Positions 1 through 64,000 of a stretch of DNA of 64,000 bases are shown one piece after another (the stretch's first letter is position 1; each line of letters opens with the position of its first letter). The notes beneath the pieces are model-generated. The model saw only the letters and a program-made list of their open reading frames with translations. It was not told the DNA's origin and did not search any database. The stretch spans positions 12,710,001 to 12,774,000 of the forward strand of contig OZ024743.1 in assembly GCA_964016885.1 (NCBI GenBank). The letters are read 5' to 3'. This DNA is from Eledone cirrhosa (taxonomy: Eukaryota). Position numbers and translations under genes: made by a program.

Positions 1-67
<67 letters not shown>
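1..67. repeat. (GT)n microsatellite
   Basis: Pure GT dinucleotide run from the window start. Confidence 0.98.
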
Positions 68-70
<3 letters not shown>

Positions 71-316
71 TCATTTTTGCAAAGTCTATACAAATCCACA
101 TTTATACTCCGATTGACTTCAAACTTGCATTTATATATTCCTTGCGGTCTAAAGATACTAACTGCAGCTTTTATTTTCCAATTTTCTGTTGTTAAAGGGG
201 TGTTAGGCGCCGGTTATCGATCTCCGTCGAGCCCTTATAATATCTATCTGTATGTCTGGTTGTTTGCATAACGGCATTCTGACGAACACGTCATTGCTGA
301 CGTATTATCTTCGCTA

Positions 317-358
<42 letters not shown>

Positions 359-519
359 CTTATATATACATATATATATATATACACATATATACATATA
401 CACACGCATATATACACATATACATATATATATATATATACATATACCAGCACATATACACATATATATACACATATACTTATATATAAATATACACACA
501 AAAATGTATGTATATATAT

Positions 520-552
<33 letters not shown>

Positions 553-1380
553 CATACATACACACACACACACACATATATATATAATATATATATATAT
601 ATGCATACACACTCACACATATATATATTATATATATATATGTATCTGTATATATATATATACACACATGTATATACACAGATACATTGTAGGTCGCTTT
701 AACCCGTCTTTTATTATTCAAAAACTTCTTGCCAATAAACATTAACCCTTTGTGCACCATTCATCTAACTGTAGACCAACAAATACCAAGTAAACTGAGC
801 GTTGACAAGAACGATGGTGAATGAATCTTAGAGGTAAGCAGTTTCCTCCCGAGCTGTTAGTTCACGCGGGATTCTCTGCTACACCTTTTCGTAATAATAC
901 CGAACAACGTACTGCTGGTCACTCCTACCTCCAAAAGCCATACAAAGCGGACATGTGCATCGGGTGCAAATCTACACCAGGCCTACGCGAGAAATTCGCA
1001 AGGGACTGCACCGAGAGGGATAGAGAGAAAGAGTAACTTAGTGGAAAGAGTGCGAATGAACTTTTGAGGTAAGTAGCCTAGGCCTTACTGCTATGACACT
1101 GGAACTTTCAACCTTCTGCCTCCTGTGACTTTCTCTTTCACATTTACTCCAAAAGGCCAAAACAGAGGAGTATGAAAAAAAGGGGCTCAACAATATTTCT
1201 ATGAACAATGCACGTAGACAGCTAAACTGTACTTTCAACTTCTTAATTTTCTTCAAATAAAAGAAGTTTCCTGTCGGTATATTTTCGTGAGTTTTTAACA
1301 GGCACACACAAATAAACGTTTCTCATTGGTGGTGCTATTACCAATGTTCTTACCCGTGCAACGCCGGGATACACTGCTAG
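68..1380 (+). mobile_element. Non-autonomous Helitron, 3' part (5' end not located)
   Basis: Ends in CCCG-TGCAACGC-CGGG hairpin followed by ...CTGCTAG|T (1353-1381), the canonical Helitron 3' end. Shares an internal block (about 231-292) with the element at 4571-5344 (about 4810-4862). Confidence 0.65.
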
Positions 1381-1392
1381 TATAATATAATA

Positions 1393-1941
1393 TGGTTTCT
1401 GATTTAGGCATAGCGCTAGCAATTTTGGCGCAGGGGAAAGTCGATTAAATCAACCCCTATACGTGATTGGTACTTTACCACCCCCTACAGATGAAAGGCA
1501 AAGCTAACCTAGGCGGAATTTGAAATCAAAATTTAAAGGGTCATAACTCTATGCCGCAATGCATATCCAACGTTCTACCGATACTGCTAATACACCGTCC
1601 AATAATATACTATAATTGTTTTTACTTTTGGCACAAGGCCAGCAATTATCCCAATGCATTACTGGTACTTTATTTTATCGACCTCATAAGGATGAAAGGC
1701 AAAGTTAACTTTGATTTGAACTCAGACCATAAAGGGCCGTAACTCTATGCTGCAAAGCCTGGCGTCCGACCCTCTACCGATACTGCCAATCCAATCCAAT
1801 ATAATATAATATAATATGATATAATATAATATAATTGTTTCTATTTTTGGCACAAGGCCAGCAATTACTCAGTACATTACTGGTACTTTATTTTATCGAC
1901 CCCGTAAGGATGAAAGGCAAAGTTAACCTCGGCGGGATTAT
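1393..1941 (-). mobile_element. Three head-to-tail tRNA-type SINE copies (about 1393-1600, 1613-1795, partial 1833-1941)
   Basis: On the minus strand the two fuller copies carry a B-box-like (GAG)TTCAAAT motif, and all carry the conserved block GCCTTTCATCC...GGTCGATAAAATAAAGTACCAGT (degenerate in the first copy). Copies are separated by AT-rich spacers. Confidence 0.85.
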
Positions 1942-2042
1942 AATCTTTATAAGAAAACCCAACTGTCACGTGACAACCACTTTGCGCTAGATTTGCTTGT
2001 GAAATGTAATTCAATATCTTCTTTGCTCGCTTTTTCACATAC

Positions 2043-2243
2043 TCACACACACACACTCTCTTTCTCTCTCTCTCTCTCACACACACACGTCTCTTTCTAT
2101 CTCTCTCTCTCTCTCACACACACACTCTCTTTCTCACTCTCTCTCTCTCTCACACACACACTCTCTTTCTATCTCTCTCTCTCTCTCTCTCACACACACA
2201 CTCTCTTTCTATCTCTCTCTCTCACACACACACTCTCTTTCTA

Positions 2244-2309
<66 letters not shown>

Positions 2310-2320
2310 TCTCTCTCTCT
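2043..2320. repeat. Compound (CA)n/(CT)n microsatellite
   Basis: Alternating CA and CT tracts repeated with a ~35 bp period. Confidence 0.9.
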
Positions 2321-2450
2321 GTGTTGACAAGCAGGTGAGTGTGGTCAGTAGTTGCTACCTATAGCCAGTGGCGGACTGGGTCTAAACATATCGGTTGCCA
2401 GGAGATAAAGGAGGCCCACCCATATATAGAATGCTATCATTTAATTTTTA

Positions 2451-2642
2451 TAATTGTTTCTACTTTTGGCACAAGGCCAGCAATTAATCCAGTGTGCATT
2501 ACTGGTATTTTATTTTATCGACCTCGTAAGGATGAAAGGCAAAGTCAACCTCGGCGGGATTTGAACTCAGATCGTAAAGGGACGTAACTATGCTGGAAAG
2601 CATGGCGTCCGACCCTCTACCGATACTGCCAATCCACCGCCT
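2451..2642 (-). mobile_element. tRNA-type SINE nested in the hAT element
   Basis: Full copy of the SINE family seen at 1613-1795. Confidence 0.88.
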
Positions 2643-2928
2643 AATTATATTGTATATATACTGTACATATTACTGGCAGTATACAGTAATAGTAAATGTT
2701 GATACAGAATGTTATAATTGAATTTTTACATTATTGTGAATGTATAGTATACTGCTATTTAGAGTAGAGTATGCAAGTGATCGTTCTTAAGTTCTCCAAT
2801 AAGAGACTTTCAATAATGACCTTTGGTCTTTCACACTCACTCAATATATATATCTGGGAGTGTGTGTATATGTATATATAGATTTATATATATGTATACA
2901 TACATGTTTTCAACTTGTATAAACATTA

Positions 2929-3095
2929 TTGGCAGTATCGGTAGAGGGTCGGACATGCTTTCCAGCATAGTTACGTCCCTTTACGATCTGAGTTCAAATC
3001 CCGCCGAGGTTAACTTTGCCTTTCATCCTTACGAGGTCGATAAAATAAAGTACCAGTAATGTACTGGCTTTTGTGCCAAAAGTAGAAACAATTAA
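2929..3095 (+). mobile_element. tRNA-type SINE, inverted relative to the 2451-2642 copy
   Basis: TGGCAGTATCGGTAGAG...GAGTTCAAATCCCGCCGAGGTTAACTTTGCCTTTCATCC...GTCGATAAAATAAAGTACCAG on the plus strand. Confidence 0.88.
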
Positions 3096-3602
3096 TTAGC
3101 GACTCATTCTCCCTAGGGACTTTAGACTGAAGAACTGATCACTAATTGATTTTACATATGTCTTTAACCCATAGATATAAAACATTATTTGGCCAGCAGC
3201 TCGTGTGTATGTGTAAGTATATATATATATATACGTGTATGTATAAGTATATATATATATATATATATATGTGTGCGAGTGTGTGTGTATCCATGTATGT
3301 ATGAAATACAGGAAGCCAGTGATTATCACTATCATATATTTTGGTTTCTATTAATTCCCTTGTTTAACCAAATACTTTACTTATTTATTTATTTATTTCT
3401 AAAAAATGTTTATTCTTTCTCTAAGACAATTTAAAAAGGATATTTTTTTAAAGCAAATCATTGGCCCTTAAGATACTACAGTGGGCTTCTGCAATGCTAC
3501 CGTGGGGCCCCTGGGGCCCACTTGCCATTGGGCAACCTGGCAACCTGGCCAGTCCGCCACTGCCTATAGCTCTATCTATTTATCTTCCGACAAGAACAAC
3601 AA

Positions 3603-4484
<882 letters not shown>

Positions 4485-4570
4485 GGATTTGAACTTAGAC
4501 CATAAAGGGCCATAACTCTTTGCTGCATGGCGTCAGACCCTCTACCGATACTGCCAATCCACCAATGTAA

Positions 4571-5344
4571 TCTATATATCTAAAACAGAGAATGTCTGTC
4601 TGTCTGTCTGTCTGACTCCTTAAAACTCGAGAACCACTCAACCAATATTTTTCAAACTTTACACATGTAATACTTATGGTCGTGTGAGTATTTTGAGCAA
4701 AGAATATTTCAAATTTTCCATGCTCTACGGACCGCATTAGGCGATTTAGTGATCTCTCTCTGTCTTTCTTAGTCTGTCTTTTTAGATAGATACATAGTTA
4801 TAATGTCGCGCCCTTATAATATCTGTCTGTATGTCTGGCTGTCTGCATTACGACATTATGACACTATCTCTGTGTGTGTGTATGTATATATATATATAGT
4901 GTGTGTATATATATAGTGTGTAACGTTTTTCGAAATATTTACTTCTGCGTTCACAGATTGATTTTTTTTAGTTTCAGAAGATCCCGTTAAGGGTGAAAGC
5001 AGCGATTCTTCGCTTAAACTTTGATCTGTTATTTTAATATATATATATAATTATATATTCGTGTACAGATATTTTTGCATACACAATAACAAAATATAAA
5101 CAAACGTATTTATTTCACGAGGCTCGACAACAGCAAAAACAACAAAAAAAAGAGAGGGAACGCAATTACATGCTTTTGAAAAATCTTAATGGAAAATTAT
5201 TTGCCTATTCATCCAAGGCGACTTCACTTTTTATTAGGACTTCTGCATCAATTGGTGAACATACGACGAAACTGTTTCAGAAAGGAGGGATAAACATGCC
5301 AATCTATGTTTAGAATCCTGAGCAACGCCGGGCCATTCTGCTAG
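4571..5344 (+). mobile_element. Complete non-autonomous Helitron
   Basis: Starts A|TCTATATATC followed by (GTCT)n, ends with CCTGAGCAACGCCGGG hairpin and CTGCTAG|T. Inserted between A and T without TSD. Confidence 0.8.
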
Positions 5345-6096
5345 TGTAATATAAAATACACATTATGACACATAGAAACATTAAAGGAATACGGAAGAAA
5401 ATAATTTTAATGTATCTAAATGAATGTAAAATTAAATACGGTGATGGCTGAAGGAGAAGGTCAAGGAAAATTGAGTATTCAGGCATCTTACATAGATATT
5501 GTAATTAAGGAAGTATTAAACATTTTCAGCTATAAACCCTGTCATCTTTGGCGAGTATTATGCTATTATAACATAATATAATATAATATAATATAATATA
5601 AATGATATTAAATAAACATTATGATATATAGAAACATAATGTAATTATACAGTGTAATGTTAATGACAAAGAGGAGAAACCCTGCGAAATATGAAATAAT
5701 TGAAGATTTATGACATAGAGGCGATCATAAACATATGTAGAATTGTAGACGTACATAAATAGGTAAGGTTCATACAAGGATGTATATGTACATATAATGA
5801 ATAGTCTGCTACACACACATACACACTCTCTCTCACACACACATATATCTATGTATAAAGCAGAGGCAAACATATAATGCAAATATATTTAGCCAAATTT
5901 ACTAATATATGTGCTGACATATAAACTCCTTCTAATGGTATAAATATACCTGTGTCACTCTATATACTATATATACATATATATATGTATAAATATTTCG
6001 TATCTCCAAAGAAATACGGTTTTAGGAAGCCGTAGCTATGCAAACACCGTGGGGGCTAATGCCCTCTGGTGATGTCCAGCAGAAGCAAGGGGGACA

Positions 6097-6140
6097 ACCG
6101 TCTATGCATTTCAGGCTTAACTGGCCTTCGCCAGGACGGT
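6097..6140 (-). ncRNA. Minimal type I hammerhead ribozyme motif (core variant CUGGCGA)
   Basis: Minus strand reads ACCGTC-CTGGCGA-AGGC-cagttaa-GCCT-GAA-ATGCAT-A-GACGGT: stem I, core, stem II, palindromic stem III, AUA cleavage triplet. Confidence 0.78.
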
Positions 6141-6330
6141 CCCTCCCACCGCTTGCGACTGCTGGACTAGAAGACAGGCGAGAATATATACTTTTCTCGT
6201 CCGTGTAAATGAGGTGATTAATCTCATTTGCATATGAAGCTGTATAAGTTGGCTCAACTTATAATAAAAAAGAAATAGGATTTCGCTTCAAGCATAGCTT
6301 TATACAATATGTATAAATATTTCGTATCTC

Positions 6331-6368
6331 CTGACGAAGGCCAGTTAAGTCTGAAATGCATAGACGGT
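6331..6368 (+). ncRNA. Minimal hammerhead motif with intact core but missing 5' strand of stem I
   Basis: CTGACGA-AGGC-cagttaa-GTCT-GAA-ATGCAT-A-GACGGT. The inversion breakpoint lies immediately 5' of the core. Confidence 0.7.
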
Positions 6369-6740
6369 TGTCCCCCTTGCTTCTGCTGGACATCACCAGA
6401 GGGCGTTAGCATAGCTACTTCCTAAAACCGTATTTCTTTGGAGATACGAAATATTCATACATATTGTATAAAGCTATGCTTGAAGCGAAATCCTATTTCT
6501 TTTTTTTTAATTATAGGTTGAGCCAACATATGCAGCTTCATATGCAAATGAATTACGCCGTACAGTGTTTAGGCAAAAACGTCACCTTTTTGTTCAACAC
6601 TGACACAGGAACGATGTACTAGTTTCAAGCTTATTAGCTATCGTATGTATACATATATGTATGTACGTATACATACATACTTACATTTAAGTATGTGCCG
6701 TACTAAGAGTGAGAAATGAAATTTCGTTTTATTTTATTCA

Positions 6741-6781
<41 letters not shown>

Positions 6782-6841
6782 TATAAATTTAATGACCAAC
6801 TATGGACCAGAGCAGATAGAGATAGCAATTTTGACATTACT

Positions 6842-8098
6842 ATGGGATCATCCGACTCAGCTCAGGTAACGGACCTTGTGGGCTTATTTTTAATCAATTC
6901 GCTACATAGGAAAATACCTGGTACTACCGGAGGTTTATATAGAGATGACATGCTTTTACTTATTGATAATAATAACTCTGAACTAAATAGAAAACGTAAA
7001 CAAATTACACAATTTTTTAATTACTTTAATCTTAAAATAGAAATTGAGAACAACCATAGAATAGTCAATTTCCTAGATATAACATTAAATCTCAACACAT
7101 GTCTTCACTATCCTTTTCACAAGTTGAATGAAAACTTAAACTATGTCAGCTTTAACTCTAACCACCCCAGATCTGTCAAAAACACTATAGTAAACTCTGT
7201 TCAAAAACGTATCTCTAGAATCTCGTCTAATAGAAAGATTTTCGACGAAAAAGCCCAGTACTACAATGAAGCGTTAGCTAGAGCAGGATATACTGATAAG
7301 ATTATGTACATAGATAATGATAGACAAACTAAACAAAATAACAACTATTTTAATTACGGCAACAACCTTAACAACTATAATAGAAAGCATTACAATAATT
7401 CCAAGGGTCAAAAAAGAAATAGAACTAGGAACATAATTTGGTTTGCCCCCCCTTTCTCACTAAACATTAAAACCCACATCGCTAAACTATTTTTTAAAGC
7501 TCTTGATAATCGCTTCCCTAGAACACATAGGTATCACTCAATTTTCAATAGACATACTATAAAATTAACCTACTCATCCACCAAAAATTTAGCACAAAAT
7601 ATTAATAGAATAAATAATAGGAACTTAAAACCTAGTGATAATAGCATAAATAATATACAAGTTAACAAATGTAACTGTAGAGATAGATCTAAATGTCCGT
7701 TAAATAACAACTGCTTAGTTAAAAATATAGTATACAATTGTAATGTTAAAACTGATTCTAATTCTTTTAACTACGTCGGTTCCACATCGACGGAATTTAA
7801 ACTTCGCTATAATAACCACAAGAATTCTTTCATAGATCCAAGCAAAAAATCTTCAACGGCACTATCAGGCGTACTCTGGCAACTTAAGCTAGATAACGTT
7901 AGATATTCGACGGCTTGGAATATAGTCTCAAGAGGAATTCCTTTTAATTCATCCTCTGAGACATGTGACCTCTGCGCAGAGGAGATATTCTTTATACTAA
8001 AATCTAAAAATTCCCTTAATCTACGGACAAATTTATTCAGTTGCTGCAAACATAGATTAAACTCAACTTATAAATATAAATTTAAATTTAAAATGTAG
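6842..8098 (+). CDS. 5'-truncated Penelope-like element ORF: RT C-terminal half, thumb and GIY-YIG endonuclease
   Basis: MGSSDSAQVTDLVGLF, GLYRDD, NFLDITLNL, SNHP, IIWFAPPFS, Cys motif CNCRDRSKCPLNNNC, IVYNC...YVGSTSTEFKLRYNNH, CDLC. Homology starts slightly upstream of the first Met (FDIT) after a (TA)n tract. Confidence 0.93.
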   Translation: MGSSDSAQVTDLVGLFLINSLHRKIPGTTGGLYRDDMLLLIDNNNSELNRKRKQITQFFNYFNLKIEIENNHRIVNFLDITLNLNTCLHYPFHKLNENLNYVSFNSNHPRSVKNTIVNSVQKRISRISSNRKIFDEKAQYYNEALARAGYTDKIMYIDNDRQTKQNNNYFNYGNNLNNYNRKHYNNSKGQKRNRTRNIIWFAPPFSLNIKTHIAKLFFKALDNRFPRTHRYHSIFNRHTIKLTYSSTKNLAQNINRINNRNLKPSDNSINNIQVNKCNCRDRSKCPLNNNCLVKNIVYNCNVKTDSNSFNYVGSTSTEFKLRYNNHKNSFIDPSKKSSTALSGVLWQLKLDNVRYSTAWNIVSRGIPFNSSSETCDLCAEEIFFILKSKNSLNLRTNLFSCCKHRLNSTYKYKFKFKM

Positions 8099-9401
8099 TA
8101 TATTTAGTTTGATTTATAAGTATTTGGGAAACTAGCCGATAAATCTTTCGATTTCTTCTTTTTATTCTTCTTTTTATTTTTATTTTTATTTAAACATTCT
8201 TCATGGAAAATTAAACTACCCTAAAAGTTGATGCTCGAAATATTTCGAATAAACGTTACACTAGATAAACTTCTATATTAAATATAAGAACACATGTAGA
8301 CCAAATGGGCATCCTAAACTTTTTGAAATGATTTTTGCTAGATGCGATCTGATAAATAATTTTTAGCTTTATCTGTTTTCGACTCTGATGCTTATAATGA
8401 ACTTGGCAATATATTGTCAATTAATTTTGAAGGGTTGATCTTTGTGGTTTATTTTTATTATTGTAGTATTTTCTAATATTTTTATTTTTAATATGTAATA
8501 TTTTTAATATGTAATATTTTTTCGTAATATTTTTTAGTTTTCTATTTTATTATTATTTATTTATTATTATTATTATTATTATTGTTGTTTTTTGGTTTTT
8601 GTTTCTGATATATTTTTTATTAATATATTGAAATCTGCTCTCTATTTCTGCTTGATAGATAATCTTGTAGAGTAAAGACAAGAATAGTAGTAATATAGAC
8701 TCTATATATATATGTGTATATATATACACATATGTGTATACTTAAATTTTTATAGCATCATGTAAATTCACATCGATGTTTGTAGTTATCATATAAACAT
8801 ATGAATTTTTTAAAACTAAACATAAGATCATTACTTTTCACACATTATGGATACGTGTCTCATTCAGGAATACTGATATTTTCAATATAGTGCCTGGTTT
8901 TTATACATATTTTTTATACATATTAATACTTCTACATTAAAACATAGGGTTTTTATGCCTCGCCTATGTCTGGTTACTTTTCATTTTTCTCTCTATATAA
9001 CTGCTGGTTTCTCTCCTAACCACATATATCTCCCTTACATTAATACTAGAGCTAAATAAATAAATAAATAAATAAATGTATCATTGATACGTTTACTCAA
9101 CGGATGTCCAACTACATATTTTCTATATATATTTCTATCTCTATCTATTTCCTCTCTCTATATATATCTCTCTCTGTTTCTTTACATGAAGTTCTTCTCT
9201 TTATCTATCTTTCCATCTCTCTATTTTGTTCCATGCATTTCTTCTTTTTCTTCTTTTTCTTCGTTTTCTGTCTTTCTTTCTTTTTTTTCTCTCTTTCTTT
9301 CTTTCTGTTTACAATTTTTTCACTGCCAATTCAACTTTTCAAATACAAGTCGATGTTGTACGGTATGTCAAATCTATTTATCTATAAAACTGTTTATATT
9401 G

Positions 9402-9467
9402 TATTTTGTCTGAGGAAGGCATAGCATATTGTTAATATGATATCCCTGAAATATATATAACGAAATA
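9402..9467 (+). ncRNA. Type I hammerhead ribozyme at the probable 3' end (pLTR) of the Penelope element
   Basis: TATTTTGT-CTGAGGA-[AGGcATAgCATATT-gtt-AATATGaTATcCCT]-GAA-ATATATAT-A-ACGAAATA: 8-bp stem I with one G-U pair, intact core, long stem II, palindromic stem III. Confidence 0.8.
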
Positions 9468-9507
9468 AATATGGTTTTATAAATATAGTTTCCATTTATT
9501 TAATATC

Positions 9508-9541
<34 letters not shown>

Positions 9542-9542
9542 T

Positions 9543-9935
9543 TAGGATTTAGCTTCAGGCATAGCTATATACAGCTATGTATAGAAATTTCGTATTTCTA
9601 AAGAAACACAGTATGTTTACAGGTAACATTTAGGAAGTCGTAGCTATACATAAATCCACCGGGGATAACGCCCTCTGGTGGTTTTCAGCAGAAGCAAAGG
9701 GGACAATCGCCGATGCATTTCAGACTTGACTGGTCTTCATTACAACGATCCCTCCCACGCTTGCGACTGCTGGACTTGAAAACAGTTGAGAATATATAGT
9801 TTTCTCGTCTGTGTAAATGAGGTGATTAATCTCATTTGTATATGAAGCTGCATAAGTTGGCTCCACTTATAATAGAATAGAATTAGGATTTAGCTTCAGG
9901 CATAGCTGTATACGGATATGTATAAAAATTTCGTA
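9543..9935. repeat. Diverged, terminally redundant copy of the hammerhead repeat (~341 bp period)
   Basis: TAGGATTTAGCTTCAGGCATAGCT...TTTCGTAT appears at both ends. The body is homologous to 5987-6330. A degenerate hammerhead lies on the minus strand at 9706-9749. Confidence 0.85.
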
Positions 9936-10340
9936 TATAGACACACACACACAGGCATCTCCATGCCAACACATACATCTTTTATGGAACATGAAACTAC
10001 ACAGGAATCCAACTGTATATAATGTTATGTGGATTTATATCGTAATTTGTTCATTTCTCTCTATATATATATAATTCATCCACACCTTGAATTAACCATT
10101 AAACTGATTCCATATTTGTAATTATTCCTTTTAGACCCCTCTCCCCACCCTCCTGGTTTACACCTATATTTGTATCTTCTCATTCCTATCCCTTCATAAT
10201 TATATTCATATTTTTCTCTCTTGATTATTTTTTAGCTTATATATCTTCTTTCGTTCCCCCATCTTCTTCAACTAATCCTGAAGTTCTACATATGCGACAT
10301 TTCTAAACTTTAGCTTAGATATTTCAACCTAACCCAGTTT

Positions 10341-10342
<2 letters not shown>

Positions 10343-10426
<84 letters not shown>
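10343..10426. repeat. (ACT)n microsatellite
   Basis: Pure trinucleotide run. Confidence 0.97.
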
Positions 10427-10489
10427 TCAAGAAACGGCGGGAGGCGGACACGAATTGGCTTTCCACTATGTATGTATGTATGTATGTTA

Positions 10490-11225
10490 TGTCGGGTCAC
10501 TCTTGAGTGCTTAACCTGTCGCATGGTCGGGTCGTAGGCGACTAAACTGGCAACACCACCAAGTTTACTTGGTGAGGAGGGTGATTTTGGTCACCCTGCA
10601 GGACAAAAAACAAAACCTGATAAAGGGCGGAAGAACTCACAAGAGTTAACGGCCATCCAAAAATGTGTAAATATGTATATACACATGTACAAATGTGTAA
10701 ATATGTATATATACATGTACATGTATGTGTATGTATATGCGCGGGGACATAGAAATAGTCGGGCTGGATATCCGATCGCGCGGTTAAACCACTGGGAGTG
10801 AAGGACCCCTAGCCTTTGTCAGGGCATTCTTCTAGGAGAAGGCAACTCAGGAAACTGGGATAACTCCGACATAAAACCTGCGGCTTAGTAGTTACCGATG
10901 ATGTTGATCTTTTCTTCTTTTCGGGTTACAGCTACTGCCGCTCAGAGAGTGGGATTGACTCAGTGCACAGTCTTTCCTCACTTTAAAAAAGCTTCGCGTA
11001 CAGACATTGTACGATAGCATTAATTGAAAATTATTAATAATTGTTTCTACTTATGGCACAAGGCCAGCAATTACCCAGTGCATTACTGGTGCTTTATTTT
11101 ATCGACCCCGTAAGGATGATAAAATAAAGTACCAGTAATGTATTAACATTATTAATAATGTTATATCGTGCAATGGCCATATTCGATAACGAGGGGGCAG
11201 CCATCATCATGTATGTATGTATGCA
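10490..11225 (+). mobile_element. Non-autonomous RTE-derived element (5' UTR-like part plus 3' tail), interrupted by a SINE fragment
   Basis: 5' part is homologous to 19457-19860. The 3' tail TCGTGCAATGGCCATATTCGATAACGAGGGGGCAGCCATC matches the RTE LINE 3' end at about 56838-56877. Flanked by (TATG)n. Confidence 0.75.
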
Positions 11226-11408
11226 TGTCGTCACATGGTACCATGGACCCAGCACTATGTGTCAATAATTGTCACAAGTGTAGTGTTGTAACAGAGTTTT
11301 CAAGTCGCTGGCTGGACTAAAAAGTCACACTCGTTCAGCGCATCGGTAGGGGTTCTCCTACTTGTATATAAAGTAGTGGCCGTACTCGAAAACGAGTTGG
11401 CAGCCACC

Positions 11409-11441
<33 letters not shown>

Positions 11442-11711
11442 TGTATGTATGTATGTATGTATGTATGTATGTATGTATGTATGTATGGGAGAGATGACCC
11501 CCTAGCCTTTGTCAAGGCAGAATTCTAGGAGAAGGAAAACTCTGATATAACACCTGCAACCCTGATGGTATCCAATGATGTTGACTTGTTCTTCTTTTTG
11601 GTAAATATCATCTTGGTTAAGAGAGTGGGACTGGCTTTGTGCAGTGCCTTTGCTCACTATAAAAGCTTCACGGCACAGGCATTGCTTTATATCTGGAGAT
11701 CTCTCTGCACA
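11226..11711 (+). mobile_element. Circularly permuted copy of the non-autonomous RTE derivative
   Basis: 11226-11410 matches 19885-20070 and 11487-11710 matches 19660-19883, with the order swapped around a (TATG)n tract. Confidence 0.8.
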
Positions 11712-12119
11712 TATGTATGTATGTATATGAGTATATATATATATAATTTTAAAACAAAAAAATGTTTAATACAATTATATACGGAAGTATATATATATAT
11801 ATATCAGTTGAGTGGGACTGAAGTTTTGGCGAAGAACTACTTCCGTATATATTAACATCTTAGTATGTTATAAAATGTATTTTACTTAGTTTCATGGTAA
11901 AGAAGACAATGACTCAGTGCAATGTTGATTTTTAGATATTGTATCTTGAAGAAGCTATTTATTCACATTTGCTTCATGATTGTTACATTGGAGTTTAAGT
12001 GGATGACAGATAGTAAAACATTTGAGTGTCGCTGGTTAGTGCCGTGTTTCTGACACTGTCTTTCAATTGTAATCATAGTACTTAATGGTTCACTGTAGGT
12101 CTTAGTGATAAGTAGGTTG

Positions 12120-12600
12120 TTATTTTTTAACCCCATGTCAGCTCTGATTGAGCAAACTTATAATGAAAGGTGTTCCAGTCATTACCAGTCCGTCCTTTTT
12201 TTTTTAAAACCAGTGTCTACATTGCCAATTGTAGGCATTTTTATTTAAGAAGGTCAGAGGTGATGCGAGGAATATTTGGCTGCTATTTTTGCAGATCCAA
12301 CAACTGTTGAAGAGCCCGCTCGTTTACTGGAGATATAAATAGGTAGCTAAAACTGATAAAATTTACGCTGTAAATTTGATAAGTGTTTGTAATTGTTGTT
12401 TAGTCCCAGATTAGTTCTTTTCGTATAGATCTATAATAAAATTCATTGCTAACGGATAGGTTGTTATTCGTATCCTGTTTATCCAAAGTTACATGTAACA
12501 GCTGTCTTTATTTCTTTAAACGATAGGGTGCATGATTTTACCGAGCTCTAGTTGCTATTTCTAACAGGCTAAGAAACTACGTAGATATTCTTTTACAGAC
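12120..12600 (+). repeat. Two copies of a ~200 bp dispersed repeat (further copies near 12.8, 13.6-13.9, 20.8-21.0 and 49.5-50.1 kb)
   Basis: Recurring consensus-like GTCAGCT.TGATT.AGCA.A..TAT.ATGAAAGG..TTCCAG.CAT..CCA...GCTATTT.TAGCAG. Diverged, so boundaries are approximate. Confidence 0.6.
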
Positions 12601-13190
12601 TTGCTATGTGTTTATTGTACTTCTGTGTTGTTTTTAACACCTGAAATGAGTGTACACTCAGATTTCGCTAAATTAAATTTGTATAAACTCTATCTGTGAA
12701 TATTATCAGAAGAAAATTCGAGTCCTATGGATCCCACTAACATTTTCAAGTTGTTATTGTTGTTGATGTTACTTGATGATCTCAGTTTAGCTCTGAACAG
12801 GCAGATACATGATGAAGAGCGTTCAAGCCATGGCATTCCTGTTTTTTTCCTGAAAATAGGGTTATGTAATGTAAGTCATAATGTATAATATCAAAAAATT
12901 ATGTATAAGCTCTCTCATTGGATCGATATATCCAAGTAGTAAGTATATCATACCCAGAGTAATAAGAATATCCTTGGATCATGAAATATGAAGATGGAAG
13001 TGGCTTCGTGTTTTTCTTCCTCAGCAGAATGTAATTAATTTTTTTCATCGATATTTTCATTCTTTGATGTACAGCACATTGACCCGTGCTAGGAAACCTA
13101 CAGGTGTTTATCGGCTTTTCAGTGAGAAGAAATTGATAGCCACGTTGGGAATGATGACCCACAACATTTTTACGGTGCAATGCAGTCGAC

Positions 13191-13303
<113 letters not shown>

Positions 13304-14708
13304 TCGACCTCAGTATTTGACTTATACCTTATTTATTGACTCCAGAAAGATGGAAGTCAAAATCGACCTCAGCGGTGTTTGAACTCAGAATGCAGAGAAC
13401 CAGAACAAATACCATAACTCATTTAAACTGACCATTTAATGGTTCTGCTAATTCGATTAACTTTATTGATTTATAAATATATTGATTCTGTGATGATTTG
13501 CCAAACCAAGAGAACACTGCTCTTATCCATACTCATCTAACATATACAACCACTAAATAATTGTTTTTACTTTTGGCACAAGACCAGCAATTACCCCAGT
13601 GCGTGACTGGTATTTTTAAATAATGAAGAAACGTCTACGTACTTAATCAACCTTTTAGAAATAGCTGTTAAATCTCCCCATAACAACATTTTATTGTCTT
13701 AAGAAGGAGAAGCACATTGAATAGGATAGGACGACCATGACAAGAATGGCTTTATTTATAGGTCTACTCGATCAGCACTAAACAAAATTATTTAATACAA
13801 GCCAATAAATCTCTCTCAAGTAGTCACTAGAGCGGCTAGAAATAGCAGTCATTTCTCCCAAAATTGTGGACATACTGGATAATGTACTTCAACCTACACC
13901 GAGTTTTGATATTACTATTACTGAAATGGTTTTGATCATAGTTCTTTCGACGCTGACCCGCGTCTAACAACAACCAAAGTAACAACAACAACAGTAAACA
14001 TTTTGTGTTACTGTGTCTGTTAAGATTGTTTGATTGATTGTTTTCAGTATCCTGTTTGTTATCTCCCAAACTACTGAAGCTAGAATGTTCTAGATATTTT
14101 TATCAGTGATTTCTAAACAGACTACAAAAAATGTTTTCATTCTGGCTGTATGTTGATTAGATATCCATTTTTTGTGGAAACGAAAGAAGCAAACGAAGAA
14201 GTGAATAATATTTCATGTGTTTTCCTTTCTAGTGACTCAAAATGTTGTTTATGCAATTAAATCTAAATTTATTTGACAATTCATATTTCTTCTATATTTG
14301 ATCCATAGACAGACTATTTCTGAATGTTTGTGAATGGTCCCGCTAAACTATAAACGTGTGTATTGGCACATATTTTGCAACTACGAAATTCGTGTTCACA
14401 CTAAAGGTTCGTTGCCTAAAATACGTAGTAATTAAAAATTACTTATAAAGCTTTCTATTCTCAAGGCAGCTGTTAGAAACTTCTGATAGTATCGAAGAGA
14501 ACTATTAGGCTTTCATATTTAAAAATGGAGACATTTTCGGAAATATATCGAGATTAATATACATTACTAAGGTAACATCAAGATTCTCTCTTTTCTCAGT
14601 TATCCTTCCTTTCTATCACACTTTATTACACCTTTCCTTTTATCTTATTCGGCCTTGTTACTTCAATATTTATAATCATATTTGCATTGTAGTGGCTTCC
14701 TAAACTCT

Positions 14709-14766
<58 letters not shown>

Positions 14767-14768
<2 letters not shown>

Positions 14769-15239
14769 CTATAGAGTAAAGTATGTCCAGAGAATTATTT
14801 GATAATATATATACATCATCTCTACTCCCAATCAGCATAATTAACCACACAAAAAATCAATTAGACCAGGCTATAAGAATAAAAGGCATCTATGAAGAAA
14901 CAGTAAATAAATACGCCACTGCGGTGTCTTCGCGTCCAACCGCTATAGAGTATTCACCCAACATTTCAACAGCACGTGGAAATTAATTAAATACACAGTC
15001 AACCATACATAATTAGGTAAAAATTAATGTTAGAAATGCTTATATACATACCAGGATTAAATCACTAATAATCCTGGTATGTATATAAGCATTTCTAACA
15101 TTAATTTTTACCTAATTATCTATGGTTGACTGTGTATTTAATTAATTGATTTTTTGTGTGGTTAATTATGCTGATTGGGAGTAGAGATGATGTATATATA
15201 TTATCAAATAATTCTCTGGACATGCTTTACTCTATAGTA
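14767..15239. repeat. Long near-perfect inverted repeat (foldback)
   Basis: 14767-14863 plus 14985-15059 are the reverse complement of about 15068-15239. The left arm carries an extra ~120 bp bounded by AATTA. Confidence 0.9.
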
Positions 15240-15654
15240 TTTCGCTCTGATTAATTTATTAATTCTCCATTGAGCCACATCGTGAAAAGTTGCAAAAACA
15301 CATATATACCTGTGACTTTGTTTAATTGGTGTATGTGTAAATATATATATATATATATAAAAAATAGGAGGCGTACATGACAAAGATAATGGCAAAACAA
15401 CAGAAAGACGACAGTTCCATTCCCCAGTCAACCCCTGGAAATCTCTACGATTCCATTAATTCCAGCTCACACTGGACAAGTTATGGCCGAGACAAGTTAT
15501 GCTTTTGGTGTGCTTAGCCAAAGGAGAAAAAAAGCATATAGAAAAGAAAGAAATAGTAAAATAAGAGAATAACAAGGACTGTAGTCCAGCGTGCAGACAA
15601 AGAAAGACACTTCGTAGAAAAGATAAGAATGGAGAATAAAGGAAAAACAGACAT

Positions 15655-17995
15655 GGCCGAGATCGGGGACCGGAGGCCAAGGCCGCCATACCTGACAGGT
15701 AAAGTGGCCTGTTGCCACCCTATGTCGTCAAACTTGACGTTGCATATCCCCTCGGCTGCTGCTCGGATACAAGTATCGAGGTCAGCGAGGAGAGATGTCT
15801 GGGTGTAGCACGGACTGCTGCGGAGTGTATAGAGGAGCTTCGGCATGGCGAATCAGTTCCTCAGCAGAAAGAGAGCTGGGTGGCCGTCAATCAAGCCCAG
15901 TCAGCTCGTGAGAGTCTGGAGCTGTTGAAGCCTGGACCTGATGGTGGAGAGGATGGCCGGTGGGTGGATCGGTGACCCGAGGATGAAGACATTCTCTTTG
16001 GGGGTCACCTGAACCTGGCAGAGAATGGACCGCACGTCCAAGACGGAGGCTGCAAAGCTCGCAGCATCGAGGCTAACATTCACCAACTCCGACTTGGCCG
16101 AGTTGACCTGGAGGCCGATTCCCGCCAGGGCAGTAACCACGGATTGAAGGTCATGGCAGACCGTCCGTACGGGCCCGCCCAACATAGCATCATCCAGATA
16201 CCAAACGTTGAGAGGAGCCGTGATACTCCGGGCGATGTGGTCAATACCAAGGGCGAACAGGAGGTGTCCCAAAGGGTCGCCCTGTTGGACCCCAGTAGCC
16301 GAGGGTATGACCGTATCAGCAGCAAGGAGCATGCTCGGGGCTCCATATGACAGGTAGGCTAGCGGGTAGGCAGAGGGGGCTCGGCTGAGACAGGCCTCGA
16401 ACAGATGATCCCGGCGTAAAGAGTTGAAGGTATTCCTCATGTCAAGCTTGACAATGAGGTACCTGGAGTACCTGGATGCCGGTTCCGATGGGCAGCTGTT
16501 GAAGAACTGCCTGGTTGCATGAGCGACCCCCTCACAGTCACCGGACACGCCGACACCCAGTTGCATCGGACTAAACTCCTCACCCAGTTCGTGTGTTACG
16601 GACTTGCAGATCACATTGGCAGCCAGCCACCGGAAGACATTGCCCACAGCAATGGTACGTATGCCACCCTCTTTCTTCCCGAGAGCGGTGAGGCTGGCCG
16701 AAAAAGAGGCCTCGGGCGTAAGAGTCCAGGACACCATGGATGAGCCTATTGGTTAGCGCCACAATTGCACTCAGAAGGCGGCGCCCGGCCTCAGTGGAGC
16801 GGGGGATGTCAACTCCTTGAGGTGGCCTGGTCAGAGACCATCAACACCTCCGCAGCTGCTAGCTGGGAAGGACCTGATGGCGGACATGATGTCTGCATTA
16901 GTAGCCACAAGGAGCAAGTGGGGTCGGGTGGTGGTATGGCTCTGAGATCAGTGGGTGGCTCGGGGGGTTTGAGTCGCAGAGCAGCCAGGACCTCCTCAGT
17001 GGGTTGGAGGACAGTGTCCTCTGAGGCAACAACTCTGACTGCGACTGAGACATCACCCATGATAAGCTTGGCGTTTACCTGGTCACGCAAAGCTTGGCGC
17101 TGGCCTCGGGGGTGGAGGATAGGGGGTACCTGAGAGCGAGGTGTGTGGCGTCCCTGGGCACGCTTGGAATGGGCGCTCGCCCAAGGGACGAGACATTGGC
17201 CTTGACGAAGGTTGCTGTTGACCGGCCGCCCCGGTCAGCGCCAGAGCTGGGGAGGCCGAGGGCGAATGGGGCAAAATAGAACAGCCGCTGGCTCGATTGA
17301 CTCCAGGGCGCTCTCAATCGAGGAAGTGAGGGCATCGGCTACCGGCACCCGTGCCGCTCTCGAGATCCTGAGTGGGATCTTCCGGAGCCTCCTGAGACGA
17401 GCGATGTTGACCAGGCAAGCTCGCTGTCCCATCTGGTGGTGTGCCAGACGGCCGTGGCTGGGAAGACGTGGGGAAGATGCAGCTCCTGCACCTCCATGCT
17501 GCGAGAGCATTGGAAGCTCGATGAGTCAAGCCAACGCAGGTGAGGTGGTGGAAGCAGCCGCACTCCAAACAGTTCCGGCCCCTCTTCCGTTTGTTAGTGG
17601 TGCTGCAAGTGCTGCAGGTGACGGATTGGAGGGGTGGAGGATGGGGCGTGGGGCCGGGACTGGGACACCGAGCGGCATCAGGGGTGGGTGGCTGGCATGT
17701 GTGGGTGGAAGGGAAAGTGCTGGTAAGAGGGCCTCATAGTTCACCTATATATATGGACGCGCCAGAAAACAAGAGAGAAAAGAAGGGGCTGCATGGAGGG
17801 GGAGACACAGGAAGGTAGAATGGTAGTAAATGAATGAGTGAATGGATGGATGTACACACAAAAAATGGGGGAGGGGAGAAAACAAGGGTTGTTCCCAGCG
17901 GAAAGACCCAGAGTTCAGCACGCACACATGCGAGCAACTTAGCAGTTTGTCATAGGACCTAGTGGCTGCAGGTGAGTCACTGATGCTGGGGTTGG
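15655..17995 (-). mobile_element. CRE-clade-like non-LTR retrotransposon, frameshifted and 3'-truncated
   Basis: GC-rich island. RT motifs ALGKKEGGIRTIAVGNVFRWLAA, QLGVGVSGDCEGVAHATR, LDMRNTFNSLRRD, GVQQGDPLGHLLFALGI, WYLDD, then WQQATLPVRYGGLGLR. N-terminal PHD finger at 17479-17616. The clade call rests on motif recall. Confidence 0.82.
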
Positions 17996-18784
17996 GTTCC
18001 TCTTGTTAATGGTAGAGTTGTTGTTGTTAATGTCACTGTTGTCGTCGTTGCCTTCCTCTTGTTAATGGTGAAGATATAGAGCGAAATACAAATCCACCAG
18101 TAGACAAGTATATAAAAAAAGTATATAGAAATAAAAGTTAACATTTCTGTCTGGGATATAAATATTTGTTTTACATTTTCACAAACATCGTGACGATATT
18201 CTCAATGGACGCGCTTACAATATTTGAATATAACTGAACCGCCGTGTGTCATTTAACTTGAAAAGTGGAGCATAGTAAAAGGAGAATAGTGAATTTGGAG
18301 TGTCAATCCATTGTTTATTTATTTATTTATTTTTTTTCCCAATACCGGACTTACAGTTTTCCAGGATTTATAGACTCATTTGTTTTTATTTTTCCTTCAA
18401 AAGGATGGAGGCGTTTTATCTCCTCATGAAACTGACATTACTTAATGATGTTCGTTATCTATGGCTTATTCATATGTATTATTTCATAGTAATGTACTGG
18501 GTAGTTGCTGGCCTTGTGCCAAAAGTAGAAACAATTATTTCATAACTCTATAGAACGTTTAGAATGTTTGTGCAGTGTTCTGTGTCCAGCCAGGTTTGTA
18601 CAACAGGTAAGAAAAGTGATGATTCGGTTTCTTCTGATAGGAGCCTCTCCCACGTCGGAAGATCGAAGTGTGTTTTCTTGTCTTCTTCAATACTTTCATA
18701 ACGGCTTCGGAGATTTAAAATTTATGTTTCCATTGGTGCTTACATTTCCACACGGTTTGGCACGAGGTAATTTATTCCAGCACT

Positions 18785-18915
18785 TTACGTTCTAAGTTCA
18801 AATCCTGTCGCTATCGACTTTACTTTCATCCTTCCGAGATCGATAAAATAAAGTACCAATGACTTTCCTCTTCTCTTCTATATTACTGGCCTTGTGCCTA
18901 AGTTAGAAACCATTA
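18785..18915 (+). mobile_element. tRNA-type SINE fragment
   Basis: AAGTTCAAATCC...GACTTTACTTTCATCCTTCCGAGATCGATAAAATAAAGTACC...GGCCTTGTGCC. Confidence 0.75.
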
Positions 18916-19456
18916 TCTGAGTTAAGTCACAGGAAGGACGACCTTGCCGAGACATTTAATCTTCTCCATAAAAACATAGAACCTGAACTTGTATCCAGAC
19001 AATTTGTCTCCTTCGTTGCCATGACTTCCTTTAATGATTTATAATTACAAGGAATTCAAACTAAACTACTTTACTTCAAAGCGTACTAATTGAAAAAAAG
19101 ATTTATTAATATAATTAGTGCGTGGCTTAATTTATTTCACAAGAATCACCATATTTTTGTCTGGTAGCTTGTTTTGTTGTTTTTGTTCCAATCATTGTAA
19201 CAGTAGAGTGGAGAAGAGAATTTTGTTAATCTGTTTGCTAAATTCTCAGAGAAGGTTTTGAAGTCTTATTCGGATCATTTAGATACTTTTGCAGACATCG
19301 CCTTAACTAGACAAAATCAACTTTATTGAGGGTATTTATCAACTAGCTGAGCATATTTATCTTCTAGCCACACACCAATTGTACGAACTGAACTTAGCAC
19401 TTCGTTGCAATAATCACAACAAACTATAGGACCCAGCGGTGTCTGTCTGTATGTAT

Positions 19457-20157
19457 GTCAGGTCACCAGTTGGTGCTACTGGTAACATGTATCCCAGTAC
19501 AACCTGCCTCATGATCGGATCGTTGGCGACTAAACTGGCAACCCCACCAAGGTTTGTTGGTGAGGAGGGTGGGTGACTTTGGACATCCTGCAGGACTAAA
19601 AACAAAACCTGTCAAAGGGCAAAGGAGCTCTTAAGAGTCAATGGCCATCCAAAATCACCGGGAGAGATGACCCCTTAGCCTTTGTCAAGGCAGAATTCTA
19701 GGAGAAGAAAAACTCTGATATAACACCTGCAACCCTGATGGTATCCAATGATGTTGACTTGTTCTTCTTTTTGGTAAATATCATCTTGGTTAAGAGAGTG
19801 GGACTGGCTTTGTGCAGTGCCTTTGCTCACTATAAAAGCTTCACGGCACAGGCATTGCTTTATATCTGGAGATCTCTCTGCACTTGTCGTCACATGGTAC
19901 CATGGGCCCAACACTATGTGTCAGTAATTGTCACAAGTGTAGTGTTTGTACCAGAGTTTTCAAGTCGCTGGCTGGACTAAAAAGTCACACTCGTTCAGCG
20001 CATCGGTAGGGGTTCTCCTACATGGATATAAAGTAGTGGCCGTACTCGAAAACGAGTTGGCAGCCACCATGTATGTATGTATGTATGTATGTATGTATGT
20101 ATGTATGTATGTATGTATGTATGTATGTATGTATGTATGTATGTATGTATGTATGTA
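19457..20157 (+). mobile_element. Non-autonomous bipartite RTE derivative with (TATG)n tail
   Basis: 5' UTR-like part with CTAGGAGAAGAAAAACTCTGA, fused to a 3' part that still encodes [26 protein letters not shown] (19929-20009). This resembles the last finger of the RTE ORF at 56.6 kb. Confidence 0.82.
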
Positions 20158-20184
20158 TAACTGTATGGGCGGATGGATGGATCC

Positions 20185-20505
20185 GTAACTCTTGAGGAAG
20201 TCGTAGAGGCACCCTAGTGATATACGGACTGTCTTGGGTACTTAAAACCTGGAGGAGCATCTTGGGTTCTTTAAACTTGGAGGAGCACATCTCCTCTCTG
20301 GGTCTGAACATAGCCGATTTCTTCTAGAGAGTGTAAGAGAGGAAGTGAGAAAGAGATATAGAGGAAGAATTGACTCCAGTACTAGATTGGTACTTATATA
20401 TCTACCTTGAAAATGTAAAAAGCTTCGGGGGTGGGGGAGGGGTGAACTCAGAGCACAGAGAGCCAGAAAGAATACCATAAAGCATTCTAACGATTCTGTC
20501 ACCTT
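20185..20505 (-). mobile_element. SINE variant with a different 3' extension (related copies about 48435-48710 and 50790-51090)
   Basis: SINE core ...ATTGGTACTT...TGAACTCAGAGC joined to a block shared with the 48.4 kb and 51.0 kb copies. Confidence 0.55.
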
Positions 20506-21157
20506 CAGTGGTATCTATTTTATTTTAGTCAAAAGAAGAAAGGCATAGCCTATAACCTTTTGAAGGGGATTCGAGATTGGTGGGGATAAAGGTAGGGTTT
20601 GTAGGTTGCTGTAGTAAGAAGCAGAGCAAGTATCGAGTTATTTCTATCGAGGAAACCTGGTCCAAATGATTACAATAGAAAAAGAAACCCAGCTAATCGA
20701 TAGCTGGTGGTATTGAACCGAGTGACAGATTCAGTCTACTATTGAAAGCCAATATGCTTAAATTAGCTACGGTACCAGGATTTCTACAAGAGATATATGG
20801 AGCTTACACATAGTAACTAAATCTACTATAGATAACTTTTAGACTCTCTTCAAAACATCATTTTATTAAATGAAGGAGACATTGGATAATAGAATCCTGG
20901 ACATGTCCGAAAATAAGTCGGAATTTTCATAGCTGCAATGATTTTATCGTATGCTTTTGCCTGGGACTAAACAACAACAATAATCTTAATTATAATTTAA
21001 TAGGCTCGTCCATTTGAAACACAGTCACAACCACGAATGCACGAAACCAATTATAAGTCAATTCATTAAGTTATTATCTTCATTCTAGTTCAGGTAGAGC
21101 GGACAGAGTCAAAAAGAAAGGAAAAAAAACTAAGAGGTAGACTCTCATACATATTTC

Positions 21158-21613
21158 TGGCGGCCGAAATGGGGTTCCCCCGAAGGATCTTTGGTGTAAC
21201 GTTATTCGATAAAGTGCGTAGCTCGGAGATCAGAGAGTCGCTCTAGGTCGAGTCGCATTGAGTCCGAATTGAGAGAGCACAGCTCTGATATTACGGACAT
21301 GTGGTTAGAATGTCTCAGGAAAGAATCGCTGGACAGAGTTAACGAGCAAAACCAATCGGCAGGAGACCCAGGGTTAGACCTCTAGCAAGATGGTTGAATA
21401 ACAACCATGAGTGTGGCTGGTCACTCTTGGGCACCCAGCTGGAACAATTGGAGACGGTTGCTTCTGACAGGACCTGCTGGTAAGCGTGCTTGGGGATTCT
21501 TCCATCACGACATTCCCGGGAATAAGTGGACGTGAACGAAGAAGAAGAAGAAGAAGAAGAAGAAGAAGAAGAAGAAGAAGAAGAAGAAGAAGAAGAAGAA
21601 GAAGAAGAAGAAG
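21158..21613 (+). mobile_element. 5'-truncated RTE-clade (Expander/Rex3-like) LINE 3' end with (GAA)n tail
   Basis: Manual translation AAEMGFPRRIFGVTLFDKVRSSEIRESL*VES...IERAQL*YYGHVVRMSQER...GRRPRVRPLARW has in-frame stops and is followed directly by (GAA)n. Confidence 0.85.
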
Positions 21614-22329
21614 GCAGAGAGAGGCATAGAGAAAAAAATAATGTTGTATTACTCAACTCTACTAATGTCAGAACAGTTCGCTGGAGGTTAAATTCTGGTG
21701 ACATAGAAATCAGTTTTGAGCCTTTTCTCATTCGATCGGTCCCTTTCCAGTGTTTGTGTACCATCTAAAAGCAGGCTAGATGCACCTGACTTTCACATTA
21801 TTGAGTGAATTAATGGAAATAATTTGCTTCTTTGTTCTACACGCCATGACTATTGTAAGATAGTCATGGCGTGTAGAACAAAGATATTGCAATGTGCCAA
21901 ATTTTTCTCAAATCACATACTTAGGATCTTATATAAGGGCTCAATCAGGAGAGACTTGTAACTATCCTCGAAATATTGATTTCTAAAATAGGAAGGAGGC
22001 CAAAAAGACTGAGAGAGAACGGTCTTGTCTCGCTTTATCAGGCGTGAATTGGAGCTAAACGACAGTAACCACCCTCGAAATATTGATTTCTTAAAGCAAG
22101 TAGAAACGACCGAGAGTAAATAGTTATTATGATTGACCAATATTTGACGGTTAAATATATTGCACCCCGCAAGGGAGACTGAACATCGAAGTCAACTTAG
22201 GTGGGTTTGAAATATAATTGGTGGTGTACCGACAATGCGGGGAAGTTGGCAGTGAGGAGCGGCATTTGTTCATTTATTTTCTGTCACTCCACCTAACCAC
22301 CTAAACAACGATAACAACGATAACAACGG

Positions 22330-22460
<131 letters not shown>

Positions 22461-22887
22461 GATATATAATAATATTGATTATGAATTTATACGAAGACGA
22501 ACCGTTATTTATTATGAATTAATGTGGAGATATTACTATAAAATATATCGAATGGCTTCGCTTGAGACAGAAGAACACGAGAGAAAATAAACAACAACAA
22601 CAACAACAACAACGACTGCAACAACAGCAACAACGACTGCAACAACAGTAGTAACAAAATGGAAGAAGGAGAAAAGAATGCCCACTAACGATTCATTTGA
22701 AACAAAATTCCATTTACGTCTCATCTAATGTTTTCATAGCGGTTTGCCATGGAAACATCACTAACTCACACAAACATCACTACCATAGTTATGATCTGAG
22801 AAATATGGGTGGGATAATGTTAAGAAAGACATCCCAAACAATGCGCCCACGTAGTTCTATGATGATGACCACGACGATGATGATGAT

Positions 22888-23251
22888 AATTGTTTCTACT
22901 TTTGGCACAAGGCCAGCAATTACCCCAGTGCATTACTGGTGCTTTATTTTATCGACGCCGTAAGGATGAAAGTTAAACTTGAAGTCGATGACGATGACGA
23001 TGAGGATGATGACGTTGATGACGATGATGATGATGATGATGATCATCATCATCATCATCTTATATAATTGTTTCTACTTTTGGTACAAGGCCAGCAATTA
23101 CCCCAGCGCATTACTGGTACTTTATTTTATCGACTTTGTAAGGATGAAAGGCAAAGTTAACCTTGGCAGAATTTGAAATCAGACCGTAAAGGGCCGTACC
23201 TCTATGCTGCAAAGCATGGCGTCCGATCCTCTACTGATACTGCCAATCCAC
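22888..23251 (-). mobile_element. Two SINE copies (partial 22888-22978, full 23065-23251) among (GAT)/(CAT) repeats
   Basis: Same family motifs as 1613-1795. Confidence 0.85.
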
Positions 23252-23277
23252 TAATGATGAAGATGTTTATGATGAAG

Positions 23278-26200
23278 ATCAGCACCAATACCATCAGCAC
23301 CAACACTATCAGCACCAATACCATCAGCACCAATACTATCAGCACCAATACCATCAGCACCAATACCACCAGCACCAATACTATCAGCACCAATACTATC
23401 AACACCAATACCATCAGCACCAATACCATCAGCACCAATACTATCAGCACCAATACCACCAGCACCAATACTACCAGCACCAATACTATCAGCACCAATA
23501 CTATCAGCACCAATACTATCAGCACCAATACTATCAGGACCAATACCCCAGCACCAATAATATCAACACCAATACCATCAACACCAATACTATCAGCACC
23601 AATACTATCAGCAACAATACTATCAGCACCAATACCATCAGCACCAATACTATCAGCACCAATACCACCAGCACCAATACTATCAGCACCAATACCATCA
23701 GCACCAATACTATAAGCACCAATACTATCAGCACCAATACCATCAGCACCTATACTATCAGCACCAATACCACCAGCACCAATACTATCAGCACCAATAC
23801 CCCAGCACCAATACCATCAGCACCAATAATATCAGCACCAATACTATCAACACCAATACCCCAGCACCTATACTATCAGCACCAATACCATCAGCACCAA
23901 TACTATCAACACCAATACCCCAGCACCAATACTATCAGCACCAATACTATCAGCATCAATACCATCAGCACCAATACCATCAGCAGCAATACTATCAACA
24001 CCAATACTATCAACACCAATACCCCAGCACCAATACTATCAGCACCAATACTATCAGCATCAATACCATCAGCACCAATACTATCAGCACCAATACTATC
24101 ATCATCAACACCATCAGCACCAATACTATCAGCACCAATACAATCAGCACCAATACTATCAGCACCAATACTATCAACACCAATACTATCAGCATCAATA
24201 CTATCAGCACCAATACTATCAGCAGCAATACTATCAGCACCAATACCACAGCACCAATACCATCAGCACCAGTACCCCAGCACCAATATTATCAGCAGCA
24301 ATACTATCAGCACCAATACTATCAGCACCAATACCATCAGCACCAATACTATCAGCACCAATACCACCAGCACCAATACCACCAGCACCAATACTATCAG
24401 CACCAATACTATCAGCACCAATACTATCAGCACCAATACTATCAGCACCAATACCACCAACACCAATACCACCAGCACCAATACCACCAACACCAATACC
24501 CCAGCACCAATACTATCAGCACCAATACTATCAGCAGCAATACTATCAGCACCAATACCACCAGCACAAATACTAGCAGCACCAATACCATCAGCACCAA
24601 TACTATCAGCACCAATACTATCAGCAGCAATACTATCAGCACCAATACCATCAGCACCAATACTATCAGCACCAATACCACCAGCACAAATACTAGCAGC
24701 ACCAATACCATCAGCACCAATACTATCAGCACCAATACTATCAGCAGCAATACTATCAGCACCAATACCATCAGCACCAATACTATCAGCACCAATACCA
24801 CCAGCACCAATACTATCAGCACCAATACCATCAGCACAAATACTAGCAGCACCAATACCATCAGCACCAATACTATCAGCACCAATACCATCAGCACCAA
24901 TACCATCAGTACCAATACTATCAGCAGCAATACTATCAGCACCAATACCACCAGCACCAATACCATCAGCACCAATACTATCAGCACCAATACTATCAGC
25001 ACCAATACCATCAGCACAAATACTAGCAGCACCAATACCATCAGCACCAATACTATCAGCACCAATACCATCAGCACCAATACCATCAGTACCAATACTA
25101 TCAGCACCAATACCATCAGCACAAATACTAGCAGCACCAATACCATCAGCACCAATACTATCAGCACCAATACTATCAGCACCAATACCATCAGCACCAA
25201 TACTATCAGCACCAATACCATCAGCACCAATACCATCAGTACCAATACTATCAGCACCAATACCATCAGCACAAATACTATCAGCACCAATACCATCAGC
25301 ACCAATACCATCAGTACCAATACTATCAGCAGCAATACTATCAGCACCAATACCACCAGCACCAATACCATCAGCACCAATACTATCAGCACCAATACTA
25401 TCAGCACCAATACCATCAGCACAAATACTAGCAGCACCAATACCATCAGCACCAATACTATCAGCACCAATACCATCAGCACCAATACCATCAGCACCAA
25501 TACCATCAGTACCAATACTATCAGCAGCAATACTATCAGCACCAATACTATCAGCAGCAATACTATCAGCAGCAATACTATCAGCACCAATACCACCAGC
25601 ACCAATACCATCAGCACCAATACTATCAGCAGCAATACTATCAGCACCAATAGTATCAGCACCAATACTATCAACACCAATACTTTCAGCACCAATACTA
25701 TCAGCACCAATACCATCAGCACCAATACTATCAGCACCAATACCATCAGCACCAATACTATCAGCACCAATACCATCAGTACCAATACTATCTGCACCAA
25801 TACTATCAACACCAATACTTTCAGCACCAATACTATCAGCACCAATACCATCAGCACCAATACTATCAGCACCAATAGTATCAGCACCAATACTATCAGC
25901 ACCAATACTATCAGCACCAATACCATCAGCACCAATACTATCAGCACCAATACCATCAGTACCAATACTATCTGCACCAATACTATCAACACCAATACTT
26001 TCAGCACCAATACTATCAGCACCAATACTATCAGCACCAATACTATCAGCACCAATACTATCAACACCAATACTATCAGCACCAATACTACCAGCACCAA
26101 TACCATCAGCACCAATACTATCAGCACCAATACCATCAGCACCAATACTATCAGCACCAATACTATCAACACCAATACTATCAGCACCAATACTATCAGC

Positions 26201-29200
26201 ACCAATACTATCAACACCAATACAATCAGCACCAATACCCCAACACCAATACTATCAGCACCAATACCATCAGCACCAATACCATCAGCACCAATACCAT
26301 CAGCACCAATACTATCAGCACCAATACTATCAGCACCAATACTATCAGCACCAATACTATCAACACCAATACGATCAGCACCAATACCCCAACACCAATA
26401 CTATCAGCACCAATACCACCAGCACCAATACTATCAGCACCAATACCATCAGCACCAATACCATCAGCACCAATACCACAGCACCAATACTATCAGCACC
26501 AATACTATCAGCACCAATACCACCAGCACCAATACATCAGCACCAATACCATAAGCACCAATACTATCAGCACCAATACTATCAGCACCAATACTATCAG
26601 CACCAATACTATCAGCACCAATACTATCAGCACCAATACTATCAGCACCAATACAATCAGCACCAATACTATCAGCACCAATATTATCAGCACCAATACC
26701 ATCAGCACCAATACTATCAGCACCAATACTATCAGCACCAATACTATCACCACCAATACTATCACCACCAATACTATCAACACCAATACTATCACCACAA
26801 ATACCATCAGCACCAATACCCCAGCAACAATACCATCATCACCAATACCATCAGCACCAATACTGTCAGCACCAATACCATCAGCACCAATACTATCAGC
26901 ACCACCAATACTATCAGCACCAATACTATCAACACCAATATTATCAGCATCAATACCATCAGCACCAATACCAACAGCACCAATACTATCAGCACCAATA
27001 CTATCAACACCAATACTATCAACACCAATACTATCACCACAAATACCATCAGCACCAATACCCCAGCAACAATACCATCATCACCAATACCATCAGCACC
27101 AATACTGTCAGCACCAATACCATCAGCACCAATACTATCAGCACCACCAATACTATCAGCACCAATACTATCAACACCAATATTATCAGCATCAATACCA
27201 TCAGCACCAATACCAACAGCACCAATACTATCAGCACCAATACTATCAACACCAATACTATCACCACAAATACCATCAGCACCAATACCCCAGCAACAAT
27301 ACCATCATCACCAATACCATCAGTACCAATACTGTCAGCACCAATACCATCAGCACCAATACTATCAGCACCACCAATACTATCAGCACCAATACTATCA
27401 ACACCAATATTATCAGCATCAATACCATCAGCACCAATACCAACAGCACCAATACTATCAGCACCAATACTATCAGCATCAATACCCAGCACTAATACTA
27501 TCAGCACCAATACCACCAGCACCAATACTATCAACACCAATACCCCAGCACCAATACTATCAGCACCAATACTATGAGCATCAATACTATCAGCACCAAT
27601 ACTATAAGCACCAATACTATCAGCATCAATACTATCAGCACCAATACCACCAGCACCAATACTATGAACACCAATAACCCAGCACCAATACTATCAGCAC
27701 CAATAACCCAGCACCAATACTATCAGCACCAATACCACCAACACCATTACTATCAGAACCAATACCATCAGCACCAATACTATCAGCACCAATACTATCA
27801 GCACCAATACCCCAGCACCAATACTATCTGCACCAATACTATCAACACCAATACTTTCAGCACCAATACTATCAGCACCAATACTATCAGCACCAATACT
27901 ATCAGCACCAATACTATCAGCACCAATATTATCAGCACCAATACTATCAGCACCAATACTATCAGCACCAATACTATCAGCACCAATACCATCAGCACCA
28001 ATACTATCAGCACCAATACCATCAGCACCAATACTATCAGCACCAATACTATCAGCACCAATACCATCAGCACCAATACTATCAGCAACAATAGTATCAG
28101 CGCCAATACTATCAGCACCAATACTATCAACACCAATACTATCAGCACAAATACTATCAGCACCAATACCATCAGCACCAATACTATCAGCACCAATACC
28201 ATCAGCACCAATACTATCAGCAACAATAGTATCAGCGCCAACACTATCAGCACCAATACTATCAACACCAATACTATCAGCACAAATACTATCAACACCA
28301 ATACCCCAGCAACAATACTATCAGCACCAATACTATCAGCACCAATACCATCAGCACAAATACTATCAGCACCAATACCATCAGCACCAATACCACCAGC
28401 ACCAATACTATGAGCACCAATACTATCAGCACCAATACCATCAGCACCAATACCATCAGCACCAATACTATCAGCACCAATACCATCAGCACCAATACTA
28501 TCAGCACCAATACCATCAGAACCAATACTATCAGCACCAATACTATCAGCACCAATACTATCAGCACCAATACCATCAGCACCAATACTATCAGCACCAA
28601 TACTATCAGCACCAATACTATCAGCACCAATACCATCAGCACAAATACTATCAGCAGCAATACTATCAGCACCATTACTATCAGCACCAATACTATCAGC
28701 ACCAATACCATCAGCACCAATACTATCAGCACCAATACTATCAGCACCAATACCATCAGCACCAATACCATCAGCACCAATACTATCAGCACCAATACCA
28801 TCAGCACCAATACTATCAGCACCAATACCATCAGAACCAATACTATCAGCACCAATACTATCAGCACCAATACTATCAGCACCAATACCATCAGCACCAA
28901 TACTATCAGCACCAATACTATCAGCACCAATACTATCAGCACCAATACCATCAGCACAAATACTATCAGCAGCAATACTATCAGCACCATTACTATCAGC
29001 ACCAATACTATCAGCACCAATACCATCAGCACCAATACTATCAGCACCAATACTATCAGCACCAATACTATCAGCACCAATACTATCAGCACCAATACTA
29101 TCAGCACCAATACTATCAGCACCAATACCATCAGCACCAATACTATCAGCACCAATACCATCAGCACCAATACTATCAGCACCAATACTATCAGCACCAA

Positions 29201-32200
29201 TACCATCAGCACCAATACTATCAGCAACAATAGTATCAGCGCCAATACTATCAGCACCAATACTATCAACACCAATACTATCAGCACAAATACTATCAGC
29301 ACCAATACCATCAGCACCAATACTATCAGCACCAATACCATCAGCACCAATACTATCAGCAACAATAGTATCAGCGCCAATACTATCAGCACCAATACTA
29401 TCAACACCAATACTATCAGCACAAATACTATCAACACCAATACCCCAGCACCAATACCATCAGCACCAATACTATCAGCACCAATACCATCAGCACAAAT
29501 ACTAGCAGCACCAATACCATCAGCACCAATACCACCAGCACCAATACTATGAGCACCAATACTATCAGCACCAATACCATCAGCACCAATACCATCAGCA
29601 CCAATACTATCAGCACCAATACTATCAGCACCAATACTATCAGCACCAATACCATCAGAACCAATACTATCAGCACCAATACTATCAGCACCAATACTAT
29701 CAGCACCAATACCATCAGCACCAATACTATCAGCACCAATACTATCAGCACCAATACTATCAGCACCAATACCATCAGCACAAATACTATCAGCAGCAAT
29801 ACTATCAGCACCATTACTATCAGTACCAATACTATCAGCACCAATACCATCAGCACCAATACTATCAGCACCAATACTATCAGCACCAATACCATCAGCA
29901 CCAATACCATCAGCACCAATACAATCAGCACCAATACCATCAGCACCAATACTATCAGCACCAATACCATCAGAACCAATACTATCAGCACCAATACTAT
30001 CAGCACCAATACTATCAGCACCAATACCATCAGCACCAATACTATCAGCACCAATACTATCAGCACCAATACTATCAGCACCAATACCATCAGCACAAAT
30101 ACTATCAGCAGCAATACTATCAGCACCATTACTATCAGCACCAATACTATCAGCACCAATACCATCAGCACCAATACTATCAGCACCAATACTATCAGCA
30201 GCAATACTATCAGCACCAATACTATCAGCACCAATACTATCAGCACCAATACTATCAGCACCAATACTATCAGCACCAATACCATCAGCACCAATACTAT
30301 CAGCACCAATACCATCAGCACCAATACTATCAGCAGCAATACTATCAGCACCAATACCATCAGCACCAATACTATCAGCACCAATACTATCAGCACCAAT
30401 ACCATCAGCACCAATACTATCAGCACCAATACCATCAGCACCAATACTATCAGCACCAATACTATCAGCACCAATACTATCAACACCAATACTATCAGCA
30501 CCAATACTATCAGCACCAATACTACCAGCACCAATACTATCAGCACCAATAACATCAGCACCAATACCACCAGCACCAATACTATCAACAACAATACTAT
30601 CAGCACCAATATTATCAGCACCAATACTATCAGCACCAATACCATCAGCACAAATACTATCAGCAGCAATACTATCAGCACCATTACTATCAGCACCAAT
30701 ATTATCAGCACCAATACCACCAGCACCAATACTATCAACAACAATACTATCAGCACCAATATTATCAGCACCAATACTATCAGCACCAATACCATCAGCA
30801 CCAATACTATCAGCACCAATACCATTGGCACCAATACCATCAGCACCAATACTATCAGCATCAATACTATCAGCACCTATACAATCAGCACCAATACTAT
30901 CAGCACCAATACTATCAGCACCAATACCACCAGCACCAATACTATCAGCACCAATACTATCAGCACCAATACCATCAGCACCAATACCACCAGCACCAAT
31001 ACTATCAGCACCAATACTATCAACACCAATACTATCAGCACCAATACCATGAACACCAATACTATCAACACCAATACTATCAACGTCAATACCATCAGCA
31101 CCAATACTATCAGCACCAATACTATCAACACCAATACCATCAGCACCAATACCATCAGCAACAATACCATCAGCACCAACACTATCAGCACCAATACTAT
31201 CAGCACCAATACCATCAGCACCAACACTATCAGCACCAATACTATCAGCACCAATACCATCAGCACCAATACTATCAGCACCAATACTATAAGCACCAAT
31301 ATAATCAACAACAATACTATCAGCACCAATACCATCAGCACCAATACCATCAGCACCAATACTATCAGCACCAATACTATCAGCACCAATACCATCAGCA
31401 CCAATACTATCAGCACCAATACTATCAGCACCAATACCATCAGCACCAATACCACCAGCACCAATACTATCAGTACCAATACCATCAGGACCAATACTAT
31501 CAGCACCAATACTATCAGCACCAATACTATCAACACCAATACTATCAACACCAATACCACCAGCACCAATACTATCAGCACCAATAATATCAACACCAAT
31601 ACTATCAACACCAATACTATCAGCACCAATACCAATCAGCACCAATACCATCAGCACCAATACCATCAGCACCAATACTATCAGCACCAATAATATCAAC
31701 ACCAATACTATCAACACCAATACTATCAGCACCAATACCATCAGCACCAATACCATCAGCACCAATACTATCAGCACCAATCATATCAACACCAATACTA
31801 TCAACACCAATACTATCAGCACCAATACCATCAGGAACAATACCATCAGCACCAATACCATCAGCACCAATACCAACAGCACCAATACCATCAGCACCAA
31901 TACTATCAGCACCAATACTATCAGCACCAATACTATCAACACCAATACCATCGGCACCAATACCAACAGCACCAATACTATCAACACCAATACTATCAAC
32001 ACCAATACCATCGGCACCAATACCACCAGCACCAATACTATCAACAACAATACTATCAGCACCAATATTATCAGCACCAATACTATCAGCACCAATACCA
32101 TCAGCACCAATACTATCAGCACCAATACCATTGGCACCAATTCCATCAGCACCAATACTATCAGCATCAATACTATCAGCACCTATACAATCAGCACCAA

Positions 32201-35200
32201 TACTATCAGCACCAATACTATCAGCACCAATACCACCAGCACCAATACTATCAGCACCAATACTATCAGCACCAATACCATCAGCACCAATACCACCAGC
32301 ACCAATACTATCAGCACCAATACTATCAACACCAATACTATCAGCACCAATACCATGAACACCAATACTATCAACACCAATACTATCAACGTCAATACCA
32401 TCAGCACCAATACTATCAGCACCAATACTATCAACACCAATACCATCAGCACCAATACCATCAGCAACAATACCATCAGCACCAACACTATCAGCACCAA
32501 TACTATCAGCACCAATACCATCAGCACCAACACTATCAGCACCAATACTATCAGCACCAATACCATCAGCACCAATACTATCAGCACCAATACTATAAGC
32601 ACCAATATAATCAACAACAATACTATCAGCACCAATACCATCAGCACCAATACCATCAGCACCAATACTATCAGCACCAATACTATCAGCACCAATACCA
32701 TCAGCACCAATACTATCAGCACCAATACTATCAGCACCAATACCATCAGCACCAATACCACCAGCACCAATACTATCAGTACCAATACCATCAGGACCAA
32801 TACTATCAGCACCAATACTATCAGCACCAATACTATCAACACCAATACTATCAACACCAATACCACCAGCACCAATACTATCAGCACCAATAATATCAAC
32901 ACCAATACTATCAACACCAATACTATCAGCACCAATACCAATCAGCACCAATACCATCAGCACCAATACCATCAGCACCAATACTATCAGCACCAATAAT
33001 ATCAACACCAATACTATCAACACCAATACTATCAGCACCAATACCATCAGCACCAATACCATCAGCACCAATACTATCAGCACCAATCATATCAACACCA
33101 ATACTATCAACACCAATACTATCAGCACCAATACCATCAGGAACAATACCATCAGCACCAATACCATCAGCACCAATACCAACAGCACCAATACCATCAG
33201 CAACAATACTATCAGCACCAATACTATCAGCACCAATACTATCAACACCAATACCATCGGCACCAATACCAACAGCACCAATACTATCAACACCAATACT
33301 ATCAACACCAATACTATCAGCACCAATATCCCAGCACCAATACTATCGGCACCAATACCATCAGCACCAATACCACCAGCACCAATACCATCAGCACCAA
33401 TACCATCAGCACCAATACTATCAGCACCAATACTATCAACACCAATACCATCAGCACCAATACTATCAGCACCAATACTAGCAACACCAATACCAGCAGC
33501 ACCAATACTATCAGCATCAATACTATCAGCACCAATACCATCAGCACCAATACTATCAGCACCAATACTATCAGCAGCAATACTATCAGCACCAATACCA
33601 CCAGCACAAATACCACCAGCACCAATACTATCAGCACCAATACTATCAACACCAATACTATCAACACCAATACCATCAGCACCAATACCATCAGCATCAA
33701 TACTATCAGCATCAATACTATAGCACCAATACTATCAGCACCAATACCATCAGCACCAATACCACCAGCACCAATACCATCAGCACCAATACCATCAGCA
33801 CCAATACTATCAGCACCAATACTATCAGCACCAATACTATCAGCACCAATACCATCAGCACCAATACCACCAGCACCAATACCATCAGCACCAAAACCAC
33901 CAGCACAAATAATATCAGCACCAATACCATCAGCACCAATACTACCAGCACCAATACCATCAGCACCAATACCATCAGCACCAATACTACCAGCAACAAT
34001 ACCATCAGCACCAATACCATCAGTACCAATACTATCAACACCAATACTATCTGCACCAATACCACCAGCACCAATACTATCAACACCAATACTATCAGCA
34101 CCAATACTATCAACACCAATATTATCAGCACCAATACCATCAGCACCAATACTACCAGCACCAATACCATCAGCACCAATACCATCAGTAACAATACTAT
34201 CAACACCAATACTATCACCACCAATACTATCAGCACCAATACTATCAGCACCAATACTATCAGCACCAATACCATCAGCACCAATACTATCAGCACCAAT
34301 ACCATCAGCACCAATACCACCAGCACCAATACTATCAGCACCAATACCATCAGCACCAATACCACCAGCACCAATACTACCAGCACCAATACCATCAGCA
34401 CCAATACCATCAGTAACAATACTATCAACACCAATACTATCAGCACCAATACTATCAGCACCAATACTATCAGCACCAATACTATCAGCACCAATACCAT
34501 CAGCACCAATACTATCAGCACCAATACCATCAGCACCAATACCACCAGCACCAATACTATCAGCACCAATACCATCAGCACCAATACCACCAGCACCAAT
34601 ACTACCAGCACCAATACCATCAGCACCAATACCATCAGTAACAATACTATCAACACCAATACTATCAGCACCAATACTATCAGCACCAATACTATCAGCA
34701 TCAATACTATAGCACCAATACTATCAGCACCAATACTATCACCACCAATACTATCAGCACCAATACTATCAGCACCAATACCATCAGCACCAATACCATC
34801 AACACCAATACCATCAACACCAATACCATCAGCACCAAAACCACCAGCACAAATAATATCAGCACCAATACCATCAGCACCAATACTATCAGCACCAATA
34901 CCATCAGCACCAATACTATCCACACCAATACTATCAGCACCAATACTATCAACACCAATACCATCAACAGCAATGCCATCAGCACCAATACCACCAACAC
35001 CAATACTATCAGCACCAATACTATCAACACCAATACTATCAACACCAATACTATCAACACCAATACCATCAGCACCAATACTATCAGCACCAATACTATC
35101 AGCACCAATACCATCAGCAACGATACTATCAGCACCAATACTATCAGCACCAATACTATCAGCACCAATACTATCAGCAACGATACTATCAGCACCAATA

Positions 35201-38200
35201 CTATCAGCACCAATACCATCAGCACCAATACTATCAGCACCAATACTATCAGCAACGATACTATCAGCACCAATACTATCAGCACCAATACTATCAGCAC
35301 CAATACTATCAGCACCAATACTATCAACACCAATACCCCAGCACCAATACTATCAGCACCAATACTATCAGCACCAATACTAGCAACACCAATACCAGCA
35401 GCACCGATACCATCAGCACCAATACTATCAGCACCAATACTATCAGCACCAATACCACCAGCACCAATACTATCAGCACCAATACTATCAACACCAATAC
35501 TATCAACACCAATACCATCAGCACCAATACCATCAGCACCAATACTATCAGCATCAATACTATAGCACCAATACTATCAGCACCAATACCATCAGCACCA
35601 ATACCACCAGCACAAATACTATCAGCACCAATACCATCAGCACCAATACCATCAGCACCAATACTATCCACACCAATACTATCAGCACCAATACCATCAG
35701 CACCAATACCATCAGCACCAATACTATCAGCATCAATACTATAGCACCAATACTATCAGCACCAATACCATCAGCACCAATACCACCAGCACAAATACTA
35801 TCAGCACCAATACTATCAGCACCAATACCATCAGCACCAATACTATCCACACCAATACTATCATCACCAATACTATCAACACCAATACCATCAACAGCAA
35901 TGCCATCAGCACCAATACCATCAGCACCAATACCACCAGGCCCAATACTATCAGCACCAATACTATCAGCACCAATACCATCAGCACGAATACTATCAGC
36001 ACGAATACTATCAGCACCAATACCATCAGCAACGATACTATCAGCACCAATACTATCAGCACCAATACTATCAGCACCAATACTATCAACACCAATACAC
36101 CAGCACCAATACTATCAGCACCAATACTATCAGCATCAATACCACCAGCACCAATACCATCAGCACCAATACTATCAACACAAATACTATCAACACCAAT
36201 ACCCCAGCACCAATACTATCAGCACCAATACTATCAGCATCAATACCATCAGCACCAATACTATCAACACCAATACGCAGCACCAATACCATCAGCACCA
36301 ATACTATCAGCACCAATACTATCAGCATCAATACCATCAGCACCAATACCATCAGCACCAATACTATCAGCAGCAATACTATCAGCACCAATACCATCAG
36401 ACAATACCAGCAGCACCAATAGTATCAGCACCAATACCATCAGCACCAACACTATCAGCACCAATACTATCACCACCAATACCCCAGCACGAATACCATC
36501 AGCACCAATAATATCAGCACCAATACCATCAGCACCAATACCACCAGCACCAATACTATCAGCACCAATACTATCAGCAACAATACCACCAGCACCAATA
36601 CTAGCAGCACCAATACCATCAACACCAATACCATCAGCACCAATACCACCAGGCCCAATACTATCAGCACCAATACTATCAGCACCAATACTATCAGCAC
36701 CAATACTATCAGCACCAATACTATCAGCAACAATACTATCAGCACCAATACTATCAGCACCAATACTATCAGCACCAATACTATCAGCACCAATACTATC
36801 AACACCAATACCCCAGCACCAATACTATCAGCACCAATACTATCAGCATCAATACCATCAGCACCAATACCATCAGCACCAATACTATCAACACCAATAC
36901 TATCAACACCAATACCCCAGCACCAATACTATCAGCACCAATACTATCAGCATCAATACCATCAGCACCAATACTATCAGCACCAATACAATCAGCACCA
37001 ATACTATCAACACCAATACCATCAGAATCAATACTATCAGCACCAATACTATCAGCAGCAATACTATCAGCACCAATACCATCAGCACCAATACCATCAG
37101 CACCAATACCCCAGCACCAATATTATCAGCACCAATACCATCAGCACCAATACTATCAGCAGCAATACTACCAGCACCAATACTATCAGCACCAATACCA
37201 CCAGCACCAATACTATCAGCACCAATACCATCAGCACCAATACCACCAGCACGAATACCATCAGCACCAATAATATCAGCACCAATACTATCAACACCAA
37301 TACCCCAGCACCAATACTATCAGCACCAATACTATCAGCACCAATACTATCAGCACCAATACTATCAGCACCAATACCATCAGCACCAATACTATCAGCA
37401 CCAATAATATCAACACCAATACCCCAGCACCAATACTATCAGCACCAATACTATCAGCACCAATACCATCAGCACCAATACTATCAGCACCAATACCATC
37501 AGCACCAATACTATCAGCACCAATACCATTAGCACCAATACCATCAGCACCAATACTATCAGCACCAATACTATCAACACCAATACTATCAGCATCAATA
37601 CTATCAGCACCAATACCATCAGCACCAATACTATCAGCACCAATACTATCAACACCAATACCACAGCACCAATACTATCAGCACCAATACTATCAGCATC
37701 AATACTATCAGCACCAATACTATCAGCACCAATACTATCAGCACCAATACCCCAGCACCAATACCATCAGCACCAATACCATCAGCACCAATACTATCAG
37801 CACCAATACTATCAACACCAATACCACAGCACCAATACTATCAGCACCAATACCATCAGCACCAATACTATCAGCACCAATACTATCAGCACCAATACCC
37901 CAGCAACAATACTATCAGCACCAATACCACCAGCACCAATACTATCAGCACCAATACCATCAGCACCAATACCATCAGCACCAATACTATCAACATCAAT
38001 ACTATCAACACCAATACTATCAGCACTAATACCATCATCACTAATACCAACAGCACCAATACTAACAGCACCAATACCATCAGCACCAATACTATCAGCA
38101 CCAATACTATCAACACCAATACTATCAGCATCAATACTATCAGCACCAATACCATCAGCACCAATACTATCAGCACCAATAATATCAGCACCAATACCAC

Positions 38201-41200
38201 CATCACCAATACCATCAGCACCAATACTATCAGCACCAATACTATCAGCACCTATACTATCAGCACCAATACTATCAACACCAATACTATGAACACCAAT
38301 ACTATCAGCACCAATACCATCATCACCAATACCAACAGCACCAATACTATCAGCACCAATATCCCAGCACCAATACCACCAGCACCAATACTATCAGAAC
38401 CAATACCATCAGCACCAATACTATCAGCACCAATACTATCAGCACCAATACCCCAGCACCAATACTATCAGCACCAATACCATCAGCACCAATACCATCA
38501 GCACCAATACCATCAGCACTAATAACATCAGCACCCATACTATCAGCACCAATACCCCAGCACCAATACTATCAGCACCAATACCACCAGCACCAATACT
38601 ATCAGCACCAATACCACCAGCACCAATACTATCAGCACCAATACTATCAGCACCAATACTATCAACACCAATACTTTCAGCACCAATACTAATAGCACCA
38701 ATACCATCAGCACCAATACTATCAGCACCAATACTATCAGCACCAATACTATCAGCACGAATACTATCAGCACCAATACTATCAGCACCAATACTATCAG
38801 CACCAATACCATCAGTACCAATACTATCTGCACCAATACTATCAACACCAATACTTTCAGCACCAACACTATCAGCACCAATACTATCAGCACCAATACT
38901 ATCAGCACCAATACTATAAACACCAATACCATCAGCACCAATACTATCAGCACCAATACTATCAGCACCAATACTATCAACACCAATACTATCAGCACCA
39001 ATACTATCAACACCAATACTTTCAGCACCAACACTATCAGCACCAATACTATCAGCACCAATACTATCAGCACCAATACCATCAGCGCCAATACTATCAG
39101 CACCAATACTATCAGCACCAATACTATCAGCACCAATACTATCAGCACCAATACTATCAGCACCAATACCATCAGCGCCAATACTATCAGCACCAATACC
39201 ATCAGCGCCAATACTATCAGCACCAATACCATCAGCGCCAATACTATCAGCACCAATACTATCAACACCAATACTATCAGCACCAATACTATCAACACCA
39301 ATACTTTCAGCACCAACACTATCAGCACCAATACTATCAGCACCAATACTATCAGCACCAATACTATCAGCACCAATACTATCAACACCAATACTTTCAG
39401 CACCAACACTATCAGCACCAATACTATCAGCACCAATACCATCAGCGCCAATACTTTCAGCACCAACACTATCAACACCAATACTATCAGCACCAATACC
39501 ATCAGCGCCAATACTATCAGCACCAATACTATCAACACCAATACTATCAGCACCAATACTATCAACACCAATACTTTCAGCACCAACACTATCAGCACCA
39601 ATACTATCAGCACCAATACTATCAGCACCAATACTATCAGCACCAATACCATCAGCACCAATACTATCAGCACCAATACCATCAGCACCAATACCATCAG
39701 CACCAATACCATCAGCACCAATACTATCAGCACCAATACTATCAGCACCAATACTATCAGCACCAATACCATCAGCACCAATACTATCAGCACCAATACT
39801 ATCAGCACCAATACTATCAGCACCAATACTATCAGCACCAATACTATCAGCACCAATACCATCAGCACCAATACTATCAGCACCAATACTATCAGCACCA
39901 ATACTATCAGCACCAATACCATCAGCACCAATACCATCAGCACCAATACTATCAGCACCAATACTATCAGCACCAATACTATCAGCACCAATACCATCAG
40001 CACCAATACCATCAGCAACAATACCATCAGCACCAATACTATCAGCACCAATACTATCAGGACCAATACTATCAGCACCAATACTATCAGCACAAATACC
40101 ATCAGCACCAATACCACCAGCACCAATACATCAGCACCAATACTATCAGCACCAATACTATCAGCACCAATACCATCAGCACCAATACCATCAGCACCAA
40201 TACTATCAGCACCAATACTATCAGCACCAATACTATCAGCACCAATACCATCAGCACCAATACCATCAGCAACAATACCATCAGCACCAATACTATCAGC
40301 ACCAATACTATCAGGACCAATACTATCAGCACCAATACTATCAGCACAAATACCATCAGCACCAATACCACCAGCACCAATACATCAGCACCAATACCAT
40401 CAGCACCAATACTATCAGCACCAATACTATCAGCACCAATATCACCAGCACCATTACTATCAGCACCAATACTATCAGCACCAATACCATCAGCACCAAT
40501 ACTATCAGCACCAATACTATCAGCACCAATACCATCATCACCAATACCAACAGCACCAATACTATCAGCACCAATATCCCAGCACCAATACCACCAGCAC
40601 CAATACTATCAGAACCAATACCATCAGCACCAATACTATCAGCACCAATACTATCAGCACCAATACCCCAGCACCAATACTATCAGCGCCAATACCCCAG
40701 CAACAATACCATCAGCACCAATACTATCAGCACCAATACTATCAGCACCAATACCATCAGCACTAATACCATCAGCACCAATACTATCAGCACCAATACT
40801 ATCAGCACCAATATCCCAGCACTAATACTATCAGCACCAATACCCCAGCACCAATACTATCAGCACCAATACCACCAGCACCAATACTATCAGCACCAAT
40901 ACTATCATCACCAATACCATCATCACCAATACCAACAGCACCAATACTATCAGCACCAATACCATCAGAACCAATACCACCAGCACCAATACCATCAGCA
41001 CCAATACCACCAGTACCAATACCATCAGCACCAATACTATCAGCACCAATACTATCAGCACCAATACTATCAACACCAATACCATCAGCACCAATACTAT
41101 CAGCACCAATACCACCAGCACCAATACCATCAGCACCAATACCATCAGCACCAATACTATCAGCACCAATACCACCAGCACCAATACCATCAGCACCAAT

Positions 41201-44028
41201 ACCATCAGCACCAATACCATCAGCACCAATACTATCAGCACCAATACCACCAGCACCAATACCATCAGCACCAATACTATCAGCACCAATACTATCAGCA
41301 CCAATACTATCAACACCAATACCATCAGCACCAATACTATCAGCACCAATACCACCAGCACCAATACCATCAGCACCAATACCATCAGCACCAATACTAT
41401 CAACACCAATACCATCAGCACCAATACTATCAGCACCAATACCACCAGCACCAATACCATCAGAACCAATACCACCAGCACCAATACCATCAGCACCAAT
41501 ACCATCAGCACCAATACTATCAGCACCAATACCACCAGCACCAATACCATTAGAACCAATACCACCAGCACCAATACCATCAGCACCAATACCATCAGTA
41601 CCAATACTATCAACACCAATACTATCAGCACCAATACCATCAACACCAATACTATCAGCACCAATACTACCAGCACCAATACTATCAGCACAAATACCAT
41701 CAGCACCAATACTATCAGCACCAATACTATCAGCACCAATACCATCAGCACCAATACTATCAGCACCAATACTATCAGCACCAATACTATCAACACCAAT
41801 ACTATCAGCACCAATACCATCAGCATCAATACCATCAGCACCAATACCATCAGCACCAATACCATCAGCACCAATACCATCAGCACCAATACTATCAGCA
41901 CCAATACTATCAGCACCAATACCATCAGCACCAATACTATCAGCACCAATACTATCAACACCAATACTATCAACACCAATACTATCAGCACCAATACCAT
42001 CAGCACCAATACCATCAGCACCAATACTACACGCACCAATACTATCAGCACCAATACCATCAGCACCAATACCATCAGTACGAATACTATCAACACCAAT
42101 ACTATCAGCACCAATAATATCAGCACCAATACTATCAGCACCAATACTATCAACACCAATACTATCAACACCAATACTATCAGCACCAATACCATCAGCA
42201 CCAATACTATCAGCACCAATACCATCAGCACCAATACCATCAGTACGAATACTATCAACACCAATACCATCAGCACCAATACTATCAGCACCAACACCAC
42301 CAGCACCAATACTATCAGCACCAATACTATCAGCACCAATACCATCAGCACCAATACTATCAGCACCAATACTATCAGCACCAATACTATCAGCACCAAT
42401 ACTATTAGCACCAATACCATCAGCACCAATAATATCAACACCAATACTATCAGTACCAATACTATCAGCACCAATACTATCAACACCAATACCATCAGCA
42501 CCAATACCATCAGCACCAATACCATCAGTACCAATACTATCAGCACCAATACTACCAGCACCAATACTATCACCACCAATACTATCAGCACCAATACTAC
42601 CAGCACCAATACTATCACCACCAATACTATCAACACCAATACTACCAGCACCAATACTATCAGCACCAATACTATCAACACCAATACCATCAGCACCAAT
42701 ACCATCAGCACCAATACCATCAGTACCAATACTATCAGCACCAATACTACCAGCACCAATACTATCACCACCAATACTATCAGCACCAATACTACCAGCA
42801 CCAATACTATCACCACCAATACTATCAGCACCAATACTACCAGCACCAATACTATCAGCACCAATACTATCAACACCAATACTATCACCACCAATACTAT
42901 CAGCACCAACACCATCAGCACCAACACCACCAGCACCAATACTATCAGCACCAATAATATCAGCACCAATAATATCAGCACCAATACTATCACCACCAAT
43001 ACTATCAGCACCAATACTATCAGCACCAATACTATCAACACCAATACTATCAGCACCAATACTATCAGCACCAATACTATCTACACCAATACTACCAGCA
43101 CCAATACTATCACCACCAATACTATCAACACCAATACTACCAGCACCAATACTATCAGCACCAATACTATCAACACCAATACCATCAGCACCAATACCAT
43201 CAGCACCAATACCATCAGTACCAATACTATCAGCACCAATACTACCAGCACCAATACTATCACCACCAATACTATCAGCACCAATACTACCAGCACCAAT
43301 ACTATCACCACCAATACTATCAGCACCAATACTACCAGCACCAATACTATCAGCACCAATACTATCAACACCAATACTATCACCACCAATACTATCAGCA
43401 CCAACACCATCAGCACCAACACCACCAGCACCAATACTATCAGCACCAATAATATCAGCACCAATAATATCAGCACCAATACTATCACCACCAATACTAT
43501 CAGCACCAATACCATCAGCACCAATACTACCAGCACCAATACTATCAGCACCAATACTATCAACACCAATACCATCAGCACCAACACCATCAGCACCAAT
43601 ACTATCAGCACCAATACTACCAGCACCAATACCATCAGCACCAATACTACCAGCACCAATACCATCAGCACCAATAATATCAACACCAATACTATCAGCA
43701 CCAATACAATCAGCACCAATACTATCAACACCAATACAATCAGCACCAATACCCCAGCACCAATACTATCAACACCAATACTACCAGCACCAATACTATC
43801 AGCACCAATACTATCAGCACCAATACTATCAGCACCAACACCACCAGCACCAATACTATCAGCACCAATACTATCAGCACCAATAATATCAACACCAATA
43901 CCATCAGCACCAATACCATCAGCACCAACACCACCAGCACCAATACTATCAGCACCAACACCACCAGCACCAATACTATCAGCACCAATACTATCAGCAC
44001 AAATACCATCAGCACCAATACCATCAGC
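23278..44028. repeat. ~20.7 kb tandem satellite with 15-bp unit CAGCACCAATAC(T/C)AT, roughly 1,380 units
   Basis: Continuous array with point variants, recurrent shortened units (for example CAATACCCCAG) and higher-order duplications. No interspersed element is visible inside it. Confidence 0.99.
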
Positions 44029-44108
44029 TCATTCCTCATGATCCTAATTATCAATAATAATCAACATTAATTACCGACGTCATCACTATTATATCCCCCC
44101 ACCCCCAC

Positions 44109-44146
<38 letters not shown>

Positions 44147-44494
44147 CAACACCACCACCGTCATCATTACCCCCTTGCATTATCGGCCTTGTTATAAATA
44201 TCAATAAAAAAATCACTAATAATAATAATAAAAAAACAAACAAACAAGGGGACAAAATATAAATTGTACGATTTAGGAAGAAATAGACGAGTGTTCAATG
44301 TTTCGGACAGTAATCCTTTGTCAAGAACAAACAAAGAAGAAGTAAAAATTACAATGAAGTGTAATGTTATAAGAGAGACTAGATATTGGAAGAATGAACG
44401 GAAGTGGGTAGAGTGGAATGGTGTTTTACAAGATGAATAGAGATAACATGTGAGTGCGTATTATACATGTGTGTGATTGAACCAAAGGAAATAT

Positions 44495-44682
44495 AATTGT
44501 TTCTACTTTTGGCACAAGGCGAGCAATTACCCCAGTACATTACTGGTTCTTTATTTTATCGACCCTGTAAGGATGAAAAGCAAAGTAAACCTCGGCGGGA
44601 TTTGAACTCAGATCATAAAGAGCCGTAACTCTATGCTGCAAAGCATGGTGCCCGACCCTTTACCGATACTGTCAATCTACCG
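44495..44682 (-). mobile_element. tRNA-type SINE
   Basis: Full family copy. Confidence 0.88.
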
Positions 44683-44699
44683 TAATGCGTAAACGTGTT

Positions 44700-44985
44700 A
44701 TGAATGTATATAGATGTTTGTAGGTATAGAGAGGTCTAGGAAGTTACAGGATATAGTAGATATTTGGGATTTGAAATCTAGGGTGGAGTAGAAGCAGTTG
44801 ACAAATGCAGTGAAGGAGATGGACTTTGTGCGAATAAGGGGCTGGTGCGATACAGTCGACAATGTAACAAATTTATAGCTCTGGGTCAAGTGATCTGTTT
44901 GAAAAGTCAGGCCTCAACATAATTAAAAAAACAGATTGACGTAGTTGGGTCTCATTCTGCTCTACATGAGCACCCCACTAACCTG
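44700..44985 (-). pseudogene. Decayed Penelope-type RT fragment
   Basis: Manual translation across frameshifts gives GVLM*SRMRPNYVNLF..YVE..LF....EL*ICYIVDCI...F..FVNCFYSTLDFKSQIS..SCNFLDLSI, matching the Penelope RT pattern G..MGS...P.YA.LF..YVE...RYIDD...FLDL.I. Confidence 0.7.
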
Positions 44986-47124
44986 CGTGCAGAAATCTCT
45001 GGAAAAGGAGAAGCAGTTAAGAGTGAAGGCGATTTCAGGAGACTGACGATAGTAGGAGGATTGTGCTCGGGTGGGATTTGACGATTAAAGAATTATTTTA
45101 GAATTAGAAAGCTGAGGCGTAGACAGAACCGGTAGGGTGACTGGAGGTGTTAGCTTTGTGAATCTGAATCTATACCATTTAACACTACACGACAAACATC
45201 CCAACATTTACAAGTAGATGCAAAAACAAAATAAAAAGTATCATACGCAATACTAGTTTGTTCTATTTTCAAGTCAGAGGCAAATTTCAATTTATAACGA
45301 GTTCTTTATGTACATCATTCAATACATCCCCACACACCGACCTATCTGAATTATCTAAATCCATTCCATTAAACTCTTTGAGTTATGTCTCTTAACTAAT
45401 TGATTGCAGCTATGCAAATTACTATGACCAAAGATGTTCATGACTATTTCCTTGATGAAATCTGATAAGACTGAAACGTTTTAGTAGCTGTCATCTTCCC
45501 TGCTCATAAAGATTAGATTTTCTCCTTAGCATGAAAAGTATTTCATATTAAATTAGTTTTTGAAATTATCTACCTTTTTCTTTGAATGTAACTATGTGAG
45601 CCTCGCGAGCTGGATTGGCTCTTCCAGTGCGTCTCCCTCACCATCCTCTTTTGTCCCTCCCCATGGTTCTTTTGTGTTCGGACTTGGTGTATGTTTCACG
45701 GACACACACTCACGCATCTAGATTATTTTAACAAATTCATACATACTGGGATTTTCATGTCAAATTTTATGTACTTTTGCTTAGTAGTGGCAATGATTGC
45801 GACTAAAGTTTTTTTTTTATTCTCGAACTAAAATCCAGGTTCCAATTCATTAAGAATTGTTTGTGTTCTTCATTTAGTACTCCCCCATCCACATTAGTTA
45901 TTTAATTCATGCCATTGTCTTGCTTTGGTTGTTTCCCTCATCTTCTTAAATTATGCAAACAACTAAACTTGCCTACACTACTGCATACACATCTGAACTA
46001 CCATACTTCAATATAAATTTCCTTACAGTTTTTAACAAACCAAGATGGAGTTTCAATGAAGTCGCTCGGCATGTTAGAAATAAAAGCTAGTCATAAAAAT
46101 GAGGGGCATATATATTCAGGATAATTTAGTACCAGATACACTCTACTTTACAAACGAACGAATGATCCTTTTGATCTTAGAGTTCTTCTAAGTCAAAAGG
46201 GACTTGCCGCTAAAAAGCTATGGTTTCAAATGTTTGGTACATAGCCAGCAATGAGAGGAGGGGAAAGTTGATTAGATTGATTCTATTAATTGATTAATAC
46301 TTTATTTTATCGAATTCGGAAGAACGAAAAGAAATTTGACCTCGACTAGATTTGAACCCAGAATGTAAAGAACCGAAGCTAAATGGCGATTATTCCAATC
46401 CAAAACAACAATGGCGACTATATTTCCCTTTAAACGATATAAGAATACTCTAATGAATGAATTATATTGATGTTCAATGTGACCTTGTGATTGATTGAGA
46501 CGATGCACATCTCTCACTTGCAATATCCTCTTCATATTCTTTTTTCATTCAATCTATCCCGAAGAACATTTTTTATTTTAGATTGAATTGACTCTTTGTT
46601 GATATGCAACTTTGCTTTTCTTCCTTTCTTCCACCACAACTATTTCTATTTTTATCTACGTATCTCTTCTTTCACGAACATTCTCCATTTTCCTTTATTC
46701 CTCCTACAATTTCTAACTTTCTCTCTGTATTCTTTGTCAAATTCACCTTGAACTCACCATCTTCAACTTTTCCCATTGCTCCCCTCTCCCTCCTCTCTCC
46801 CTTGCTCTTCTCTCTCTTTTCTCTTCTCTCTCACCCTCTCCCTTTCTCTCCTCTCCTCCTTCTCTCCCTTTCTTAATCTCCATATCTCTCTTCCCCACGT
46901 TCGTCCACATGTTTATATAGACCACCACTGTTTGAACGGTAATTCATTACAAACCGATCTGGAAATTTCATTTCAACTATCGAAATGGTGTGAAATAATA
47001 ACTACCACTCAATTCTCTTTAAAGTTGGCGTACTAAGTTGAATAGTTGAATAATGTGAATAACGCTCGTTCTAGTCTTTAATTAGTAACTTCCTATCCAC
47101 AAACATATAGGCAGGCACACGTAC

Positions 47125-47184
<60 letters not shown>

Positions 47185-47338
47185 ATAATAATTATATTTT
47201 TCTGTCCAAATTACCAAAGCACATTTATTTGGATATGCGCTACAATTTATGTAGAAAGAGCTAAACTAATCACTACAACTAAATTCACCAAATTTTCCCC
47301 CTCCCCCAATCAGAAATGCCTTCAACGTCCCTGCATAC

Positions 47339-47391
<53 letters not shown>

Positions 47392-47654
47392 CGTATTTAT
47401 GTTTGTGTGTATGTGTGTCGGATGAGAAGTAGGTTGGTGGAGTTATGTCTGATTTAAATGATAGACTAATTACATAGATAGACAATGAAATGGATGTGCA
47501 ATTGAATAAATGAATGACCAAACAATAACAAATAATATATAGTAAAGTGATAAAATAACAAAACAATTTCTGACTGTTTATTCCATTAACGTTTTCATGT
47601 TCATGACTTTTCATCAGACGCAATAATCGGTGATTTGTATCAGTATAGATTCTG

Positions 47655-48437
47655 CAAATACAGTTTTAAAGGACGATATGGAGATGCACAGAGTGACAAG
47701 GGAATTTGTGCCCGAGCTCTTTATTCAGGAACAACATCTTCGTCTTGAATTTGCACAGAAACTGCTGGATACTGTTAACTGCTGGATCCCGACTTCCTAA
47801 ATACCTCGTTAACTGGGGATGAGACGGGTACGACCCAGAAACCAAAACACAGTCCCCACAGTGGAAACACCCAATATCAGGTGGGGAGCAATATCAAGAG
47901 GATGCTGACTGTTTTCTTCGACTACTGAGGCGTGGTTCATCGCAAGTACGCACCAGAAGGACAAACAGTTACAAATGAACTCTATTAGGAATTTCCCTGG
48001 CGTATTCGTGATGCAGGTCGGCACAAGTAACTGGATCTGTGGGCCTCGCTAAACTGATAGCTGCATCATGACAAACCACGTCTCCTTATTCGCAGCTGAT
48101 CCAAGTTTGTTTTGGCAAACAAAAGCATTTTGTTCATTCGCCAGGGTCCTTACTCTCCAGACATGGATCCTTCTGACTTCTAGTTGTTCCCAAAATGAAG
48201 ATGTCACTGAATGGCCCTCACTTTGAGAACACAAAAAAAAAAACAAAAAAACGTGGCAGCGCAGCTGAGTACTATTTTCGAAAACGTATTCCAGACGTGC
48301 TTCGAACAGGAGAATGATTATTGGGTGAAGTGTGTGAGGCATAAAGGACCTACTTGGAAAGGGATTTGCAATTGAACCCCTCCAAATGCGTAAGTTTTTT
48401 TTTGAACCTAAAGTCGGATAATTTTTCTACCCGTAAA
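47655..48437 (+). pseudogene. Decayed mariner-family transposase with probable right end
   Basis: Fragments MHRVTREFVPE, TGDET, YDPETKTQSPQWKH, MLTVFFDY*GVVH..YAPEGQTV, LHHD, PYSPDMDPSDF*LFPKMK (mariner WVPHEL and YSPDLAPSDF equivalents), with several stops and frameshifts. Confidence 0.85.
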
Positions 48438-51400
48438 TCTTAATAGGATCTAAGGAGCACCGTTATGACAAACGGCGTGTCTTGGGCACTTTAAACCTTG
48501 TGGAGCCCATCCCCTCTCCACGTCGGAACACAGCCGATTAAGAGAGAGAAGAAGCTAGAAAAAGATATAGAGAAATAGTCAACCCCGGTACTGGACTGGT
48601 ACTATTGTTCTTATTGGTCTCAAAAGGTTAACATTGATATGAGCTGGAGAGCTGGAACGAATATCGCAAAACATTCTATCTGACGTACTAACGACACCGT
48701 TAAATCGCCGCCCATGTATATAAAGGTAGGTACATAAATGTTCAAACGTATATAAACGCACTTACTCATACATACGTTCGTTTGCCTTTACATATGTTCA
48801 TAGTATATACGAGAATGTACATATGTTTCAGCGTATAGCTGTCGTCGACTCATTCACTCTCTCTTCCCCCCTCTCTCTTTCTCTCTCTCTCTATCTCTCT
48901 CTCTCTCTCCCTGTAGATGCGTTTGTATGTGTGTGTATATTACAATGTCTGAATATATGAAGTCACATGTTTCTAATAACAATACAGTTGCCATCTGCGT
49001 TATCACCGTCTGTAGATTTACATCAACTTTAGTAATCATCGAAGTGAAATTGTCGCTATATTTATTAAACCATTTGCAAGTTTAGTTGTATTAATACGTA
49101 TTTATCAAGCAATTTCATTAGTGAAATTTTGTGTCAAATGCAAACGGCTTCATTAGTTGCAATCTTTGTAGAAGTATTCGGTCGATGTCTCTTTCAATAA
49201 TTATTTCTGTTGCATATAACAAGACAAGAGCCAATCACTGAACAACAAGAACAATCATGATGTGATCAATTACATGAAGATCACGAAGACGACGACGATA
49301 ACAATTAGGATTAATTTCGACAAGTTGATGAACTAACTTCTGGAAAGTTCTGCATATACTTTTCCTCTGGCAGTCCCACACAAGCTTGAAATTCTTGCTA
49401 GAGTTGATGTAGTTGTAGTCAGGATTCTTATAGTTGTTGCTAGTATTCTTGTTGTTTTATCAGTGTTAGTGCCGTTGTTGTTAGTTTTGTTGTTGTTATT
49501 TCTTGTTTCACTCTGTCAGCTTTGATTTAGCAGATCTATGATGAAAGGCATTCCAGCCGTGGCCATCCAGTGTTTGTCCTTTGTATCAGGACATCAGGAC
49601 TGCATTATCCAACGTGACCTTTCTAAGACTATTGATTGTGATTTTAAAACGATTAGGGTGCTATTTCTAGCAGATTAAATGACCACCTAGAGGCTGAAGA
49701 ATCTGCTTGCGTTGTTGTTGCTTAGTTTCAGGTCAGTTCGACTCAAGCAAATTTATGATGAAAGACGCACTAATCATGACCATCCTGACGTTTCCTTTAT
49801 GCAAGAAAACCAGGACAACATTATCCACTGTATTCTTTTCTAAGATTTCAGGGTGGGATTTAAGCGATATTTGATCTGCTATGTCTAACAGGTCGAGCGA
49901 CCACCTAGAGGCGCATTCATTTGATCGTAATGTTGATGTTTGTGGTATTTAGCCCCATTCCATTGAGGGGATATACGACTAAAGACATTCCAGCCATGAC
50001 CTGTCTATATCACACCAGAGGAGCCATCGAAGGTGTCTTCCATTTAACTGTTTCATTTGCTAGAAATAGCAACAAAATCCTTTTCGAAGACATACTAGTT
50101 AGTGTGATCCTAGATACTCTTTGTCTGAAAAAAAACAACAAAAAAACAAAAACAAAAAAAACACACACAAAAAAACAACACACACACACACAGTAATTCT
50201 GGTTGAAATGTCCTTTAATCTCTCTCTCTCTCTCTATCTGTTTATCTATGTCCCCCCCCTCTCTATATATATCTATATCTGTATATATTTTTCCCTACAA
50301 ATTCCAAATCCTTGTTCTTCTCTGGAAGAATTCTGGTGTATTCAGACCCGGAAAGCAGATGGGTTCCGCCTGGTTTAAAAATGTCCTAGAAACACCCAAT
50401 ATCAATATAGCGCACCTACGACTCCCTCGGGAATTACGACACTATGTAGACATAAGCATTAAGACGTACATATTAGGTATTAAATATGCCAGTGCTTACA
50501 AAAAATAATAAATTTAGCCCAACCTTTACAAATGGTTATAATATAAATTCATTTTTATTGTTTAGAATAAATGATCATTTATACCAAACAATAGGTTGCT
50601 ACTTAAACAAACGCCGATAAATAAACCTTTTCATGAAACAACACTAACAAAGATATTGTACAATATATTACATAATATATATTTACTTTTATTCGCTGTA
50701 AATTGTAATAAAACTCAACGATAGTTAATGAGGTAATATTTTTGTGAGAAATAAAAATACCTCTTTATGGCCTCCTAAAAATATAAGGTGAACTGGCAGA
50801 TTTGGTAGAACGTTGGATAGAATACTTTGCGGCATTGTTCCGGCTCTTGCGCTCTGAGTTCAAATCCCACCGGGGTCAACATTATCTTTCATCTTTTCAA
50901 GGTCGATAAAAAAAGCACTAGTCCAATACTGGGAGCAATTCTTCCTCTATATTTTTTTCTCACTTCGTCTCTCACTTTCTTTCTTTCTCTGGAGGTAATT
51001 TGCTGTTCAGACCTGGTGATAAGATAATGTGTAAAGATGCTCAACACATGCTATATGTCAATACGGCGCTTCTACGACTCTATCGGGAGTACGGGTTCAT
51101 GTTTATATATACAAAGACATAAGGATATGCGGTTTCGAATCGCAGTGAAATACAATTGGCCATGATTTTCTAGTGTTTAACGGTGCAGAGTTATTTCCAG
51201 AAATGTTGGCTTCTTACTTAGCATCGAAATCTTTAGTTTTAACGTACCTCGGTGAACATTCCTCAATAGTGATAAGCTCTTAAACGAACTGGCTCAGAAA
51301 TTCGCACATAATTGAGTCGGAGAATATGAGAGAGAAGGAAAGTGAGAGAGAGAAAGAGAAAGAGAGAGACAGAGAGAAAGAGAGAGAGAGATCTGATAAT

Positions 51401-51700
51401 GACTGGCGCGGTTTCAGCCCAAACAAATTTTTCGCCGTCCCGCGAAATTTCTATTTGCAAAAGGGCGTGGCCGCTAGTCTTATGCTAATTGGCTCAATTT
51501 CTAGGTTAACGTGTGGCTACACAGTGGTTAGTCCGTGTTGGTTGTTCAATGTATTTATACAGCTGGATTATTACAACACATGATGATAATGAAGTAGATG
51601 TTCCGATACAGATGGCTGATGGCTGTAAGTATAAATGTATGCAAACACACACACATATATGCACACGCAGACACACACACACGCACATGCATACACACAC

Positions 51701-51750
<50 letters not shown>

Positions 51751-51871
51751 TTATATAAGAAAATTTTATAAATATATGTAAAGCATAAACCATATAATCT
51801 TATATGAGTTTCATGTCTCGACACAAAACTCTAGACTCTTGAGTCACTTCTATAGCAATAACAATAAATTA

Positions 51872-52530
51872 TGAGTTTCAACTATGGACATAGGTCACAA
51901 ATTTTGGTGTACGAGGGTATAGTCGCTTATATCGCCACAGTGTATTATGTCATCTATGCCGAAGACTGAGAGAAACAGTCGAATTCAGCAAGGTTTGAAC
52001 TGAGAATGTAAAGGGATATAACTAAATACCAAAATATATATTACCCACTACTATACTGTTTCTATCATCCACCACTCTTAATAATAATATTGGTTTCAGA
52101 TTTAGGCACAAGGACAACGATTTTGGGGGACGGGGCAGTCGATTAAATCGACTTCAGTGCAGTAATGCTTTATTTTATCGACTTCGCAAGGATGAAAGGC
52201 AAAGCTAACCTTGGCGGGATTAGAATCCAGAAGGTAAGAGGCCGTAACTCTATATCGCAAAGCATGTTGTTCGATGTTCCTCCGATACTGCCAATCTACC
52301 GTCCTTAATAATGGTTTCTGATTTAGGCACAAGGCCAACAATGTTTGGAGAGGGGAAGTCGATTAAATTGATCCCAGTGCATTACTGGTGCTTTATTTTA
52401 TCGACCCCGCAAGGTTGAAAGGTAAAGCTAACCTACGTGGGATTAGAACTCAGAAGGTAAAGGGTCAAAACTCTATGCCGCAAAGCATGTTGTTTGACGT
52501 TCCAACGATACTGTCAATCAACCGGCCTTA
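51872..52530 (-). mobile_element. Three head-to-tail SINE copies separated by (AAT)n
   Basis: Copies at about 51872-52078, 52090-52305 and 52311-52530. Confidence 0.82.
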
Positions 52531-52619
52531 ATAATAATAATATCAATAGCAATAACAGAAGTAACTTGCAGTAAATAACGATATTAACAATAACAGAAGT
52601 AACTTGCTAGACTTCCGGC

Positions 52620-52875
52620 GGTTACGAGTGTTTAACCAACTGAACAGCCAGATTGTGAAATTAACGTGTAAATAGCTGAGTATTCTACAGACACGTGTAT
52701 CTTTAACATAATTTTCAGGGAGATTTATGGCGATACAATTTGTGACAAGGCACCTTGACTTAAAATGTACCTATTTTCGAGCTGGGTGGACTAGAACAAC
52801 GTGAAGAAGTGTCTTGCACAATAACGCAACCCGTCTTAAGATCGTGAGTCGAACCACTAAGCCACGTGGCTTCAC
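52620..52875 (-). mobile_element. Second SINE family (tRNA-like head, CORE-like central block)
   Basis: Minus strand begins GTGAAGCCACGTGGCTTAGTGG (A-box-like), followed by GCAAGACACTTCTTCACGTTGTTCTAGTCCACCCAGCT. Confidence 0.55.
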
Positions 52876-53029
52876 AAGATAGTAATTATAATAAGAATAT
52901 TAAAATGGCTGACATATTTTGTCCTTGGAACCTTTAATATAAGAAAGAAGTGTTTATTATCTAAACCCAATTCAAAACACGTATTGTGAGTGAAATGTTA
53001 TTGAATATTAAATAAACAAATAAGCGCGT

Positions 53030-53033
53030 ATAT

Positions 53034-53073
<40 letters not shown>

Positions 53074-53193
53074 CGTGCGTGTGTGTGCGCGTGTGTGTGC
53101 GTGTATGTATGCATGTATGTATGTCTGTATGTATATATGTATGTATATATGTATGTATATATGTATGTATATATGTATGTATATATGTATGTA

Positions 53194-53246
<53 letters not shown>

Positions 53247-53259
53247 ATTTATTTATATT

Positions 53260-53290
<31 letters not shown>

Positions 53291-53305
53291 ATATATATAT
53301 ATGTG

Positions 53306-53391
<86 letters not shown>

Positions 53392-53680
53392 CACACACAC
53401 ACACAAACACACACATATATTTATGTAAACAAGTAAATACTATAATATAAACAAGCAATGTGTTATGCATATGTAAATATGTATAAATCTATAACTTATT
53501 TATTTAGATAGTTTATATGGTTATCTGTATAGGATGGAGATACGAATATATATTTTCATTTCCATTCCACCATGGAGTTTTTCATATTAGGTTTTATCAT
53601 GATCATCAAGATGCCCTCACTCCTCATCGTTATCATTGTCGTCATTGTCAACATGATCATAATAAACAACATAAACATCC

Positions 53681-53714
<34 letters not shown>

Positions 53715-54052
53715 TGTATGTATGTATGTATGTATGTATGTATGTATGTATGTATGTATGTATGTGTGTATGCATATGTATGTGTGTTTGTATGTGTTTG
53801 TATGTATGTATGTATGTGTGTTTGTATGTATGTATGTATGTATGTATGTATGTATGTATGTATGCATGTATGTATGTTTGTATGTATATATATGTATGTG
53901 TGTATGCATGTGTGAGTGTGTGTGTGTATGTATGTATGTGTGTTTGTATGTGTTTGTATGTATGTATGTATGTATGTATGTATGTATGTGTGTTTGTATG
54001 TGTTTGTATGTATGTATGTATGTATGTATGTATGTATGTATGTTTGTATGTA
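53030..54052. repeat. Compound (TA)n/(TG)n/(TATG)n microsatellite region
   Basis: Direct reading. A short unique segment lies at about 53430-53680. Confidence 0.92.
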
Positions 54053-54144
54053 AAAATATTCGTCAAGCAAAAATATTCATCATGCAAAAATATTCGTCGC
54101 GCACAGGCATTGCACGATTGCATTAATTAATAATTATTAATAGT

Positions 54145-54188
<44 letters not shown>

Positions 54189-54299
54189 GTTACTATTACT
54201 ATTACATTTTTTTCTTTTTTTTCTCAATTAAATGCTGTTCCAGAACAATATAAAAGAGATAATTGGCAATTTAAGTTCTGGAACAAAAAATATAAGATG

Positions 54300-56877
54300 T
54301 ACATATAGAAGACTTGTTGGCTGATAAGAGGCGTGCTCTGTCACGCTACTTGACGGCAAAACCACAGGAAAGGAATACGTTGCATGAGGAACTTAAGGAT
54401 GTAAAATCACGTGTTAGGCGGAGTCTTTCTCAGATGAAGGATCAGTGGTGGAGTGAGAAGGCTGATGAGATACAAACTGCGTCAGATTCCAATAACACAA
54501 AGCTGTTGTACAGTCTCTTGCGTGAAGTTTATGGACCGTCTTCTTCTCTGGTGACACCGCTTCGCAGCAAGGATGGCAAAGAACTTCTTCGTGACTCACA
54601 AGGAATTCTACGAAGGTGGCGAGAACACTTTGATGATCTTTTAAATCAGCCGTCTGTCGTCAATGAAGATTTCCTCAATTTCATTCCAGAAAGTCCTGTG
54701 AAAGTAGCTCTCGCAGAATCTCCGACGCTTGTGGAGGTTGCAGTGGCTATCTCGAAGCTGAACAGTGGAAGGTCTCCAGGTATGGATGGCATACATGCTG
54801 AGCTCCTACAATATGGTGGTGAGAGACTCCTGCAACATCTTCACTCTTTGTTTGGCGGGATATGGGCTAATGAATCCGTACCTGAGGACTGGAGAGATGC
54901 AGTAATGATGGTCTTGTACAAGGGAAAGGGTAACAGGAATGATTGTGGGAACTACAGAGGTATATCATTGCTTTCTGTCGTAGGGAAAGTTTTATGTAGG
55001 GTGCTTCTGGACCGTCTGCTGACACCCATTGCAGATTGTGTCCTTCCTGAAAGTCAATCTGGTTTTCGTGCTGGACGCGGCACTACTGATATGATCTTCT
55101 CAGCTAGACAGCTCCAGGAGAAGTGCATGGAACAAGGTTTGGATCTGTATCAGGTTTTTGTCGATCTGACAAAAGCTTTTGATACTGTCAACAGAGATGC
55201 ATTATGGAAGGTTCTCCAGAAACTTGGTTGCCCTAATAAGTTCCTTGCTTTAGTTAGGTCTTTCCATGATGACATGAAGGCTTGGGTTAATGTCGGAGGT
55301 AACATGTCGGAGCCTATCTCAGTAAAAAATGGAGTGAAACAGGGGGATATTCCAGCACCGACCCTGTTTGCCACATACTTTGCAATGGTTTTCTGTATTG
55401 CATTCAGGAATTGCGAGCATGGTGTTTACATCCGATATCGGGCAGCATATTTAACATCAGGCGCTTTGCTGCAAAGACAAAAGTATTTACATAAATCATA
55501 AGATACCTCTTGTATGCAGATGATGTAGCGCACACAGAGAGTGATATGCAGCACATTTTGAATGCATTTTCTGACGCTTGCACTGCCCAAGTATTGACTG
55601 TTAGTCTCAAGAAAACCGTCGTCATGTACCAACCTGCCCCTGGTAAGCAGTACAGTGAACCAAATATCTATGTGTATGGTAAACGACTTGGAGTGGTTGA
55701 TCAGTTTGTCTACCTGGGAAGCACTGTCAATCGATACAGCAACCTTGATAGTGAAATCTCACTTATGATTAGGAAAGCAAAGCAAGTGATGCTTTCGGAA
55801 AGCTAGAAAGGCGACTCTGGAGTCGGTGAGACATATGCAAGAAGACAAAGGTAAAGGTGTACAAGGCATGTGTGCTCTTTTCTCTTCTTTATGCTTGCGA
55901 GACCTGGGTAACATATCGACACCACCTTAAGCAATTGGAGCGTTTCCATCAGATGAGTCTCAGATGTGGAGGGACCACATCAGTGATATCGAGATTTTGG
56001 AAAGCTCTATGTGTGACAGTATAGAAGCTCTTGTGCTTAAGCAACGACTCCGTTGGAGTGGTCACCTTGCCAGGATAAAGGATTCTAGAATACCAAAACA
56101 ACTCTTTTATGGAGAGTTAGTTAAAGGAAAACGACCGCCACATAAACCAAAAAAGAGGTATAAGGATTCCTTGAAAGCCTCTTTGAAAGACGCTAACATC
56201 TCTGCTGATACATGGGAAAATATTGCTGCTGATCGTAATAAATGGAGAAAGACCGTATATGAGGGAAAAGTTGCCTTTGAGGCATCTCGAGTCGCATACG
56301 AGAAAGTAAAGCGGGATGTGAGGAAGGGCATTGCTGGTGCACTTCCAGACGGCGAGGGTCCTCCTATGGTGCTGACATGCAGCGTCTGTGCGAGACTCTG
56401 CCTAAGCAAAGCTGGACTCGAAAGTCATCTTCGCAGTCATAAAGTAAGACCAGTGGTTGACTACCAGGCTACTGTTGGAGATGCTACTCATCATGCTTGC
56501 CAAACATGTGGTAGAGAATGTAAATCAGCAGGAGGGCTCAAGCGACATGCAAAAGTACACGAACTCCAACCACAGCCGACTATTCCTAGTGAATGTTTTG
56601 GTTGCCGACTCTGTGCAAGACATTTTAGATCATTGGCTGGGCTAAAAAGCCACATTCGATCGCAGCGCTGTTAGTTGCTATCGTGTGTGTGTGTGTGTGT
56701 GTGTTTGTGTGTGTGTAGATATGCTTATGTGTGTGCGTCTGTGTGTATATATATATATATATGTATATTATTATTGTTGTTGTTGTCGTTATTATTATTA
56801 TTATTATTGTTATTAATATATATATATATATATATTCTCGTGCAATGGCCATACTCGATAACGAGGGGCAGCCATCA
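54300..56877 (+). mobile_element. RTE-clade LINE lacking the APE domain, frameshifted, with three C-terminal C2H2 zinc fingers
   Basis: ORFs 54314-55501, 55510-55806 and 55964-56674: SPGMDGIHAE, CGNYRGISLLS, PESQSGFRAGRGTTDMIF, FVDLTKAFDTV, GVKQGD, YADD, LRWSGHLARI, then three CxxC-x12-H fingers. The 3' tail ends in (ATGT)n. Confidence 0.93.
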
Positions 56878-57215
56878 TGTATGTATGTATGTGTGTATGT
56901 ATGTATGTATGTATGCAGTGTGAGTGTGTGTGTATGTATGTATGTATGTATGTGTATGTATGTGTGTATGTATGTGTGTATATATGTGTGTATGCATGTG
57001 TGTGTATGTATGTATGTGTGTATGCATGTGTGTGTGTGTATGTTTGTGTGTATGCATGTGTGTGTGTATGTATGTATGTGTGTATGTATGTGTATGTGTG
57101 TATGTATGTGTGTATGTATACATGTTTGTATGTATGTATTTATATATGTATGTATGTATGCATGCATGTATGTATGTATGCATGCATGCACGTACGTACT
57201 TATGTATGATTCCAC

Positions 57216-57246
<31 letters not shown>

Positions 57247-57490
57247 TGTATGTATGTATGTATGTATGTATGTATGTATGTATGTATGTATCCACACATG
57301 TATGTATGTATGTCTTCATGTATGAATGTTTGTATGGATGTATGAATGTAAATATGTATGTATGAATGTGTGTACATACATGTATGTATGTAAATATGTT
57401 TGTATGTATACATAAATATATTCATATATGAATATACTTGTATATATGTGTGTGTTGTGTGTGTATGTGTGTGTATGTATACGTGTGGGT
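56878..57490. repeat. Degenerate (TATG)/(TG) microsatellite, LINE tail
   Basis: Direct reading. Confidence 0.92.
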
Positions 57491-57974
57491 GAGTGTAAAC
57501 CATTATATGTTCAATTACCTGAATGTTATTCGTGTCATTCTGGAAAATATTTTATTGTGATGTCTTGTCAATTCGTAACCCTGGTGGTTATTAGAAAAAT
57601 TATCATTATTATTATTATTATTATTATTGTTATTATTATTATCATTGTTGTTATTATTGTTATTATTGTTAGTATTATTATTATCATTATTATTATTATT
57701 ATTATTTTCATTTACTCTTTATTAATTTGAAGGAGCTCGTTGTTTCCGAATTTATATGCGTTTTTATATAAATATTAAATACATATACAGAGTGAGAGAG
57801 AGAGAGAGAGAGAGAGTAAGAGATAGAAAGAGAGAGAAAGAGAGAAACAGAAAGGAGGGAGTGTATTATACACATGTATATATATATATATATATATAAA
57901 GGAAGTGAGAGAGTAAAAGAGAGAAAGAGAGAGAGAGAAACAGAAAGAAGGGAGTGTATTATATATATACACAC

Positions 57975-58014
<40 letters not shown>

Positions 58015-58964
58015 GGAGAGAAAGGGAGAGAGTGGGAGAGTGAATGAGGATGAAGGAGAGAGAGAGAGAGAGAGAGAGAGTGGGAGAGGATGAAGAAAAC
58101 AGAGAGAGAGAGAGAGAAGGAGGGAGAGCGGGAAAGAGAGAGAGAATGAGGGAGAGCGGGAAAGAGAGAGAGAAAGATATAGAAGAAATAGAATAGAGGT
58201 AAAGAGATTAAAGAATATTTATTTATTCATTTATTTATTTATTTGTCTTTTAAAATTCTCCGATAAATATGGGTAATGACGCAAATAAATGCCAAGCATG
58301 CTATGATAAAGTTTGCAAATATGCAATTGAAGAAAATAACAATAAATCAAAAGGATGAATGCATCGAATTCGAAGCTTCAAGGTTATATTGAAAAAGGCG
58401 GAACGTTGCACACGTGTTTTCGGCTATTATTGAAACAAACCGTTATTCATCATTAGAAGGAAGATGTTGCCATACTAATTATCTTCCAGTTGTGTCTTTA
58501 TCATAATATCAGCGGGTTTATTGATGGTTGCAGATGAGATGGATAGCTTTGAAACCAGAAGTTTTAGGTTATATGACACAACATCTGATTTGAAAAGAAA
58601 TTAAGAAAGAACGAAACAAATATAGCATAGCAAAAACAAACAAAAACACAAAACCAAACTACAGCAATAAACAATGACAATGACAGGGAAAATAAAGTAT
58701 TTTAAACCAAATTTTACAGCCCGCTAGAATATTCCGAATTTAAAGTTTACGTTATTGCAAACAAAAAATAAAAAAAATAAAAAATAAAAATGTAATAAAT
58801 ATGAGTGAAAAATGAACGTTGGCTATGTAAAATCTATTTAATCGAAAGAAAAAAAAATGTTTAGAAAATGAACTAACAATAACAAGACAACAATGAAGTC
58901 AAATAACGATAATAATGATTAAAATATTTCTCTTTTAAGATTTTAATAATAATGAAACAGTACG

Positions 58965-59362
58965 ATAACAATAACAGCAACAACAACAGTAACAACAAAA
59001 ACAACAATAATAATAACAGCAACAGTAAAAACAACAACAGTAACAACAAAAACAATAATAATAACAGCAACAACAACAAAAACAATAATAATAACAGCAA
59101 CAGTAACAACAACAACAACAATAATAATAACAGCAACAGTAACAACAACAACAGTAACATCAGTAACAGCAACAACAACAACAACAACAACAGTAACAGC
59201 AACAACAGAAACAGCAACAACAGTAACAACAACAGTAACAACAAAAACAATAATAACAACAACAACAACAGCAACAACAACAGTAACAACAAGCACAACA
59301 ATAATAATAATAACAGCAACGACAACAACAGTAACAACAAACACAACAATAATAATAATAAT
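58965..59362. repeat. Degenerate (AAC)/(AAT) trinucleotide array
   Basis: AAC/AAT/AGC/AGT triplets directly abutting the LINE 3' end. Confidence 0.93.
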
Positions 59363-62300
59363 GATTTCATTTATTGGCCACAAGGGCCGACATATAGGGG
59401 ACAATACAAAAGACTGGGACAGTGGGGTTTTACAGAAAAATCGAGTAAACAATATGAATAACAATAACAAAGTAACAATAACAAAGTAACAATAAAGAAA
59501 CAAGAAAATTACAATAACAAATTCCCCAATAGAGGGGATGACCACCCAGGGTTCGCTCAGGTACCCCACCAATCCTGAACGACCCGACGCTTCGAGAACA
59601 CCCTGGAAGTGCACCCCCTCTCCTCCTCAAATTTACCTACCTACAGCCGCATGACCAGAGTAGGCCCACTCACACGAGCCATTCTCGCCACATTCACCCA
59701 CCTTTCAGCAAATGTACCGGGGGGGCAGTACTTCTCTCTCCACCCTCACCTTCCTTTCCAAGTGAAACTTGAAAAAGTTGATGAGGGATTGGCCAAAGAG
59801 AAAAGTGTCTGTCTTCAGTCCTTTCAACCTCGTCCACCATACAACCTCTTTCGCTACTGCCACCAGACAGAGGAAAATTGCCTGCCCTTCCTGGCCAAAA
59901 GAAGGCGGCGGGCCGATCTTCACTATGGATCGGCCGATAGCCGGATCCGTTCTACACGCGACAACAGCTGTTCGACATAACTCCACAAGTCAGTAATGCA
60001 CGGACACTGGACGAGTGCGTGCAGTACGGTTTCGACGCTCTGCGCGCATCTCGGGCAGGTCCGTCTGACAGCACTTCCGTGCCTGTAGAGTTTATCTCGA
60101 ACCGGCAGTGCCCCCCGGTAGCACTGCCAAGCGAGGGATTTTTTGAAATTATCCATCGTCCCCGGCTCGAAAGTCCTCCGGTACAGACTAGTTAGTTCGA
60201 CTTCGTTGACACCCAGAGCCTCTCCGAGTGCGTCGTCGCACTTTCCCACTATAGAACTCGAGAGTGGAAGTTCCACAGCCCGCATTGCCCGCCTGGTAGA
60301 GGGAAGTGAGTGCCTGGCAACATTCCAGATGCCAGTCACCCAGTCTCGGTCTCTTCTTGACCCAGGATTGCAGCTCAATCAAAGAAACGAGCTGCGGAAA
60401 GGCCCGTCTGACAAACGGCGACCACACCTGTTCACCGTTTAGGTAGAATATCTGGAGATGCCGCAGCCTCAGCGCTTGCCTGCGCATCATTAGCCACGGC
60501 GTGCCCAGCCCTCCACGTAGAGGGCGCTGGCATCAGATGGACCGCTTCACCAGCGGAACCCGACTCCTCCACAAGAATTTGAAGAGGAGCCGCTCCAAGA
60601 TGGCGAGGCGCGAACGGGGGCAAGGGACGACGGTCAGACGGTAGTAGATGACGGACGCGATGTACGCGTTCGCCACCTCCGCCCGACCTTTCAGTGATAG
60701 CTTCATCCCAGCCCATTTCTGGGTGAGGCTGGCTACCCTGCCCGTCACCTCGTCCCAATTCTTATCCACCCGGAGGTCTGGCCCGAACCAAACCCCTAGC
60801 AACTTTACCGGTCCGTCCGTCCAGCGCCTAACGACTCTATTGGACGGCATGGACTTGCCTCTCCAGGTGCCGAGTTGCAAGCCCACCGACTTTTCCGGGT
60901 TAAGTTTTGCTCCCGTCAACCTTTCATATTCCTCCAATAAGTTGCCGACCACCTCGATTTATGAGGTGTCCGACACCATCACGGTGATGTCGTCCGCATA
61001 AGCCGACACAGCCTTTCCGCGTCCCGGTTCGAGCCCTGCAACAGCTCCAGCTTCCGCAGTAAAGGCTCGAGAGTCAATACGTAGAGGAGGGAGGAGAGAG
61101 GGCACCCTTGACGGACCGATCGGGAGACCTGAAACGGTTCCGAAAGGTGGCCATTAATTTTGACCATCGAGCAGGTGCCGCTGTGCATTGCAGCGATCCA
61201 GCTTCTGAAGACGTGTCCCTCTTGTTCTCATCTTTCCTCATCAGCGTCACTACGCCCCGGCTCACGAACTGGGAATACTCCCGTTTTGCTGCCAGTTGCA
61301 GTAGAGAGCTTCGAGGAGATTGGAGAACAAGTCTGGCATATTTACGTTAAGCTCGTAGGGCAGACCATCTAAACCGGGTGACTTGCGCCTCATGCAGCCG
61401 ACAAGGGCATCCTGAATCTCGGCTGAAGTAATTGGCCTTTCGCAGCGCCCAGCGTCAGCCGTCGAGAGTTGCGGCAAGCCATCGAGGTAGAGACTGAAGT
61501 CCGCCACCATCTCTGACCCGCCACTTCCCCCGAACAACCGAGCAAAATGTTGGCGAAAGGCCTCACACATCCTCTTGGAATCGCTCAGCTCGTGCCCGTC
61601 TCGGTCCGTCAAAGACCGAATCGTGGTTTTATTACCACGCTGCACCTCTGCCACGCGGGCCCATCGAACAGCTTTGGTTCCCTCGTTTCTCAGAGCACGC
61701 GCCTTTACTCTGACAATGCAACCTTCGTGTTTCGCATTGAAGAAATGGTCTAATGCCATTCTCGCCGCTAGCACACCAGTTGCAATGCTACTACCAATAG
61801 CCTCGTCTAACTTATCTACCAACTCCCCCTCCTTTCTATTTTTGTCTAATGCTACTTCTTTGCTAAACTCTATCGACATTACTCTAATCTCTCTTTTGAG
61901 AGCCCCCCACCATCTATTGTTGACGATTCCCCCTGTCAACTTTTCTTAACTAAATTGTTGACCTGGTCCCTGTAAGCCTTACGTACCGGAAATGACATGT
62001 TTAGCTTCCAGTAACCAGGTCCTAACCTACGCGTCTTATCTAGGTCGACCATACAGATCACAAACTTGTGATCTGAATAGGCGACCGTTTCAAAACGTGG
62101 ACAGCTTACACTATTTCTGTCTATTTTCCTAATGAATATCCTGTCTATATACGATCTAGATGACCCTATGCGGTTAGCCCAGGTCCACACTGGCGCATTA
62201 GGGAAATCTAGTCGGTACCTGTCAGGTTCTTGAGGCTTTTGCACCCCCCGCTCATATGGGATACTCCCACACAGTCCCAGCGTGCGTCTAAGATGCCGTT

Positions 62301-64000
62301 CCAGTCCCCCGCTAACAGTAAAGGGCGAGACGTACCCAGAAAGGCTTCCAGGCGTCTAAAGAAGTCCGGCCGTCCTGCCTCAGTAGGAGCATAGACGGCC
62401 ACCAGTCTAAAGGCACCACCCTCATTATTGTTCACGTCCAGGACCACCAACTTCCCGTCCGGGTCCCGGAAGATCGACCTTACCTCGAGATCCAGGCCTT
62501 TCCTAAACAGCACTGCCACCCTGCCTCCCATTCCCGGCCGGCTAACAGATGCAAAGATCTGATAGTCGTCGAAAATGGGGGCTAGTGCGCGTGTGTTGGA
62601 AATCCTGGTCTCGCTGACTGCAATTACATCCATTTCTATAGACCTGAGGTCGTTGAGTAGGTGACCCTGCTTCCAGGACGATCCCAGGCCTCGAACATTT
62701 AAACATCCTACTCTTAATACGGCCATGTTGGCAGGTTAAACAGAGAGAGAGGAAGGTTTACTTACCTTCCGGGCTCTTGTGAAGGTCGGGTTGTTCGACC
62801 TCCATCAGTCTTGAAGTGGGTTTTACGTTCGGGGTTCCCACGTCCCGAGGAAAGCTGTCTCGTATTTCTTTGAATATGTCGAGCGACATTCGCACCAGAA
62901 CCAAATTTTCCGGCACGCGAAATGTGCTCGATTTAAAAATTTCCCCCTCTTTTTGTATATTTTCACTTCGTGCTACGAGGGCCATCAGTTCCTTGTTGGC
63001 CCTCCTGACGAGCACGAAGTTTTGTATGTTTTGTTGGTGTGATTTTATTTGTTTGCGTGGCTGTGGTGGTGATGGTTTTGGTGGTGTTGTTTCGGTTGTA
63101 TCTGTGTTTGTTGTGAGTGCGGTGTCTGTGGTTTCAGATGTTTGTGTGTATATTTGTTCTTCCGTCTGTTTCGGTTGTTTGCGTTTGGGGGATTCTGGTG
63201 ATGGTGATGGTGGTGTTGATGTTGGTGTTATTGGAGAGATGTTTGCGTGGGTGGTGTCTGCGTTTTTTATTGTGGGTGATTTTGCGCTTTGTTGATTTTT
63301 TTTTTAGTGTTTCTTTTTTGTATTTTGGGGGATTTTGGTTTTCCCTTATCTTCACTACTGGTAGATGAGGGGTCTGTGTCTGTAAGTGTGTCTGTATGTA
63401 TGTTTATGGTTTTATTGGTGTGTGTATTTTTTGGAGGAGGGGGAATTTGACAGCTTTCCTGGTTTCCCCCCTGGGTGGTCAATGTTGGTGGTGGTCTTTC
63501 TATATGTGTTGTTGGTGGTTTTGCCGGTGCTGGTGTTGGTTGTGGTCCTCGCCCCGGCGTCGGCAGCAGTGGAGCCTTTCGACCCATTGCCTCTTTTAGC
63601 AGTTGAGGGCAGAAAGCTCGCAAATGGGTTTTTTCCCCACAAACAAAACACTGCGGCCTTTTGCCTTCGGTCATAATGTGAATGACCGTCCCATTCTGAA
63701 GGCGGATGTGGTCTGGGATTGTCTTCACATTCTCGGGCCTGATCTGGAGAAGGATCTCCAGGTCAACCCCGGACCAGTCCTCTCTGGCCGTTCTGGTCAC
63801 TTCTATAGGGACGGTATCCGTCCCCTCCACAATCACACATCCCAGAAGCCACCACATGTCAAGTCCTGGTGGGATTCTGGGAATGCGGAGACGGGCCGTT
63901 CTTTTTCCCATGTGGGAGGGGTACATTATGACCTTGCTGGTTTTGCAAGGAGTCGTAGCGGTTTCATAGCGAGGGCTTCTGACTTAAACAACAGCGAAAT
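59363..64000 (-). mobile_element. Tx1/L1-clade LINE: ORF1 with CCHC knuckle, ORF2 with APE, RT and C-terminal Cys motif; frameshifted with internal deletions; 5' end beyond the window
   Basis: ORF1 CFVCGEKTHLRAFC. APE LNVRGL, VSETR, VYAP, AGDWN, SYIDRIF, SDH. GPGYWKLN, KSPGLDGLPYE, SVRQGCPLS, YADD (about 60989-61000), GAKLNPEKS, CPRC...ETVLHALVQCP. Minus-strand AATAAA just before the 3' end. Confidence 0.93.

Follow-up and report, generated by a model that had tools for sequence, protein, structure and literature searches.

The window, a stretch of 64,000 nt from Eledone cirrhosa, carries a non-coding, hammerhead-bearing repeat on either side of a Penelope fragment. The locus raises the question of what this repeat is and, if it is a retrozyme, what transcribes it and what copies it. 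The retrozyme class itself is already known; the locus bears on two questions about it in animals, the mode of transcription and the copying enzyme. A Penelope-like element (PLE) has so far been inferred as partner because the two kinds of element occur together, have hammerheads in common and show homology at the pLTR (PMC7229834; bioRxiv 10.64898/2026.07.22.740005).

The repeat unit, its local copies and its neighbour

The unit belongs to a dispersed, non-coding family of many hundreds of copies, with units of 324 nt (subfamily A, 43% GC) and 341 nt (subfamily B, 39% GC); the ORF list contains no frame of 90 aa or more in either. A type I hammerhead lies on the minus strand of the A and B units. 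Exact matches to intact 32-nt cores number 503 genome-wide, against 0 for a reversed control, and a second exact-core count gave 758, again against 0; a metagenome scan for the ribozyme core gave 0 matches. Dispersed insertions are 0.2-2 units long and often head-to-head, most arms being shorter than 1.3 units, with junctions in (TA)n or (CA)n. Multimers are less common: the first 100 matches listed include three exact-core dimers.

Table 1. Features of the retrozyme locus, in window coordinates.
Feature	Position	Strand	Remarks
Retrozyme A, left arm, 1.08 units	5983..6331	-	RNA 3' end at S1 (5983) beside TA-rich run; 5' end is the inversion junction
Type I hammerhead of arm A	6097..6140	-	damaged core CUGGCGA; predicted cut 6103/6102
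GTATATA box	6185..6191	-	42 nt from octamer start; predicted start ~6160
Extended octamer ATGCAAATGAG	6223..6233	-	host U6 (L148) and RNase MRP (L199) genes carry an identical box, at -76/-77
T6 run at S2, internal in arm A	6266..6271	-	candidate Pol III terminator
Copy C, right inverted arm	6329..6551	+	internal deletion; 3' end at neither S1 nor S2
Hammerhead of copy C	6331-6368	+	5' stem I missing
Family X inverted fragment pair	6552..6741	.	second retrozyme family
5'-truncated Hydra-clade PLE	6783..9508	+	long 3' UTR; covers residues 309-745 of the family ORF, with its stop at 8098
Hydra element's own pLTR hammerhead	9402..9467	+	long stem II; unrelated to retrozyme unit
Retrozyme B, single arm, 1.15 units	9543..9936	-	RNA 3' end at B equivalent of S2, beside (TA)n
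Hammerhead of copy B	9706..9749	-	GUAAUGA core; predicted cut 9712/9711

The 324- and 341-nt units reported in the first-pass annotation, with their periods and terminal redundancy, are all present in the sequence; the redundancy is 25 nt in copy A (5983-6007 recurs as 6307-6331) and about 53 nt in copy B. So are the three hammerhead copies, with their stems, palindromic stem III, AUA or AUC triplets and three kinds of damage. Copy A starts at 5983 rather than 5987, and the three copies are not separate: A and C meet head-to-head at 6329-6331 as arms of one insertion, so that there are two local insertions, not three. Copy B, which has 85-89% identity to its 39 best other copies and is decayed in both octamer and core, is the older insertion, and both insertions are dead. 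In the family majority the core is intact; the local copies are damaged.

A repeat search over the whole window was taken up largely by a 15-nt satellite. Junctions between A and X sequence without (TA)n (6551/6552, and at locus L064) are ambiguous as template switches, since deletion or nesting would also account for them, and they carry no weight here. An ADAR footprint in the copies was rejected (A>G 0.65% versus T>C 0.72%, RNA strand).

The ribozyme has a helix I of 6 bp, a helix II of 4 bp and a short palindromic helix III. PLE minimal hammerheads are defined by a helix II of 7-8 bp, a short helix I and little or no helix III (PMC4209133); against that definition the motif is a canonical metazoan type I hammerhead, and its earlier assignment to the "minimal" class was wrong. 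Subfamilies A and B differ at core position 7, at the cleavage-site base, in one stem I pair and in two stem II pairs, all of them sites that a working hammerhead would tolerate. In the stem alignment, pairing is kept in 93.8% of cells. The covariation score is higher than in any of 500 shuffles and higher than in every slid control, while the number of doubly changed pairs, matched in 40 of 500 shuffles, is not significant; the covariation reflects about three subfamily-level events. The pairing-preserving changes first seen among the three copies are of two kinds: those separating the subfamilies in stems I and II are compensatory, and several of the local ones are private decay (the G-U in stem II of copy C departs from the family majority, and the two G-U pairs in stem I of copy B are not found in the B majority). 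A natural dimer has a predicted double-hammerhead fold (z -6.0), and the predicted circle folds have z values of -6.9, -4.9, -7.1 and -3.4. A search with the Rfam hammerhead models (RF00163, clan CL00010), which had been suggested as a check, gave no match at E<=1 to the window stretch or to A and B, intact copies included; family Y matches Hammerhead_HH9 at E 1e-5, under the gathering score.

The Penelope fragment between the two insertions sits in (TA)n (6744-6785 and 9509-9538). An intact natural copy of its family has a 745-aa ORF in which RWK-like (RWR), DKT, CxCx5C, CxxC and CxH motifs can be picked out by eye; the C-terminal EN, hammerhead, (TA)n target and motifs agree with the description of the Hydra clade (PMC8557442), an assignment by traits and not by a tree. 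The full ORF found 13 relatives at 31-39% in a homologue search, and the 439-aa ORF fragment had no match in Pfam or PDB. This fragment had been put forward as a candidate helper flanked by the retrozyme. It lacks its 5' part, carries a pLTR and hammerhead of its own that are unrelated to the unit, and is younger, a later insertion than the retrozyme copies into the same (TA)n. That it acts locally as helper, or that the unit derives from it, was rejected: none of 19 other Hydra copies has the unit within 1.5 kb, and all 4 stretches of 8-10 kb surrounding full-length ones lack it. Fragment and retrozyme copies simply share a (TA)n target.

With a single Hydra protein as probe, Hydra-like ORF pieces were found within 1.5 kb of 6 of 84 other retrozyme loci, diverged (34-54%) and at no fixed position, and near 0 of 24 loci in a sample chosen independently of the ribozyme. 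By that probe the unit is independent of a Penelope ORF, and not always attached to one as an ordinary pLTR would be. The intact majority core, the stem covariation between subfamilies and this independence together support the first-pass reading of the unit as a retrozyme family.

U6-like boxes upstream of the ribozyme

Subfamilies A and B and two further retrozyme families, X and Y, have an 11-nt extended octamer and a TATA box just upstream of the ribozyme. Family X has a 430-nt unit with its own hammerhead, and the boxes are present in its intact copies; A/B and X/Y are two lineages that are otherwise unalignable, the promoter block being the sole significant similarity between A and X. 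The host has the same boxes, at -76..-78 and -31, at three U6 loci, RNase MRP and U6atac (one mismatch), and in 0 of 4 U2 genes; the bounds of the 11-nt motif were drawn after both host and retrozyme sets had been seen. In B and Y the TATA box differs by one base, in B a C for the G at its start. Between A and B, the block lies inside a 75-nt invariant stretch (P=0.009), and its background is 5 hits per 1.25 Mb. The octamer-TATA spacing is 40-42 nt in the retrozymes versus 45-47 nt in the host (3-7 nt shorter), so the retrozyme is not filed as a type 3 Pol III member, only as working like one. Another sequence, similar to TTACCTCCCTT and found near -260 in U6 and U2 genes, resembles unit positions 6-18; those positions pair in an extension of stem I, and the resemblance was set aside.

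In A, X and Y, the body from the predicted start as far as the distal 3' end is free of runs of four or more T, and a T5-6 run closes it. Subfamily A has T5+ at S2 in 59 of 67 internal passes, and its T6 run should halt most Pol III short of a full unit. In subfamily B, 12 of 19 matched copies carry a T6-7 within their predicted transcript, and S2 lacks the T-run.

Taken together, the boxes are probably functional, and if they are, Pol III would be somewhat the better candidate than Pol II. An unlikely alternative is a retrozyme without a working promoter, carried along by host read-through transcription, its boxes being relics or conserved hairpins. Read-through is the published default, retrozymes having been reviewed as seemingly promoterless (PMC7761336), and it would sit well with the unhost-like spacing and with the T-runs of B. 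The octamer and TATA box both lie within or beside predicted hairpins, so RNA structure could also conserve them. Against this, the same oriented 11-mer and TATA recur at near-host spacing in two unalignable lineages, over the low background given above, and the boxes are absent from the Hydra pLTRs.

Insertion ends, template and copying enzyme

The 3' ends of 103 of 122 arms fall at S1 or S2, two sites about 43 nt apart that adjoin (TA)n; in the ribozyme-independent sample (24 loci, 7 of them overlapping the first set) the figure is 34 of 39; the S1 and S2 windows make up 10% of the unit. Head-to-head pairs number 24 among 30 loci and 14 among 26, and 23 of the 24 with two canonical ends are S1/S2. 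The insertions have fixed 3' ends, an optional tail on one side only, variable 5' truncation and an inverted 5'-truncated copy. The PLE footprint consists of a tail, an inverted copy and a microsatellite target (PMC8557442), and the element PAc has two internal RT starts (PMC11167929). The end pattern matches the Penelope "tail" footprint; S1/S2 ends, head-to-head pairs and (TA)n targets bear out the earlier proposal of Penelope-type mobilisation, and the copying enzyme is very probably the protein of a PLE.

The 5' ends are spread evenly: in neither the 122- nor the 39-arm set do they pile up at the cut site or at the predicted start, and this evenness across the cut site favours a circular template. 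The cut site is crossed by 30 of 39 arms, and 10 of 39 are longer than one unit; arms run 5' into further unit sequence, with up to three cut sites, and not into a foreign 3' UTR. Derived variants are common to the arms (22%) and to the turns (19%) of the same locus, versus 4.7% between loci. Circular RNA is accordingly, to judge from the insertions themselves, quite a likely template.

It is improbable, though with some experimental precedent, that the template is instead a linear, uncleaved, multimeric read-through RNA and the ribozyme dispensable for insertion. In vitro, the main RT substrate of PAc is uncleaved linear RNA, and PAc hammerhead mutants insert normally (PMC11167929). Successive turns diverge slightly more than same-turn arms (5.6% versus 4.9%), a difference that is not significant, and a single array of about 10 units was found. 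A comparison of a circle with a diverged master as source (33 loci; 4.9% versus 5.6-5.9%) did not separate the two. Long arrays are rare, however, and this one, the longest found, is itself composed of partial tandems; 5' ends do not pile up at the start site, and the core has been kept intact through subfamily turnover.

Could the unit be the pLTR of an autonomous PLE family, and the copies its 5'-truncated ends? PLE-type ends and a type I hammerhead are both traits of pLTRs, retrozymes of Xenopus show homology to pLTRs (bioRxiv 10.64898/2026.07.22.740005), and a probe made of one Hydra protein may let other clades escape. This is nevertheless very unlikely: the arms continue 5' into the unit rather than into a foreign 3' UTR, the hammerhead is of retrozyme and not PLE minimal type, and Hydra-like ORFs are as scarce and irregular near the loci as described above. 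The comparison with autonomous elements, which covered the adjacent Hydra family, turned up none that bears the unit or its 43-nt tail. A satellite spreading as DNA, or a LINE mobilising a SINE-like element, can practically be set aside: the U6-like promoter and the T-run at one 3' end are SINE-like and LINEs also produce 5' inversions, but the two alternative 3' ends, one per side, the lack of poly(A) and the seamless passage of unit junctions do not fit.

Proposed cycle and comparison with known systems

On balance, we favour a retrozyme that has its own U6-like promoter, forms a circle of 324 or 341 nt and is inserted into (TA)n by a PLE enzyme acting in trans. A source copy would comprise the promoter and two consecutive ribozymes and measure about 480 nt or more, a form that is rare yet present. 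Directed by the octamer and TATA box, transcription would begin immediately 5' of stem I, most plausibly by a Pol III that leaks at the T-run; the read-through dimer would form the double hammerhead through its palindromic stem III and be cut twice, and a host ligase, as in other retrozymes, would close the monomer. A Penelope-type RT-endonuclease would nick both strands of (TA)n and prime cDNA at S1 and S2, which lie across the predicted circle from the ribozyme. Synthesis would roll past the cut site and the promoter, and two cDNAs would join head-to-head; with the RT rolling past it, a normally gene-external promoter would move with the element. The copies at this locus would be dead products of such a cycle.

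A wider reading is doubtful enough to be offered tentatively: that these retrozymes are self-sufficient U6-type Pol III units, at least three families sharing octamer, TATA, ribozyme, body and T-run, and that the S1/S2 ends record PLE rolling-circle retrotransposition of circular RNA. A Penelope RT rolling round the circle from two internal starts would then let a long insertion regain the promoter that is lost in ordinary U6-type retrocopies.

For the favoured cycle, the PLE integration footprint is seen on retrozyme insertions themselves, with two RT start sites given at base level, and U6-type boxes stand at a defined distance from the ribozyme. The family yields sharp predictions of where transcription starts, which polymerase acts, how large the circle is and at which two positions priming occurs. 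Judged by its listings, the literature searched, outside Dfam, Repbase and most subscription papers, held no prior description of the family or of a U6-type promoter in an invertebrate retrozyme; supplementary tables of PMC7229834 and PMC8557442 could list related motifs.

Metazoan non-LTR retrozymes (PMC7229834; bioRxiv 10.64898/2026.07.22.740005) are likewise non-coding units of 150-450 nt with GC below 50%, a type I hammerhead of canonical form whose helix III is palindromic, a well-paired predicted circle, PLE co-occurrence, and monomers with occasional multimers. They form tandem arrays, whereas the present copies are mostly dispersed, often head-to-head, with fixed S1/S2 ends; the host-type promoter boxes are a further difference, as is the homologous autonomous pLTR, not found here.

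With the pLTRs of EN+ PLEs (PAc, PMC11167929; Hydra and Naiad, PMC8557442) the family shares two adjacent 3' ends, a one-sided tail, an inverted 5'-truncated copy, a (TA)n target and a hammerhead upstream of the RT starts. It differs in having no ORF, another copy of the unit upstream of the ribozyme, and a short helix II. Its tail measures 43 nt, that of the neighbouring Hydra family about 95 nt.

The satellite 2 repeat of newts and salamanders is about 330 nt long. It too is a hammerhead repeat with an internal snRNA-type promoter, and its ribozyme is dimer-dependent (Coats et al. 1994, cited in PMC2220036). Satellite 2 is reported to be transcribed by Pol II and forms long tandem arrays; the present family consists of dispersed retro-insertions, with the boxes of U6, U6atac and MRP rather than of U2.

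Like the host type 3 Pol III genes (U6, U6atac and RNase MRP), finally, the unit has an extended octamer followed by GTATA(T/A)A, and the bodies of A, X and Y lack T4 runs and close with T5-6. B departs from the T-run pattern, the spacing is 3-7 nt shorter than in the host genes, and the promoter lies within a mobile, circularly permuted unit.

The unit, its copies and its ribozyme

The repeat unit of about 330 bp proposed in the first-pass annotation is present in 324-nt and 341-nt forms, and all three local copies bear the hammerhead fold described there, each with the damage reported. They are not three insertions, however: the first two are the arms of a single head-to-head insertion. Neither local insertion is a possible source, because neither has two ribozymes in a row. 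The locus is a heap of elements with one common target.

Positions of the features discussed (window coordinates, or host-genome loci where the number is preceded by L)
Feature	Position	Description
Unit A (minus strand)	5983-6331	324 nt; 25-nt terminal repeat
C, partial inverted copy of A (plus strand)	6329-6551	
Family X, second hammerhead repeat	6552-6741; L091:1806-3043, L021, L064, L082, L116, L127, L146	430 nt
Hydra-like ORF	6779-8098	last 437 residues of the family's 745-aa protein
Hydra pLTR end	9368-9524	contig-set depth ~50 times that of the remainder of the element
Hammerhead of Hydra element	9402-9467	long stem; in the element's own pLTR
Relative B (minus strand)	9543-9936	341 nt; 81% identity to unit A
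Tandem array	23278-44028	20.7 kb; 15-nt unit; ~1,386 copies; 89% matches
Family Y, third hammerhead repeat	L070:1770-2919, L042	468 nt; same octamer as A and X
Hammerhead families without the octamer	L082, L086, L104, L125, L132, L190; L054, L059, L089, L097, L145; L071; L105	

Searching the 3.0-Gb host genome for the unit yielded 2,650 first-look candidates; among the 40 of these that were scored, full-length matches were 93-98% identical to A. Genome counts are 503 for the intact 32-nt core, 758 for a looser A+B core, and 845 for a 23-nt piece close to the 3′ end site S1 (reversed controls 0 in each case). A copies differ from their majority by a mean of 3.6%; B is older, with 85-89% identity to its best relatives. 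Copies are dispersed across the genome, and tandem arrays are a minority form; the longest found, of about 10 units, is itself composed of partial tandems.

In the A majority the hammerhead core is complete; stem I has 6 bp, stem II has 4 bp, and stem III is palindromic. PMC4209133 separates the canonical metazoan type I hammerhead, which occurs in tandem repeats, from the minimal form of Penelope-like elements (PLEs); on its definitions the A hammerhead is of the canonical type, not the minimal one first named. The B majority differs from A at core position 7, at the cleavage site (AUC for AUA), in one stem I pair (C-G to U-A), and in two stem II pairs. The Rfam hammerhead check suggested earlier gave no match in the window stretch or in intact A and B copies; the assignment therefore rests on the motif and its variation. 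In 33 copies hand-picked among the retrieved loci (10 A-type, 23 from the B search), 93.8% of stem cells are paired, and the covariation score is 0.245, above all 500 shuffles and all slid controls; the count of pairs with double changes (6 of 16) is not significant. The signal stems from about three inherited events. Intact dimers lie at G000 C1:178646570-178646924, C1:283121279-283121637, and C1:320500501-320500857. A natural dimer, whose second core has one mutation, is predicted to fold as a double hammerhead joined via the palindrome (z -6.0), and circularised units have predicted folds with z from -3.4 to -7.1 (60 shuffles each).

Other hammerhead repeats accompany the unit. The 190-nt stretch that separates C from the Hydra copy belongs to a second retrozyme family, X. 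Stem II of its hammerhead has a U-U mismatch at the base, and stem III is palindromic; X has two 3′ ends ~60 nt apart, and it carries the same promoter boxes as A. Its contig depth is several times that of family A, a value that simple repeats may inflate. A third retrozyme family, Y, found in flanks, is 64% like X and has a weak Rfam match to Hammerhead_HH9. At least four further families lack the octamer shared by A, B, X, and Y; two have a long stem II, one of them downstream of a Hydra-like ORF in L104. These are probably pLTRs (PLE terminal repeats) from other PLE families, which differ from one another in tail length.

Insertion ends and the template

Positions on the RNA (minus strand of window 5987-6310) are numbered from r1 (window 6102), the first base past the predicted hammerhead cut. 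RNA 3′ ends cluster at two sites ~43 nt apart, S1 (r112-128, mostly r117-120) and S2 (r154-168), with (TA)n usually coming next. Of 122 arms at 74 loci (long array left out), 103 end at one of these sites, as do 34 of 39 arms at 24 loci sampled regardless of ribozyme (6 duplicate loci dropped; 7 loci common to the larger set). The 30 best-match loci contain 24 head-to-head pairs, and the 26 core-sampled loci contain 14; among 24 pairs with both ends canonical, 23 are S1/S2, one is S2/S2, and none is S1/S1.

PLE insertions are described as 5′-truncated, with an inverted copy at their 5′ end, microsatellite targets, and a tail of 30-40 bp at one end only (PMC8557442). A PLE protein is reported to nick both strands of AT-rich DNA and to begin reverse transcription at two internal RNA sites, which define the tail (PMC11167929). 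The enzyme inserting the unit is thus probably of PLE type.

The 5′ ends of the arms in both samples are evenly spread and pile up neither at r1 nor at the predicted start. In the sample taken regardless of ribozyme, the cut site is crossed by 30 of 39 arms, and 10 of the 39 are longer than one unit. Derived variants are common to the arms or turns of one locus four times as often as between loci. A template with no fixed 5′ end, most simply a circle, fits these patterns; a direct comparison of a circle with a diverged linear master gave no separation of the two templates. For the PLE PAc, uncleaved RNA is reported to be preferred in vitro (PMC11167929). Arms of family A adjoin arms of family X with no intervening (TA)n at two places (L064:1382-2443 and window 6551/6552), through either a template switch or a later deletion.

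Promoter-like boxes

A, B, X, and Y share two boxes that lie 5′ of the ribozyme on the RNA strand: ATGCAAAT(G/T)AG and, 40-42 nt further on, a TATA-like box. This octamer/TATA block is the sole significant match between A and X. The background is 5 matches in 1.25 Mb, and the block is part of a 75-nt stretch without change between the A and B majorities, against 30 differences in the rest of the unit (P=0.009).

For comparison, the upstream regions of 29 snRNA-type loci of the host were inspected. The 11-mer at -76 to -78, with GTATA(T/A)A at -31, is found in 4 of 18 U6 loci (three independent; two from one array) and in the single RNase MRP gene, and, with one mismatch, in one of six U6atac loci. 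The arrangement is missing from the other 14 U6 and 5 U6atac loci, which look like retrocopies, and from all four U2 genes; the boxes are also missing from Hydra elements. Host geometry would put the start at about r266, just 5′ of stem I. All runs of four or more T in A, X, and Y lie between the far 3′ end and this predicted start, a layout as for a Pol III unit with a putative terminator at S2.

Several points argue against a promoter. The octamer and TATA box lie 3-7 nt closer together than those of host genes; 12 of 19 matched B copies contain a T6-7 run near r56, and B has no T-run at S2; and a full unit would require read-through of a T6 run. Hairpins might also conserve the octamer/TATA block.

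Tandem arrays of U6 (~1.8-kb spacing) and U2 genes are present in the host genome (G000 C19:31.78-31.84 Mb; C3:307.35-307.45 Mb; C13:36.17-36.18 Mb). U6 and U2 genes have in common a TTACCTCCCTT-like box between about -258 and -288, and in U2 genes a TATA-like box lies near -35. Copies of U6 and U6atac that lack a promoter start directly after or near (TA)n (L195, L202, L203, L194), which points to an RT that targets (TA)n and retroposes snRNAs as well.

The Hydra neighbour, class of the unit, and a possible cycle

The neighbouring element belongs to a young and abundant family (all 96 scored matches 96-100% identical), whose 745-aa ORF has motifs fitting the Hydra clade as far as its published description goes. 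It has its own pLTR and a tail of ~95 nt. The local copy has 98.5% identity to its best relative and lies in (TA)n, flanked by older insertions. The Hydra pLTR also occurs as many very short copies, and in older subfamilies with covarying stem II (L066, L084, L094, L096, L105, L146, L194).

None of 19 other Hydra copies carries the unit, and it is also missing from four of four longer stretches. Of 84 other unit loci, 6 have Hydra-like ORF pieces nearby, which are diverged and in no fixed position; none of the 24 loci of the ribozyme-blind sample has any. In its testable features the unit agrees with non-LTR retrozymes, as characterised in the available parts of PMC7229834 and bioRxiv 10.64898/2026.07.22.740005, with the tandem form in a minority only, and it lacks the tested features of a pLTR. 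The proposal that this Hydra element is the helper loses its local basis, but Hydra-type enzymes are still candidate helpers, as are the (TA)n-targeting Naiads, which have been reported from cephalopods (PMC8557442). Among the papers listed in a literature search, none describes the A/B family.

Source-type copies, with promoter and two ribozymes, do occur (e.g., L087, L189-L192); among the 26 core-sampled loci there is one (L074). These would likely be transcribed by Pol III; read-through dimers would likely be cut twice and then ligated into circles; and a PLE protein would likely nick both strands of (TA)n, prime on them at S1 and S2, and roll through the unit junction and promoter. Of this cycle, the copy structure, ends, target and identity of the motifs are observed in the sequence, the folds are predictions, and transcription, cleavage, the circle and the enzyme are inferred.

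PLE involvement in retrozymes has been inferred from co-occurrence, shared hammerheads, and pLTR homology (PMC7229834; bioRxiv 10.64898/2026.07.22.740005), and the available parts of these two accounts hold no report of tail ends on retrozyme insertions. Retrozymes are described as seemingly promoterless (PMC7761336); a Pol II snRNA-type promoter is, however, reported for newt satellite 2 and a Pol III promoter for a schistosome satellite (both as cited in PMC2220036).
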